This document shows, in pieces, positions 1-64,000 of a stretch of 64,000 nucleotides of DNA. Numbering within the stretch: position 1 is the stretch's first letter; each line of letters begins with the position of its first letter. The stretch lies in NCBI GenBank assembly GCA_009859145.1, contig VRVR01000038.1, positions 1 through 64,000 on the forward strand, in the 5' to 3' direction. The DNA is from Andalucia godoyi And28. Lineage: Eukaryota > Protista > Jakobida. The position numbers were made by a program, and so were the translations under genes. The notes under the pieces were generated by a model. The model saw only the letters and a program-made list of their open reading frames with translations. It was not told the origin of the DNA and made no database searches.

Positions 1-513
1 GATTGGAGGAGTATCCCTCGACTCAAGGCTCCCCCGTTGCACTGCTCATGTGCAGAGGATGCAGAATCTGGTGGAGAAAAACATCACCCTTCAGGTGGAC
101 CTGAGCTGTCGGTATCGCAGAACTCAAGGGAATCAAGCCCTTTCTGGAGCGGGTCCTACCCTCGTCAGCAAAACCTGCGATACAGCCCGGGGGAAGTGGG
201 CGCACTGTGGCTTGCCAAGGAATCGGTACGCCAAGAAACCCGCAAGAGCGCGTTTTCCCTCCCCGACGCTGCACCGGGTGGTCGACATGATCCGAACCTC
301 TGGGGGGTACCGACTCGGCATCGCGCAGCGCACGGAAGAAGGAGCCGTGTCCATGTGCTTCAAATCTCCGCACACCAACCGCCTGGCGGACATCCCAAGC
401 AACGCACAGGCGCCAGTGAGATCCACGCTCTTCAAAAGCACATGCTCGATCGTCTGTCGATACCGCTCCGCATCTTTCGGGCGGTGAAGAATGCATCGGA
501 AGGGCTCTTTTAC
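1..513 (-). mobile_element. Possible degenerate Fanzor1-like N-terminal coding relic, truncated by the window edge
   Basis: Minus frame 513->133 reads VKEPFRCILHRPKDAERYRQTIEHVLLKSVDLTGACALLGMSARRLV, which resembles my recollection of Fanzor1 N-termini. There is no in-frame ATG upstream and stops follow at 133, so at best a pseudogene. Pattern recognition only. Confidence 0.25.
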
Positions 514-1038
514 ATTAAGCCCACCGGCCGCAGTCTAGCGGACTAGCGATCGACGATCGACCCTGGTAATCTCACTTTGCTAACTCCGTGCTCGTCACAG
601 AAGACAGTATCCGAAATGCAATCGCGAACCATGCTGACGGATCACATACGGGATTGAGGACCAGGACGACAAACAGCATTCAACGGACAACAAGTGTCAA
701 ATAACGGAAAAATTATTGGGAAGCAGCGGAAAGACCCGATTTTGGTCTCTGCAGACGAAAATACGCCACACCAGAGTAGCAATATTCTCTGGCGCGTCTC
801 GATGTGTGTAGGAAAACAACCGATCTGAAAAGCGGCCAAGAGTGGAGGCGCCGCATCCTCCGCCTGCACTGCCGAGATGCGGAAAGAAACACTAAACGAT
901 CAAATCATGCCGATTTTTATGATTCAAAAGACCAGAAAAAAAGATCAAAGAAGATCAAAGAACATATAACATAGTAGCAACGCGAGCGGCTTCGGAGCGG
1001 TTTCCGAGTTCGCATAGGGGGGAAACACAAACTCCGTT

Positions 1039-2247
1039 TCAATATAAGACTTGAAAGGTGATTCCCCGGGGCTCGAGAACATGCTTTAATTCCACGGGAT
1101 CCACCGCAGCGCAAGGGGTCAGCACACCGGATCTTGCCAAGCCCTTTCCACTTGACAACAGCGCCAATCGTGCCACTTCCGAAACACATATAGCAGTTGC
1201 TTCGTACACTTCTGGACCGCGAATGACGGTGCGGTGATTTTCAACTTCATTGTCTCGTACACCTCGCACGAAGAACAGCATTTCAAAGCTGGACTTCTTT
1301 CTTTGATCCGGAGACGGTCCGGACCCTTCCGATTTCAAACTAGAAAGCCGCGTCGAAACCACGGGTACCTTTGAAAGAACAGCAAGTACCGCAAACAAGC
1401 ATGCAAACCACAGAAATCGAAAGAACGAATCAAACTGGATGTAGTGGGTGTAGGAGGTGCGGAAGTTTGCGAGGAGTGTGTGCGTCTTGCGGACAACGTA
1501 CGGGTCTGCAACAGGAAACCGCATTGTCCAACGACCCGTGTCCTTATCTCGAAAGGCAAAAGGCGGTTTTTTGTCAGAAGGTTTCGACCGCAGCGCCTTG
1601 TTGTCACCAGCCCGACCACTGCTGCTTGTTGTGTCCTTGAACTCATCACGTTTTCGCGGAGACCCGCTTTTCAAGGAAAGCAACAACGAGGAGAAAGTGC
1701 CGTGTGACACACCGGACATTGACCCACTGCTGATCGACCCTGGTCCACTCAAATGAAGCGATCCCCGGATGCTCACAGATGCAGAGTTCGCGAGAAGCTG
1801 CTCCGTCAAGGCGACCCCGAGATCGCATGGTACGGAATCGAAGCCGGCGGCGAGAATAACCATGACTCCATTCTCTTTCGCCAAGGAATCATACTTCTGA
1901 GTCATGCGCAATATGAACTCGGGCTCACCGTCGATGTCTACATAGTGTTTTTTCTGGGAAACACAACTGGAAACGACGTTTTCTCCGTACAGACGAAAAG
2001 GACCAACACAATTCACAACGAGGTCGCAATGCGCAACAAACAAATCCAGGGAGGAGCGTGAAAGCACGTCCACAACCTCCAATGTGACGCTCTCGGGAAA
2101 GCCGAAGTCTTTTTGGAGGGTCCGCAGCTTCTGCATCGATCGACCACCGAGCACAACATTGGTCAATGCGTGATCCACATGCTTCTGGAAATACTCAACA
2201 ACCAATTTGCCAGAGTATCCAGTTGCTCCGAGAATGCCGATAATCAT
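1039..2247 (-). CDS. Saccharopine dehydrogenase-like oxidoreductase (SCCPDH family)
   Basis: Rossmann motif IIGILGATGYSGK, LVVNCVGPFRLYGENVV, HYVDIDGE, AAGFDSVPCDLG, C-terminal GVLTP. ATG placed at 2247. Confidence 0.85.
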   Translation of the reverse strand: MIIGILGATGYSGKLVVEYFQKHVDHALTNVVLGGRSMQKLRTLQKDFGFPESVTLEVVDVLSRSSLDLFVAHCDLVVNCVGPFRLYGENVVSSCVSQKKHYVDIDGEPEFILRMTQKYDSLAKENGVMVILAAGFDSVPCDLGVALTEQLLANSASVSIRGSLHLSGPGSISSGSMSGVSHGTFSSLLLSLKSGSPRKRDEFKDTTSSSGRAGDNKALRSKPSDKKPPFAFRDKDTGRWTMRFPVADPYVVRKTHTLLANFRTSYTHYIQFDSFFRFLWFACLFAVLAVLSKVPVVSTRLSSLKSEGSGPSPDQRKKSSFEMLFFVRGVRDNEVENHRTVIRGPEVYEATAICVSEVARLALLSSGKGLARSGVLTPCAAVDPVELKHVLEPRGITFQVLY

Positions 2248-2556
2248 TACAATACGCGGGGAGGGTACGAACGACTGTGGGTGGAAGAATGGAGGGGAAA
2301 CAGATGTTGCAGAAAGGACTGCAAAACGAAGCACAAAAATGGAAGGTTTCCTTGTCGGGGGAAATCGGGGGCAACCCTGGCGAAATGCTGCTGTCCTGTC
2401 CCCGAATCGTGATTTCCCTCTTCTCAAACTTCTGAAATCGGAGTGCTCGCTCTGTGGTTTCCGCGTTGACGTTAGAGGTTATCCTCTGCTGCGCATCAAC
2501 TGTCACATGTCTCATGTCCATAAGGAAGGGGGAAGCAGACCAGAAAGCAGACCACA

Positions 2557-2587
<31 letters not shown>

Positions 2588-2633
2588 TATCGTTCACTAT
2601 TTTTCATTATAATTTATTTTCGTCTTCTTTTTG

Positions 2634-3623
2634 ATGTCAGGATTCTTCTCAGTGTACGTTCTCAGATCATTGTCGCGACTCAATGCGTGTTATGTTGGAT
2701 TTACTACACACCCGCTTCGACGCATTCGTCAGCACAATGGCGAATTGCAGGCCGGAGCATGGCGGACGAGGAATTGCCGTCCTTGGGAAATGGCCGCTGT
2801 GTTTCATGGTTTTCCTAATCGTATTTCGGCACTGCAGTTTGAATGGGCGCTGCAACACCCGGAAAAGTCGAGACTGGTACGGTCGCGCTTATCAGAGATC
2901 TCAAAGAAGGAACTGGGACCCAAGACAAAATTCTGGGCGAAACTTCGCGTAGCTCATGAAATGTTGCATCTGCCTCCTTGGTATCACTTGTCGCTGAGCT
3001 GCTTCTATGCGAAAAGGGATGTCTATGACTGGGCCGCCCTTCACTGTCCATCGCCGCCACTGCACATCAAGGTTTCCGTTGCTGACTTGGTGGAGATCGA
3101 CATCTTCCGACAAAACCAGCGCTCTATCAGTGCTTCTTCTTCGGGTGCGCATTTTTCGGACTCTGGCGACGATGATTCCGCGCGCTCTAGTAGTGGAAAT
3201 GAAGGCAACGACGGCATGCTGGAATCAGAGGGCAGTGACGACCATGATGATAATGATAGTGATAATGATATTGATAATGATGACAGCTATCATAATGAAG
3301 CTGACGACGACATGTTTCCTTCGTTTCCTAGTGCGGAAGCGACGCCGGACCGGATCAGCCACGGATCGGATCTGGGAAGCCAGTCCCGTTCAGATGCGTC
3401 TTTCCGTGGCGCAGCGGTGTGCTCAATTTGCACGTGCAACAGAACAAAAGAGCTGATCTGGAAATGTCAATGTGGTGCGCAGGTTCATGTTGTGTGTCTT
3501 GCCCAGTCGTCTTTGAATATAACATCCGATCCGTCGCTAATTCCAACCCGGGGCTTTTGTCCGTCGTGTATGTACAATGATCCCTGGTCCATTCTCGTGG
3601 CCTCGTTACGAATGGAGAACTAA
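2634..3623 (+). CDS. SLX1: Structure-specific endonuclease subunit SLX1 (GIY-YIG plus C-terminal PHD/RING-like Zn finger)
   Basis: VYVLRS..CYVGFTTHPLRRIRQHNG..GAWRTRNCRPWEM..ALQFEWALQHP; acidic linker; CSIC..CQCGAQVHVVCLA..CPSC. Confidence 0.9.
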   Translation: MSGFFSVYVLRSLSRLNACYVGFTTHPLRRIRQHNGELQAGAWRTRNCRPWEMAAVFHGFPNRISALQFEWALQHPEKSRLVRSRLSEISKKELGPKTKFWAKLRVAHEMLHLPPWYHLSLSCFYAKRDVYDWAALHCPSPPLHIKVSVADLVEIDIFRQNQRSISASSSGAHFSDSGDDDSARSSSGNEGNDGMLESEGSDDHDDNDSDNDIDNDDSYHNEADDDMFPSFPSAEATPDRISHGSDLGSQSRSDASFRGAAVCSICTCNRTKELIWKCQCGAQVHVVCLAQSSLNITSDPSLIPTRGFCPSCMYNDPWSILVASLRMEN

Positions 3624-3768
3624 TCCATGGTGCTTTTTATTTTTATGTCGTCGTTCTGCAACAAAACAAACCCAAAAAAAAAAAAAAAAAGATTCGGTGC
3701 TGATAAGAAGATCGTCGGTGCAAGTGATAATTTTACGCCGGCATTGCACACAAAGAACCGCATGTTTG

Positions 3769-5301
3769 TCAAACAGAAGACCAAAATTGGGAAAGATCGA
3801 TTTCTACATAGGGAGAACAGCACGCCGGCGCCCACGAACTGTCCGTTTGGAATTCCCAGGCAGCAATGAGCGTACTTCGTGCTGGAAAGAAGGCCACGCT
3901 CAAAATGTTGTGGGCAACGTTGTACGTGGATGGATCACAGACCGTGGGATTTCTGCCTTTCTCACCGAGCAATGAAACAGACGATACCGTCTCCATGGGC
4001 CCTATGGCAATACCAGATTCTTCAAAAGTAGAAAACTGGTTGCTAATCAAAAAGTATCGCATTACAGAGTCCTTGAATAGGTCATCGGACGATTTCCAAT
4101 CGTACGTTCTGCGGATTTCTGGATCGTAGCCATGGTTGGTGCGGAACGTGGCGTTTGGCATTGGGCGTCCCAAAGGGAGTTTCTCACCCTTGTAGTCAAC
4201 ATAGGTTGCTTCGGCTTCTCTGGAGTCATTGGCATAAAACACAGCAGTGTACCCGCCCTTTGTTTCCAACAGGACGCAAGCGTTGTCGTTTGCAGAACAG
4301 ACTTGGTGGTTGTAGCCGACTGTGTTGTTTGTCGACGCAAAGACAGATAGGGCGGTCCGGATGTCCGTCGCTTGCTCCATGACCCAGCGCAAGCGGAGAG
4401 CCCATGGGAATCCATAGAACGTCTCCGTCTTCTCTTCCAAGTTTGCTTCGTGGACCGTCAACCCATCACGAGACATCCCTGCGAGAGCGCCCATGAAACC
4501 AAAAAACCCTACGGTTGCATGCACACGACCCCCGTCAGTCGGGAAGTACAGAGTCACGAGCTTGAATCTACTGATACCAGTATTCGACGCCCAATCAAGG
4601 TTTCTACCGGCTACAACGGCACCATCCACCGTTCGCGGACCCCAGGCCCCAAACATCGAGCAACCGTGAAGTCGCGAGGCTGCCTCATTTACAACATCCA
4701 CCATTGACGTCCATGTACCACGGTCTGCAAGCTGAACAGCCACGTCCCTAACATCCTCTGCAAGAGAACTCTGCAGCGTCTGTATGTGAAGCCAGTGCCT
4801 CATTTCGTCCTCGATGATTTCGACATAGTCCGTAAAGTTCGTGGGAAGATTCGAGAAGACCAAAATGCGGGCCAGCAGCCGTTCGCAAGATGGAACTCCG
4901 ATGGACTCACATCCTGCATTGATTCCTGCAAGCTCCGTTTTAAATGCAGCAGGAACTTGCTGTCCAAGGACTGACCATTGCCAGTCCGCAAACAGATTCA
5001 GCAACGCAATCTTGTAATCCTGTCCGAGAACAGCTCGCATGAAATCTTCCAACATCGGAGGAATGTCTTTCCCAAGCATTCGACCATAATCATACCCAAT
5101 TGCGTGCCGATCGCCTCGCAAAAGCGCCACATAGACCGGTTCTTCGTATCCCGTTCCCTGAGCAGCCAGCAGCTTGGATTCCCCGGACGATGACACTTCG
5201 GTGTACCCAGATGGCTTGACGATACTCACAGGAATCCCAGAGACGATCCCCAGAACAAGGAATAAAACAATGGATGGCAGTAATGTACCCAACGCTCTCA
5301 T
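3769..5301 (-). CDS. Secreted/lysosomal Ntn-hydrolase, peptidase C45 / acid ceramidase-like
   Basis: Hydrophobic signal peptide; nucleophile context HG-CSMF followed by DGAVVAGRNLDW; TNHG motif. Confidence 0.8.
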   Translation of the reverse strand: MRALGTLLPSIVLFLVLGIVSGIPVSIVKPSGYTEVSSSGESKLLAAQGTGYEEPVYVALLRGDRHAIGYDYGRMLGKDIPPMLEDFMRAVLGQDYKIALLNLFADWQWSVLGQQVPAAFKTELAGINAGCESIGVPSCERLLARILVFSNLPTNFTDYVEIIEDEMRHWLHIQTLQSSLAEDVRDVAVQLADRGTWTSMVDVVNEAASRLHGCSMFGAWGPRTVDGAVVAGRNLDWASNTGISRFKLVTLYFPTDGGRVHATVGFFGFMGALAGMSRDGLTVHEANLEEKTETFYGFPWALRLRWVMEQATDIRTALSVFASTNNTVGYNHQVCSANDNACVLLETKGGYTAVFYANDSREAEATYVDYKGEKLPLGRPMPNATFRTNHGYDPEIRRTYDWKSSDDLFKDSVMRYFLISNQFSTFEESGIAIGPMETVSSVSLLGEKGRNPTVCDPSTYNVAHNILSVAFFPARSTLIAAWEFQTDSSWAPACCSPYVEIDLSQFWSSV

Positions 5302-5527
5302 TTCCTGCTTTTTTTCTTTTTTCTTTCTTTCTCTGTTTTTTCCAATGTAAAAAATTTAGTTTCTGATTTCCCAGCAAAACCAGAAAGCCTGGGCGCTGCA
5401 AAGCTCAGAAGTCCTAGAGCAATCGCAAATATAAAATATCGAAAAAAGAAATGCCCCGAGCAGCCGGAAGCCCTTCCCCGACGTTGAGCGACATTTGTCG
5501 TCGTCTTCTTTTTGGAAGGAGGGGGCG

Positions 5528-6673
5528 ATGTGTGCTCGAAACTTGAAGTGCAATCGAGTCCCATTCTCTCTGGGTGACTCTGGTTTTGACGTTTTGAGGT
5601 TCTGGGAAACTCCCTGCTTTTTTGTTTGCATGTGGGCGTGCTCCGTCCAGCGTTTCCGGATCTGTTGCAACATGGTCAACAACAATGCTTTTCTGGTTGG
5701 ATGCATCATGATGCCCGTCAGCTCCTTCATGATTGTGCACTCGTTGTCCAATTTAGTATTTCGCAAGCTGTCGTCGCACGAAGCTTCTGCCTTCCGCAAC
5801 CTGGTGATTCCATATCTCTTGTTCCGTCTCGCGGTTGCCGTCAGCATTCCACATCTCTATCACTCGAATTTCCATCTTTTCCAAAGCATCTTCTTCTTTA
5901 GCATAGCAGGGGCAGTGAAGTCGTGGAATGTGATTTCTCGCTTCCGGCTCGATGCGCATTTTCGAAGATCTGAAGCCTCGGTCCCGCTTACGCTGGTTCT
6001 CTCCCCGCTCTTCGTGATCTTTTGTATCGCTTGGTACTATCGAGTGTTGCTTGTCGAATGCCACATGTCCCTTTCGGTGATGTCGATTTTTGCGTTTGAC
6101 GGTGCAGCCCTTGCGTTGGACACCATCCCCATCCTCCTGGCTGCAGTGTTCAGGATACCCATCGGTTCGACACCATCTGTTGAATCCGCCGACACCGAGT
6201 ATGTGCGTGACAGTGGAAGCCATGCCGTACGATACTCGCATTATGTGAAATTGCTCAGAAATGCGGACTTCTGGATGGAAAAACTCAAATACGTTTTGTA
6301 CATATTTCATTGCTTCAATATATGGCTGCTCAAAGGAGTGTCGCTTTCCATATTGGATTTGCTGATGATAGTTTCGCTGAAAGCCATTGTTTCCCAAATC
6401 GCAGCGGACTTCAGGGCAGTGAAGCGTGAACGGCTGCTCCGGCAGCAGCTGGATTCCTGCTTCGAAAAAGTATACTACGGAGAAAAGGATGATTCCACCG
6501 AGTGCGCGATTTGTCGAGAAAGGATACTGGACGGACAGAAGTTGCCTTGTAACCATGCTTTCCATGCACGTTGTATTTATTTATGGCTCACGCGCAGCCA
6601 AACATGCCCGATATGCCGGCAAACAGTACCACTGACTACTTCACAGGTATTTCTGACAGGACAACGGTCTTAG
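5528..6673 (+). CDS. Multi-pass membrane RING-H2 E3 ubiquitin ligase (HRD1/AMFR-like); start uncertain (5528 or 5672)
   Basis: Several TM segments, then CAICRE..LPCNHAFHARCIYLWLTRSQTCPICR. Confidence 0.85.
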   Translation: MCARNLKCNRVPFSLGDSGFDVLRFWETPCFFVCMWACSVQRFRICCNMVNNNAFLVGCIMMPVSSFMIVHSLSNLVFRKLSSHEASAFRNLVIPYLLFRLAVAVSIPHLYHSNFHLFQSIFFFSIAGAVKSWNVISRFRLDAHFRRSEASVPLTLVLSPLFVIFCIAWYYRVLLVECHMSLSVMSIFAFDGAALALDTIPILLAAVFRIPIGSTPSVESADTEYVRDSGSHAVRYSHYVKLLRNADFWMEKLKYVLYIFHCFNIWLLKGVSLSILDLLMIVSLKAIVSQIAADFRAVKRERLLRQQLDSCFEKVYYGEKDDSTECAICRERILDGQKLPCNHAFHARCIYLWLTRSQTCPICRQTVPLTTSQVFLTGQRS

Positions 6674-7450
6674 AATACATTGCGTTCATCATAGTGTGCA
6701 TAGCGCGCTGTGCAACTTCCAGCCAAGAAACCTCCCAACACCCAGTCCTCTTCGGTTGTCCTAGTCGCTGCTTCTGGCATTCGGGGGAAAAGTCAAGGAT
6801 TGCCGATGATGGTCTGCAAGTGCAGGCGCCGACGCACTGGACGCCGTCGTGCCTGTTTCAAATGGCGCATTGCTGCTCAATACACGATGATGTGGAGGAA
6901 TCGAGGACGTGGCATGATGTGTTGGTGTATCTAGCACGCTCTTCTTATGTGATGTGCATAGCGTTAGAAAAACGACGGATACGATCAACAGTGTGGCAGC
7001 CGCAAGGCATCGAAACACCATATTCTTGCTGCGCATGTTTTAGGAATGCGAATTTTTTCTTTCTTTTTCCACCCTCCTGTTCTTCTATTTTTGCAGTTTG
7101 TGGAATTGTACAGTGTTTTTTTTTCCCCCCAAAGAAGACGACGAAAATATAATGGAGAGGAAGACGGACAAAGGAAAAAGGAAAAAGAAGGAGGGAGGGG
7201 GAGGAAAGCGAGAAGAACAAGGGAAAACAACATCCAGTCTGCGAAAGCCGGAATCTCATCGTTTTCGTCTTGCTGATTCGTGATCTCTCCCATTTCACCA
7301 TCCTGCAATCCCACATCCGTCTTCACTGGACAAAAGCGGCAAGTTTGACACTCTCTGTCGGATACAAACTCCCGACAACGGGACTGCGCCAACAAAACAT
7401 GAAAACCAAAAAACCAAAACCCACATAGCAAATCCACGAATTCGAGTGCT

Positions 7451-8332
7451 TTAATGCGCAGGCTGCATCACTACGCAAAAATTATTTCGCGAGTCGCCAG
7501 ATCGACAGAGCTTCTTTGGGAATGCGTGGTGCGCAGTTCGCAAAAGAGAATCTTCGGTCCGTTGAAACACATAGAAAGACAGTTTGCTGGATGTGCGATG
7601 GTCAAGAACGCTGAATCCGACAGACTTGAGCATTCGAAGCCACAGAGAATGCTTGAGATAACGTGAATTCTCAACGCAGGCAACCGGAAGGACAACATAC
7701 AGAAGTCCGCCGACCTTGACCAAATCTTCGCACCTTGCAATCATTTCGCCCTTCTTCTCTGGCGACCCTACAAAGTTCAGAACCAGGCTGAGCACTACGA
7801 CATCAAACGGATCATCATCGTAGCACTTTGCAAATTCGAAAAAGTCAATCTGGATGACGTCGGGATCAAACGAGTGCAGATCAATCGATGTCGGCAAGAT
7901 CCAGCTCTGATAGGGCCGATAATGATTCGTGATCGCCCCAACATCCAATAAACTCAACTTTGCCTGCATACCAGAAGCCTGCTTTGAAGGGCGTCTCTCG
8001 CGAGCACACAGATCCTTCACCACCCACTTTGCAGAATTGAAACGATGCTGGTATCCCATTTCGCCAAACAGCGATGCGCGTTGATACTTTTCCAGCCCGC
8101 CAAGGTCGTCTAATTGCCTCTCCAGACCGGAGATTTTCTCCCGCTTCTCAGATTCTGAAATCGAACCGGATGCTCGCAGCAGACCAATGTCCTTGTTTAA
8201 TGTGTGAAACCTCGAAATCAAATCATGTGCTTCCTGCACGGACGAAAACGGCATCTCGACTTCATTGGAAGACCCGCGCTTGGCATTCCGCGGCTTCCGG
8301 CTGACGGGAACAATCGCAGGTTTGACTCGCAT
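7451..8332 (-). CDS. 25S rRNA (adenine-N1) methyltransferase, Bmt2/SAMTOR-like
   Basis: FNSAKWVV, LLDVGA, SIDL, DFF, FDVVVLSLVLNFV..KGEM, LYVVLPVACVENSRY. Confidence 0.8.
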   Translation of the reverse strand: MRVKPAIVPVSRKPRNAKRGSSNEVEMPFSSVQEAHDLISRFHTLNKDIGLLRASGSISESEKREKISGLERQLDDLGGLEKYQRASLFGEMGYQHRFNSAKWVVKDLCARERRPSKQASGMQAKLSLLDVGAITNHYRPYQSWILPTSIDLHSFDPDVIQIDFFEFAKCYDDDPFDVVVLSLVLNFVGSPEKKGEMIARCEDLVKVGGLLYVVLPVACVENSRYLKHSLWLRMLKSVGFSVLDHRTSSKLSFYVFQRTEDSLLRTAHHAFPKKLCRSGDSRNNFCVVMQPAH

Positions 8333-8596
8333 GAAAGAAATACAGCGAAATGGCACACGCTCACGAACGCTCCTCGGACGTTTCGGAATTCAGCACTTGC
8401 GGGGGAAGGGCGAAGAATTTGGCTGTGCATCGGGAATGCCGATTCTTCTGTGCGTCGTCAGAAGGAGAAAACAACAATCGAGCATTTACATCTGCCGGAC
8501 ATTTGAAGATGCGGTTCCTGGACGTTGATTGCGATTTTCATGCTGTATTTTATGTAACCCTCCAGACCAAACGTCTGGTGGACGGCTGTGAATATC

Positions 8597-8953
8597 ATCG
8601 GATAGTACAGCTGAGTTTGGCAGTCGTCGACGTCGCTGTTGAATGAAGGCCGACCTTTTTCTTCTGCCGATTGTTGCTACTGATTGCAGTCGTCGTTGTT
8701 GCGGTCGTTGTCGCAGCGGCGTACGTGTGCAGGTCGAGGCCCAATGAGACGCTGTCGAACATTGAGAGCCGCATTCTTGTCTCGGGACTTCCAGCGCCGA
8801 GCCGTGCAATGGGCGGATTCACAGCATCGCAAACCGCCCCTCCCGGAGATGATGGCTTCTCTCCTCCCGCTTGTTGGATCTGCGTGAGAACCTGCCGGGC
8901 ACAAGCCTCTTCGACAGACAACACTTGACAGCCGATTCCTTGTAATCGATGAT
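8597..8953 (-). mobile_element. Fanzor/TnpB 3'-end relic, family B copy 1 (Zn-finger and RuvC-III remnant plus putative omegaRNA tail)
   Basis: Minus frame reads GRGGLRCCESAHCTARRWKSRDKNAALNVRQRLIGPRPAHVRR (RDKNAALNV at 8784-8758). Homologous to 28696-28876. Confidence 0.65.
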
Positions 8954-8966
8954 TCCTCCGCCGCGG

Positions 8967-8968
<2 letters not shown>

Positions 8969-9045
<77 letters not shown>
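8969..9045. repeat. (CT)n microsatellite, about 38 units
   Basis: Direct reading; abuts the family B element. Confidence 0.95.
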
Positions 9046-9047
<2 letters not shown>

Positions 9048-9674
9048 GTGGTGCACACCATTGTCAATCAACAATCAATGCAATATCGGCTCGATTGAAA
9101 ACAGAGAAGGAAAGATCGAGAGAGAGGAAGAACAAGTGGATTAAGAATGCGGAATGGCAATAAATGAAGCTCGTTGAGAATCGCAAGTTTTTTCCTGGTT
9201 CCCAGGGTCCAAGTGGTTCAAACGAATGCACTAATTGATCTAGTAGAGAGCTCTGAACAGGAAAATAGGTTGTTCCTGCTTTGGGGTGAGCAGACCCACG
9301 GATGTCCCACTCAAAAAAGAACTTTCATTGGATTGGCGCTGATGCTGATTGTAAAAGTCCCTTTACGCCAAATAATCTGCTTGAGGCGCAGCATGCGGGC
9401 TAAATTTTTGGAGAGGTTTTGGGTTGAAGGGCAATATCCTGTTTGTTTTATTTTGTGTTAACGTTGTTTTCGGTTGGCATCTCGTCTGAAGTCCCTCCAA
9501 GGAAAGACAGCACCAAGTTCGTTGTTGTAGTTCTAGTAGCAGTAGAAGAGGAAGAAGGACAAAAATCAAAATCAAAAAAATTGAAACAAAAAAACAAAAA
9601 GAAAAAAGAAAAAAGAAAAAAATAGATAGTATTGTGGTGTTTGTTGGTTTGCAGCTGCTTGTCATTTCTGGAGA

Positions 9675-10715
9675 ATGAGCGGCACTGCATTTCCGATTGC
9701 GCCGATTTTCCACAGAACAGAATCGTCCCCGACGGATCTTTTTCACAAGAGGTATCTGCTGAATGAGTTCATCAATCCGTACACTCGGATAGTGTATGGA
9801 GTGGACAAATCGAGGGGCGTTGGTGCGTCTTCGAACACGGCGTCCCGGATCGCAGTCCTGGTCTTTGACGAAGCTGCGGCGTACGAGTCCTCTGTCAAGC
9901 TGTTTCAAAAATTGCGCTCCAAGTTTGTTACCAACATGACGGATCATTGGGAAGAGTTTGCAGAGTGTGGTCGTGCGTTTCTTGTTATTGAGCGCGGTGG
10001 CCTTGCTCTTGACGAGTATGCATATTCGATACGCAAGGAGCTTCATCCTCGAGATGTCGGTCTCAAGCACGACTGTTTGATGCATATTGCTCTTGTGTGG
10101 GCATTCATCTTCAATGCGGGCTATTCTTTGCATTTTTCGCAGACGTGCTTCATGCAGTTTGGAACCGTGTGGAAGTTGTACGACCCATCGTGTCTGACGC
10201 ATGGAAGACGCGCCGTTATGAACCGACTGTATGTACCCTTCGAGGTAGCTTCGCTCATTGCCAATGGCCATGTTTCTGCTTTTACGTACTCTCCCCCGGA
10301 CGTTGCTGGAAATCCCGGAGGCGCCAGCCACTCTCTTGAAATGGTTCAACTGGGATACGATACCGACGGTCGAGCGTCCGTGGTACCGAGCATGATGACG
10401 TTCGGGATGCTGCTGCTTGAGCTACTGCTACTTCATCCGCTGTTCGCAGAGAAGAGCATCGAAGAGATTTACGGAGCCGTGGCAAACCAGCAATGCGTCC
10501 CGCAGCTCCGCCAAGCCGGTATACTGACGAAGGAAGAGCTTGTCGTCGTGCAGCTTGTGCAGCATATTCTCATGCATGATGACTCGTCCGATCGCATGGA
10601 AGACGTCGCGAGCGTCATGATACTGGTTACGGACGTCCTGAACGACAAATGCCAGCAATCCTTCAAGAAGTCCACAAGTCCCAAAAAGCCAATTTTTGTG
10701 CCTGCCGTAAATTAA
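9675..10715 (+). CDS. Protein-kinase-like fold protein, probable pseudokinase
   Basis: AFLVIERGGLALDEY (hinge-like), HIALVWAFIFNAG, WKLYDP at the DFG position, TFGMLLLELL. No GxGxxG, HRD or DFG. Confidence 0.55.
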   Translation: MSGTAFPIAPIFHRTESSPTDLFHKRYLLNEFINPYTRIVYGVDKSRGVGASSNTASRIAVLVFDEAAAYESSVKLFQKLRSKFVTNMTDHWEEFAECGRAFLVIERGGLALDEYAYSIRKELHPRDVGLKHDCLMHIALVWAFIFNAGYSLHFSQTCFMQFGTVWKLYDPSCLTHGRRAVMNRLYVPFEVASLIANGHVSAFTYSPPDVAGNPGGASHSLEMVQLGYDTDGRASVVPSMMTFGMLLLELLLLHPLFAEKSIEEIYGAVANQQCVPQLRQAGILTKEELVVVQLVQHILMHDDSSDRMEDVASVMILVTDVLNDKCQQSFKKSTSPKKPIFVPAVN

Positions 10716-10749
10716 TTATCCTTTCTCTCATTAGATGAAGTTTTTCCGC

Positions 10750-10770
10750 AAAACCCTAGGCTAGGGTTTT
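10750..10770. promoter_or_regulatory. Palindromic double telo-box AAAACCCTAG-G-CTAGGGTTTT upstream of RPL22
   Basis: Perfect 10-bp inverted repeat with a 1-nt spacer, about 190 bp upstream of the RPL22 ATG; contains AAACCCTA on both strands. Confidence 0.5.
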
Positions 10771-10961
10771 AGGAGCATCCTGGCTGTTTCTGCACCAGCA
10801 ATAGTCCCTAATTGGTTTCAATGACAGTTTATTTTGGATTATTTTTCAATTCCTGATTCCTTTTCTTCCTCGTTGTTTTTCTGTTCTTCTGTTTTTCCTT
10901 CTTCTCTCTTCTCGTCAGTGCGTAGAGTTCATCCTTTTGCGTGCATCACTTGATCAATAGA

Positions 10962-11327
10962 ATGGTTTCTCGTCCCAAGACCAAGCGCCCCTCCAAGGTT
11001 GTTGTTGTTGATGCATCAATCCCCGTTGCCGACTCCGTTTTCGACGTTCAGGCCTTCAAGACCTTCCTTGAGCAGCGCATCAAGGTGAACGGCAAGGCTG
11101 GAAACCTTGGAGAGTCCGTCTCTGTCGAGTCCACTCCGTCACAGGTCTCTGTTACCGCCAAGCCAGGCACCAAGCTTCCGAAGCGGTATGTGAAGTACCT
11201 CACCAAGAAGTTCTTGAAGAAGGATAACACTCGTGATATCTTCCGTGTGATTGCCTCTGACAAGAAGACGTACTCTATCAAGTACTTGAACATCGGCCAG
11301 GACGACGAGGAGGAACAGTCTGAGTAA
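10962..11327 (+). CDS. RPL22: 60S ribosomal protein L22 (eL22)
   Basis: FKTFLEQRIKVNGKAGNLG, KRYVKYLTKKFLKK..RDIFRVIASDK.TYSIKYLNI, acidic tail. Confidence 0.95.
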   Translation: MVSRPKTKRPSKVVVVDASIPVADSVFDVQAFKTFLEQRIKVNGKAGNLGESVSVESTPSQVSVTAKPGTKLPKRYVKYLTKKFLKKDNTRDIFRVIASDKKTYSIKYLNIGQDDEEEQSE

Positions 11328-11689
11328 AAGTGATCTGATCTTTTTCTTTTCTTTTCTTTTCCTTGTCATGCTGCCTGCTGTACGTAAATCATCGGAGATT
11401 GCAACCTTTTCTTCCCAGTCTGGAAGGCCCAACACAAAAGACACATGCCGACCGACGACTCCTCGGCAGTCTTCTTGCACACGATCATCAATCTCGCAAA
11501 CAGAAGAAGGCAGTGCAAAAAAGGACGTTGTCAAAAGACGAATCAGCACCCCATTTTTTCCTGAATTATCCGTAGCTTGACCACTCTGCAATTTCAAAGG
11601 GGGAAGGGGAAAACGAAAAGAAAGAGAAGAAAAGAAAAAGAAAAAAATACACGCTGCAGCTTTGCATTAGTATTTTGTGTTGCGTTTGA

Positions 11690-14191
11690 ATGAGTGGCCG
11701 ATCGCCTCTTCGATCAAGCGCCCGCAGCCCCGCCGCCGTTCAGCCTGTGCAGTGGCTCTTTAACGTTCTTCATCCTATATATGCCGAGTTCATTAGCCTG
11801 CCTTCCGACTCGCTGGTTGAGTATCTTTCCCGTACCATTGCATTTCAGTTTGGTTCCGAGGCGGTGGAAGAGATCTTGGGTGCTTTTGACATTTCGCTAT
11901 CGATCAACCGACATTCGAATTGGGAACTGGCCGTCGTCTCGAGGTTCCATCAGGGAGAATACGACATTTCCGGGTATCTGTTCTTTACATTCGGGAAGCA
12001 GTTGCTCGCAAAACGTTCTCCGTCGGGATCACTCAGAAAGGACCACGTGTTCATCAAGGCGTTTGCAAAGGATTGGTTCTCCATGCTCGGAAGAATCGAT
12101 GCAGCAAAAGTTGCAACTGTATTTTCAACCCGATTCATCACTACCGACATGAAAGTGATCGATCTGTTTGTCACGGGGATTGCGCTCTTCTATGACGTTT
12201 GGAGACAAACGAACATTGTGGATTTTGAGGCACTTAAGGATCGAGTATGCGTCCGAAATCCTTCCAGAAAGACCCGCTCGATATCTCCCAGTCCGCAGCG
12301 CGTGGTATCGTCCATTTCAACCCCGCCCCCGAATGCCTCCGCATCGCCGATCACCAGGTCCAGAACACCGACTGTTTGTTACCGTTCGCCAAGCACTCCG
12401 TCCCCTACTTCTTCCCAGCGAGCATCTGTAGATTCAAATGCTTCTTCGTCTGCCAATTCGGCAGCTGCCTTGGCAACTGGCTTGGGCATTCAGAATTGTG
12501 TCGAGTGGTGGGAGCTGTATGCCGGAGTAACTCCGCCTCCTACGATGTCCCTGGAAGACCGGATCGATAATATCATTCGATACTATGCTTCGAAACCCGG
12601 AGTTGCCGCAAAGGGCCTCCATCGTGCGAATCAGACTGATCATCCGGGAGCGTGTGACATACAGACGCAGTGCGCTTATGAGTCCATGAAGCTGGCAGAG
12701 TTTTCCACGCAGACTGCGCATGCAGCCGTTTGCGATGCGATGGTGGGGACTGCTCCCCGCTCCGTCGTGCACCAGCATCTGGGTCCTGATTCTGCTGGCG
12801 CCTTTGACGCCTCCACCCATACGTACGGGCTCGTGCAGTTTCTTGAAAAGTCAGTCAGCTGTCGAGCACCCATTCAATCTCTAGAAGTCCAAACAGACGC
12901 GCTGGAAGCTGCAGAAACTGGCATTTCGGCGGTTGTTGGCTCCCGCGACGTGGGTTGCGATCCCGAGATCAGGAATCTGGTGGCTCCTGATACTCCGGAC
13001 CTCACAACAAAAATAGATGCATTTGATAGAGGTTTGCAGACAGATTTCGTAGAAAAGGACTATTCCAATTTGAAATCCATCGGCGTCACTACCGTTTCGC
13101 CGGGGATGGTGGATGAAGGAGTCATTGCACGTCCACAAGTCAAGGAGAGCGCAATGAATGCTGCTGCCCAAGCGTTGCCAGCATCGTCTGGGACAGAGGA
13201 CTTGTGTTCGTGCATTCTCATGGAGCGGGACCGCGTGTCGTCCATTGAGCAGTTTAGTGATAGTATGCTGGCATTCTCGACAGCATCAGACAAGAGACTA
13301 GAAATGCTGTCGTCGCGGATCGACCGCTTCCAACTCCTTCTGACTCGCGGACTCACCAATCTCTTTTTCAAGGTCGCCCGGGAGCGCGAGTTGTACATTC
13401 AGAGTATTCACACCATCTCAAAGGAGTTGCAATCGGAACGCGACTCCTTTGATCGAAGCAAGAAGCTCGCATTTCATCATCTCCAGGAGCTCAAATCAAG
13501 TTGCGATGCGGAAATCGAGCGTCTGGGATCCAAGCTTTCCGAGGTGTCCTCCAAACTTGCGGACGCGCATCGGAAGGGCGAGGGGCTCGAAGCGCAAATT
13601 CAGAGATTGAAACCCGGCGGAGAAGATTTCTTAGCCTCGATGGAGATCGAAATGCGGCGACAAAAGTTGCGAGCTTGCCGACTTTGTGATGTCAAGCGGT
13701 TGGTGGCGCTGCGCTGTCTTTCCTCCGCGACCGCCTCCTCCAATTCTTCAAATCCAAACGTTGTGTTGAGCGCTCCGCAAATTGAGGACTTGGCCCTGTT
13801 CTTCACAATTTCTGATATGGGCTCAGATCTGCGATCTTTCTTTTACAAGTCCGAGGTGGTACGCGGTTCGCGCGCACCGCAGTGGAAAGAGATCCCACTG
13901 AATTCGTTGAGCGGAAATGATGGACAAGCGGCTTCGTTTTTGGTTCGCATTTTCGATTCAAAGAAGCTTGTTCCTCGGAGGGAGGCTTTGGTATCAGAGC
14001 AATGGATCAACCTTGCTTCGTTGACACCATACTCGTCTGAGAAGGATTATTTTGACAAGGAATCGATCACTAAGAACGTCGAAGAAGATTCGGAGAAACG
14101 AGCATTGGAAAGCGGTCTGGTGCGGTACCATCTGGTGTTGCTAACCATTGGAAATCAAATTTATTACTGTCCGCTTCTCACCAGTTCGTAA
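11690..14191 (+). CDS. 833-aa protein with a Ser/Pro-rich region, repeated xxQT-like motifs, coiled coil and C-terminal UVRAG-like C2 domain
   Basis: Long open ORF. C-terminal LFFTIS..FFYKSEVVRGSRAPQW..FLVRIFD resembles the UVRAG/Vps38 C2 domain. Confidence 0.7.
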   Translation: MSGRSPLRSSARSPAAVQPVQWLFNVLHPIYAEFISLPSDSLVEYLSRTIAFQFGSEAVEEILGAFDISLSINRHSNWELAVVSRFHQGEYDISGYLFFTFGKQLLAKRSPSGSLRKDHVFIKAFAKDWFSMLGRIDAAKVATVFSTRFITTDMKVIDLFVTGIALFYDVWRQTNIVDFEALKDRVCVRNPSRKTRSISPSPQRVVSSISTPPPNASASPITRSRTPTVCYRSPSTPSPTSSQRASVDSNASSSANSAAALATGLGIQNCVEWWELYAGVTPPPTMSLEDRIDNIIRYYASKPGVAAKGLHRANQTDHPGACDIQTQCAYESMKLAEFSTQTAHAAVCDAMVGTAPRSVVHQHLGPDSAGAFDASTHTYGLVQFLEKSVSCRAPIQSLEVQTDALEAAETGISAVVGSRDVGCDPEIRNLVAPDTPDLTTKIDAFDRGLQTDFVEKDYSNLKSIGVTTVSPGMVDEGVIARPQVKESAMNAAAQALPASSGTEDLCSCILMERDRVSSIEQFSDSMLAFSTASDKRLEMLSSRIDRFQLLLTRGLTNLFFKVARERELYIQSIHTISKELQSERDSFDRSKKLAFHHLQELKSSCDAEIERLGSKLSEVSSKLADAHRKGEGLEAQIQRLKPGGEDFLASMEIEMRRQKLRACRLCDVKRLVALRCLSSATASSNSSNPNVVLSAPQIEDLALFFTISDMGSDLRSFFYKSEVVRGSRAPQWKEIPLNSLSGNDGQAASFLVRIFDSKKLVPRREALVSEQWINLASLTPYSSEKDYFDKESITKNVEEDSEKRALESGLVRYHLVLLTIGNQIYYCPLLTSS

Positions 14192-14205
14192 TCCATGTAT
14201 TTACA

Positions 14206-14374
14206 CCGTTGCCACTTATTGCGATATGATGAAGCAATCTAAAGCGCACGTAAAAACAAAAACACACTGCCACGCGCCAAGCGCCTGCGCTTGTCATCTT
14301 AAGCAACTCCGTCACACGATGCCGGATTCGTTTCGCCCCATTTTGATCATGAAACTCCTATACACACGCCGCCG
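14206..14374 (-). mobile_element. Dispersed ~170-bp structured repeat, family E copy 1 (possible TnpB/Fanzor 3' end with omegaRNA)
   Basis: Clearly aligns with 57556-57728. Hairpin CAAGCGC-CT-GCGCTTG; minus frame FHDQNGAKRIRHR. Confidence 0.5.
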
Positions 14375-14454
14375 GAAAGATCCGCAGCATCCACGCCGGC
14401 TCCCATCGCATGCACTGCCTCGCAGACGTCGGAGGAAGATAACAGGAACGCCTG

Positions 14455-15693
14455 TTACTTGGATTGTTGGTGAGAAGAATGACCGTCCTCTCCGCCGAAA
14501 GCAAGTTGTCGATGCCTGGTCTTGACGCCCGCAAGAGACCTACCAAGGTTTCGGGCAACAATCGCCCAAGCATAGTCATCAATCGGACGAATTATTTCGA
14601 CTTGGCGCATCAGCTCTGCTTCCTCGTGCGGCAACCACTTGTGTTTGTTTCGAGACAATGACTGATATGTCATGGACAGCAACATCGGTGCCTTGGACGA
14701 AGACGCAGCATGCCTAAACATCTTTTCCCCTTTGGGGTTCTTGACACCGTCGGCGTCCGCTGCATCGGCGACGTCTCTCTTTTCCGACAGCATCTTCCTC
14801 TTCTTTTTTTGCTCGCCATCAACGATTGCAAACATTTCAGGCGCCTGCTCTTTCTTGCGAGCTGTAACTGCGACAGAATCCGAAACACCGGACGAATCAG
14901 TAGCAGCAGCTGTCGCAGGAATTTTCCCAGTGGCTTCGTAATGATCAAAAATATTATATGGATCGCCCGCTCGACCATCCGTCACGTGCCGGATACGTTG
15001 AGAGCTCGTAGAAGGCTCTGTTTGAATCGCAAGAGAGGCTTTTTGGGGCGGGGTGCGTCCCTTTTCCTTATTGTGTATTTCTAAAGCACCTATGGCAACC
15101 GCTCTGTCGTGTGTCTGCTGCTGTGACGTTGATTGCAAGGAATCGATCAGTTGGTCAAGCTCTGAGCTCTCGGATATCGCATCCTCGAAATGCTCAGAAT
15201 CTTCACTGCTGCTCGATGATGTACACGAACCGACACTACTGTTACTACTCGAAGAGGAAGAGGAAGAGGAAGAGGAAGAGGAAGAGGAAGAGGAAGAGGA
15301 AGAGGAAGAGGACATCTGAGAAAGGACGGCCTCCGTTGTGTCTTCAAGATGATTCGTTGCTAAGCATGCATTCGTCACTGTCCGTCGGTCAAGGATTGTA
15401 CTACCATCTTCATGATCTTCCAAATTGAAATGCAACGGTTGACCAGCCCCAGACGAAAACGAAGGACGGAATGAAACTGGGATTGCAGTCGGCACTGGAG
15501 CCGGAAAGCCGGAGCCTGGGTGCTGTGGAATCGCAAAATTGTCAGGAGGCGGAACACAGAATACAAGGAAAGGAAATGGGCGCTGGAAAGGATAGCTTCG
15601 TGCCTGACCATTTGCGCAAACATCAACATTCAGACCATTTCCATCGTCCGACAGCGCCATGTTCAAACTGAACGAATATTTTCCTTCGCTCAT
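14455..15693 (-). CDS. Myb/SANT-like domain protein with poly-Ser tract
   Basis: C-terminal KHKWLPHEEAELMRQVE..WAIVARNLGRSLAGVKTRHRQL; upstream KKKRK NLS-like patch. Confidence 0.7.
   Translation of the reverse strand: MSEGKYSFSLNMALSDDGNGLNVDVCANGQARSYPFQRPFPFLVFCVPPPDNFAIPQHPGSGFPAPVPTAIPVSFRPSFSSGAGQPLHFNLEDHEDGSTILDRRTVTNACLATNHLEDTTEAVLSQMSSSSSSSSSSSSSSSSSSSSSSSNSSVGSCTSSSSSEDSEHFEDAISESSELDQLIDSLQSTSQQQTHDRAVAIGALEIHNKEKGRTPPQKASLAIQTEPSTSSQRIRHVTDGRAGDPYNIFDHYEATGKIPATAAATDSSGVSDSVAVTARKKEQAPEMFAIVDGEQKKKRKMLSEKRDVADAADADGVKNPKGEKMFRHAASSSKAPMLLSMTYQSLSRNKHKWLPHEEAELMRQVEIIRPIDDYAWAIVARNLGRSLAGVKTRHRQLAFGGEDGHSSHQQSK
15251..15311. repeat. (GAAGAG)n hexanucleotide repeat encoding poly-Ser in the Myb-like gene
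   Basis: Direct reading. Confidence 0.9.
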
Positions 15694-16095
15694 CTTTCTA
15701 CTCGATGCCTCACGACTTCCTCGCTGTTCCGTTATCTATTTTCAACCGACTCCGTTTTCTTCCACCTTCTCTCACCTTCCTTCGCGCACTTTTTCTCGCA
15801 CTAACTTGTCGTTCAGAAATGAAATTTTAGTTGAAAAAAAAGTACTAATCAACACAGAGGCAAATGTGAATGAAGATCCAAGTCGTAGACAGCGATAGGA
15901 ATAATATCGCGGACTTCGGACATTTGAGTCCGTCTTTCTCTCAGACTTGAGTCTGTCAACCCCTTCAACCCTGCCAGGCCCGCCGATGCGAAAACGCATG
16001 TTTCGGTAATGTGCACACACTGGACATCTGCCGAACACTGCCTATAGTCCGCTCGGTAAGCAATAGGCTATTAGCAGAAAGCCAAGGAGTGTTGA

Positions 16096-16694
16096 ATGGA
16101 TCGCAGCGAGCTGTCGGATCCTGTTACCGCAGAAGCTGCTTTGCGAAACTCCAAAGATCTGTGTCTCGTATTTGGATGTTCTCCAGACTCGCCATTCTTT
16201 TCATCTTCGTATGCTTCCTATCCCTGTTTTTTTAATTTTAATTTTAAATTTTTACATATAAAAAATTTAGAGGCATTATCATCGTCATGCGGGTAGCTTT
16301 TTGTCTTGACACATCCTTAATCTGGCACTTACGCCTTTTTTTTTTTTTTTTTTTTTTTTTGGTTTTTCCATTCGTGGTATCGGTTGGGTCTTGTAGGGTT
16401 TCCAGCTTGCATGATGCAAAAGCTCGGTATCCAGGATCGGGAATCACGATCATATGTGTCGACACGCTCCGCCACCGCGCGTACGCCGAGAGTCTCTCTG
16501 TGTTCCCGTCCATGCCTTTTCTGATGGCCTCGTACGATGGCAAGACGGTAACTTTCCGGAAGCAGGGCTCGCCGAGTGGTCCACTGCGATTTGGACCCGT
16601 CAGCTACAAAGCAATCGACGATATTGTTGCAAAATATGCATCGAATTCAAGCTCTGCAGCTTCCGAGGACCGCCAAGTCGTTGTATCCTATTGA
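16096..16694 (+). CDS. Spliced thioredoxin-fold protein lacking CxxC: join(16096..16208,16397..16694)
   Basis: GTATGC donor at 16209 and TGTAG acceptor ending 16396 keep the frame (TC+G = Ser). Product LCLVFGCSPDSPFF..ARYPGSGITIICVD..AESLSVFPSMP matches Trx topology. Confidence 0.6.
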
Positions 16695-16978
16695 GTCTTG
16701 TTCCTCTTCCTCTTCCTGCCATCATTATCATTATCACTATCATCATTGTCATTATCATCATTGTTGTTGTCATTTTATGTTTATACCCGCTTGATTGTTT
16801 TACTTCGTCTGCTCTTCTGGCGCTGAAAGCGTCTGTTCATTGTACAATGCGTGACATTCCCGGGCAGATAAACATGCTACATGTCATTTCCCGCTCCTCG
16901 ACCCGATTCCGAGCACTTTGGGACAGAATACTGTGTATAACGGTACATGTGCGACTCATGAGCATCCCGTTCGAGTTC

Positions 16979-17051
16979 ACCCGGTTAGCTCAGTCGGTAG
17001 AGCATGAGACTCTTAATCTCAGGGTCGTGGGTTCGACCCCCACATTGGGTG
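16979..17051 (+). tRNA. tRNA-Lys (anticodon CTT)
   Basis: 73 nt; acceptor stem ACCCGGT/ATTGGGT; anticodon arm TGAGA-CTCTTAA-TCTCA; T arm GTGGG-TTCGACC-CCCAC; downstream T6 Pol III terminator. Confidence 0.97.
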
Positions 17052-17402
17052 CTAATTTTTTGTGTGTTTTTTTGTTTTGGGGGGGGTGGCTTTCCGGTTG
17101 CTGGGACGGTGGTGTACAGGCAGCATGGCAAATGTACAGGAAGAACAACACCATCGTCATTCTTCGCAGCCCCGCAAGCATCCTCTTGCTCTGCACTCCC
17201 CGGTTCACATTTGTACTTGTATTTCTGTGTTCTGTTGATTGCGTCTCCCACAGTGGGGCTTGTTCTTTTTGGCGAAAATTTCTTGATTGTGTTGTGCAGT
17301 TTTGACTCTGTTCTCTAATTTATTTATTTTCTCGTTCCCGTGTCTTCGTCTGTCCCTGTCCCTGTCCCTGTCCCTGCCGCTGTTCTTCTTCTTCTTCTTC
17401 TG

Positions 17403-17434
<32 letters not shown>

Positions 17435-17436
17435 TA

Positions 17437-20265
17437 ATGTATGAAAACTGCGCTCCAGGTGGTTTCAATCATGGCGATATTGCATACATGGCGTTCGCAA
17501 CCACAGTTGTTTTCCTCATGACACCCGCCATGGGGCTTGCCCAAGCTGGCTTTCTGCGGCGCAAAAACTCCCTGACAATGTTGATGCAGGTGATGTCCGG
17601 GTGCACAATTGGCTCTCTTTTGTGGTTTCTACTAGGATTCACCATGACGTTTGGAGACTCGGTGGGGGGATTCATCGGCAATCTTGATTGGGCGCTCATG
17701 ATCAATCTTCCGTTTGATGACTGCGTTCCGCACTTGTCTGCCAACACAATTCCGTCCACTATTTTTGCCTTGTATCAGTGCATGTTTGCAATTGGCACTC
17801 CTCTGATTGTTTCTGGGGCATGGGCGGAGAAGATCGAGTACAAGGCGTATATTATCTTCATTGTCATGTTCCCCATCTTTGTGTATTACCCGCTTGCCCA
17901 CTGGATCTGGAATTCTGGTGGCTGGCTGTTTCAAATGGGACTCATGGACTTTTCCGGTGGACTCGTCATTCATGCCTCTGCGGGGATATCAGGGTTTGTA
18001 ATGGCCTCTGTCCTCCAGCGAAGGCTTCACCACAAAAAGCTCATCCAATCGCAAATCCATCACAACTTGCCAATATCTGTGCTTGGTGGCGCACTCATCT
18101 GGGCCGGTTGGATGTCGTTCAACGCCGGTTCTGCGTACGCCGCGAATTTTCAGGCGACGACTGCAGTGTTCAACACACACATGGCGGCGTGCTCTGCAGG
18201 ACTGGCTGTCACCATCCTTGCATACTTGGAAGACGGACATTGGCATCTCACAGAAATCATTAACGGCACCCTTGCCGGCTGCGCAACCATGACGCCCGGA
18301 TCAGGCTATGTCAAGCCGTGGGCGTCATTGATTTACGGGACCGTCGGAGGTTCGTCGGCGTTCTTCACAGCTCGCTTGGTGAAGCGGCGATGGGGAATTG
18401 ACGACGTGCTCGATGTAACAGCATTGCAAGGGATTCCTGGAACAGTCGGTGCACTGCTGACGGCATTTTTCGCGTGCTCCGAGGTTTCCACGGTGGATCC
18501 GGACGACGTGGGCCCAAACGGGATTTTCTATGGTGGCGAAGCCAAGGTATTTGGCGTTCAGCTACTGGGCTCGGTCGTCACGTGGGGCTGGGCGGCGTTT
18601 GTCACATACCTGATTAGCATAGTCATCTCCAAGACGGTTGGTCTTGATGTGTCGCCGGAAGTGGAAGAAATGGGTCTTGATAAGGCCCAGATTGGCGAAT
18701 CCGCATATGACCAAGAGTTGCACATGCTTCTTGATCTCGGTGCTGATACGTTGACAATCAAGCTTTGCGAAGCGGCTGCTGCCGGGGATCTCGGTGAAGT
18801 GAAAAATTTGTGCTCGCATGGGGCAGATCCATCAAGAGGAGATTTTGATGGCCGAACGCCACTCCACCTGGCTGCTTGCGAAAACCAGCTCGTGGTAGCG
18901 AGGTATTTATTGGACAACTATCGTGGCGTTGTCGACGTGAATGCAATAGACAAGTTTGGACGCACGCCATTGGAAGATGCCCTGTCGCATGGACGTGAAG
19001 AAATAGCAAGGTTTTTGGGGGACCGAGGCGGCCGTGTCCACGATCCCTCCTGCTTTACACCATTAATTTGCATGGCTGCTGCTCACGGAAGATATGATGA
19101 GATTGAGAGAATTGTCAGGCTCGGGGGAATGGACGTGAAGGTGAATTCAGATTATGACAAGCGCACTCCATTGATGATCGCAGCTTCCGAGGGGTATGCG
19201 GACATTGTGAAGTTGCTACTGCAGTATGGAGCCGATCCGCGGCAAACGGATCGATTCGGTGGCACAGCGTTTTCTGATGCGACGCTTTTCAACCACCCTG
19301 AAGTTGCTCAATTGCTTCAGCTTGCTTTGGACGGTCAGCTTGACCAGGTACCTCCAGAGACGAACACGCTGTCGTCACGCAGGGCTTCCAAGAAAGGTGC
19401 TTCTTCGGATAGCGATCCCTTTGCACGTTTGAGCTCAATTTCATCATCTGCGTCATGCGTTTCTTTGCTGTCCGGCACTGTACCGCCATTGTCGTCCAGC
19501 GGGCTCGCATCTGCAACAGACTCGCGAAGGGCGGTTCTCACAGCTTCCGTTCGCGAGAGCTGTGCAGCTGCATCTTCTGGAGACATCAGTGAATTGAAGA
19601 GAATCGTCAAGAAAGGCGGTGATCCGTCTCTCGGAAATTACGATGGAAGGACACCGCTGCATCTAGCTGCAGCGGGCGGTCATTATGCTGTTGTTCAGTT
19701 CTTGCTGTCGCCCGTGTGTCGCGAGGTCAATGTTAATGCCATGGATCGGTGGAAGCAGACTCCCTTAGCAGAAGCCATTCGCCACGACAATCTGGCGATT
19801 GCGCAGCTGCTGAGGCAGCACGGTGCGACCATCATTCATGCTGAACTGGGCTACTGTCTGTGCAGCGCTGCTTCCAAAGGCGATATCGCTGAGCTGCAGA
19901 TGATGCTTGCGACGGGTGCGGATTTGAACGCCTCCGACTATGACGGACGAACCGCGATGCATTTGGCTGCCGCCGAGGCTCAACAAGACACGATGGTGTG
20001 GCTCCTCAAGCATGGCGCGGATGCTTTTCCAAAAGACCGGTACGGTATGACTCCTCTCGACGATGCCAAGCGATACGGTAATAAGAAGATGATTCGTGTG
20101 CTTAAGGAATATGCGTCGCAGCTGGAACGCCAGGTCATGCACAATCAGACGGGGGTGACTCTGTCATCGGATGTTGGAAGCGACGATGTCATGCCTGCAG
20201 ACCAACAGCCAAATGCAGTGCGATTTCGCGGAGGATCATCAGCGAGTCCAGAAAGTCTCGTTTGA
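17437..20265 (+). CDS. Ammonium transporter (Amt/MEP) fused to a long C-terminal ankyrin-repeat region
   Basis: YQCMFA, DFSGGLVIH, GWMSFNAGS, NGTLAGCATMTPG, DDVLDV; then four blocks of DYDGRTPLHLAA / D-x-x-G-x-TP-type ankyrin repeats. Confidence 0.9.
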   Translation: MYENCAPGGFNHGDIAYMAFATTVVFLMTPAMGLAQAGFLRRKNSLTMLMQVMSGCTIGSLLWFLLGFTMTFGDSVGGFIGNLDWALMINLPFDDCVPHLSANTIPSTIFALYQCMFAIGTPLIVSGAWAEKIEYKAYIIFIVMFPIFVYYPLAHWIWNSGGWLFQMGLMDFSGGLVIHASAGISGFVMASVLQRRLHHKKLIQSQIHHNLPISVLGGALIWAGWMSFNAGSAYAANFQATTAVFNTHMAACSAGLAVTILAYLEDGHWHLTEIINGTLAGCATMTPGSGYVKPWASLIYGTVGGSSAFFTARLVKRRWGIDDVLDVTALQGIPGTVGALLTAFFACSEVSTVDPDDVGPNGIFYGGEAKVFGVQLLGSVVTWGWAAFVTYLISIVISKTVGLDVSPEVEEMGLDKAQIGESAYDQELHMLLDLGADTLTIKLCEAAAAGDLGEVKNLCSHGADPSRGDFDGRTPLHLAACENQLVVARYLLDNYRGVVDVNAIDKFGRTPLEDALSHGREEIARFLGDRGGRVHDPSCFTPLICMAAAHGRYDEIERIVRLGGMDVKVNSDYDKRTPLMIAASEGYADIVKLLLQYGADPRQTDRFGGTAFSDATLFNHPEVAQLLQLALDGQLDQVPPETNTLSSRRASKKGASSDSDPFARLSSISSSASCVSLLSGTVPPLSSSGLASATDSRRAVLTASVRESCAAASSGDISELKRIVKKGGDPSLGNYDGRTPLHLAAAGGHYAVVQFLLSPVCREVNVNAMDRWKQTPLAEAIRHDNLAIAQLLRQHGATIIHAELGYCLCSAASKGDIAELQMMLATGADLNASDYDGRTAMHLAAAEAQQDTMVWLLKHGADAFPKDRYGMTPLDDAKRYGNKKMIRVLKEYASQLERQVMHNQTGVTLSSDVGSDDVMPADQQPNAVRFRGGSSASPESLV

Positions 20266-20725
20266 TGGATCTGCAGTTTTGCCTGCGATGATGTTACCGC
20301 TCGCGCTTTCTCCGCACCTGCCATCCTCGCATGCCTACTGGTTTTTCAACGCGTTTTCTTTGTTTCTTCCTCGTCGCCGTGGGGGTTTTTTTTTTTTTTT
20401 TGGTGGCAAATCAGTGTGCCATTCTTGGAGACAGCACTGTTTTTTTATTTAATCGTGTTTACTGCTGACTTCCTGTTTCCATAAGAGAATACACCCATCC
20501 ATCCGTTCTTCACACCAAGTTTCTTGTGCACAACTGACGATCGGACGCACATCCATTCCAGAGCGTGCCGACTGAATCTGTTTCCTTCGTCATGTCAAAC
20601 AAATCTTTATATAGGATGTACTCCATTTTCTTACGATCTAACCAAAGTTATGTACATGCATCGCGTCCTTTTCCAGGACCCAAGTTCTTCGCCGTCGCGG
20701 TCGTTATCGCCATCCCTGCTGTTGT

Positions 20726-21997
20726 CTACTTGTTTGTACATGGCGATGGAACTGCCAACAACTGCAGCTGTCGTTCAAAGCCTTCGTTCACTTCGACAAT
20801 AACCCGCTTTGATCTCACAAACGCATATGCTTCTGAAAACGACATGCCTCTCCGTATCAAGAATGCAATGACGACCGCTGCGGACCTACTTACTCCGGCA
20901 AAGCAGTGCACAATGACTCGTCCGCCGTCGTTTTCTGCAAGGTCCAGGAAGGTGAAAGCCGTCTCAAGAGCGTCTGTCAAGTCCTGCGCGATCTCATCTG
21001 CAAGATCGAGCTTCATGACCCGCCGTGGCGACGCAATTGATTCGGGGATCTCGACTTCTTTCGCACAATTGAGAACGTGTGTAATTTGGTGCTTATCCAT
21101 GTCCTGCGCTGAACAAACGTGCTGTGCGGATCCTAGGAAGAGCCACGGGAAAACGGCGGAAGCCCAGTCCGACACAATCCGCTTGTTGCGGAGACCCGTA
21201 AACAATCTAGAATGGGCCTTTGCAATGTAGTCCTTTCTGAACATTGGTTCTCGTTGCACGATCTGCGATGGAATTTCTGCACTGTCATCGGAAACAATCC
21301 GAGAATGGGAGTCAAGGACAGTTTGCGAATGAAGCGAGAATTCAAGCGGCTCTCCAAGTATGAAAACCGCGTTGTTTGGGAACTCGCGCTTCAATGAATG
21401 AAACAGACGAATAGAAAGCGGTGACAACGGCGCACTGCAGGACGCAAGTGATTTTGAATCGACTATGCATACAGGAATGAACTCGCGCTGTCGGAAAACG
21501 AGCCTTTCGATGGGATCTGAAATGCGCTTTTCCACAAGACATAAATCGAAAAGCAGTTCCGTGGCAGGAAGTGCGCGCAGAATGCCTCCGACACTCACCG
21601 AGTTTGGAAATCGAAACGACGCAAATTTTGAAGGTGATCGCACGTCCAGAATGAGGCAGTCGTTGCCGCGCGCATGCGACGATATGTGCAAAATAAGCTG
21701 TGAAAGCGTAAGAACCGCATCGGACGGCACGGTGCAGTAATCGTGCAGTCGATTTTGATTTTGATTTTGATGTTGATGTTGTTGATGATGAAGATGAAGA
21801 TGTGAACACAAGTGTGACTGCGTACCAAGCGACGGCAAACACAGAGTCGGATTCTCATCTTGACTCTGACTGTGGCTGTGGCTGTGGCTGTGGCTGTGGC
21901 TGTGGCTGGGACTCTCACTGTGAACCTCACTGTGACTCTGGATCTGGATCTGGATCTGGACGGGGGATACCATCGCCACCGTCTGTGACCGGACCAT
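20726..21997 (-). CDS. Dual-specificity (MAPK-type) phosphatase with rhodanese-like domain
   Basis: CLILDVRS..FASFRFPNSVSV; WLFLGS..ITHVLNCA; active site VHCFAGVSRSA; NEGF..QL. Confidence 0.9.
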   Translation of the reverse strand: MVRSQTVAMVSPVQIQIQIQSHSEVHSESPSHSHSHSHSHSHSQSQDENPTLCLPSLGTQSHLCSHLHLHHQQHQHQNQNQNRLHDYCTVPSDAVLTLSQLILHISSHARGNDCLILDVRSPSKFASFRFPNSVSVGGILRALPATELLFDLCLVEKRISDPIERLVFRQREFIPVCIVDSKSLASCSAPLSPLSIRLFHSLKREFPNNAVFILGEPLEFSLHSQTVLDSHSRIVSDDSAEIPSQIVQREPMFRKDYIAKAHSRLFTGLRNKRIVSDWASAVFPWLFLGSAQHVCSAQDMDKHQITHVLNCAKEVEIPESIASPRRVMKLDLADEIAQDLTDALETAFTFLDLAENDGGRVIVHCFAGVSRSAAVVIAFLIRRGMSFSEAYAFVRSKRVIVEVNEGFERQLQLLAVPSPCTNK

Positions 21998-22555
21998 GGT
22001 TCACAAATGGGTGGTGTGGGCGTGCTGGTTTTACAGAAGAACCAATGCAGTGGATTATTTTAAAAAAATGAAGGGAATAAGAAAAGCGCAGTGAAGAAAC
22101 CAAAAAGAACTGTTAAACGTAAAGTTAAACAAATATAAAAGATTATTTTCAAAAAATTAAATAAACAATACAAAATAAAAAATTCCAAGAAGAAGAGAGT
22201 AAAAGAAAAACAACACGAAATACTAGATACAAGAACACCCCGACTCTCGATTCGTATCAAACTATCAACTCTATCAACTACTACTGTACCGTACGTCATT
22301 TTTCTGCTTCCGATCACCGCTTTTTTGACAACCACTGGAAACGAGCTGGAAGACCTGGTCATGAAACACTTGAGTCGTCGCATCGGAATGAGAATGATCA
22401 AGCAAGTGTTTCCCAGTGGTTTTCCTTTCGTTTTCTTATATCTCGTTTGCGTTTTGCTGTGGTTTGTTTGGTGCTTTGCATGTTTCTACTATTTCCTCTT
22501 CTGGGAAGTTATTATTGTTTTTTTTTCTGGCTTATGCTCTGATAACTATGAAAGG

Positions 22556-23500
22556 ATGAGCGGTAGACCGGCGACGATAGACGATGTCTTGCAAAACAGC
22601 TACTATCCGGCAGTGCTCGATCGGATGTCGAGAGGGGGCAAAAAACAGATGCTGCGTGACGGACAGTGCTTCCGACCGGGTGTGTGTACTACAGTCCGGT
22701 CGGTGAACAGCCTGTACGGCCCTCCCGTTCCGCGCCGACTCGCTCCCGATGAAATCACAAAAATACGAAATGCAATCGTGAAGATTCCTCCTGACGTTCT
22801 GATGGAATCGCCGAGTAGTCCGAAATCAGCGCGCAAACCACCAAGACCAAAGTCAAGTGGTGACGGCGACGGTAACGGTAATGGTAACGGCGGAGGTGGT
22901 GGTGCACGTTCGACGACGCCTGGGGGAAGGCCGTGGATGTTTGCTGCGCGTGCTACCGAGGCTGTGGAGCATTCGCCGGTTGCGAGAAGGAGGAAAAAGA
23001 AGGAAGGGAAAAAGGAAGAGAGCAGGTTGAAAGACGACCGTCTATTGGTGGAGGAAAGAACTGTGGACTGGGCACTGCTGGATCTTGATACGCCACTGCT
23101 GAACATGGAGCGATTGCCGTACCTCGATGAGTGCTTCCTCGTGCTGCAGAAGCTGTGGTCGGACTTTGGGTTTCCTGAAGATGCGCAGATCGATTCATCA
23201 AGACGAATCTTGGAGGACTCCCACAAGTCGTATGCTCGTGCATTGGCAGAAGTGAACTCGCTGCTTATTTACCGAGCTATGAGTGCACGACTTGTCAAGA
23301 AACTGCGATTGAAGCAGGAATTGGAGAGCTGCGAAGGCTCTCTTCTTCTTTCCGAATATAGGGCGCTCATGCAAGAGCTGCGTTCCTCGTGGATCGAGTG
23401 GAAAATGGCGTACCCATGGAACGCAGCCGGAATGGTGTTTCACGGCCTGAGTGTGGGACTTGTTGTTGAAAACGAATGCCGTAGACTCGGAATATGCTAA
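22556..23500 (+). CDS. Hypothetical protein with helical C-terminus (weakly MAP65/CCDC87-like)
   Basis: Open ORF from ATG 22556; LQKLWSDFGFPE..LAEVNSL pattern. Confidence 0.55.
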   Translation: MSGRPATIDDVLQNSYYPAVLDRMSRGGKKQMLRDGQCFRPGVCTTVRSVNSLYGPPVPRRLAPDEITKIRNAIVKIPPDVLMESPSSPKSARKPPRPKSSGDGDGNGNGNGGGGGARSTTPGGRPWMFAARATEAVEHSPVARRRKKKEGKKEESRLKDDRLLVEERTVDWALLDLDTPLLNMERLPYLDECFLVLQKLWSDFGFPEDAQIDSSRRILEDSHKSYARALAEVNSLLIYRAMSARLVKKLRLKQELESCEGSLLLSEYRALMQELRSSWIEWKMAYPWNAAGMVFHGLSVGLVVENECRRLGIC

Positions 23501-23761
23501 GAGCACGAGCTTTCACGTCAACTCTACGATCCCTTCTGGCTTTTATACAACTTTTTAGTTTTAATTTTATTTTTATAAAGAGAAGGCGAGCGACGGAAGT
23601 AATCCCCTCGTCCTTCTTCTGGATATCACTGCAATATTACGCTTCTTTTTAGAAGGGTGGTTTTTTTTTTGTGGGAGGGGGGAGCCGGTAAAATAATTGA
23701 TTATTCCGTCCATTCAATCCACGGGGACGCCCTTTCCCATCTTTCTTGTAGCGTGTTCGCT

Positions 23762-25657
23762 TTATGAAACAAGCCCGTGCAGATCGCTGGCCAGCGCCTC
23801 GTGATCGCGCTGCGTATTGAGAAGGCACGCTGCTGCTGTTTCAACCGTCGCAAGTGCATATCCGAGAGAACCAGTCATTACGTCATCTGTCACGAAATCA
23901 AGGATGATTCGAAGATCCGTGAACAACCGATGCGGCTGTGCCACAGACAACAAGTACGAGTTGATGGAAACCATGTCATCCGCTTCTAAACGCAGCTGGC
24001 GCGCAGACTGGGCGTGGAACTGCCGGACGCAATTCACAATCTCGTCCTGCAGATCCCCAAGTTTCTGGAGCTTCTTCATCGGTGTTTTAATCGTCGAGAA
24101 CTGACGAAGCACCTCCATTGCCGAGGCATACGATTCCACCGACTGGTCTCTGGCATCTTCGTTCTCCAAGCTGTGCTCAAAATCTGCAAGCTCAGAGTAG
24201 TCCACAGACGACTGTGATTCTGATTCGTGCATTGAGTCGATTTCTTGATTATCCTCCGCACCTGCGTCATTCGACGATGAATGCTCGAAAACCTCTCCGT
24301 CGGAATTCAGCCAGTATCGTCGCCGCACACCAAACTCCTTTGGATGTCCGTGACTGATCAGCACATATCGATCTTCCAGCAATCGATCATCGATTTCAAC
24401 TTCGGTGTCTTTGTACAAGCCTGCGATATCCTGGTCCACCATGCTAAACACGACATCTTCCAGCACTTGTCGCAAATCAGCTGTGCATGCAACCGGCAAG
24501 TGCGATGTCGCGCGGACATGCTTCTCGTAGTGAGAGACAAACGATCGGATGTCCGCCGCCCAGTCGACAGGCTCGATCGGTCCAGAGCGGCACTTGTCGT
24601 CAATAGAGCGCATTCTCTCGCGCAGCGCCACAAGGACCCGGCCAAAAGGATGAGCGGGAGACGATAGAACAGAGAACCAATACTCGGGCCTCACAACGTT
24701 TGTTCTCCATTCCTCCGAGTCTCGTTTTCTCATTTCTGCTGTCGTGGAGAGCTTAGAATAGTCCAGATTCGAATTGATGAAATACTCCCACTCATTTCCG
24801 CCAACGGCAATGATTGCACGCTTACATGACAATTTGAATGCCAGCAGTCTCTGTTGCAACGAGCTCAGATCATCCGTGCTCGTCTTGTTCTTTCGCACTC
24901 TTTTCTTCTTCTTCTGATTTTCCTTCTCCTTTCCATTATCCAAGCTTGCACTTCCCGGACACTCTGCATGTACAGCGTCTGCAGCAGGTGTCGAGTTTGC
25001 AGGCAAGGGAGACGGAGGATTGGAAAGCTCCCTCTTCATCGCATCGATGTGCTGTTCTTCGACGGACCTTCGCAGCATCCACAGCGGACGCGATTCCGGG
25101 ACCAGTAATGGAGCCAAGCTGTCGGATAGATGCTCCGACTTTCGAGACGACGTGTCTTTTGGCGCAGCACCAGCACCAACACCAGCACCAGCTGGCCGCG
25201 AAGAGTCCGCAGGAGTAATGAAAATATTCGAAGATGCTAGACCAACAGTCCTTGCTTCTGTGCACTGTATAGAAGATGCGGAGAAACGGGGATGCATCGA
25301 AGAACTCGGAGGAGACGTGGATGGCGGAGGTACAGGGATTGCAGGGGCAGATGGCGATGGCATTGGCGGTGGCGACGGAGAGATGCCCAGGTTCTTCGCT
25401 GTAAGACATGGGAAAGCATGCTCATCGATCGGAAATGTGGTAGAGAGAGACGGAGACAGCGCTTCCATCCGATCTAGACATTGTCGAAGCAATGCAATTG
25501 TCTTTGAGCGATCAGATGCCGTCGACGATGTCCGCAACAGCGAATCCGCGCCCAACGAAAGAGCAAGAGAATATGACAAGAATGCATCTCCAAAAGACCC
25601 CGCTGACTCCTGATCAAGGGCAGTGTGTATGCTGGATTTCCACGTCCTTGAAGTCAT
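23762..25657 (-). CDS. VPS9-domain Rab5-family GEF with MIT-like N-terminus (VPS9D1-like)
   Basis: TPMKKLQKL, LEADDMV, LFTDLRIILDFV, GSLGYALATVETA. Confidence 0.85.
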   Translation of the reverse strand: MTSRTWKSSIHTALDQESAGSFGDAFLSYSLALSLGADSLLRTSSTASDRSKTIALLRQCLDRMEALSPSLSTTFPIDEHAFPCLTAKNLGISPSPPPMPSPSAPAIPVPPPSTSPPSSSMHPRFSASSIQCTEARTVGLASSNIFITPADSSRPAGAGVGAGAAPKDTSSRKSEHLSDSLAPLLVPESRPLWMLRRSVEEQHIDAMKRELSNPPSPLPANSTPAADAVHAECPGSASLDNGKEKENQKKKKRVRKNKTSTDDLSSLQQRLLAFKLSCKRAIIAVGGNEWEYFINSNLDYSKLSTTAEMRKRDSEEWRTNVVRPEYWFSVLSSPAHPFGRVLVALRERMRSIDDKCRSGPIEPVDWAADIRSFVSHYEKHVRATSHLPVACTADLRQVLEDVVFSMVDQDIAGLYKDTEVEIDDRLLEDRYVLISHGHPKEFGVRRRYWLNSDGEVFEHSSSNDAGAEDNQEIDSMHESESQSSVDYSELADFEHSLENEDARDQSVESYASAMEVLRQFSTIKTPMKKLQKLGDLQDEIVNCVRQFHAQSARQLRLEADDMVSINSYLLSVAQPHRLFTDLRIILDFVTDDVMTGSLGYALATVETAAACLLNTQRDHEALASDLHGLVS

Positions 25658-25862
25658 TTCCGCATGCTTTGGTGGATCACCTTCTCCCGTGTGTAGTGTG
25701 TGCAGTTGGGTGCTGCGCGCGTTGTGCGTGATGGAGAATTTGTGATGGTTGTCACACAGAGTGAACCGCAATCGTCATATGGAGCGGAGGATTTTATTTT
25801 TGGCAAATCGTACAGCGGGAAGGCGTACGCGCGTTTGTGGGCATCTTCGGTCCCCAAAAGCA

Positions 25863-25916
25863 CGATGGGCGATGGGCGATGGGCGATGGGCGATGGGCGA
25901 TGGGCGATGGGCGATG
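25863..25916 (+). repeat. 7-bp tandem repeat (CGATGGG)n with G-quadruplex potential
   Basis: Seven GGG tracts separated by 4-nt CGAT loops. Confidence 0.85.
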
Positions 25917-25961
25917 GATCCAGCGGGAGTGGATGAAAAACAAAAATCTAGGGCTGATGAG

Positions 25962-27086
25962 TCAAACCTCGGGGGCAGAGCGCATTCCATCCAATTCCAA
26001 CACAACGGTCCGACTAAGCGCTGCGACCGTCTCTGAGAGCGCGCGAAGTGCAGGTCGCCCAAACGCATTTCCATTCAAATTCACCTTCTTCAGCGAAGTG
26101 CGTGACAGCATGGAACCCAACATCTCTGCGGATGCATCACCAAGCTCGTTGAACGATACGTTCAGCTCTTCGAGAGTCGGAAATTCCGACGCCAACTTCA
26201 GCAATTCTGCAAATCCAGCGTCTGTCAAAATGCTCTCTGCCAGCCCAAGTTTCTGCAGTCGCGATCCCAATCCCGCATGACGCAGAATATCGACACACTC
26301 GTCTCCAAGTTGGTTTGCAGAGACATTGAGATCCACAACACCAGAAGCCGCAATCGCATCACACAGTTTCTCAAATGCCTCTAATGAGAGATTATTGCAC
26401 TCGAGCGAAACGCAAGTCAGTCGAGTCTGTCCAACGGTCTGCGCCAGAAGCTCCATGTCCGCGTCGGAGAGACCGCAATTATCGAGTTTCAGCACTACAA
26501 CCTTGGACATTCCCAGCATCCCGATCAACTGTGCGACTCCTTCTCCTTCTGCGTTTCCATTCCCATTTCCAGAGAGAACAAGTTCGGTCAAGCTCGAATG
26601 CGCAATTGCACGGGCAATTGCTCGGAACCCGTCTGCCTCGATCACGGTGCTTTCAAGCACCAAGGCCTCGAGAATGCAGCTGGGGCTCTCAAGTGCATTT
26701 GCAATTGCTGCTGCACCAGCATCTCCGACTTCGACCATGGAAAGATTCAATCTGGCAACCTTTGTGGACGGAAGCACTTCACACAGGCATGCAACACCCT
26801 GTGAATCAAAGAAATTAATAGAGAGATCCAGATCGTGAACCTGTGAATGCGGGAGTGTTTCTGCGAGAATGCGCATTCCATCATTCGAAATGCGGTTATC
26901 CGACACATTGAGCACCGTCACCCGGGAATCTGGAAGAACCTTACACAGCAGTCCAATGTCGACATCTTCCAAATTTCGACAATCCAACGCAAGATTCGAA
27001 ATGCGTGTTGCCGGGAGGAGCGCAAATAGCTGGGAAACAGGAGCGTCTTCCAGCTCAGAAAAGCCAGTTACTGCTGAAACATCCAT
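25962..27086 (-). CDS. RNI-like leucine-rich repeat protein
   Basis: Repeated LxxLxLxxNxIxxxG units (VLNVSDNRISNDG, DLDLSINFFDSQG, ELNVSFNELGD). Confidence 0.85.
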   Translation of the reverse strand: MDVSAVTGFSELEDAPVSQLFALLPATRISNLALDCRNLEDVDIGLLCKVLPDSRVTVLNVSDNRISNDGMRILAETLPHSQVHDLDLSINFFDSQGVACLCEVLPSTKVARLNLSMVEVGDAGAAAIANALESPSCILEALVLESTVIEADGFRAIARAIAHSSLTELVLSGNGNGNAEGEGVAQLIGMLGMSKVVVLKLDNCGLSDADMELLAQTVGQTRLTCVSLECNNLSLEAFEKLCDAIAASGVVDLNVSANQLGDECVDILRHAGLGSRLQKLGLAESILTDAGFAELLKLASEFPTLEELNVSFNELGDASAEMLGSMLSRTSLKKVNLNGNAFGRPALRALSETVAALSRTVVLELDGMRSAPEV

Positions 27087-27531
27087 GAGCTGATCCTTTT
27101 AAAAAAGAAATCCTCCTCCTCCTCTTCCTCCGTCTTCCTCTTCTTGTTCTTGTTCTCGGAGCTGTTCTCGGTGCTGTACCAGGTGTTTGTTGATTCTGCA
27201 ATTTCCGTGCGCGAAAAATAAACCGATCCGGGAGCTTCAATTGATACTGCAGAAGTCGAGTCTTTCGGGGGAATTTTTTTTTTCTTGCGGAGAGAAATGA
27301 GGGAAAGGATTTTGAGCTCGGGAAATTCCCTCTTTATTTTCCCCTCGATATGTTGAAATTATTGTATTGTCAATATTGAGAAATCAAAAGAGAGTGGCGT
27401 TTCGGTTCGGTGATCGGTCAGGAAAATCGCATATCATTCTTTTAATCTTAATTTTTTTATTTAAAAAAAAAAAAGAAACATTATCTTTCGGGGAAGGGAC
27501 AGAAGCTGTTGCGGAGTGCTTCGAGGGGGAA

Positions 27532-28104
27532 ATGAATAAGCGGCAGGCTTTTGCAGGCGTGATTCTGGGAAGTCTATGCTTGCTTGTGCTGAGTGCAGCG
27601 CAGAGTCCGATTACTCCTGCAGGCTGGAGCTGCCGCTACAACACGATCATTCGAACATCGTCGGGGGTATTCCAGCACCAATCGGGTGAATATGTGGTAT
27701 CGAGTTCCGTGCAGGCAATTCGAAACACCGCGACGTCGGTGCTAGTGGGCGTTGTTGTTTCGTATGAGCTCTTTGACAAGCAGGCGCAGTACGATTATTC
27801 CGTCAACACAAAGCACTGCTCCAAGGAAGATCTAACGGGGCCCTTTGTGAACTATGTGCTTCCAGACCCATCGGCGACGAAGACCGTCGGCATAAACTGC
27901 CCGACATTGGAAGGACCCCCCGCGTCCACGCTGTGCATCCAGTATGCAACAAGTGTCAAGGAGTGGTATTTTGATGCTACGTCGCTGCTCCCGGTGTTTC
28001 TCATCGATAACTCAACGGACAGCAAGGCGCAGACTCTGCTGACCAACTTTTCTGCCTTGGAACCGCCCACCTCGCAGTTCCGTCCTCCCTCGTCTTGCTA
28101 TTGA
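27532..28104 (+). CDS. Secreted ependymin-related (EPDR/LolA-fold-like) protein
   Basis: Signal peptide; YDYSVNTKHCSKEDL, WYFDATSLLPV, C-terminal NFSALEPPTSQFRPPSSCY typical of ependymin-like proteins. Confidence 0.55.
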   Translation: MNKRQAFAGVILGSLCLLVLSAAQSPITPAGWSCRYNTIIRTSSGVFQHQSGEYVVSSSVQAIRNTATSVLVGVVVSYELFDKQAQYDYSVNTKHCSKEDLTGPFVNYVLPDPSATKTVGINCPTLEGPPASTLCIQYATSVKEWYFDATSLLPVFLIDNSTDSKAQTLLTNFSALEPPTSQFRPPSSCY

Positions 28105-28695
28105 GCGTCGCCTGCTGTACATGACAGCAACAACAAACAAAAACACGGTGTGCTGCACTGACAAGTCATCGGTTGCAGAATGACAATCCCCCTTCTTTCC
28201 AGCAGAGCGAGGCTCTGGGTATAAAAGGATCGCGGTTTCGCTTTTCTTCTCTTTTCCTATTTCTCTTCCTTCCTTTTTCTTTTTCTTATTTCACAAAAGT
28301 CGATCGGGGCTCGATTAGAGTCGCGTACCCTCCCTTTGATGGAGGAGGCCGTGCTTAGAGCCCCGTAGACACGCGGAATGCTTATTTGTCTTGCCGACTG
28401 GATTGATCTCGGCAAGAGCACTCGGCAGTCCTACAAACAAAAGCTAAAACATCTCGTATAATTTTCAACCAAAAAAAAAAAAAAAAAAGGCACCTAAAAC
28501 ACGAAACTTTTGGTAACTCTATAAACTGGCCAGAACCTCCATTCTTTCAATCGCCATTCACGAGCCAACCCGTCACACAAATCACGACGCTCTGCAAACT
28601 AGCTCATTCTCATTTCCAAAGGAAGTGCCACCGTCCTTTGTCTCGCATGCTGCGCCCCAAACAGATTATTTGGCGTAAAGTGACTTTTACAATCC

Positions 28696-28876
28696 ATCAT
28701 CGATTACAAGGAATCGATTGTCAGTATCCGACAGTGTCTCTCATTGGGTCTCGACCTGCACACCTATGCCGCCGCACCAACAACAGCAACCGATAGCAGC
28801 AATCTGCAGAGGGAAAAGGGTCGGCCTGCATTCAACAGCGACGTCGACGACCGCCAACTCAGCCATCCCATCCGAT
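28696..28876 (+). mobile_element. Family B copy 2, internally deleted (about 170 bp missing) derivative retaining the 3' structured tail
   Basis: Shares ATCATCGATTACAAGGAATCG and the block CTCATTGGG.CTCGACCTGCACAC..CATTCAACAGCGACGTCGACGA..CTCAGC..ATCCGAT with the reverse complement of 8597-8953. Confidence 0.7.
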
Positions 28877-29149
28877 CTTCCTGCTGTAGTATACTTGAAC
28901 GTCGATTTGTCGAAGTTAGGGCATCAAAGACTCCTCTATCTGCTGCACACTTGAAGCCGGCTTTTCTCTGCCTTTTGTCTGCTACTGTCTTTGTCCTTGT
29001 CTTTTCTCTTTTTTCTTATTTATTTATTTACTTTGCTAACCGTTTGTTTCCTCCCACTAATTTTTTTCATTGCTTTTTCATTTGTCCCGCGTTCGGACAG
29101 TAGGAGTCAAAGCAAGTACCAAAGAACGTGTCAGAGGACGTGTCAGAGG

Positions 29150-30553
29150 ATGGCTGCGATGGATGTTGATATGACAGAGATGCAGACTCCTGGACCAGTA
29201 TCTGGGACGGGTGCTCACGAGCGCGATGTTCTCGGAGAAATCCTGTCGGCCATGTCTCTGATTGATCTTTCTGTGACGCAAAAGGATGTGCGGCATGTTT
29301 CGCGTGCCCTGCGCATTGCATCTCTGTTGAAAAAGAAGATTTCTCCGGAAATTCTCGAGAATGCCCAGAAGCGCGCATCGTCATTTCGAAAATCAGAACG
29401 CGAGATCCAGCTGTTTCTTGCTTATCTAAAGGGATTTCCGTCGACCCCGTTCGGAATGGACAACAATAACTACGAGTATGTCCTACCGCTGGTGAATGCC
29501 GCCGTGCATGACAACCGCAGAACATCGGATCTGCTCGTCTCGAAACTGGTTTTCCAGTACTTTGTGCACTGGGAGAAGCAGACCGAGACAGAAAAGACGA
29601 GATTCGACATGGTGTCCTATCTATTTTCCATGTTGCGCACCGCTGCCTTGCGCCATGATGACTACAATGTGTCTTTATGCCTGAACCTTGCGCTTCGCAC
29701 GTTGATCCATGCAAAGAAGTTCGAGGCTGCAGAGCGCCTGTCGTCGCGATTGGAGTTTCCTGAATCGCGAACGGGCTCGTCGCAGTTCACCCGATATCTC
29801 TATTACATGGGTCACATCAAGGCTGTCCAGCTGGACTATTCCACGGCGGTTGATGTCTTGCAACAGGCGCTGCGAAAGGCACCGATGATGCGTGCTCTTG
29901 GCTTCCGATTGGCAGTCTCAAAGCTGTTGGTGCTCGTCATGCTCTTGATCGGTGACGTGCCAGAAAAGAGCTTGTTTGTCGGCAGTCTTGGACAGGCACT
30001 CGATCCGTATCTGCAACTGACCAAGGCCGTGCGCGTCGGGGATGTGAAGGCCTTTGTTGCGGCAGTCCAGCAGCACGCTGCTGCATTCGAGCGCGATGGT
30101 GTTTCGTCGCTGGTCCAGAGACTGCGGTTCAACGTTATCAAGACTGGTCTGCGCCGGCTGAATGTCGCCTACTCAAGAATTTCATTCCAGGATATCCGAT
30201 CCAAGCTCGGCCTTGAAAATGAAGAAGACGTCATCTCAGTCGAAATGATGGTTGCCAAGGCTATTCGCGACGGAGTAGTGGATGCCGAGTGTGTCCATGC
30301 GGATGATCAGAATGCGGTCGGCTTTATGAAGTCAAAGGATGTTGTGGATGTGTATGCAACACAGGATCCAATGCAGGCGTATCACCGCCGAATCACGTAC
30401 TGTCTCGAAGTTCACAACAAGGCCGTCAGGGCGATGAGGTTTCCCGATGATGCGCAGGCGCGAGGCTTGCAGGATGCTGCTGAGTTGTCGAGAAAGCTCA
30501 GGGAAGAGGAAGATTTGCTTCTCGAGGCAATGGAAGACGAGGACGATTTTTGA
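29150..30553 (+). CDS. PSMD3: 26S proteasome regulatory subunit RPN3/PSMD3
   Basis: LRTAALRHD, RYLYYMGHIKAVQLDYS, QALRKAP, LLIGDVP, PYLQLTKAVRVGD, RLRFNVIKTGLRRLNVAYSRISF, RITYCLEVHNKAVRAMRFP. Confidence 0.95.
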   Translation: MAAMDVDMTEMQTPGPVSGTGAHERDVLGEILSAMSLIDLSVTQKDVRHVSRALRIASLLKKKISPEILENAQKRASSFRKSEREIQLFLAYLKGFPSTPFGMDNNNYEYVLPLVNAAVHDNRRTSDLLVSKLVFQYFVHWEKQTETEKTRFDMVSYLFSMLRTAALRHDDYNVSLCLNLALRTLIHAKKFEAAERLSSRLEFPESRTGSSQFTRYLYYMGHIKAVQLDYSTAVDVLQQALRKAPMMRALGFRLAVSKLLVLVMLLIGDVPEKSLFVGSLGQALDPYLQLTKAVRVGDVKAFVAAVQQHAAAFERDGVSSLVQRLRFNVIKTGLRRLNVAYSRISFQDIRSKLGLENEEDVISVEMMVAKAIRDGVVDAECVHADDQNAVGFMKSKDVVDVYATQDPMQAYHRRITYCLEVHNKAVRAMRFPDDAQARGLQDAAELSRKLREEEDLLLEAMEDEDDF

Positions 30554-30665
30554 TGCACGGAGTATTGGTCACAGAACAGACTCCATTAGTTTGCACAAGT
30601 TGCCTTCTTCCTTGTTTCTCTTGCATCACACTCTTTCTTCTTCTTCTTCTTCTTCTTCTTCTTCT

Positions 30666-30700
<35 letters not shown>

Positions 30701-30931
30701 CTGGCCCCCAAAAACGTTACATTAAATAATTTCACAGAATTAAAAAAACAATAGCGAATACGTATGGTGAAGCAGAAAAGGACGGAAAGGTAGCATCGTC
30801 GAAAGGACGGTTTCAGGTAATTTGTATAACGGATCGGACAGCAAAAATAATAATAATAATAATAATAATAATTAACAATAGTAATTAACAGACAAGGACG
30901 GTGGAGAAAGAGCATGCTGGGAAAGGGGGGA

Positions 30932-31972
30932 TTACGAACGGACGCAGATAAACGTTGTCACGGCTCGTTCGCATCGTGCCCCTGGATTCGTTGCGCAGTA
31001 ATCCGACGGGCGCGAAATGGACTTTGTGTCTCGGACCAAGACAGTCGAGCCGCCTCCATCCAGGTTAACGGCGTAGTAGAAGCCAAACTGATGCAGCAAG
31101 TTAGCCCATTCAAACAGATCAAGGCCCTTGTTTAGCGCTTCGTCACCGTCCACTTCTGCGAGCAGCAGTTCTCCTGCCTGATTAAAACCAATGGCGGTTC
31201 GCGGCGCCTTTTCCCACACAAAGTCATAATCCGGACTCTCGTACGCAATGGAGTCCGTCAAAATCGACACCTCGCCGGCTCGAATCAGGTATGTCACCCC
31301 GCTTACAAGCTGTTGGAAAGGCAGTGCGGCGCTCACATCCGCCTTGGTGACGTAGCCAACGGCATACGACCCGTTCTTGAGAATGCCGAATACTGCATTG
31401 TCGATGCGGCCAAGCTTGCTCTCGACAGTCTTTCCATTCGAAACGACATGTCCGAGACACGTTCCTCTGTAGACGTCGAAAAAGCCCGCATTCATGGCAT
31501 ACTTGCATCGTGCTTGTTCTGCGGACACCGAGGTGCGAATGAGCCCCGGACATCCATTGAGTGGTTCTTCGACCGACACCTTTCCGATCGGATCCGGAAC
31601 CTGGACCACGTATCCATGCACAAGCTGGTTGTTAATGACCCGTGAAAACGACCGATCTTGCGGAAACCGAAATGGCCTCGCAGCCGCCATGGGGTAGAAA
31701 TCAAGCGGTGCGCCATCCGGAAACACTGCTGTCTGAAGAGAAATCGTCGGTGGTTCCAACGAGGCGGACTCGGAAAAAGCCAGCGTCGTATCGACGAAGG
31801 GAGGAGAATTGTATTGCAAATTGCGCTGCGGACTGCCCCAAGACTCGTAGGGATACGGCGGCTTCAGTCCGTTCGCTCCAATCACGAACATCAAACATAC
31901 GAATACTGTCAATGCTAAAGAACGACGAACTTCGGCGAGACCCCGACGACTCCCACTCGAAAAGCTGCCCAT
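30932..31972 (-). CDS. Phosphodiester glycosidase (NAGPA / uncovering-enzyme-like)
   Basis: N-terminal TM/signal; YAMNAGFF, APRTAIG, AVNLDGGGST, RPSDYC..CERAVTTFICV. Confidence 0.85.
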   Translation of the reverse strand: MGSFSSGSRRGLAEVRRSLALTVFVCLMFVIGANGLKPPYPYESWGSPQRNLQYNSPPFVDTTLAFSESASLEPPTISLQTAVFPDGAPLDFYPMAAARPFRFPQDRSFSRVINNQLVHGYVVQVPDPIGKVSVEEPLNGCPGLIRTSVSAEQARCKYAMNAGFFDVYRGTCLGHVVSNGKTVESKLGRIDNAVFGILKNGSYAVGYVTKADVSAALPFQQLVSGVTYLIRAGEVSILTDSIAYESPDYDFVWEKAPRTAIGFNQAGELLLAEVDGDEALNKGLDLFEWANLLHQFGFYYAVNLDGGGSTVLVRDTKSISRPSDYCATNPGARCERAVTTFICVRS

Positions 31973-32195
31973 GTTGATGTTTCTTCGTCGTCGTCTTCTT
32001 TTTCTTCCCTTGCAACACACTCCGTCAGTAACTGGTATTGTCAAAACGCGGCGAGCTTCCTGGTTCGCTACAGCGAAAGACGGAAAAGTCGATCGACGAT
32101 TCCGCACGATTTTTTTACATAACGGAAGAACCTACAACAGGTGAGCGCAGTTCCCAAGAGGGAGTGCCGCCAAATGCCACATGCAGTGCACTGGG

Positions 32196-33659
32196 TTAGT
32201 AGGGATCATTTCGATCGCGACTGCGCGGTCTATCCGAGTCGCGTGCTCTGTCTCTCCAGTTTCTGGCTGATTCAGGGCCATCATAGCCTCCACGACGGTC
32301 CCATCGACCCGATCTCTCCGACCCATCGCGACTGCTTCTGCGATACCGCTCATCACGATCATCATAATCTCGCTCTGTTCGTCTCCAAGAATCGCCACCG
32401 CCTTCTCTATCCCTGTCCGTGCCCCTGTCCCTGTCCCTGTTTCTATCTCTGTCTCTGTCTCGGTAGTCCCTGTCCCTGTCCCTATCTCTGTCACGATAGG
32501 GTTCGCGGTTTCTGCTGTTCCCTCCGCTGTTGCTCGCGCTTCTCCAGGACCCGGACACAGCCCCAGTGTCAGACCTGCTACTCGGACCATGCGACGACGA
32601 CGACGATGAATAAGAGGAGAAGGAGGAGGAAGAAGAAGAAGGATGCCGACTGCTCGCTCTGCGTGACGATTCTTCTTGCTTGAGCCTCTCTTCTGAAAAA
32701 GCTACCCGTGTGTTCTGTGGAACCAAATCGGCGCTTGAAAACTGGTCGGCACCAGGCAGTGACTTTGCCCATGCTCTAGAAACAAAGTACCGGAGTGTCT
32801 GCGGATGCTTTTCAAACACAAGCTTCGCAACATCATCCCACCAAGCAAACTCGGGCCATTCCTGATTCGTTTTCCACGGTTTCTCAGAGACATAATGGAA
32901 GACGACTGCCTTTTCGCCGTCCGCAAGCAAATCGCCTTCCTTCCAGGTTGGACAGCCAAACGAGTGCGAGACATGCGTCCACTTTTCCATGTAGTGCTCC
33001 GTGATGATCTGTTCGTCCGGACCAATGTACTTTCCTCGTTCGCCAAAGTCTGCTGCAGGATCAATTCTCCTGAGGATCGCATCCACTTCAGTGCTCCCAC
33101 CCTGCTCTTTTGGATTGAACACATAGCAACATCCTCGTATTCCGTAGTCCGAGATCGAGCGCTTAACGATGTCCACAGGAATCGGCTTTCCATGGAACGA
33201 AAGATCCTCTGCTTTCCGAAGAATGGAGCATATGCCAGCTGGAGTGTGGATGGCAAACAACGCGTCCGGATTCCGGGAAGCAAGCATGTCTGCATCCAGC
33301 AGCACAACGCGATCGTAATTAACAAGCTCGAGAACACGCAGTTTTGTAAACGCAAGCGAAATCCACGCATACAGCTGCTTGAATCGCTTTCCAGGATAAG
33401 GAAGCACTTGGGCGTCAATGTACTCAACAAGGACAACGTGGTCAAAAAGCAGCAATAGCGCTTCACAGCCGGCATCCGACACATCCGATGTGATCATGCA
33501 CACGATGTCCGCATCAACGGCCACCTGACGCAGCGAATGCGCAAGAACCAGCGCTCCACCAACATATGCATCCCCCTTCATGACCAACGTGCAGTACGCA
33601 TGCGAATGCAATGGCTGCACCTGCTGGAACTCACTCAGCAATTCAACAGCCTTTGACAT
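32196..33659 (-). CDS. Glycogenin-like GT8 glycosyltransferase with RD/RS-rich C-terminal tail
   Basis: AYCTLVMKGDAYVGGALVLAHSLR, FTKLRVLELVNYDRVVLLDADML, DEQII, HY.SEKPW; tail RDRDRDRD..RPRSRDRNDPY. Confidence 0.85.
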   Translation of the reverse strand: MSKAVELLSEFQQVQPLHSHAYCTLVMKGDAYVGGALVLAHSLRQVAVDADIVCMITSDVSDAGCEALLLLFDHVVLVEYIDAQVLPYPGKRFKQLYAWISLAFTKLRVLELVNYDRVVLLDADMLASRNPDALFAIHTPAGICSILRKAEDLSFHGKPIPVDIVKRSISDYGIRGCCYVFNPKEQGGSTEVDAILRRIDPAADFGERGKYIGPDEQIITEHYMEKWTHVSHSFGCPTWKEGDLLADGEKAVVFHYVSEKPWKTNQEWPEFAWWDDVAKLVFEKHPQTLRYFVSRAWAKSLPGADQFSSADLVPQNTRVAFSEERLKQEESSRRASSRHPSSSSSSFSSYSSSSSSHGPSSRSDTGAVSGSWRSASNSGGNSRNREPYRDRDRDRDRDYRDRDRDRNRDRDRGTDRDREGGGDSWRRTERDYDDRDERYRRSSRDGSERSGRWDRRGGYDGPESARNWRDRARDSDRPRSRDRNDPY

Positions 33660-34000
33660 CGTACCACTCCTCGAGCCAAATGCCTATTTTACGGTTGCCT
33701 GTTTACTATTATGATGATGATTCTTTCGATTGTCACTTTTCCTTTTGTTTCTGAGCCCCTTGTGGGCGGGTGCCCCTGCACGCTTGGTGAGCTGGCAGCC
33801 AACCTCCCCAGCATCAACTCCGCAGCAAAAGAAAAAAAAGAAATGGATAAAAACGCACCACTCCATCAGCTGTAGTCATTCTGCAAAACGCGGAGTGCGG
33901 GGAGTGCGGACGAGCGGGAAGCAGATTATTTAACGGGAAGCACGAACACTGGTGGCGATTGGTCTGCGGGTTGGTACGCGGTACTCTTCCAGCACGAGAC

Positions 34001-34954
34001 ATGTCGTTTGATGCACAGCGGGCGTATCAGACCTCCCGTGTGGACGAGCACGTTGAGAGCAAGAGTGCGAAAGTGAGCCAAAGAACGCGGCGAAAGGATT
34101 CTGCTGGTTGGAATGGTGCTGCTGCTGGAGCTGATGCGATGTCGTACGAAGAGCGCTTTTCCATCGAGTTTCAGTCGAAAATGCACTTGTCGTTCTTGCT
34201 GGACGATTCGGCGACAGATGAGAGCATGCAAGTGGCGGTTCCGGAAACGAGACCGTTGGTCGAATTGCGCATTGGCGATCTGCACCCGGCATTCACCATT
34301 TGGAACGAGCCTTTGCCGCACGATTCTGCAGTTCGGTCGCAGTACAAGGCTGCAGGAATCGTGGCATTTCGGAAGGATATGTCCGAGCTGCTGCTCGTTG
34401 TCGAGCGACGGTACCGCGATGCTCGGAAAACGCGAGTTCTCGGATCGTTCCTGAATGTCCCTGGGGGAAAGAGAGATCATGACGACCGGTGTCCGGAGTT
34501 CTCCGCTCTTCGCGAGCTCTACGAAGAAACGTTTCAAAATCTGCACAGCGACCAGAATACCGCGGAAAACGCAGATGCACGTGCACAGGGGGCCGGGTTG
34601 CCTCAGGCCGTGCTCATTGAGATATGGAGAGGGTTGCTGACGAAACCAAGCTTTGTGAGTTGGATTCCGTCTTCAAAATATGTCTTGTTTGGTGTGGAAG
34701 TGCCGAGTCTGGACATTTACGGAGACGCCTTCGCGGCTCCGTTTCCAACCGAGAATAACTGGGAGTCTGAAGGCTGGGGGCTCGAGTCAGCGCTTGGCAA
34801 TCGCGAGATGATGGCCGTCTGGACTTCCACGAACACGCTGCCGTCTGTTCCCCAGTCGCTCGTCTACCGATACTCGATTCTCCCGGTATTTCAAAGCTCG
34901 ATGTTGCCGATGCTGTTCGACGATGATTTGTTTTCCGATATCAGTGTTCCGTGA
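34001..34954 (+). CDS. Nudix hydrolase-like protein
   Basis: ELLLVVERR..LNVPGGKRDHDDRCPEFSALRELYEET matches a variant Nudix box. Confidence 0.7.
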   Translation: MSFDAQRAYQTSRVDEHVESKSAKVSQRTRRKDSAGWNGAAAGADAMSYEERFSIEFQSKMHLSFLLDDSATDESMQVAVPETRPLVELRIGDLHPAFTIWNEPLPHDSAVRSQYKAAGIVAFRKDMSELLLVVERRYRDARKTRVLGSFLNVPGGKRDHDDRCPEFSALRELYEETFQNLHSDQNTAENADARAQGAGLPQAVLIEIWRGLLTKPSFVSWIPSSKYVLFGVEVPSLDIYGDAFAAPFPTENNWESEGWGLESALGNREMMAVWTSTNTLPSVPQSLVYRYSILPVFQSSMLPMLFDDDLFSDISVP

Positions 34955-34990
34955 GGAACGCGGACTGCGGGGCAGGGCTGTGCTCAGTGT

Positions 34991-35024
34991 CCCCGTGCCC
35001 CCGTGCCCCCGTGCCCCCGTGCCC
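34991..35024 (-). repeat. 8-bp tandem repeat (GGGGGCAC)n, strong G-quadruplex motif
   Basis: Minus strand GGG-CAC-GGGGG-CAC-GGGGG-CAC-GGGGG-CAC-GGGG. Confidence 0.85.
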
Positions 35025-35115
35025 AGTGCAGCAAAACGCACCAGCTTCTGCAGCTCGTCTGTGAACAGTGAGCGACGAACGGTGAGAATCGAAACGCAAA
35101 GGGGAAATGTGGTTT

Positions 35116-36324
35116 TTACAAGTCTGTAATGAGCATAGGGAGTCCGATGTCGTCATTAGTGACGCGGGCTTTGTCTTCTCGGATCAGTGCGCCTCCGTAC
35201 TCGCCGTCGATTGTCCACGAGGAGACAATCGGGAATCGTCCGTCGATACAAGGCATGTGGACGTATTCCTGGTACACTGACGGTCCGGTCCACGTGAGAC
35301 CCACATTCCCCGTCTTGAACTCTGGCGTAAACACCCCGACTTCTCCCCCCAAGATCCCATGAAACGATTTGACGACGTACCCGTGCGTATCCCATCGCGG
35401 TATGTCAGTGTGTGACGTGAAGGTCGTCGCGAGAAGATTAGGGTGTCCTGGGAACAGTCGCCACATCAGCACCATCAATCCCTTGTTCTGCAGCAAATAC
35501 TTCCATGCAGGCTCCATCACGGGAGCGTCTTTCAACTCGCCCTCGAGAAGCTCGCGGACGGCTGGGAACTTGTTGTTCCATATCGCATGCCAACGAAAGA
35601 TCTTGAACGCAGACCCAAGCTTTTGTGATCTCTTAAACTCTGGAAACGCAAGTCGCTCCACCGAATACCCGGCCTTGCGACCCATGTCTGTCATGAACGT
35701 GGCCATGTTGGCAAGATACGCGTCGCCCGGATGGTACAACACTCCAAACGGCTCCGGCAGCCGGCGTTTTCGCAGCGCGTCTACCAGCCGAGGAACAAAT
35801 TCGTCACCGGCCGTCCGATAACCCATCATCCGTCCAAACTCGGGTTGCAACACTCCTGTCTCATAGTACGAGCCCGGGGTATCCGCGTTGTACTCGAGAA
35901 ACTTCAGCAGCCACTTCTTCTCCTTCTCCTTTTCCGTCTTTCCGCATTCTTCTCGATTGCATTCAGTGGTGCCTTCTTCTACATCTTCTTCTGTTTCCGA
36001 CCACGCAAAGTCCATTCGGCCGAGCAGTCCTTGTTCGCCACGAGCCCAGCTTGCACGGATGGGTTCTCTGAACTCAACAGGCACCCGCAGCTCATCCATA
36101 ATCTCGTTGCTGTTCACCGCCATTTCAACGCACGTCATCGCCATCTTGTGCACCTCCGTTGTCGCTTGTGCCAGCTGCGCATGAGCAGTCGGCGAAACCA
36201 GATAGTAGCTTCGATCGTCAAAATCATTGATGCTCAGCTCCACCACACTCGGCTCCAGCACCGGAGACCCCGCCACCAACAAGCCCGTCCGAGACGTCTG
36301 AATCCGACGAAGCATCGATTTCAT
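35116..36324 (-). CDS. Glutathionylspermidine synthase-like ATP-grasp protein (YgiC/YjfC-like)
   Basis: LLGRMDF, LKFLEYNADTP, EPAWKYLLQNKGLM..LWRLFPGHPNLL, YVVK, VYQE, SWTIDGEYGGALIRED..VT. Confidence 0.85.
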   Translation of the reverse strand: MKSMLRRIQTSRTGLLVAGSPVLEPSVVELSINDFDDRSYYLVSPTAHAQLAQATTEVHKMAMTCVEMAVNSNEIMDELRVPVEFREPIRASWARGEQGLLGRMDFAWSETEEDVEEGTTECNREECGKTEKEKEKKWLLKFLEYNADTPGSYYETGVLQPEFGRMMGYRTAGDEFVPRLVDALRKRRLPEPFGVLYHPGDAYLANMATFMTDMGRKAGYSVERLAFPEFKRSQKLGSAFKIFRWHAIWNNKFPAVRELLEGELKDAPVMEPAWKYLLQNKGLMVLMWRLFPGHPNLLATTFTSHTDIPRWDTHGYVVKSFHGILGGEVGVFTPEFKTGNVGLTWTGPSVYQEYVHMPCIDGRFPIVSSWTIDGEYGGALIREDKARVTNDDIGLPMLITDL

Positions 36325-36709
36325 CTTCTTTGTCTCCTTCTTGTTTTATGCGTTGTTTTGTTCTTTTTTCTTCTTATTTTTCAAGTGTACATACCTACAT
36401 TCAGTTTATTTATTTTTTCTTTTTGAAAATTCTCATGTATTCCTGCTTTGGATTTCCTCACTCCGTCGTTCTGTTGCCGGAAATGATTGTCGGCAGCAAG
36501 TCGGTCGGGGTGTTGCTGGTCGGAGTTTTCAAAAACCTCAAAATTGAAAACATTAAAAAAATCGACTGCCGCAAAGCGAAGTCGCAAGCATCAACCGTCT
36601 GCAGCAGGCCTAAACTCTGCTGGGTTGATGGTGGATGCCGTGCATTCCACACCATTCGATGCCCTCGATTCCTTGCGAGTTTCAATCGTCATCGTCGCTT
36701 GTCCTTTCA

Positions 36710-36747
<38 letters not shown>

Positions 36748-36807
36748 GCGCGCGCGCAGAGAGAGAGAGAGAGAGAGATTGAGGGGGGAAACAGACAGGA
36801 TCCAGAG

Positions 36808-38091
36808 ATGAATGACATGTCGCTACCATTTTCTGGGACTCCTATTGTTCTTGACAATGGAACGTCTTCGCTGAAAGTGAACTATGCAACAGCAGAGTAT
36901 CCTATTGTGATTCCATCGATGGTTGGCATTCCCAAGCACCAGCGAGTGTTTGATACGTTTTCCACTGCCGCGAGTGTTTCTTCGATTGCAATGACGACAG
37001 GCAGTCTCGGCGGCGGTGGCGGAGGAGGCGGCGGCGGTGGCGGCAGCGCAGGAGACATGATGATGCATGGTGGCAGTTCGGATGATGCACAAGGGGCAAT
37101 ATACATGGGGGATGCACTGTCAAAGCTTCGAGGGGCTCTGCGTCTGCGCCCAGCCTTGGAGCATGGAACAGTGACACACTGGTCGGACATGGAAACACTG
37201 TGGGACCATTGCTTCACCACGGTCCTTAATGCGCGGTCAATCGACCATCCGGTGCTGATTGCAGATGCGCCGCACGCACCGGCTGCACAGCGCGCTCATA
37301 CTGCGCAGATCTTCTTTGAGAAGTTTCAGTCTCCAGCGCTATTTTTTGCCATCCAGGCTGTCCTGGCGCTCTACGCTGCCGGACGAACCACGGGACTTGT
37401 GCTCGATGTTGGCGACGGGGTCACACAGGCAGTCCCAGTCTTTGAGGGATGGGCTCTCCAGCACGCAATTATGAGGGCAGATGTCGGCGGAAGAGACGTC
37501 ACGCGCCATTTGGAAATTCTCCTGCGTCGCGCTGGATACCCGTTTCACACGTCAGCAGAACGCGAAATCGTACGCTCGATCAAGGAATCGCTGTGCTATG
37601 TGTCACCCGACCCCCTCTCCTCCTTTTCATACGGCAGCAGCGGGAGCAGCAGTGGTGTTGGGGCTGGAGCAGGAGAGTATATGTTACCAGACGGGCAGAA
37701 GGTGGTCCTGGGCGAGGAGAGGGTTGCAGCGCCCGAGGTGTTGTTTGAGCCATCGCGGATTGGGCTCGAGTACCCGGGCGTGCATGAGTGTGTGTTGGCT
37801 GCGGTAGCCAAGGCAGATGTGGATATCAGACCGAGACTGTGTGCCGATATGCATCTTGCAGGCGGCTCAACCATGTTTGCGCAGTTCCCGTTACGTCTGG
37901 TGAACGAACTGCGAAGAGCAAGAACGATGCATGATGCAGGAAGAATCCGAGTGGCGGCTGCGCCGGAGCGAAAGGTTGCTGCGTGGATCGGCGGAATGAT
38001 GCTTGTCTCCTTGGACTCCTTCCGACAAGCTTGGATCACGAAGGCGCAATACGAGGAAGAAGGCCCCCGCATCCTGCAAAAGTTTCTCTAA
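36808..38091 (+). CDS. Actin-related protein, Arp1/centractin-like
   Basis: IVLDNGT, VGIPKH, EHGTVTHWSDME.LW, AIQAVLALYAAGRTTGLVLDVGDGVT, TSAEREIVRSIKE, PERKVAAWIGG. Confidence 0.85.
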   Translation: MNDMSLPFSGTPIVLDNGTSSLKVNYATAEYPIVIPSMVGIPKHQRVFDTFSTAASVSSIAMTTGSLGGGGGGGGGGGGSAGDMMMHGGSSDDAQGAIYMGDALSKLRGALRLRPALEHGTVTHWSDMETLWDHCFTTVLNARSIDHPVLIADAPHAPAAQRAHTAQIFFEKFQSPALFFAIQAVLALYAAGRTTGLVLDVGDGVTQAVPVFEGWALQHAIMRADVGGRDVTRHLEILLRRAGYPFHTSAEREIVRSIKESLCYVSPDPLSSFSYGSSGSSSGVGAGAGEYMLPDGQKVVLGEERVAAPEVLFEPSRIGLEYPGVHECVLAAVAKADVDIRPRLCADMHLAGGSTMFAQFPLRLVNELRRARTMHDAGRIRVAAAPERKVAAWIGGMMLVSLDSFRQAWITKAQYEEEGPRILQKFL

Positions 38092-38475
38092 GCAAAACAA
38101 AAACAAAAACAAAAGAAAAAAGAAAGAAAAAAAGAAAGAGGATAAGCCATGCTCAGTACTCACCGGGATGCGGATCTGGATGTGCATGTGTAAGTGTTTG
38201 TGTACGTGTATGTTGTATGGATCGAAGAGTGCAATTAAAGCAAGAATTCGTCTGCACGAACGAAATTCTGCGTGTGCGACTTTGCCCCGCAGTTGCAGCT
38301 GTAGAGAAATAGGAAAGGAGAATTATTATTATTATTATTATTATTATTATTTAATTTTTTTCTGCATTGTCCCGATGCTGGACTGGTCCGAGTTCCCTAA
38401 TCACCATTGCCGTCATCTGTCGTCGTAGTCGTCGTCGTAGTGATCGCGGTAACAGGTGGTGGGACAGTTGCAAGC

Positions 38476-38802
38476 ATGAAGCAGGAGGGGTTTGCGCGGC
38501 TGTGTGGCCAGCGAGTCGATGTGGTGCTGCAAAGTCTGTCGTGCACGATTGGACGCGGATTGGAATGCGATGTCTCTGTTCCGTCAGTTCGCACACTCTC
38601 GCGACACCATGCAACCATTGCGTGGCGACCGGATTTGCGAGCTTTTGAAATCCAAGTGTTTGGAAAGAATGGGATGAGAATCAATAATGTGCAGTACAGA
38701 GCCGGAGATCGAATTCCACTCGAGCACGGTTCCATCGTGCATGTTGCCGATGGCTACGACGCCCTCTTTCTCACGTCTGAGCTTCCTCGACTCGTCGATT
38801 AA
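38476..38802 (+). CDS. Small stand-alone FHA-domain protein
   Basis: GFARLCG..CTIGRG..SRHHATI..GKNGMRIN (FHA G-R, S-R-x-H, NG motifs). Confidence 0.8.
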   Translation: MKQEGFARLCGQRVDVVLQSLSCTIGRGLECDVSVPSVRTLSRHHATIAWRPDLRAFEIQVFGKNGMRINNVQYRAGDRIPLEHGSIVHVADGYDALFLTSELPRLVD

Positions 38803-38970
38803 CTGGATGTTTATCTATTATCACCCCGCTCTCAATACATGTACTATACACACACACACACTCTCTCTCTCTCTCTCTGTCTTCAAAAATAATAAAAACA
38901 ACACCAACTAGGATGATCACAGAGCATTGGGAATTCCTATCCAACCCCCACGCGTACTTGGAGTGGCATG

Positions 38971-39357
38971 CTAGAATAGAGAACGGCAGATCGACTGGAG
39001 AAGCGATTGGAAATGCGCGACGAACATTTTGCGACCCTGGTCTCTGAACGACATTCGGACTTCTGCATGCTTCCGGTTTGCCAAATCATCCTTTCTCTTC
39101 AGCAGAAACGGCTCTGGGGCATTGTCCACGGCGCTCTGCAGCACACGTTTCGCAACCTTTCGTTCATCACAGTTTTCGTCCGTCCGGATCTTCTGCAGCA
39201 AGCGTACTGTTTGCACCGTTGACAAACACGACGGAATCCGCACCAGCCATCGAAGCGCAGGTCTTTCCGACTGCCTCTTCCATTGATTCACTTCGCGAAC
39301 CAGCAACCGCAACTCGGATCTGCGCGTTGTCGTCATCACCATCGCCATCACCATCAT
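38971..39357 (-). CDS. Hypothetical protein (uncertain)
   Basis: 128-aa ORF filling an otherwise empty interval; no recognisable motif. Confidence 0.25.
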   Translation of the reverse strand: MMVMAMVMTTTRRSELRLLVREVNQWKRQSERPALRWLVRIPSCLSTVQTVRLLQKIRTDENCDERKVAKRVLQSAVDNAPEPFLLKRKDDLANRKHAEVRMSFRDQGRKMFVAHFQSLLQSICRSLF

Positions 39358-39687
39358 TCATCCACTCATCAGCACAACCACACTACCCGACCACCGTAAT
39401 CCACTTGCCCAGGGCATCTCGTCTTTCGAAACCTTGCAAGAACAAACAACACAAGCTTCGCGGTTGTAAAAACAAACAGAAACAAAACACCCATTGTTGA
39501 AGCTGTCAGGAAAATGTCCGATTAGCAATCTCTGGTCTGCATTCGATCCTGCTTATTCCGCTCGTCCTTTTTCTTCTCTGTTGTTCATGGACGTGTGCGT
39601 GCATGCGTGCGTGCGTGTGTCCATTTTGATTGTATGTTTACGTACCTATCGAACTGGATATTCCGACGAAGATTGAAAAAGTATCAA

Positions 39688-41001
39688 ATGGACTCTGATT
39701 CACACAAACCGACAAACCACTCACACTCTCATCACTCTCGCACTCATCATCGACATCAGCATCATCATCACTCATCATCCTCGACTGCTTCTACTTCTCA
39801 TAAACACAAGGATCAGTCCCGAGGATCATCGAATATGAAGACGGGTTTTTTGATGAGCACCGGGTCGGATGTTCCGTACTGGGTGCTTGGCCAGTGCTAT
39901 GGGTCGACGGACGACGAGGAGTTTATGAGGGACGTCCGGACGCTTGTTTGGTGCACTTATCGATCGCAAATGAAGGAGTCTGTGGTGGCGAGCGACTCGG
40001 GATGGGGCTGCATGCACCGCACTGGACAGATGCTCATGGCACAGACTCTTGTTCGGCTGTTCATAGGCCGCGAGTTTCGTCTCCCGTCTGCCGCGAATGC
40101 AGACGTCCGGATCGAAATGGCAAGGCTCACAGTTCGTGAACCAGGACAAGAATCCGCCGGCAACGATAATAGCAGCGGTGATGATGGCGGCGATGTCGAT
40201 GTGGACGAGGCTGCGGCAAACGCAGAAGCAGATGCAAAGTCGTACCAGGCAATTGTGAAACGATTCATGGATCTGTCGGGGCCACAGCACGCAATGTCGC
40301 TGCACAACATTGTTCACGTGGCTCGGGACTTTGGAAAGGGAATCGGGACGTGGCTTGGGCCGAATACAATGTGCCATGTGCTCGCCAAGCTCGTGAAGAC
40401 TACCATGGGCACAGAAGATGTGCTGGACGTTGTAGTTCCTGATGGTGGTGGCTTGTACAGTTCCGATATCAAGTCCCGCTCCTTTCCGCTGCTGATTCTC
40501 GCACCTCTGAAGCTCTCGCTCGATGCATACGTCCCCGGTGCGTTTGCACCCCAAATCTCCGTGCTGTTCAAGTTGCACCAGTGCGTCGGAATGATTGGTG
40601 GACGCCCGCGGTCGTCCGCGTACTTTTTTGGAACTCGAGGAAACGATACTCTCTTGTTCCTGGATCCACACACCACACAAGCTGCCCCACAATCTGCAGA
40701 CGATCTCAGCTCGTTCCAGTACAAGGGTGCGCTTAATGCAATGCCAATTACACACTTGGACCCTTCGTTTGCTGTCGGGTTTCTGTGCACAGATCCAAGT
40801 GATTGGGAGTCGCTCTTTCAAACCCTTTGTGAAATCTGTGCCCATCATCCATCGAACCCCATGTTTGACGTTCGTGAAACCAATCCGCTTGGACCGTCTG
40901 CAGCGAACCTGCATGCCAGCGACCCGTTCGAGGATGAAGACACGGGCGACGCAGCAGCCGGTGCAAAGAAGAGCGTAGAGGATGACTTTGAGATCTTGTA
41001 A
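39688..41001 (+). CDS. ATG4: Autophagy cysteine protease ATG4
   Basis: WCTYRS, SDSGWGCMHRTGQMLMAQ, WLGP, GMIGGRPRSSAYFFG, FLDPH, LDPS; C-terminal DDFEIL LIR-like motif. Confidence 0.93.
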   Translation: MDSDSHKPTNHSHSHHSRTHHRHQHHHHSSSSTASTSHKHKDQSRGSSNMKTGFLMSTGSDVPYWVLGQCYGSTDDEEFMRDVRTLVWCTYRSQMKESVVASDSGWGCMHRTGQMLMAQTLVRLFIGREFRLPSAANADVRIEMARLTVREPGQESAGNDNSSGDDGGDVDVDEAAANAEADAKSYQAIVKRFMDLSGPQHAMSLHNIVHVARDFGKGIGTWLGPNTMCHVLAKLVKTTMGTEDVLDVVVPDGGGLYSSDIKSRSFPLLILAPLKLSLDAYVPGAFAPQISVLFKLHQCVGMIGGRPRSSAYFFGTRGNDTLLFLDPHTTQAAPQSADDLSSFQYKGALNAMPITHLDPSFAVGFLCTDPSDWESLFQTLCEICAHHPSNPMFDVRETNPLGPSAANLHASDPFEDEDTGDAAAGAKKSVEDDFEIL

Positions 41002-41133
41002 TGGAGAGAGGAGGAAATCGTGTAGTTATGTTGACGGTGCCAGAAAAACATGAGGAGACATGATGTGTAGAGCAAGAATGATAAACCAAATACACATTTA
41101 TTCTCGTCTGCCCCATCATCGTTGCGAGTTTCT

Positions 41134-41487
41134 CTATTCTTTCTGGACCGCGGCCCACTTGCTCCGCTCCTTCTCTTCCTTCTGAGCCTTGCGCTGCCTG
41201 ACGTTCTCGAGTCTCTTCTTCGTCTTCTCCGTTCGGTCCGTCATGTTGCTCATTTGCTTCTTTAGCTGCTTAAGCTTTGCAATGTAAAGCGGAATCTGGT
41301 CCATTGTTGCCACAATGTCATCCGGAACCGCGATAATTGCAGACTCGGGGGCATCAATGGTCCTGATCATGGACAACATCTCCTGGTGCGTTGCTTCAAG
41401 CTCCGACAAGTCTCGATCCAGAACTCCAATCATCGATTCATATGTCCTGCACAGCGCAGACGCAAGCTCTCTCTCGGCAGTCATCAT
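41134..41487 (-). CDS. Snapin-like BLOC-1/BORC subunit
   Basis: Short coiled-coil protein; LDRDLSELEATHQEM..IPLYIAKLKQLKKQM..KKRL matches the Snapin/Pallidin pattern. Confidence 0.65.
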   Translation of the reverse strand: MMTAERELASALCRTYESMIGVLDRDLSELEATHQEMLSMIRTIDAPESAIIAVPDDIVATMDQIPLYIAKLKQLKKQMSNMTDRTEKTKKRLENVRQRKAQKEEKERSKWAAVQKE

Positions 41488-41755
41488 GGGCAGGTCTCTC
41501 TCCCCTCTGCCTCTCTCCCCCTCTGTCTCTCTCCTCTCTGTCTCTCTCCACGTGTGCTAGGCGGTAGAAGGGGGGCACAGGGGGGCAAAAAAAGAAGGAA
41601 GACGCCGGGTGCGCTGATGAATTGCAATAAGCAAGTTTCCACTTGGAGGGTTGTCCGTCGCAAATACATAATAAACAGCACCGCCTACAGAAGTTAACCC
41701 TAATTCCTTTCTTTTTTATGGCATCCGTTGTACAGTGTTGTTTACTCTTTAAAGC

Positions 41756-44386
41756 CTACACGTGGTTCTTCGTCAAAGTCGCGTCTTCCACTGCCTTGTG
41801 CTTTGCAAGGACCGCATCGTCGTGCGAAGTCAATATCTCAAAGACTTCTTCCAGCGTGGTCTTCGAGATGCCCCAGTCCGTGATTCCCAGACTCTGTTTC
41901 ACATCTTCGAAGCGCCGGAACACGTCCGACATCCGCAGCGATGCGTAAGGAATTGAGAAATGCGAAGTGCCGTTCAAAGAGTCCACCAACCGCGCACCCG
42001 CAAACGACTGCGTCACAAATTGCTTGACACGTGCATCATTGACTGCATAGTTGGCTACCGAGACAGACAGTCGGTAGCCCTCGCCATAGGACGTCTTGAG
42101 CTGCTCGGCGTGGCCAACAGCAACCAATCGACCGTGGTTCATGATGGTTATGCGATCTGCAAGTGCATCAGCTTCTTCCATGGAGTGGGTCGTCAGAATC
42201 ATGGCCCGACCAGGCTTGGCTGCCTGGATGGCATCCCAAACTTCGCGACGAGAGTGGGGATCAAGACCAGTCGTCGGCTCGTCCAAAAACACAATCTTTG
42301 GATTTCCCATCAGCGAAATTGCAACGGACAGGCGACGTTTCATTCCGCCCGAGTACCCAGCAGAGCGTACATTTTGGAAATCCGTCAAGTTCACTGCTTT
42401 CAACGCTGCTTCAACAGCCTCCAGCAGCGGCTTGCCCTTCAGGCCCTTGATGCGGCCATAAAACAACAAGTGCTCACGACCCGTTTGCTCGGGCCAAAGA
42501 ATATCAAATTGCGGGCAAACACCCATGAAGGAGTAGATGCGGTCCATCTCCTGCACGAGGTCGTATCCTCCCATGGACACCTCCCCCGAGGTGGGTGGAA
42601 TAAGACCGGATAGAATCGAGATCAGCGTGGTTTTCCCAGCACCGTTGTGTCCGATCATCGCAGTCAAGGAGTTTTCAGGGATCACAAACGACACATTCTG
42701 AACCGCAGTCACATCCCGAGTCGACGTAATGAATCGCTTGTGCATGTTTCGAACAATCACTCCTCGGAAATCCTCCGCACTCAGATGATCGGCCCGAGGT
42801 GACATCGCAGTCTGTTGGGAATCCGACGACTCTTTCATCGCCGCAACAATCTTTTCCACGCGAGCACGCTCGCTGCTGACGTCGTGAGCTTCCATAACGC
42901 GATCTCGGTGACCCTCGGAGGCCGCCAGCTTTTCCAGCTTTGCTGCACGCGCATAGGCACCGACTCCTAACTTGACGGCAATCCGGGGCCAACTCTGAAT
43001 GACAAAGAACAAGGCAAAAAGCACGATTCCTTCTCCAATCAGCAAGCCAAAAACATCATACAGCTGATTTCCAGACGAATTCGCGTTGGAAAACGTGAGA
43101 CCTGGAAGAGGATTTGCCGACGCCGTTGACAAGTACCGCAGACCCCGATTGAGGGCGAACGTTGGAATCAGCGAAGGAAGAGTGATGGCTGCAGCCGATG
43201 TAGTCGGCTCATCCATGAGCTGCTGGTTCGTGACGTCTGCCGCGATTCCGGCGAGGATGATGTAGAAGTATAGCGTAATTGTGGACGCTCGAGTCGTCTT
43301 GAACAGCGTCGACAAGAAGAACGAAAATCCCGTCAGAGTGAATCCCCAGATGAGCATCAAAAGGATGTACAGTCCCGGCGCGTTCATGGTGAAAAATCGC
43401 AGCTGGAATAGATTTCCAAAGAAGACAGTGACAATCACGACACCCAAGTACAACAGCCAATCGAAGAACAGCTGCACCCACCAGTACACAGAGCCCTTCA
43501 ATCCCATCATTCTCATCATATCGCGCAACTTGTACTCCTTTTCAAAGACAATCGACTCCACGAAAACGGGCATCAAAAAGTGCAGAATCCACGTGTAGTA
43601 CAGCGACTGCACAAACACGGCAAAATCAAAGTACGTCTCCAGAGGCTTCGACGGAAGCTTCTGGTACTGGACAACGTAGTTCGCAGACTTGCTATTCTGC
43701 ACCGCCAGCATGTTTACGAAGGACCGAACCGAAGACATCAGCGGGCCCGGAACATCCTGCATTGCAATCGACCTTCCTCTGCTCCCCGAGTCCACCTCTT
43801 CGACCGTTCCATTGTAGTAGATGGACAGCGTCAGCTGGCCGCCCACTGAGGCATTGTTCACATTTCCAATGAGCAGTCCAGAAGGCACGCTTGACCCCTG
43901 TCCATACACGTTGAACATGTACGCATCGACGCCGGCCTTGTCCGAATAGCTCTGGAACGCAGGATACGCACCAATCTGCTTCCCGCCGAACGCAGTAAAC
44001 GTGTTGGCCGCAGAAAATCCGGCCAAAAAGCTACTTACAATCGACGTAGACAGTGAAGATGAAGTGACCGAGTACGGAAACGAAGAGGCCACTGAGCCCT
44101 TTGTGAACACCTCGATGACTCCCGGCAAAGGAGCCGGGGTCGGGTTATCAGACGTCTTGGTTGCCGAAAGCGATTTCGACAGAATCGACAGAAGCAGCAG
44201 AATCAACAGGAGAAACATTGGAAAGCAGATCTGGCAGCAATTCGTCTTCTTCTGCCGACGCTGCAACACTGCTTGTTTTCTAAGAAGAGCATTGAACTGT
44301 GAACCAGTCGAGGTCCGAACTGCATGAATCTTTTCGTACTGACCACTCATCGCTGTTTGCCCACTATAATCTTGAATCTTTGCCAT
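41756..44386 (-). CDS. ABC transporter subfamily A (one TMD plus one NBD)
   Basis: LLRKQAVLQRR, EKEYKLRDMM.MMGL, Walker A GHNGAGKTT, GVCPQFDILW, YSGGMKRRLSVA, VFLDEPTTGLD, LTTHSMEEA. Confidence 0.93.
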   Translation of the reverse strand: MAKIQDYSGQTAMSGQYEKIHAVRTSTGSQFNALLRKQAVLQRRQKKTNCCQICFPMFLLLILLLLSILSKSLSATKTSDNPTPAPLPGVIEVFTKGSVASSFPYSVTSSSLSTSIVSSFLAGFSAANTFTAFGGKQIGAYPAFQSYSDKAGVDAYMFNVYGQGSSVPSGLLIGNVNNASVGGQLTLSIYYNGTVEEVDSGSRGRSIAMQDVPGPLMSSVRSFVNMLAVQNSKSANYVVQYQKLPSKPLETYFDFAVFVQSLYYTWILHFLMPVFVESIVFEKEYKLRDMMRMMGLKGSVYWWVQLFFDWLLYLGVVIVTVFFGNLFQLRFFTMNAPGLYILLMLIWGFTLTGFSFFLSTLFKTTRASTITLYFYIILAGIAADVTNQQLMDEPTTSAAAITLPSLIPTFALNRGLRYLSTASANPLPGLTFSNANSSGNQLYDVFGLLIGEGIVLFALFFVIQSWPRIAVKLGVGAYARAAKLEKLAASEGHRDRVMEAHDVSSERARVEKIVAAMKESSDSQQTAMSPRADHLSAEDFRGVIVRNMHKRFITSTRDVTAVQNVSFVIPENSLTAMIGHNGAGKTTLISILSGLIPPTSGEVSMGGYDLVQEMDRIYSFMGVCPQFDILWPEQTGREHLLFYGRIKGLKGKPLLEAVEAALKAVNLTDFQNVRSAGYSGGMKRRLSVAISLMGNPKIVFLDEPTTGLDPHSRREVWDAIQAAKPGRAMILTTHSMEEADALADRITIMNHGRLVAVGHAEQLKTSYGEGYRLSVSVANYAVNDARVKQFVTQSFAGARLVDSLNGTSHFSIPYASLRMSDVFRRFEDVKQSLGITDWGISKTTLEEVFEILTSHDDAVLAKHKAVEDATLTKNHV

Positions 44387-44763
44387 CCACACTTTTAATC
44401 CAGAGGACAAAAGCGAATATCGTTGTTTTGTTTTGCTTTGTTGTTGTTGGGTTTGTTTGTTTGTTTGTTTGTTTTTTCTTCCAAAAAAGTATATATATAT
44501 ATAAAATATTAAAAATGACAATAATCAATAATGATTTGAATAATGCAGAAGGAAAAAACAGAAACGACAATCCGAGCAAACGAAGCGCTAAGCCAAAAAG
44601 GCTTTCCATGGTCGTCTCTCAATTGATCAGTTTGGAGGGAATGAAATGGCGATCGTGCCGCAGTGCCGCACGATTTTGCCGCGAGTTGAGGCTTTGATGC
44701 TTTGTTTGTTTGGCTTGTTTTGTTTTTTCGCATCGGTTTCCGTTTTGGGAAACCCTCCACAAT

Positions 44764-45358
44764 CGCCTACAGTATACACTGAACATGCATAACTACGAAT
44801 AGACATGCGTATTCAATCTGGCATCCCGTTGCCGGGAAGGGGATCGGCCCCAACACACCTCACGGCGCTCTTCAGATAGATGTTCCGCGCTCCGTTCCCA
44901 ATCTCGATCAATCGGTGAGCCACTTTCTCAGCATGACACGTTGCTCCTGAGAAGGGGTGCATTTTGATTCTGACGGCCCTAGCAGCAGGCGCTTTCGTGT
45001 CCTCAGTTGCAGCGATTGATGCACCTGGAGATACGAGAGGAAGAGGCGGTAGGCGTAGTGACACGTGGTCTCTTAGGAGGTCTGCGGGACCTAGGAGGCC
45101 CTGTATCGAGCGGAGTAGGCGTAGGCGAATGCGTCATCGCAGCGCACCCATGCCCATATTTGAATTAAAAAAGTGAAGCCAAAAAACCAAACCAACGAAT
45201 GATAGAATAGATGGCTACGGATGCTACATTAAAGAGTGTCGAAAATGCAGAGCCTGTGTCACCGGCTGAATTTTGGCCGAGCGTGCGTAAGCACGAATTC
45301 CTGTGAAACAAAACGTGCTAGTGTCGGTCAGTATCGACCGTGTCTGTTTATGTATACT
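44764..45358 (-). mobile_element. Miniature internally deleted Fanzor2/TnpB-like element, family D copy A
   Basis: Inverted near-identical copy of 50385-50966. Encodes RAVRIKMHP / SQEQRVMLRKWL and IDRDW/NGARNIYLKS, broken by frameshifts. Confidence 0.75.
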
Positions 45359-45565
45359 TCCTTCCGTATGCATGACAATGACGTGTTATTATATAATTCA
45401 ACGGTTTTTTTTTTGTTGGTTTTTTCTTTCTTTTTTGTCCGACGATAGGTTTTCTAGAAGAGAAAACGACGCGAGACGACAGACTAAGGACCGATTGTTG
45501 GAGAGGTGATTTGTGAACTGCGATCGGTAAGTGCTACAACAGGACTGCGAGGAGGGAAGGACGAT

Positions 45566-47398
45566 ATGGCGCGTGCATTTGGCTTGCGTACACACAGGCG
45601 TGGGCTTGGGCTTGGGCTTGTGTTCGCCTGTCTGTGCGCGCTTCGACTCGATTGTGCGTTGGGGGACTGTTTTGCGACGAATTTACGAGCGTTTGATATG
45701 TATGTGCCGGCGACTGCGATGAATCTTTGCCTGACGCCCGCGTCGAACTGCTCTCACATCTCCTTTGTGATTGAACACGATGGGAAATCCAAAAGCGGTG
45801 CTCGTCGTGTGCACGGAGAGGAGGCGCCGTCGGGGTTCACGCAGATAGCGTCTGGTACGTGGACCGACTGCTTGAACACCACAGGCTGGACACAGTTTTC
45901 CTTCACTTCGTTGCCGAATGTTCCGCCCCGTCTGCAGTCTCTTGCAGCGGGGTATGCAGAAGGTGTGCTGGCGCAGGAGAAGATCTGGAGCTATGCGCGA
46001 AATGCATACACGGTCGTCTTTGGGAACAAGACTGCGCATTTTACGTACCCGGCTAAGCTGGAGGCGTTTCTTCATGAGCACTACGCGTACTTGGAGAAGC
46101 AGATTGCGGATTTTGCAACGGAAGACGTGTCGGGATACTGGGCGCAAATCCAGCTGTTGAATGATCAGATGGAGGGGCTGTTGGAAGGCTACATGTCGGC
46201 TGCTGCAGTGGATCAAGCGCTGACGTGGATGGACTTTTTGATTCTGCAGTTGAATGGAGACTTGGACCAGCTTATTCCCGTCTGTGCGCAGGACTTGGAG
46301 CTCATCAAGACGAAAGGAAGCTCGAGAAATGGAAATCTCCTTAGCAGGAAGGAAGCGTTTGAACGAATTTCGGTCTCCAGATGCTCCGCCATTGTGAAGC
46401 TGACTGCAGATTTCTCAGAACTCTACACCGCACACACAACATGGGGCTCTTATTCCGTGATGTTGCGAACGTTCAAGCAGTACAACTTTGCATTTAACGG
46501 AGTTGCGTCGAACAAAATGGCCTTGTCGTCATATCCAGGAGTCATTGCGTCAGTCGACGACTTCTATGCGATGCCGGACTCGAAACTGGCTGTGACAGAA
46601 ACGACAAACGACATCTTGAATGACGACCTGCTGGACAAAATCACCAAGGATTCTGTAATGTACTGGATGAGAGTCATGGTTGCGTGTCGTCTTGCTTCCA
46701 ATACCGAGGAGTGGACCACGACGTTTGCACAGTCCAACTCCGGAACCTACAATAATCAGTGGATTGTGGTCGACTACAAGCTCTTCACCCCCGGACAGTC
46801 TCTCGCTGCTGGTGCTGTTCGGATTTTGGAACAGATTCCAGGAGACACCGCGTCATTGGATGTCACATCGTATGTGGTCCAAGGGCATTGGGCATCGTAC
46901 AACCGCCCGTTCTTCCCACAGTTCTTCGAAGCTCTCGGCTACCCAAAGTACGCCGCCACGTACGGAGACATTTACTCGTACGCGGCATGTCCTCGAGCTG
47001 AAATTTTCAGACGCGATGCGGACTCTATTGCATCTCTGCACGACACCAAAAAGTTTATTGTGTACAATAACTTCAAGGTGGATCCGCTGTCGTCTGGATA
47101 TCCAGGAAACTCGATTGCGGCCCGTTTTGATCTCAAAGGAGGCCCATTTGACGACTCTGGTCTGAATTGGTTTTACCATGGTTTGCATGGCGGTATTGAC
47201 GGAAAGGTTGTCTCAAACGAATTGATGCAGGATGGGTCTGTGCATGCCATATCTGGTCCGACGCACGACGATGTGCCTCCATTTGTATGGAGCGCTGAAT
47301 GGGACTGGGCTCCGCATGAGGGCCTTCCCAGCGTCTATGACTTTGATTGGGTCCATTTCAAGAGCGACGGTTCGGCAGAAGTGCTGCAGCACTCGTAG
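45566..47398 (+). CDS. Phospholipase B-like protein (PLBD, Ntn hydrolase)
   Basis: Signal peptide; RCSAIVKL..ELYTAHTTW, SSYPG..SVDDFY, TETT, NSGTYNNQW, EQIPG, WASYNRPF, PRAEIFRRD. Confidence 0.92.
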   Translation: MARAFGLRTHRRGLGLGLVFACLCALRLDCALGDCFATNLRAFDMYVPATAMNLCLTPASNCSHISFVIEHDGKSKSGARRVHGEEAPSGFTQIASGTWTDCLNTTGWTQFSFTSLPNVPPRLQSLAAGYAEGVLAQEKIWSYARNAYTVVFGNKTAHFTYPAKLEAFLHEHYAYLEKQIADFATEDVSGYWAQIQLLNDQMEGLLEGYMSAAAVDQALTWMDFLILQLNGDLDQLIPVCAQDLELIKTKGSSRNGNLLSRKEAFERISVSRCSAIVKLTADFSELYTAHTTWGSYSVMLRTFKQYNFAFNGVASNKMALSSYPGVIASVDDFYAMPDSKLAVTETTNDILNDDLLDKITKDSVMYWMRVMVACRLASNTEEWTTTFAQSNSGTYNNQWIVVDYKLFTPGQSLAAGAVRILEQIPGDTASLDVTSYVVQGHWASYNRPFFPQFFEALGYPKYAATYGDIYSYAACPRAEIFRRDADSIASLHDTKKFIVYNNFKVDPLSSGYPGNSIAARFDLKGGPFDDSGLNWFYHGLHGGIDGKVVSNELMQDGSVHAISGPTHDDVPPFVWSAEWDWAPHEGLPSVYDFDWVHFKSDGSAEVLQHS

Positions 47399-47559
47399 CG
47401 GATGCCGAAAAGAAGAAAGGAATCGAAAAGAAAAGAACAGAACAGAACAGCGAAGAACCGAGAAGAATGTTTGTCGCTGCTGCTTGTACCTTTTATATTT
47501 AGTATCGCGTAAACAGAAGTGAGGGAGGGGGGAACTCTCGAGGAAAATCCAGTGTTCTC

Positions 47560-50151
47560 TCACCATCCTGTGCCAAACGTATGGTGAGGTGTATGGCGAG
47601 TGACAGGATTTGCATTTTCATACGAACCCGGTCCGGGAATCTTCTTGCGGGCCTCAAAATCGAGGTCCTTCAGATGGTCACCGAAGGTGTACCGCGGAGA
47701 AGACTTCCCTGTCCCTGACGGCGGTCTGTATTTCGGACCCGGAGACTCGGAGACGCCCTTCATCGGGATCGGACGTCCGAATCGTGGGGCAAGTGAAACT
47801 GGTGTGATCGGCGGTGTCTGGCGATTCCTGGAAGACCGAGAGGTTCCGCTGCCATGTGAGGCCACGGAAGACGCTGTTCCGTGATCGGATGAAAATTCTG
47901 CAAGTCGGTCGGCTTTGTCCGACAGGATAACAGATAAGCGATACGAGGATGATCCAACGGATCCAGGACGTTGATGGGCACTTGAAGACGTCAGCACAGC
48001 CGGCTCCTGCTCATCTGAATGGTCATGCGAGTCAATTGTATGTGCACGACGGCGAGTGGGCGGAAGACCGGAGGCTGAGGAGGTCCGTGGACGCAAATCT
48101 CGCGAAGGCGGAACTTCACTGAGCGTCTCGTGAGGTTGCGACGCGGCGATTTCCGGGCGTCCTGCAGAAATAGGATGCCCAGAAGAGGAGCGCAAGGCTG
48201 TTATCGATTTCGAATAGCTTCGCTCCGTTAAAATACTAAGTTCTTCAGGGGAGGTGTTCAGCGTTCCCGTGTAGTAGCGAGCCAGGAAGGACCGAAAAGC
48301 AAGAGACGTCCCAGTGTGTTCTTTTGTAAGAATCGGGCCGGACTCGAAATTGATGGATGCCTGGAACTTGGCCATCGATTTCAAGCGGCCCAATACGGAG
48401 CTCTCTTCGGGGTGCTGCTTGAACACTTTTGTTCGTTGCTTGGGCTTGGTCGAGGACGCAGGAGTGGCAACAGAGGACGACGACGACGATGATGATGATG
48501 ATGACGATGACTTTGCAGGAGGCAACGAAAGCCGAGGAACGACTGATGGCAATCCTTTGGTCGATGGAGGATTGGACATCTTTTTTGCATGAGACGGAGG
48601 CGGAATGCGGGCATTCCAACTTGGTCTCGTTGGACTTGGATGACTTTGCATCTTTTTCTTGGGCTTCTTGGGTACTCCATTTGGTTTCATTGCAGTGCTC
48701 GTGTTTGGAGAAGCGGTCGATGTGGACTTTTTCCCTTTCCGCTTTCGTCCTGGACCAGAGGCTGATGGATGAGCTGAGGACGCTGTGGCGTCGTTCTCCC
48801 AACCGTGGACCGACTGGGCTTCGCTCCCTGCATATCTATACCCATCGTCGTCGTCGTCGTCGTCGACAACGTTACCGTCTTTCGCAATGCAAACACTATT
48901 CTCCAAATCTGCAATCTCTTCAGCACATCCAGGTTGGCTGTCTTCATTCTGCCCATCAACCTCGATTGCATTTGTCTCTTCCACCTCTTTATATTCCTCT
49001 TCCTGCTCTTCCTGCTCTTCCTGCTCTTCCTGCTCTTCCTGCTCTTCCTGCTCTTCCACATCTTCCACATCTTCCACCTCTTCCACCTCTTCCACCTCTT
49101 CCACCTCTTCCACCTCTTCCACCTCTTCCACCTCTTCCACCTCTTCCACCTCTTCCACCTCTTCCACCTCTTCCACCTCTTCCTGCTCTCCTGCGCCTTC
49201 TTGGTTTTCTGGATGGTCAACATCGATGTGCGGATCTATCGACACCTCGCTTCTGGTGAACTCGCGCTCCTCTGCTTCTGCAACACACGAAGAGCCATTT
49301 GCATCGGCTGGGCTATCCGAGTATTCATCCCATTCTTTGGCACCCAGCAAAGACCTTGCCACAGCTGGATTCTCCGCCACTTCACTCGACTGCTGATCAT
49401 CGGCTTTCTCCTCGTCGCCTCGCTGCACCTTCTCATCGAAACCACTTTCGTCGCTGTCCTTTTCAAACTCATCTTGGCCATACTCCCCGCAGGCATCGGA
49501 AGCTTGCGGATCGTCCGTATCCGCTGCAGTGGGGTCTACATCCACTGTCGAGTCAAACTCGTATCCATCATCGTTGCCAGCTCCCAGACTCATATCAGAA
49601 CCTGCATCCTCAAAAATGAAATCCGGAGACTCTGTTCCATCGGTTCGAAGGCCGTCCTCCGCATCATCCTGGCCACTCGTCGTCAGCAAAGATGCTCCTG
49701 CCTCGTCAGAACCAGTCAATACCACAGCGTCATGGCTATGCATGCTACGATTGCTGCAATCGCTGGTTTCATCATACTCGGCAGGAAGAGAGGCATCCAA
49801 CTGCGGTGACTCGCCGAGATGATGCTGGCCCGCCCAATCATCATTACTACTTGTCAATTGAAAATCAAAACGCTCCAACCCCGACGCCGACGATGCCGCA
49901 GAAGTTTCGTTGCACGGAACATCCGGCTGGCTCAGCTGACTTGACGGAGCAAGAAACATGAAAGCGGAGGCGGGTCTCGAGTCCCAAAAGGCATGGCTAT
50001 CCGACTCCATCGAATCACCTAAATCTGCATCGTTGTCCCCAACCGAAAAGTCAAGTTCGTCCGAACCAAGCATTGCCGATCCATGCGAAGCAGGTCGGCT
50101 CTCATCCAACCCATCGGTGGCCTCCACCAGTGGCTCACGTGCATCCTCCAT
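47560..50151 (-). CDS. Long acidic low-complexity protein with EEV/EEQ repeats and C-terminal PGP (Shippo/STPG-like) motifs
   Basis: Continuous ORF; SESPGPKY and KKIPGPGSY near the C-terminus. Confidence 0.7.
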   Translation of the reverse strand: MEDAREPLVEATDGLDESRPASHGSAMLGSDELDFSVGDNDADLGDSMESDSHAFWDSRPASAFMFLAPSSQLSQPDVPCNETSAASSASGLERFDFQLTSSNDDWAGQHHLGESPQLDASLPAEYDETSDCSNRSMHSHDAVVLTGSDEAGASLLTTSGQDDAEDGLRTDGTESPDFIFEDAGSDMSLGAGNDDGYEFDSTVDVDPTAADTDDPQASDACGEYGQDEFEKDSDESGFDEKVQRGDEEKADDQQSSEVAENPAVARSLLGAKEWDEYSDSPADANGSSCVAEAEEREFTRSEVSIDPHIDVDHPENQEGAGEQEEVEEVEEVEEVEEVEEVEEVEEVEEVEEVEEVEEVEDVEDVEEQEEQEEQEEQEEQEEQEEEYKEVEETNAIEVDGQNEDSQPGCAEEIADLENSVCIAKDGNVVDDDDDDDGYRYAGSEAQSVHGWENDATASSAHPSASGPGRKRKGKKSTSTASPNTSTAMKPNGVPKKPKKKMQSHPSPTRPSWNARIPPPSHAKKMSNPPSTKGLPSVVPRLSLPPAKSSSSSSSSSSSSSVATPASSTKPKQRTKVFKQHPEESSVLGRLKSMAKFQASINFESGPILTKEHTGTSLAFRSFLARYYTGTLNTSPEELSILTERSYSKSITALRSSSGHPISAGRPEIAASQPHETLSEVPPSRDLRPRTSSASGLPPTRRRAHTIDSHDHSDEQEPAVLTSSSAHQRPGSVGSSSYRLSVILSDKADRLAEFSSDHGTASSVASHGSGTSRSSRNRQTPPITPVSLAPRFGRPIPMKGVSESPGPKYRPPSGTGKSSPRYTFGDHLKDLDFEARKKIPGPGSYENANPVTRHTPHHTFGTGW
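48998..49186. repeat. 9-bp coding minisatellites (TCTTCCTGC)n and (TCTTCCACC)n encoding (EEQ)n and (EEV)n
   Basis: Direct reading. Confidence 0.92.
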
Positions 50152-50384
50152 AGGCAATAATCAATTACAATACGCAACGCGCGAACGAAATGTGTGTCTG
50201 TGTGTGTGTGTGTGTGTGAAAAGTGAGATTCAGGTTTGGTTAGGGACCAAACATTTGCACGAGGTGCTTGGCAAGTGGAGGAGTGGGGACGTAGAGGAAT
50301 GGAGAACAGTGCTTTTCTTTCAATAGGGCTGCAGTATGATGATGATGATGATACTGCTGATTTGCACGGTTCCTAAAAAAATTC

Positions 50385-50966
50385 AGTATCCATAAACAGA
50401 CACGGTCAATACTGGCCGACACCAGCACGTTTGTTTCACAGGGGAATTCGTGCTTACGCACGCTCGGCCGAAATTCAGCCGGTGACACAGGCTCTGCATT
50501 TTCGACACTCTTTAATGTAGCATCCGTAGCCATCTATTCTATCATTCGTTGGTTTGGTTTTTTGGCTTCACTTTTTTAATTCAAATATGGGCATGGGTGC
50601 GCTGCGATGACGCATTCGCCCACGCCTACGCCGATCGATGCAGGGCCTCCTAGGTCCCGCAGACCTCCTAAGAGACCGCCTCTTCCTACTCTCGTATCTC
50701 CAGGTGCATCAATCGCTGCAACTGAGGACACGAAAGCGCCTGCTGCTAGGGCCGTCAGAAATCAAAATGCACCCTTCTCAGGAGCAACGTGTCATGCTGA
50801 GAAAGTGGCTCACCGATTGATCGAGATTGGGAACGGAGCGCGGAGCATCTATCTGAAGAGCGCCGTGAGGTGTGTTGGGGGGCCGATCCCCTTCCCGGCA
50901 ACGGGATGCCAGATTGAATACGCATGTCTATTCGTAGTTATGCATGTTCAGTGTATAATGTAGGCG
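50385..50966 (+). mobile_element. Miniature internally deleted Fanzor2/TnpB-like element, family D copy B
   Basis: ATG near 50607; IKMHPSQEQRVMLRKWL at 50761-50811 abuts ATT GAT CGA GAT TGG (G) AAC GGA GCG at 50816. Hairpins at 50893-50906 and 50922-50943. Confidence 0.75.
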
Positions 50967-51010
50967 CCCAGTGATGGTTCTGTTATGTTTTCTGATTTTA
51001 ACGACAGGTG

Positions 51011-51565
51011 CTACTCGAATTTTCTGGTTGTAATACGAATACTCTGGGGCTGGGACTGGGTGTGTTGGGCGATTTCGTGGATCTGCTGCAGAGTTCGATC
51101 GCTGACTCTGCATTTCCCATCCAACGGAGCAATGATTTGTGATGAAGGCGAACACGGCCGTCGGAACAGATGATCCAAGCTGCCGACCATTGTGCTGAAC
51201 TCGCGTTTGGCGCCACTCGATTCCTTCCCGCCAACCACGCTCGATGTACCAATACTGCTCCCGGTACTACTGTGTGTGCTGCTTGATGGTGCGTTAGTAG
51301 GATAGGGATGGACAGTCTTGTTGAGAGTGCCGACGGTGTCCGTGTACTTTGCGCGGACCTGTTCATACGCGATTCTGGGAAGCCGAAACATAAAGCGGAC
51401 GCAGTGCATGACCCTTGCTCTTGTGCGTGGCGTCTTAATCAGCTTCCGGTTCAGCTCGCCTATGCGTCGATACAGCTTCGGAAACCCATACATCCGCCCA
51501 ATCGAATACGCTAGCACCTTTTTTGATATTGACAAAACCACTAGCTTCAAGATTATGTTACTCAT
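51011..51565 (-). CDS. Hypothetical basic protein
   Basis: ATG 51565; protein-like N-terminus MSNIILKLVVLSISKKVLAYSIGRMYGFPKLYRR. Confidence 0.5.
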   Translation of the reverse strand: MSNIILKLVVLSISKKVLAYSIGRMYGFPKLYRRIGELNRKLIKTPRTRARVMHCVRFMFRLPRIAYEQVRAKYTDTVGTLNKTVHPYPTNAPSSSTHSSTGSSIGTSSVVGGKESSGAKREFSTMVGSLDHLFRRPCSPSSQIIAPLDGKCRVSDRTLQQIHEIAQHTQSQPQSIRITTRKFE

Positions 51566-51947
51566 TCTTCTCTCCCTGTCTTTGTCCAATTTGTTGTTGT
51601 TGTTCCTGATGTTGCTGTCGTTGATGTTGATTTGTTTGTTTGTGTGACTTTTCTCGCAACCATACCCACCGCTTGGACACCACGCTGAGAAACACAAACT
51701 GCACGATTCCCTTCATGTTCGTTTTATTATTACTATTGTTTTTGATGTTGTTGTTATTTTTGTTTTGGACCGAAGGAAAAGGAACGAATGTACGATAGCC
51801 ATTGCACGATAGCAAGACGAAAGTCCCATGCTGTGCGTTTGGAGCTTGGGTGCTGTGGACTGGCCGAATTGCCTAATGCATGTGAGAGTGTAGGAGGAAT
51901 GTGACTGTGAGCGAGAGAGGGTCTCAGAGAAAGAGGGCGAGAGGAAG

Positions 51948-52889
51948 ATGACAGGCGGAGAAGGCGGAAAGGTGTATCAGCAGTTTGTAGCCGGGACGTT
52001 TGGTGGAGCTGGGCTTGTGATTGCTGGATATCCGATGGACACCATCAAGGTTCGGCTGCAGACGACGGTTGCTGCTCCGGCTGGAGGTGGAGGTGGATTG
52101 AGTGCGCCTGTGTTCCGGGGTCCGATGGACTGCTTGGTCCGGACTGTGCGGCATGAGGGCTTCCGAGGGCTGTACAAGGGCGTGTCGTCTCCGCTTGGCG
52201 GGGTGCCGTGGATGTACACAATCTCGTTTGGGTCGTGGGGTGCTGCGCAGAAGATGCTTGAAAAGCCGGGCGAAAAGAACTTGTCGCTGTTCAGAGTGAG
52301 CCTGGCCGGAGCGATCTCGGGTGTTGCGACAACCGTGGTGACTACTCCTGTGGAGCTTCTTAAGATCCGGCTGCAGACGCAGTACTCGGCGGGCACGATC
52401 GGGGATGTGGCGAACTACAAGCCGAAGTACAACGGACTGCTGGACTGCGCGGTCAAGTCGTACCGTGAACATGGAATCCGAAAGGGCCTTTTCCGTGGGT
52501 TCAACTCGGTGCTGCTGCGAGACGTTCCGGGGTCCTTCTTTTACTTTGGAGCATACGTGTATGCGAAACGTGCGCTGGTGCCCGTTTGCGGGGTCCAGTC
52601 CGAGTCGGAGCTGCCGATGTGGGCACAGCTGTTCGCGGGTGGATTCGGTGGGGTTGCTGCGTGGGCTACGTGCTTGCCGCTGGATGCGATCAAAACACGC
52701 ATTCAGCATGATACCGAAGGAAAGTACAAGGGCGTCATGGACGCATTTGGCCAGGCAATCAAGGAAGGCGGCGTCAAGGGTCTGTACCGCGGGGTTGGCC
52801 CCATCTTCTTGCGAGCATTCATCGCAGACGCAGTGTGCTTCTTCTGCTATGAGGTTGCAATGAAGGTTCTGAAGAAGGTGGACCCGTAA
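51948..52889 (+). CDS. Mitochondrial carrier, carnitine/acylcarnitine or basic amino acid type (SLC25A20/29-like)
   Basis: Three PxD/ExxKxRxQ repeats (YPMDTIKVRLQ, TPVELLKIRLQ, LPLDAIKTRIQ); GLYKG..PL, RDVPG, FLRAF. Confidence 0.9.
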   Translation: MTGGEGGKVYQQFVAGTFGGAGLVIAGYPMDTIKVRLQTTVAAPAGGGGGLSAPVFRGPMDCLVRTVRHEGFRGLYKGVSSPLGGVPWMYTISFGSWGAAQKMLEKPGEKNLSLFRVSLAGAISGVATTVVTTPVELLKIRLQTQYSAGTIGDVANYKPKYNGLLDCAVKSYREHGIRKGLFRGFNSVLLRDVPGSFFYFGAYVYAKRALVPVCGVQSESELPMWAQLFAGGFGGVAAWATCLPLDAIKTRIQHDTEGKYKGVMDAFGQAIKEGGVKGLYRGVGPIFLRAFIADAVCFFCYEVAMKVLKKVDP

Positions 52890-53115
52890 GGCGTGATCCA
52901 TCTGCTCTCTCGCGTCAGAAATTGTAAGGTGAAGATCCCAATCCAATTGATTATTCCTTTTGCTATTCTATTACCATTATTACTGTTTTGTTGCTTCTTA
53001 TTTCTTGTTTGCTGTATGGATTATTGGCTGTCCTTGTAGAGAAAACATGCTTCTTGGGTGGGTGGTGGGAATCACAATGTTGGCAATGGAGACTGCTGAC
53101 ACGGGGGGGGGGGGT

Positions 53116-54990
53116 TCATGCAGAACAGGACTCGCACAGCGCTGCAAGCTCATTCAGCGACTCCTTCATGCACTCTGCAAAAAAGTCCGATCGTAAATTA
53201 CGAGACGAGACGTGGAAGAGCAGCTCGTGGCTTCGCACACAGTAGCAAACACCATAGCCGTCCGGGACGACAGCGCCAAACCCGGCAACAAACCACTCGG
53301 AAGTCATGTTCGATGTGGAAAGGGTCCAGTACGACGACCTCTTGAACAACGGGTCCTGGAAGACCGGATGCAGAGGGATATTACGCTCCCCAGCAATCAG
53401 CCGCATACCCACAAAATGCCGATCCACGCCCTGCGCGGCACTGGCGTCCTTCATGATGGCCGAGTGACGCATGCACGCCACATGAAAGAGCTCGTGCTTG
53501 GTAGACTTGGTGACATTGCCTGTGCTGTCCAAAAACGCTTCGATAAACGCCTTCATTTCGGGAGTGGCAGTTCTGCCGGTCTCGGTGCGACCGAAACCGT
53601 AGGTCCTCGTTTGGGCAGACTCGTAGCAAGGCGACATACGGCCCCAGATCTTGTAGTACGACATGTGGATTGCAGCCTGGAAAAAGGCATCCGGGGAGAC
53701 CTTCCATGTCTTGATTGTTTCCTTTCCAAACGTGTTGAAACGCACAGGAGACAGAGAATGCTCGCGGACGATTTTAACGAGGTTGCGATGCGCACGTTGA
53801 ATCCCCTCGCGCATGGTATCATCCAAGCTGAACTCCAAAAATCGAAACCTGTTTGGGATCGACGCGTCTGTCAACGGAGTTTCGTGGTTCACGGGTAGAA
53901 ACAGCTTCGATCGTGCATAGGAACGCGTCCGTGCACAGGCATAGTCGACGCAGCCCATTGCAACGGTTCCATCCATTCCAGTATGTTCCCCAAGATAGCC
54001 CGCCTGGCCATCCGGAAACACAATAAAGTGCATCGACTTGTCAAAGAATCGATTGCGTCCATCCGCATGCCACAACTCGTGATCGTACGTCGCGATATCT
54101 CGTGGCGACTGTTCTTCCAAACACACAACAAACGATGCCGACCCAATCTCGAGCAGCGATTTTGCATTCAGGGGCGACAAGCCTTCGAGATGCTGATGCA
54201 GAACGGCCCACGTATCTCGATGCTCTGTTGTCAACACTCCAATGGAGCTGTCGCGGTTCTCAGGCAGCGCACGAGAAGCTTCCCAGATGCGCGCAAGCTG
54301 CAGATGAATTTCCTCGAGAGTAAACAAGCGTCCATCCGGATGCACGATCTCCATGCGATAAAAGTATCCTTTCACACTCACAATGACGTGATTGTACTTT
54401 CGGTAGTTGAAAATCTGCATTTGATCCCGCGATGTAACAGGAAGCCTCACAGTGTTGAACATGTACTTGAACATATCCATGCAAATCGGGGTTTTTCCTC
54501 CAACCGTATCGCACGGGATAGCGCCAGCCAAAAACTGCTGCTTGTACTCGGCCACTGCAAGGGTCAATTGCGCCGCGCGTTCCAACATTGCAATTCCTGG
54601 AATCGCGTCAAACGAGAAGAAGTACGAAACATTCAGCACTAACGGATCCCGATAGTCCACATACGCCCATTGCAGCCACCATTCTGAAAGCCACGAAGTC
54701 GAGCTTGCAGCTGCCCTCTCCTGCAGAAGCTTCGTCAAGAGCTCGCCCTGTCCACCGGGCTTCGCAAAGTCCATCAGCAGAGCCCTCGTTCTCTGGAACT
54801 CCTCCTCGGTTGAAATTCCACGCAGCGATCGAAGAAACCGGTCAACCGACTCGTCCAATGACGGAACAGGAAGCTTCGGCAGCGAAAGCTGGTTCGAAAG
54901 CATCTTGGACCCAGAGACCGGAAACGGCGCAATCGTGGTGAACGGAAGAGTCCGTGTCACAGAGTCCTTGTCGTCCCAGAATCCTGACAT
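53116..54990 (-). CDS. Carnitine O-acyltransferase (CRAT/CPT family)
   Basis: LPKLPVPSL, WLSEWW, PLVLNVS, ICMDMF, NRFFDKS, EHTGMDG, YESAQTRTYGFGRTE, GVDRH, LSTSN, GFGAVVPDGYGVCY. Confidence 0.93.
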   Translation of the reverse strand: MSGFWDDKDSVTRTLPFTTIAPFPVSGSKMLSNQLSLPKLPVPSLDESVDRFLRSLRGISTEEEFQRTRALLMDFAKPGGQGELLTKLLQERAAASSTSWLSEWWLQWAYVDYRDPLVLNVSYFFSFDAIPGIAMLERAAQLTLAVAEYKQQFLAGAIPCDTVGGKTPICMDMFKYMFNTVRLPVTSRDQMQIFNYRKYNHVIVSVKGYFYRMEIVHPDGRLFTLEEIHLQLARIWEASRALPENRDSSIGVLTTEHRDTWAVLHQHLEGLSPLNAKSLLEIGSASFVVCLEEQSPRDIATYDHELWHADGRNRFFDKSMHFIVFPDGQAGYLGEHTGMDGTVAMGCVDYACARTRSYARSKLFLPVNHETPLTDASIPNRFRFLEFSLDDTMREGIQRAHRNLVKIVREHSLSPVRFNTFGKETIKTWKVSPDAFFQAAIHMSYYKIWGRMSPCYESAQTRTYGFGRTETGRTATPEMKAFIEAFLDSTGNVTKSTKHELFHVACMRHSAIMKDASAAQGVDRHFVGMRLIAGERNIPLHPVFQDPLFKRSSYWTLSTSNMTSEWFVAGFGAVVPDGYGVCYCVRSHELLFHVSSRNLRSDFFAECMKESLNELAALCESCSA

Positions 54991-55485
54991 CTCCTCTCGT
55001 GCTTTCGCTACCCCACACTGTCCGTCTCAACAACAACAACAGTAATAACAATAACAACAAACGGAAAACGGAAAACGGAAAACCGAGGAGAAAATGACTC
55101 GTCGAAAATAGACGAAAAGAGAAAAGAGAAGAGAGAAAATAAATAGTGAGCGCGTGTGTTCATTCGAGAAGACACCAGAATTGATGTAGGTACGTATTTT
55201 TAAAAAGAAAGCACGGACGGACTTGAGACTACCGCTTTGTCGACATTGCTGGATCTGACAATGCTGTGGATGAATCGTGTCTTGCGCACTACGGAAATGT
55301 TCTCGATTTCTGTACCAGCGGAGAAGGATGTGCAGTATATCATACAACAGAAGAAGAAGAAAAAAGAGGACGACGACGACAACAACAGCAACAACTACAG
55401 CAACAACTACAGCAACAACTACAACAACAAGAAGAAGAAGATGCTCATTTATCAGATGTACTGTGCTCGTGTTTTGTACTGTACG

Positions 55486-57345
55486 CTATCGCTTCTTGTT
55501 CTTCTTTGTCTTTTTTGAACTGGTATTCCCGATGCCCGAGTCTTCTGCCGATGTCTCGGCTTCCCCTACTTCCGCTTCCTCTACTGCCATTTCCGCCGCG
55601 TTATCAGTAGCGACATCCTGGTGATGTTTGCTTTCCGTTTCTCCTATTGAAAGAACATCAACAGATGGCTGATCCACGCTTCCCGTCGTCATCACATCCG
55701 ACACGACATCATCTCCACGCGCATCCTCTTGCACTGCAAGCATGGTGGGCTCGGCGTCCGATGTTTCGGCTTCCAACCGATGCTCATCTGACCGATCCTC
55801 TGAAGGATGCTCAGCATCAGAAATCGGTGCAACCTCCGTTTCTCCGTCCACAGGTCGCACCTCGGGCAGCGACTCGGCATGCGGTTCGACATTCTGCGGT
55901 TCAACCGTGGCATCCTGCAATACGCCAGCTTCGATCTTCGGAGAATCCTCTTCAAACGTATCCTTTAGATCGGAAGATTGAACGCTCTCTGCAACTCCGC
56001 TGCTCACAAGCAAAGCACCCTCCTGAACCACGGGCGACTCGACGTGGGTATAGGACACATCTGGGCTTGCTAGAGCAGGCACGATTCCAAGTTCGTGCGC
56101 ATCGTCGTTCTCAGCGTCCTCGAAATCTCTGCGATTCTGTTCATTTTGTGCAAGAAGGGCTTCCACCTCGGCTGTGTTGCTCGGCATCGTCGCACTGCTG
56201 TCTGTATTGGAAGCCGCTGATCCATCCAAGAAATCATCCACACTCGTTTCAAGCACCCTGCTGGAAATCGGCGACAAGGCGCCAGCCGATGAGGTCGGTG
56301 TTCCAACGATCATGTAGCCCAGCGTAATTGCCGGAACAGGTCCAAGGCCATCTCGAGCATCTTCGGGAAGCAGTGCGCTCAAATGCTCAATCTGAGATCG
56401 AAGCTTCTCCAGGCGTCCCAGTGCGCTCTGCACCTGAGTCGAAATATCAAAAAACAGCTTTGCAGGCTCCACAGCTCGCCTTGCTTCCCGAGCCCTGTCC
56501 ACAGTCCGGTCCGCAGAATCCTTGAGCAGCCCCTCCATCATCCTCACCTTGCGCGACACCAAATCCTGGTTCGCCGCAATGGTCCTGCTCGTTGATCGGA
56601 AATACTCGTGCAGCGTCACCGTGATCGAATCGGCAGACCGAACATCGAGTCTCAACTCATGGATGCCGCCCTCCGATGAAACGGATTTAGAGCCCCAGAA
56701 TTTGAGCTTTTCCTTCCAATCCGAAGACTTTTCCTTGAGCAACGACTCGAATCGGGGAAGAGAATTCAGCGTGAGGATCGCTGGATCAATCAGAACTGCA
56801 TCATCCCCCGACCCACCGTGGGAAACAATTACAATGTCATCATTCTCGTCCTCCGCGGTCTTGGCAGTCATCGACGTTGTCGAACTCGCACTCGGCGACT
56901 TCCGACTTGTCATCCTACTCATAAGCGACTTTTTGGACGCAGACGTCTCCTTGTCGCTGTTCGAAACAACACTTGCACTCGTCGGAGAATCCGCATGCTG
57001 GCTCTGGTCACTACTGCCTTGGGTCTGGCTCGATACATACGCATCTCCAGATGGCTGATGAGGTGACGCAGCGGCCACAGGGGTCGATGGACCTTGTGCA
57101 GGTGATTTGGCAGACTTTGCGCCTTTCGATCCTTCTTGACCCTATTTATACACATCCAATATGTATACATGCACATATACACATATATAATGGTTGTTTT
57201 CGTTGTTTGTTTGTTTTTTAAGTACGAAATCAAAAAGTTAATATTGCCTCTTCTTGATTAGAAACACCGCAGTCCAAGAACCAATAGGCGCTGTATGGAC
57301 TCGCAATGATCATGGATGCGGAATAAAAAGAGACCTTCATACCAT
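55486..57345 (-). CDS. BORCS5: BORCS5/myrlysin-like protein with long acidic tail: complement join(57343..57345,55486..57141)
   Basis: LPRFESLL..TIAANQDLVSRKVRMME..LSALLPED resembles BORCS5. An ATG|GTATGA donor and TAG|GGT acceptor (201-nt intron) give the N-terminus MGQEGSK. Confidence 0.7.
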
Positions 57346-57555
57346 TTCTCGTCTGTTCCGTGTTGCTTTCTGCTGCCTTTTTTGTTTTTAAGTCTTCTGT
57401 TGCGTTGTGCTGTGTTGACTTTGGCTTGGATGTAGTGTAGTCAGACAAACGAACGCAGAGAAAGAATGCAAAGGAAAAAAAGAAGCAACGAAATCCCCAA
57501 AAACTTTCCAGAAAGGCAGAGCGCTTCTCAAGCAGTAGTCGTGCTCAAGCAAAGG

Positions 57556-57728
57556 CCGCTGTCACTTATTGCGGTATGATGAAGGAATCTAAAGCGCACG
57601 TAAACAAAAACACTGCCACGCGCCATGCGCATGCGCATGTGTTTGCTATCTTCACAGCTCCGTCCACACGATGCCCGATTCGTTTCGTCCCATTTTGGTC
57701 ATGAAATCCCTATATAAATACGCCGCCG
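57556..57728 (-). mobile_element. Dispersed ~170-bp structured repeat, family E copy 2
   Basis: Aligns to 14206-14374. Hairpin CATGCGC-AT-GCGCATG; minus frame FHDQNGTKRIGHR. Confidence 0.5.
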
Positions 57729-58083
57729 TGTTGCATTCTCGCACAGCGACGCTCATTTCATTTTCTTATTCTTATTGTCCATGCAACGCACGGTGTATAT
57801 ACGTCACGTCCGCAACGCCCGCGCAAGAGTCGTGATGGCACAGTCGTAGTTGAAACGGCTGTAGTCCGGCCTGACAGATGCGGACATTTGGTGTACAATG
57901 CAGGCGTGCAGGACTTTTTCGTTTTGTTTGCTATTTAAATGAATGTATTTGAGTTGCGCTCAGCATACCTTTGTAGTTGGAAATTTGCTCCATAATCAAG
58001 ACAACAGGAAAAATCGCGAGGTTCATAAAGGAGAGGGTTTAGTTATTTTCATTATTTTTAAATATATTTTTTTGAATTAGGAA

Positions 58084-58986
58084 ATGCCTGTTCGCGTAGC
58101 GGACGGGTCGATTGATATTGGGCAATCTCGGTATGCTTTGCCTCTTCCTTCGTCGACTGGGTCGATATCCGTGGCTTCGAATGCACAAGAGAGTGCATCG
58201 ACTGCATCTCGGGCGGGGTTCTTCGTCTTCTTCTCTCCCACGCGTTGGTTTGGGTGGCTGAAAGAGCACCCGAGGGTTTCCGTGACTGGCCTTGCCGTGT
58301 GTGGAGCAGCGTACATTGGGTACAAAAGTTTCCAATTGTTCGCACTCATCCGGCTTGTACGATACTACAGAAGGCTATACCTTCCCTCCTTGACGGGACA
58401 TTCCTCAAGATCGTCTGTGGGTCCGTCCGGGAGCTCATCGCCACTCGCGGGAGATTCATGGGATCGTCAACCTCCGGTCCGCGGAGCGTCTTCGTATTCG
58501 TCTACGTTTCGATTTTCCACGCATTTCTTCCCTGACGTGTGCTCCAAGCTCGGCGTATCCGAGATGAGGAAGGCCACGGCCAGTGGTGCTGCAAAAGAGG
58601 AGGCGATAGGTGGTGGACCGGCAGGAGATGCAGAATTGCGTAGCCAGAAAGAGGAATTGAAAAGGCAGTTTCTGGTGGACATGGCCAAAGGGATTTTGGT
58701 TCATCCACGTACGCAGCGGGTGGTGGTTTCTGCATCGGATGCACTCGATGCAATGGCGTACGAACGGGCCGAGCTTGTGAATGGGATTGCGAGAATATCA
58801 TGGGAGGCAGCAGCTCCTTGGCGAAGATGGATTGCCGGGTGGATTGGCGAAGGCGTCTCGCTTACACACTCGGTAAAGGTCGGGACGACCAGCGCAGTAT
58901 TGTTTGTGGAGCGACTGAAGGACATTGGGCGGCACTTGGATGTTCTCATTGAAGTCGTTGCAGAGATCAAGGCTTCCCGCAGGTAG
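58084..58986 (+). CDS. Hypothetical membrane-anchored protein (weakly PEX3-like N-terminal anchor)
   Basis: 300-aa ORF; WLKEHPRVSVTGLAVCGAAYIGYK anchor segment. Confidence 0.55.
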   Translation: MPVRVADGSIDIGQSRYALPLPSSTGSISVASNAQESASTASRAGFFVFFSPTRWFGWLKEHPRVSVTGLAVCGAAYIGYKSFQLFALIRLVRYYRRLYLPSLTGHSSRSSVGPSGSSSPLAGDSWDRQPPVRGASSYSSTFRFSTHFFPDVCSKLGVSEMRKATASGAAKEEAIGGGPAGDAELRSQKEELKRQFLVDMAKGILVHPRTQRVVVSASDALDAMAYERAELVNGIARISWEAAAPWRRWIAGWIGEGVSLTHSVKVGTTSAVLFVERLKDIGRHLDVLIEVVAEIKASRR

Positions 58987-59155
58987 CAGTGGCCTCTGTT
59001 CTGACGCTTGGCGGCGGCTGCGCTGCATGGCTCGCCATGTTTGTAACTTCGTTTGCGTTTACACCTTACCTAACTATTCTATATAAGTTCCTGCACAATT
59101 CTATGTATGTGTGTGTGTGTGTGTGTGTTCAGCACTCCATGATTCTGTTCTTCAA

Positions 59156-60268
59156 CTACAAGTCAGCAAACTCTTCGGAAGAAGACTGCTCCATCAAAAT
59201 CGGTCCCGGTTGCATCCAGGCCTGGTACGCTACACGAGCGCAAAAAATGACAAAAACGATCACCAGAATCACTCGTATGGTGACAACTGGTCCCTCGGTG
59301 GATTTTTTTGCAGAGCCCTGGAGGTTCTTGGGATCCTTTGCGGCAGACGGAGCGGCAGCCGCACCGTGCAATGGCTTGCGGAGATTCGACAAGTCCACAT
59401 CTGCATCGTCGTCATCAATGTCATCCTTTCGGCTCTCCAGTTCTGGAATGCAGCGGTCCACCCCAGCAATGCACCGCTCGACAAGAGAACCCTCTGAATC
59501 AGACAGAGTAAGTAGCTTCAGGGGCGCTGCGTCGTTCGAGGAAACATGCAGCACAAACGCAGCTCCGGGAAACGGCAGTTTGGATCCATCAAGGTCCAGC
59601 GCATCGAGTATTTCCGAAGAAGCGCTGATGAGTTCCGATGCATCCTCCGGCAACTCGGGCGTATCCGAAACAATCAGGAGCACTCCACACGCACTGCACA
59701 GCACGCAATTGTTCTCCTGCACAGAAAGAATAAACGGACAGTTTGAAACCAGCCTCAACAACAGATCGCATTGCTGCATCGGCGACGCGGCACTTCTTCT
59801 GCCCTCGCCATCCTCCTTGGCCGCAGCCTTCGCCGCACGGTCCATCACTTGATGAATCAGCGGGTGCTTCTGTCGGACTGACTTCTGCAGCCCCCTGTGC
59901 ACACACTTCAAGTTTTTTTCAAACTCTATGCGTTGCGAAGCCCGCGGGTTCAGCCCGGCAAGAAACATCGCCGCAAGATCCTCCACATCCGACACAGTCG
60001 ACCACTGAAAGCGAACGTCCGTGTCCGTGACCCTTGCAATCCCACCCGCAAACTGCAGCACCGGTTCAAACCAGTACGCAACCGCATCCTTTACAAACGC
60101 CGCTTCCGCACCAGCCGCGCTGAATTCACCCTTCTTTTTGCAATATTCCGCAATGTCTGCAAACGACACAACACACTCACATCGCCCTTGCGAAAGACTC
60201 GACAGCGCAGTCACAGACATGTACTCGCGCGCAAACAGCGTCGACACTGCAGACCAACTCAGCGACAT
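59156..60268 (-). CDS. Hypothetical protein with Cys cluster and C-terminal TM segment
   Basis: ORF from ATG 60268; NCPF..CVLCSACG; VVTIRVILVIVFVIFCA near the C-terminus. Confidence 0.6.
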   Translation of the reverse strand: MSLSWSAVSTLFAREYMSVTALSSLSQGRCECVVSFADIAEYCKKKGEFSAAGAEAAFVKDAVAYWFEPVLQFAGGIARVTDTDVRFQWSTVSDVEDLAAMFLAGLNPRASQRIEFEKNLKCVHRGLQKSVRQKHPLIHQVMDRAAKAAAKEDGEGRRSAASPMQQCDLLLRLVSNCPFILSVQENNCVLCSACGVLLIVSDTPELPEDASELISASSEILDALDLDGSKLPFPGAAFVLHVSSNDAAPLKLLTLSDSEGSLVERCIAGVDRCIPELESRKDDIDDDDADVDLSNLRKPLHGAAAAPSAAKDPKNLQGSAKKSTEGPVVTIRVILVIVFVIFCARVAYQAWMQPGPILMEQSSSEEFADL

Positions 60269-60397
60269 GTCTTTTTCACCCTCCTCCTTTTTCTTCTCTC
60301 TGCTCACTCCTCCTGCACACCTATGTCTTTTTCACCTTGAGTCCGCAACGCACAAACAAAACCGAAAATGAAGAAACAACACAAGAAAAGGAAAAAC

Positions 60398-60442
<45 letters not shown>

Positions 60443-60446
60443 GTAC

Positions 60447-60489
<43 letters not shown>

Positions 60490-61207
60490 TCAATCATCGT
60501 CACTCAAAAAAGACTCCACACATCAACAGACATCAAAATAATATATATACGGTATATAAAAGACGGAAAAGGATCACAAAGCCCTACCCTAAAGATTTTT
60601 TGTATTGTGCGCAGCGTCCTCCTTTCTCTACTGTGCTCCTCCATGAGTCCTCGAAAAGAGGAGAGAGAATAAACAAACCATCAAAAAGGGCTCTCTAAAT
60701 CATAATAAAATATCAAAGTATTACTATTTAAAAAAACACCGCAGAGCTTTGGTTTCGTATTGGTTTTTCGATTTTTCCAACTCTTTTCCATTTATTAATG
60801 CTTTGATTATTTTTTTTCCCATTGTTTTTCTTATATATATATATATACATTATATATTATATATTATATATTATATATTTTTTTTTGTTTTTTGTAATTG
60901 TTTGGAAGTTGTAGCTCTGGTTGGGATTCTTTTGTCTTGGGGGTCTCGCATTTTATCGAGGTGCGCTTTTGTATCGCTTTCGGTAAAGAGAAAGTCGGCG
61001 TTTTGGCGGATTGGTGGCGCCGGTCTGTACATTGTGCATACATATATACATCTACGTTATTTGCGGTTTGCTTTTGCTTTTGCTATCTGCATCGTAAGGG
61101 GCGTTTCTGTCAGTGTTGTGGTTTGTAGTGAAGCGGTGTTGTTGTCGTTGGGTTGTCTGTTTTGTTTTTTGAGGGGGGTTTCAATAGGCCGATGAGCGGG
61201 TCGCGAC

Positions 61208-63715
61208 ATGGGCTCTTCCGTATGCAAATCATCAAAGTCCACGGCAGTCGAGCCTGGATCACCGCTTGATGCCGAGTCGGAACATGCTTATCCTCCTACT
61301 CCATCCTCGACGAGTCCTGATTTCCAGTCGCCAACGAGCTGCACCTCGAGCCAGTTCGAGCGCAAGTACGTCGAACAAGGGTCGCAAACATCAACCGCAC
61401 ATTCTCGAAACACCTCCATCGTCACGTTTTCTTCACTGCCTCCTCCCGAAAATTCTAGTAGTCATCATCAGCATCTGCATCACAGTAACAGTAACAGCAG
61501 CAATAGCGGTAACGGCGTTGGAAACGGCGCGGGCAGTAATCCTGCACCGCCCCAATCGCAGAATCCAACGTCGTACAATAGCGCTGGCGTAAATGGATAC
61601 ATCGGGACAGCACCGGGAAGAAGAAGATCGTCTGGCATGCAAGTCGCAAATATTCCGCCGCTCGCCACGAACTCCGTTGCCAATTGTGTGGCTGCACCGT
61701 CCGTGTCTTTAATTCCCGGCAATCCGATGCTGGTCGTTAACAGCGCCTCTTCCTCTCCTTTTTCCTCTTCTGCTCCTGCTCCTGCATCGGGCACGAATGA
61801 CGCGGTAGTCTCCGGTGTTCCAGGGCTTGCCGTTTCGCGTTCCGAGTCTGTCTCCACACAAGGTAACATTTCGAATAATCCCAGCAGCGCCAATGTGAAT
61901 GCAAGTGGTGCCGCTTCGTCACAGATGAGCCCAGGATTGGGAGCAGCGGTGGGCACCGGTGCTGGCGGTCATCAGCCGCCAAACTCCGCTCGAAGCTCTG
62001 CTCTTCCTCCCGTTCCGCAGTGGCAGCGTGGTGCTCTGATTGGTTCGGGCGCGTTTGGAAAAGTGTACCTGGGGCTCGATCTGGAATCCGGGCAACTGCT
62101 TGCGGTCAAGGAAGTTGTGTTCCACGGAACAATCACAGCAATCCAGTCGCAGGTCACACAACTCATGCGAGAGATTTCGTTGATGCGGCAACTAGACCAT
62201 CCAAACATTGTGCGGTACATTGGCGCAGAGAGGAAGAATGCATCTTTGTATATTTTAATGGAGTATGTACCAGGAGGGTCGCTTGAATCTCTTGTGCACA
62301 AGTTTGGATCGCTGACAGAACGCGTGTGTCGTTTGTACACCATTCAGATGCTGCAGGGCCTGTCCTATTTGCATTCACACAAGATCCTGCATCGAGACAT
62401 CAAGGGTGCAAACATCTTGGTGAACACGGACGGCACGATCAAGCTGGCGGATTTTGGTGCTTCGAAGCAACTGGCGGAAATGAAGACAATGACGGGCGCC
62501 GATGGCTTCGCGTCCATGAAGGGGACGCCCTACTGGATGGCCCCGGAGGTCATCAAGCAAATATCGCATGGAAGGTCCGCGGACGTGTGGAGTGTCGGGT
62601 GCACCGTCATTGAAATGGCCACTGGAAAACCCCCTTGGTCGGAATTCACGTCGATTGTCGCTGCCATGTTCCATATCGCAGACACAAACGACATGCCTGC
62701 AATGCCCCCGACGTTCTCCGAGTTGGGTGTCGACTTTTTGCGGAGCTGTTTCATCCGGGATCCAAAGATGCGGCCGAATGCCGATGAGTGTCTCCAGCAT
62801 CCGTGGATTACGCAGCAGTTCCAAGAAAGGAGAACCACCAATCCCAACCTTGCAAACTTGGCTGCGGCTGCGGCTGCGGGTTCGGGTTCGGGGAAGACGC
62901 CTGCTAATGGCCATGTTCCGCCGACAAGTATCAACCTTATTCCTCCGTCTCCTGCGTCACGAACTGGAGGACTATTGTCAAATGGAAGTCTCAGCCCGTC
63001 GCGCGCATATGGCAGTTCCATTGGAGAGGAAGCCTCGACAGTTTCAGAGCTTGCGGCTGCTGGTGCAGAAGAGGACAGCGATGACGACCATGAAGATGAG
63101 GAAGAATTCGACAACGTCATTGATCTCGACGACCCCGATCAAGCCCGGATGGTGCAGAACCGTAAGAAGAACAACAAGAAGAAGAAGAAGAAGACGAAGG
63201 GCAAGAAGAAGCGCGACGAATCTATTCTTTCGCCATCCAACTTTCACGTGCAGGTTGAAGGCGAAGGAGCCGCGGCTTCAACAACGGACACTGGTTTGGG
63301 TGAGCCATCCAAGGATCGCAAACGTGTCCTTCTTCCGTCAAGTTCTCCGGAGCCCTCCACTTCCCCTGCTGGTTCCTCAAATGCGGCTTCGACACCGGGT
63401 GCCCCATCGTCATCATCATTACCCGCCACCGCCACCGCCACCGCCATCGCCCTTGCGCCTCCTTCCGATGATCCGCGGCAGAACATTGTCCCCGACGATC
63501 TCGATGGCGACGATCCTATCCAAGTACCCAAGAATCCGGAAATGCAGCAGAGCTCGATTCTCTTGTATCTGGATCAGAAATCAAAGCGCGACTCGATCCG
63601 GCTCATGGACCAAGACATGCTCAAGAACTGGAAACGCCTCAGTATGGGTCGCAACCAACTCCCAATCACCTCTCCCAGACCAACGCTCGACGACCTCTTT
63701 CAGTCCGATTCCTAA
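61208..63715 (+). CDS. MAP kinase kinase kinase (STE11/NPK1-like)
   Basis: WQRGALIGSGAFGKVY, AVK, HPNIVRY, EYVPGGS, HRDIKGANIL, DFG, GTPYWMAPE, ADVWSVGC, GKPPW; N-terminal MGSSVCKS lipidation-like motif. Confidence 0.95.
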   Translation: MGSSVCKSSKSTAVEPGSPLDAESEHAYPPTPSSTSPDFQSPTSCTSSQFERKYVEQGSQTSTAHSRNTSIVTFSSLPPPENSSSHHQHLHHSNSNSSNSGNGVGNGAGSNPAPPQSQNPTSYNSAGVNGYIGTAPGRRRSSGMQVANIPPLATNSVANCVAAPSVSLIPGNPMLVVNSASSSPFSSSAPAPASGTNDAVVSGVPGLAVSRSESVSTQGNISNNPSSANVNASGAASSQMSPGLGAAVGTGAGGHQPPNSARSSALPPVPQWQRGALIGSGAFGKVYLGLDLESGQLLAVKEVVFHGTITAIQSQVTQLMREISLMRQLDHPNIVRYIGAERKNASLYILMEYVPGGSLESLVHKFGSLTERVCRLYTIQMLQGLSYLHSHKILHRDIKGANILVNTDGTIKLADFGASKQLAEMKTMTGADGFASMKGTPYWMAPEVIKQISHGRSADVWSVGCTVIEMATGKPPWSEFTSIVAAMFHIADTNDMPAMPPTFSELGVDFLRSCFIRDPKMRPNADECLQHPWITQQFQERRTTNPNLANLAAAAAAGSGSGKTPANGHVPPTSINLIPPSPASRTGGLLSNGSLSPSRAYGSSIGEEASTVSELAAAGAEEDSDDDHEDEEEFDNVIDLDDPDQARMVQNRKKNNKKKKKKTKGKKKRDESILSPSNFHVQVEGEGAAASTTDTGLGEPSKDRKRVLLPSSSPEPSTSPAGSSNAASTPGAPSSSSLPATATATAIALAPPSDDPRQNIVPDDLDGDDPIQVPKNPEMQQSSILLYLDQKSKRDSIRLMDQDMLKNWKRLSMGRNQLPITSPRPTLDDLFQSDS

Positions 63716-64000
63716 CTGTTTTTCTTCTCTTTCTGTCGTCTCTTCATTTCAACTTTGGGTTCAACACAAACGGGAAAAAACGAAAAACTGCATTTCTAAC
63801 TGATTTTTGGTTTTGTTTTGTTTTGGTGGCTGTTGTTTTCTTTTCCCCCATCTTTCGTTTTATTATGATAGTCGCGAAGGGAAAGAGGAAAGAAAAAAAG
63901 AAAAAACGTGATGCAGAGCATCTGACTGTCGCCAGTGTGTTTGTTTGGGCAGCTTTCCTTCTTCGTCATCCTGAACATCCATTCATTCCGGTTGCATGAA

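Follow-up and report, generated by a model that had tools for sequence, protein, structure and literature searches.

The intergenic repeat described here (family B) is tentatively read as two decayed copies of a small lineage-specific ORF-bearing unit, in which a Fanzor-like motif would be an out-of-frame coincidence; we favour this reading and give it somewhat less than an even chance of being correct. The repeat was found in the window analysed in this work, the first 64 kb of Andalucia godoyi scaffold VRVR01000038.1 (GCA_009859145.1; window position 1 is record position 1). The repeat itself, its boundaries, its indel structure and the pattern of its substitutions are directly observed, and from these data we infer both the translation of the frame concerned and the coincidental nature of the motif. 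In favouring the coding reading we balanced the phase of the substitutions, the presence of an ATG and a stop at the limits of homology and the codon usage against how rare the motif is and how sharply the repeat ends; curated and large databases, in addition, give TnpB/Fanzor homology no support. An earlier note on this DNA had taken the locus for a Fanzor1-type C-terminus followed by a conserved structured tail; the underlying observation is confirmed and this interpretation, overall, is partly supported.

Organisation of a repeat present in two copies

An exact match of its eL22 protein assigns the window to scaffold VRVR01000038.1 of the jakobid A. godoyi; a trypanosomatid origin, first considered on account of the GA and polypyrimidine tracts, was thereby rejected. 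The nuclear genome of A. godoyi (VRVR00000000) is about 20 Mb in size, compact and poor in introns, with intergenic spacers of 44-691 nt (mean 217); its published assembly is 454-based and omits subtelomeric 'transposon/viral-like' scaffolds (PMC7050145). Both copies of the repeat are intergenic. Copy 1 lies between a Bmt2-type rRNA methyltransferase gene (8356-7451, minus strand) and an unnamed ORF (9675-10715, plus strand), while copy 2 is preceded by a small unnamed ORF that ends at 28104 and followed by the PSMD3/Rpn3 gene, whose ATG is at 29150. Each copy is located about 265-275 bp upstream of a gene on the same strand, the two downstream genes being unrelated; this common spacing was rejected as meaningful because it falls inside the published range of spacers. 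The limits of the two copies were defined by self-BLAST of the window and pairwise alignments. In the following, frame 0 is the frame of the Fanzor-like peptide and frame +1 is the frame one base downstream of it. The features are:

8597..9397, minus strand: copy 1 (long), from the first to the last base common to copy 2
28644..28876, plus strand: copy 2 (short)
9337..9397, minus strand (28644-28702 in copy 2): 5' block common to both copies, 90% identity
8955..9336, minus strand: insert of about 387 bp found in copy 1 only, with stops in the ATG frame and a (GA)n microsatellite at about 8969-9045
about 8926..8954, minus strand (28696-28723 in copy 2): block M, common to both copies, reading [N/H]HRLQGI[G/D]CQ in frame +1
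8766..8925, minus strand: segment of about 160 bp found in copy 1 only, containing most of the Fanzor-like peptide in frame 0
8597..8765, minus strand (28721-28876 in copy 2): shared tail, common to both copies, 76% identity
8725..8841, minus strand: Fanzor-like peptide RGGLRCCESAHCTARRWKSRDKNAALNVRQRLIGPRPAH, frame 0
8758..8784, minus strand: RDKNAALNV, a RuvC-III-like motif and the sole match to RD-x-NAA-x-N-[IV] in the six-frame translation of the window
8677..8679, minus strand: frame-0 stop TAG, present in both copies
8595..9074, minus strand: frame +1 ORF of 159 codons, open across blocks M to IV, whose TGA stop (8597-8595) straddles the 3' limit of homology
8650..8737, minus strand: proposed pairing of TCGACCT (8737-8731) with AGGTCGG (8656-8650), invariant in both copies, the extended helix showing a single G-U change

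Two pieces of copy 1, of about 387 bp and about 160 bp, are missing from copy 2, which also differs by indels of +2, -15, +1 and -1 nt. An ATG lies 3 nt inside the limit of homology in the 5' block, at 9394-9392 in copy 1 and at 28647-28649 in copy 2, and the block reads MLR[L/P]KQIIWRK[G/V]TFTI. The extra 387 bp of copy 1 represent either an insertion or an intron: with a GT donor at 9322 and AG acceptors in the GA tract the frame would stay open, but this donor (GTTCTT) is weak. In copy 2, the ATG frame of the 5' block passes without interruption into block M, where it reads HHRLQGIDCQ, the counterpart of NHRLQGIGCQ in frame +1 of copy 1. The 160-bp segment is flanked by imperfect direct repeats of 23-24 nt (8943-8920, ACAAGGAATCGGCTGTCAAGTGTT; 8780-8758, ACAAGAATGCGGCTCTCAATGTT), a match equalled by 6 of 500 shuffles. 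Only the 23-nt ends of the segment are alike, and its origin by tandem duplication was therefore discarded; copy 2 thus seems to have arisen by deletion between the repeats.

The 200-nt flanks of the two copies show no similarity at either end and align no better than shuffled sequences, so that the 3' boundary at 8597 is sharp, as the earlier note had described. Neither terminal inverted repeats nor target-site duplications were found at the ends of the repeat. The left flanks (TTTAGCC and TTTGTCT) are alike at 5 of 7 bases, two copies being too few to define a TAM. Exon boundaries were rejected as the cause of the sharp ends, since AG/GT is not found at both copies. Scans of viral and metagenome contigs with 23-mers and 19-mers for further copies returned nothing or chance matches of 19-24 nt. 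It should be noted that several indels are associated with homopolymers (8663/8662 and 8618 in copy 1; 28737-28738 and 28811 in copy 2) and that, the assembly being 454-based, some of the frameshifts may be errors.

Resemblance of the frame-0 peptide to Fanzor1

The intergenic minus-strand frame reported to encode the peptide was indeed found, at 8841-8725, as part of a longer stop-free stretch (9063-8680). The motif RD-x-NAA-x-N-[IV] is likewise real, with its single match in the window at 8784-8758, and 400 windows simulated with a second-order Markov model contained no instance of it, even when it was relaxed or required together with two upstream Cys pairs. As in the C-terminus of Fanzor1/TnpB (PF07282, 'Cas12f1-like TNB'; PMC3627910), a Cys pair is followed after about 23 residues by G-x-L-R-C-x4-C, then by W-x-x-RD-x-NAA-x-N-V and by P-R-P..RR, and the peptide lies near the 3' end of a sharp-ended repeated element. 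The Fanzor pattern of Bao and Jurka (2013), [TS][TS]-x-x-[C4 zinc finger]-X(5,50)-RD (PMC3627910), is fitted by SSVVC-x4-C-x23-CC-x4-C-x7-RD, a match made post hoc in which the first Cys pair is C-x4-C and not C-x2-C as in Fanzor1/TnpB.

The catalytic triad of TnpB/Fanzor consists, in order, of the RuvC-I Asp, the RuvC-II Glu (within (D/E)E-x-x-TS) and the RuvC-III RD, of which the RD alone is present here. The residues that precede the first Cys are NRLSSVV, without Glu; the hallmark (D/E)E-x-x-TS-x-x-C-x-x-C and everything upstream of it are absent from the locus, and a 495-position Fanzor1 profile detected nothing Fanzor-like, and so no RuvC-I/II region, upstream of the peptide in any frame. 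The open stretch in frame 0 spans at most about 90 codons, short of a full-length ORF. Copy 2, in which 8925-8766 is missing, lacks the first 28 residues of the peptide, and only LIG[P/S]RPAH is common to both copies: the second copy announced by the earlier note thus exists (28644-28876, plus strand), but without both Cys clusters and RDKNAALN. The distance of 'about 190 nt' from the peptide to the end of homology holds when counted from the RD codons, but only 80 nt separate that end from the peptide-frame stop. Other Fanzor-like snippets (VPGRFSRR, IIDYKES) occur in other frames and in the wrong order.

The peptide matched no family at E<=10 in Pfam (PF07282 and PF26935 included) or NCBIfam. 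The PDB sequences yielded no Fanzor, TnpB or Cas12 chain, tblastn against phage genomes gave no TnpB among its matches, and a word-indexed search of 5.8 billion protein clusters returned no match at E<=10. A single match, P0001 (E 7e-5), came from an exhaustive HMMER search of 1.84 billion representatives. P0001 is not a Fanzor but a tandem-repeat ORF from an unrelated contig in which TGA codes for Trp; as there is no DNA similarity and the score is summed over two repeats, the match was taken as chance. Neither of these two large searches revealed a parent ORF or a full-length relative. The positive control consisted of six fragments, 92-129 residues long, from the C-termini of genuine Fanzor1 proteins (supplementary file 3 of Bao and Jurka 2013): all six match PF07282, five of them at E<=0.032, mostly through VDE-x-x-TS-x-x-C-x-x-C, which is absent from the window peptide.

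Dedicated profiles gave weak signals. A custom profile built on 15 published C-termini placed the target fragment 10th (E 4.3). Further profiles were built from 78 retrieved fungal and metagenomic Fanzor1 proteins, and those of 39, 25 and 14 C-termini gave best domains of 8.0, 10.4 and 5.6 bits, respectively; trimming the translation of the microsatellite raised the score of the 25-sequence (fungal) profile to 11.8 bits. Among 240 simulated windows used for calibration, 10% attained 10.4 bits and 3.3% attained 11.8 bits (p 0.03-0.10 per window). In pairwise phmmer comparisons of 54 Fanzor1 C-termini with 1687 six-frame fragments, the target ranked first for 5 and among the top five for 12 of the 54; the best match (E 0.012) is a colinear alignment over 76 residues, in the order C..G[IL]C / P..RR / GL.RC / C / W..RD.N.A.N / RP...R.D. 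HHalign against the 25-protein alignment covered 47 columns at 34% identity with a P value of 0.0019 and a probability of 14.5%. A chimeric tail joining frame 0 to frame +1 was tried and rejected, its gain in Fanzor profile score coming from low-complexity S/K/T matches of low posterior probability. Single-sequence AlphaFold models were uninformative (pLDDT 41 for frame 0 and 36.5, a low confidence, for frame +1).

Judged from these comparisons, the peptide is the most Fanzor-like fragment of the window, but with a resemblance that is statistically marginal, and no Fanzor test is significant after allowing for the number of profiles and for the choice of the locus by its motif. Of the proposed Fanzor1-type C-terminus, the motif and the rank of the fragment as the window's best match to several Fanzor1 C-terminal subfamilies stand, whereas scores of 10.4-11.8 bits, an HHalign probability of 14.5% and the lack of any match in curated or large databases do not bear the assignment out.

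Substitution phase and the shared tail

The substitutions that separate the two copies point to a frame other than that of the peptide. In block I (8749-8698), seven of eight fall on third positions of frame +1, which are first positions of the peptide frame, and none of the eight falls on a peptide-frame third position; the frame +1 translations (SLGLDLHTYAAATTTA vs SLGLDLHTYAAAPTTA) differ by one residue. Those of block III (KKVGLHSTATSTTA vs KRVGLHSTATSTTA) also differ by one residue, and SLGLDLHTYAAA is unchanged between the copies though its 12 codons contain 5 substitutions. Over blocks M, I and III together, 9/13 substitutions are at frame +1 third positions (binomial p 0.009). The Nei-Gojobori method, applied to all ungapped blocks, gave a pN/pS of 0.32 for frame +1 (Fisher p 0.0037), against 1.03 for the peptide frame and 1.49 for the remaining one. 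By contrast, substitutions are spread without phase bias (8/8/8 and 7/5/4) in the window's two remaining repeat families, which served as controls and are interrupted by stops in every frame. The values for family B come from two copies and about 26 substitutions, which leaves a p of about 0.01-0.02 once the three frames are allowed for; a triplet-periodic Ala/Thr stretch contributes some of the signal. The homology, moreover, starts 3 nt before the ATG and stops inside the frame +1 TGA.

Codon usage designates the same frame. A classifier trained on 27 window ORFs taken as genes, and right in 227 of 247 gene windows, assigns frame +1 to the tail as well as to the segment found in copy 1 only, at margins of 0.09-0.11 against a gene mean of 0.24 +/- 0.19. 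In the peptide frame, the low-complexity stretch RRCDNDRNNDDCN has C at the third position of 12 of its 13 codons, whereas the host uses GAC, AAC and TGC at 45-57%, synonymous usage being nearly even; for this reason the stretch does not look coding in that frame. Read in frame +1, it does look coding, as it follows the pattern R-C-N, with Ala/Thr codons whose third positions are free. It should also be noted that the region of the repeat is poor in stops in every frame. The frame +1 protein has no relative in Pfam, the PDB or the database searches. An intact ORF is found in neither copy, copy 1 being split by the 387 bp and copy 2 frameshifted; the extra bases 28737-28738 of copy 2 would join the peptide frame upstream to frame +1 downstream (IRQCLSLGLDLHTY). 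Synonymous divergence between the copies is only about 0.25, at which co-duplicated flanks should still align; as they do not, a mobile unit fits better than a plain gene duplicate.

Under the coding reading, the shared sequence would be, or would recently have been, a small protein-coding unit in frame +1 without known relatives, running from the ATG at 9394 (28647 in copy 2) to the TGA at 8597-8595 and specifying a putative product of about 135-170 residues (MLRLKQIIWRKGTFTI..HRLQGIGCQVLSVEEACARQ...SLGLDLHTYAAATTTATTTTAISSNNRQKKKVGLHSTATSTTAKLSCTIR). Copy 2 would be dead through a deletion of about 160 nt between the 23-nt direct repeats and through frameshifting indels; copy 1, split by the 387-bp insert with its (GA)n microsatellite, would be either dead too or dependent on splicing. 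The conservation of the tail would then reflect past purifying selection on codons and not RNA structure, and the Fanzor-like motif would be an out-of-frame coincidence within an Arg/Cys/Gly-rich translation.

The tail had been proposed to be a structured omegaRNA. Its position is the one expected of such an RNA, at the right end and after or overlapping the end of the ORF; the corresponding structure was not observed. MFE z-scores were +1.1 and +0.7 for the two tails and +0.5 and +0.4 for the whole of copy 2 on either strand, that is, the shared tail folds no better than shuffled sequence. The consensus fold contains one long-range helix, in which GGGCC..CGACC pairs with GGUCGGCC and the only changes are from G-C to G-U. 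The pairing of TCGACCT with AGGTCGG does exist at the given positions in both copies, but it is 'kept' only in the sense of invariant bases, no compensatory change having occurred in this helix between copies 1 and 2; the only two compensatory pairs reported by RNAalifold are in short local stems outside it. At the gathering score, Rfam detected in the whole window only a tRNA-Lys elsewhere and nothing at the tail, and at E<=10 over 8450-9450 it returned only microsatellite-driven noise. U1 snRNA and SRP RNA, suspected from an AUUGCAC-like stretch, were rejected as they received no Rfam support. Conservation of the tail as an RNA structure is also at odds with its substitutions, which follow the coding pattern of the other frame, the peptide frame itself having a pN/pS of 1.0.

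These data bear directly on the idea of a live OMEGA-type system, in which the tail would be a functional omegaRNA that guides a Fanzor produced from another genomic locus. In favour of this idea, the tail occurs in both copies, has a sharp end at 8597 and holds one conserved long-range helix, but its z-scores are positive, the compensatory pairs lie outside the named helix, indels of 15, 2 and 1 nt between the copies interrupt the putative scaffold, and its substitutions are 3-periodic. In addition, no Fanzor-like protein was retrieved in the large protein searches, and an Andalucia Fanzor is absent from the available portions of the supplements of PMC10432273. We therefore give such a system almost no credence, and an active Fanzor/omegaRNA pair at this locus is very unlikely.

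Alternative origins and their implications

Family B could instead be the relic of a dead TnpB/Fanzor-type mobile element with nothing functional now, which we consider rather unlikely. Copy 1 would then retain the last 60-90 codons (the second half of the zinc ribbon and RuvC-III) and the right end, and copy 2 would be an ORF-less 'ghost' deletion derivative. In a variant of this explanation, copy 1 lost 2 nt at 8750/8749 from an ancestral ORF that passed from the peptide frame (...RDKNAALNVRQ) into frame +1 (SLGLDLHTY...), a joined reading still seen in copy 2 (IRQCLSLGLDLHTY) and compatible with the frame +1 signal (pN/pS 0.30). What speaks for a relic is that the motif, with or without the two upstream Cys pairs, is absent from all 400 simulated windows, that the peptide fits the written pattern of Bao and Jurka, that the phmmer ranks (5/54 and 12/54; best E 0.012, colinear), the trimmed 25-sequence fungal profile (11.8 bits, calibrated p 0.033) and the HHalign P value of 0.0019 (47 columns, 34% identity) all lean the same way, that the ends are sharp without target-site duplication, and that both copies retain the frame-0 stop, which lies 80 nt from the right end. 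ORF-less derivatives that retain the ends of a Fanzor1 transposon are moreover known as 'ghost' Spu-1, identified by inverted repeats that they have in common with loci carrying the ORF (Saito et al. 2023, PMC10432273). Like these ghosts, copy 2 retains the 5' and 3' parts of copy 1 with the middle missing; unlike them, and in contrast to the SpuFz1 loci, family B has neither terminal inverted repeats nor an ORF-bearing parent, and the exhaustive search of 1.84 billion representatives returned no parent or relative. The peptide further differs from Fanzor1/TnpB in lacking a significant curated-profile match, DE-x-x-TS, RuvC-I/II, REC and inverted-repeat ends, and nothing upstream of it is Fanzor-like. 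PF07282, PF26935, NCBIfam and the PDB gave no match at E<=10, while 6/6 true fragments match PF07282; the HHalign probability is only 14.5%; and the profile scores, obtained after several profiles had been tried, are equalled in 3-10% of random windows. The peptide frame shows no coding constraint (pN/pS 1.03; 0/8 block-I changes on its third positions), the shared tail being constrained in another frame, and codon usage favours frame +1 within the peptide-coding segment itself. The snippets VPGRFSRR and IIDYKES, in the wrong order and frames, indicate that such bits arise easily here, and the test is not independent, the locus having been chosen for its motif.

The repeat might also be non-coding, that is, either a short mobile element, MITE-like or of another type, or a regulatory module, with both the motif and the codon-like pattern due to chance, an explanation that we hold to be improbable. 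Family B resembles MITEs and short non-autonomous DNA elements in being short, dispersed, intergenic, sharply bounded at both ends and related by internal deletion. The region is stop-poor, which means that open frames mean little, neither frame has a database relative, and both statistical signals are modest, the periodicity lying partly in a triplet-repeat-like stretch. Unlike MITEs, it has two copies in the window without terminal inverted repeats or target-site duplications; it shows no stable fold and belongs to no Rfam family. The synonymous excess in one frame (p 0.004), absent from two control families, and the ATG and stop at the limits of homology speak against such a repeat. They are shared, together with host-like codon usage in the same frame, with an orphan small gene and its decayed paralogue or pseudogene, as is the disabling of one copy by a deletion between short direct repeats and by frameshifts. 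The coding reading nevertheless has its own difficulties: substitutions are few, there is no homologue, both copies are interrupted, the codon-usage margins are low and the flanks do not align at a synonymous divergence of about 0.25. It must also accommodate the motif with two Cys pairs, seen in 0/400 simulated windows, and the rank of frame 0 as the window's best Fanzor1-like fragment.

Within Discoba, the Fanzor documented so far are limited to Naegleria (Heterolobosea; PMC10432273). An eroded trace of the TnpB/Fanzor lineage in a jakobid, as a long relic with a ghost copy, would be the first OMEGA-type sign in Jakobida, which on the present data is doubtful. If it were true, the host range of Fanzor/TnpB would extend to jakobids, and the parent element, which would be extinct or hidden in the subtelomeric scaffolds omitted from the published assembly (PMC7050145), would be worth recovering from unassembled reads; even so, the locus would be a dead fragment offering no usable nuclease or guide. 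If the coding reading is correct, the repeat represents a small orphan ORF or a pseudogene pair that annotation has missed in this very compact genome, and its interest is limited to local annotation. The locus illustrates that a textbook catalytic motif, an open frame and a sharp-ended repeat may together still designate the wrong frame, and the most informative test proved to be the phase of the substitutions between just two copies.

Sequence surroundings and database match of the Fanzor-like peptide

The minus-strand peptide at 8841-8725, within the first copy of the two-copy repeat family B, lies near a microsatellite and a CT-rich tract.

8969-9045: (GA)n microsatellite, about 38 units
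9103-9132: CT-rich tract, about 60 nt from the microsatellite and opposing it

Together these tracts make a hairpin-like pair, which yields spurious sub-threshold microRNA matches in Rfam. The microsatellite's ERERER translation triggers the HMMER bias correction and so lowers the scores of the peptide beside it. Across the window, Rfam reaches its gathering score just once, at a tRNA gene.

16979-17051: tRNA-Lys(CTT) gene

Database searches with the peptide gave a single match, P0001, from a contig of 989 kb with a GC content of 45%. This match is an ORF made of tandem repeats, predicted by reading TGA as Trp, and at the DNA level it is unrelated.

10001-10528 of locus L002 (from contig ctg148978, ENA ERZ25073789): P0001 ORF

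A tRNA-like T-arm sequence, GGTTCAAATCTC, adjoins this ORF.

Limits of family B and of the scaffold

The 5' boundary regions of family B were compared at 9385-9420 (copy 1) and 28621-28656 (copy 2). Immediately beyond the homology limit, copy 1 carries the 7 nt TTTAGCC and copy 2 carries TTTGTCT, which agree at 5 of the 7 positions; with two copies, this likeness could reflect either slight extra homology or a common target motif. Base 1 of the window is also base 1 of the scaffold, and no telomere-type repeat was found at this start (window 1-240).

The two other repeat families

44764-45358 and 50385-50966: 600-bp repeat, mutually inverted copies, 94% identity
45506-47398, plus: phospholipase-B-like gene
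47560-50157, minus: unnamed 865-aa ORF
14206-14374 and 57556-57728: third repeat family, 178 bp, same orientation, 83% identity

The inverted 600-bp pair, which may be the family A of the earlier note, has stops in every frame of both copies, and no codon-phase bias was detected between them. The gene and the ORF listed with it occupy the approximately 5 kb separating the copies. One frame of the first copy reads GNGARNIY (44899-44876, minus), a partial RuvC-III-like string without RD. The 178-bp family is non-coding, with substitutions distributed 8/8/8 over the three phases; its first copy begins 15 bp past the stop of an 833-aa ORF (11690-14191).
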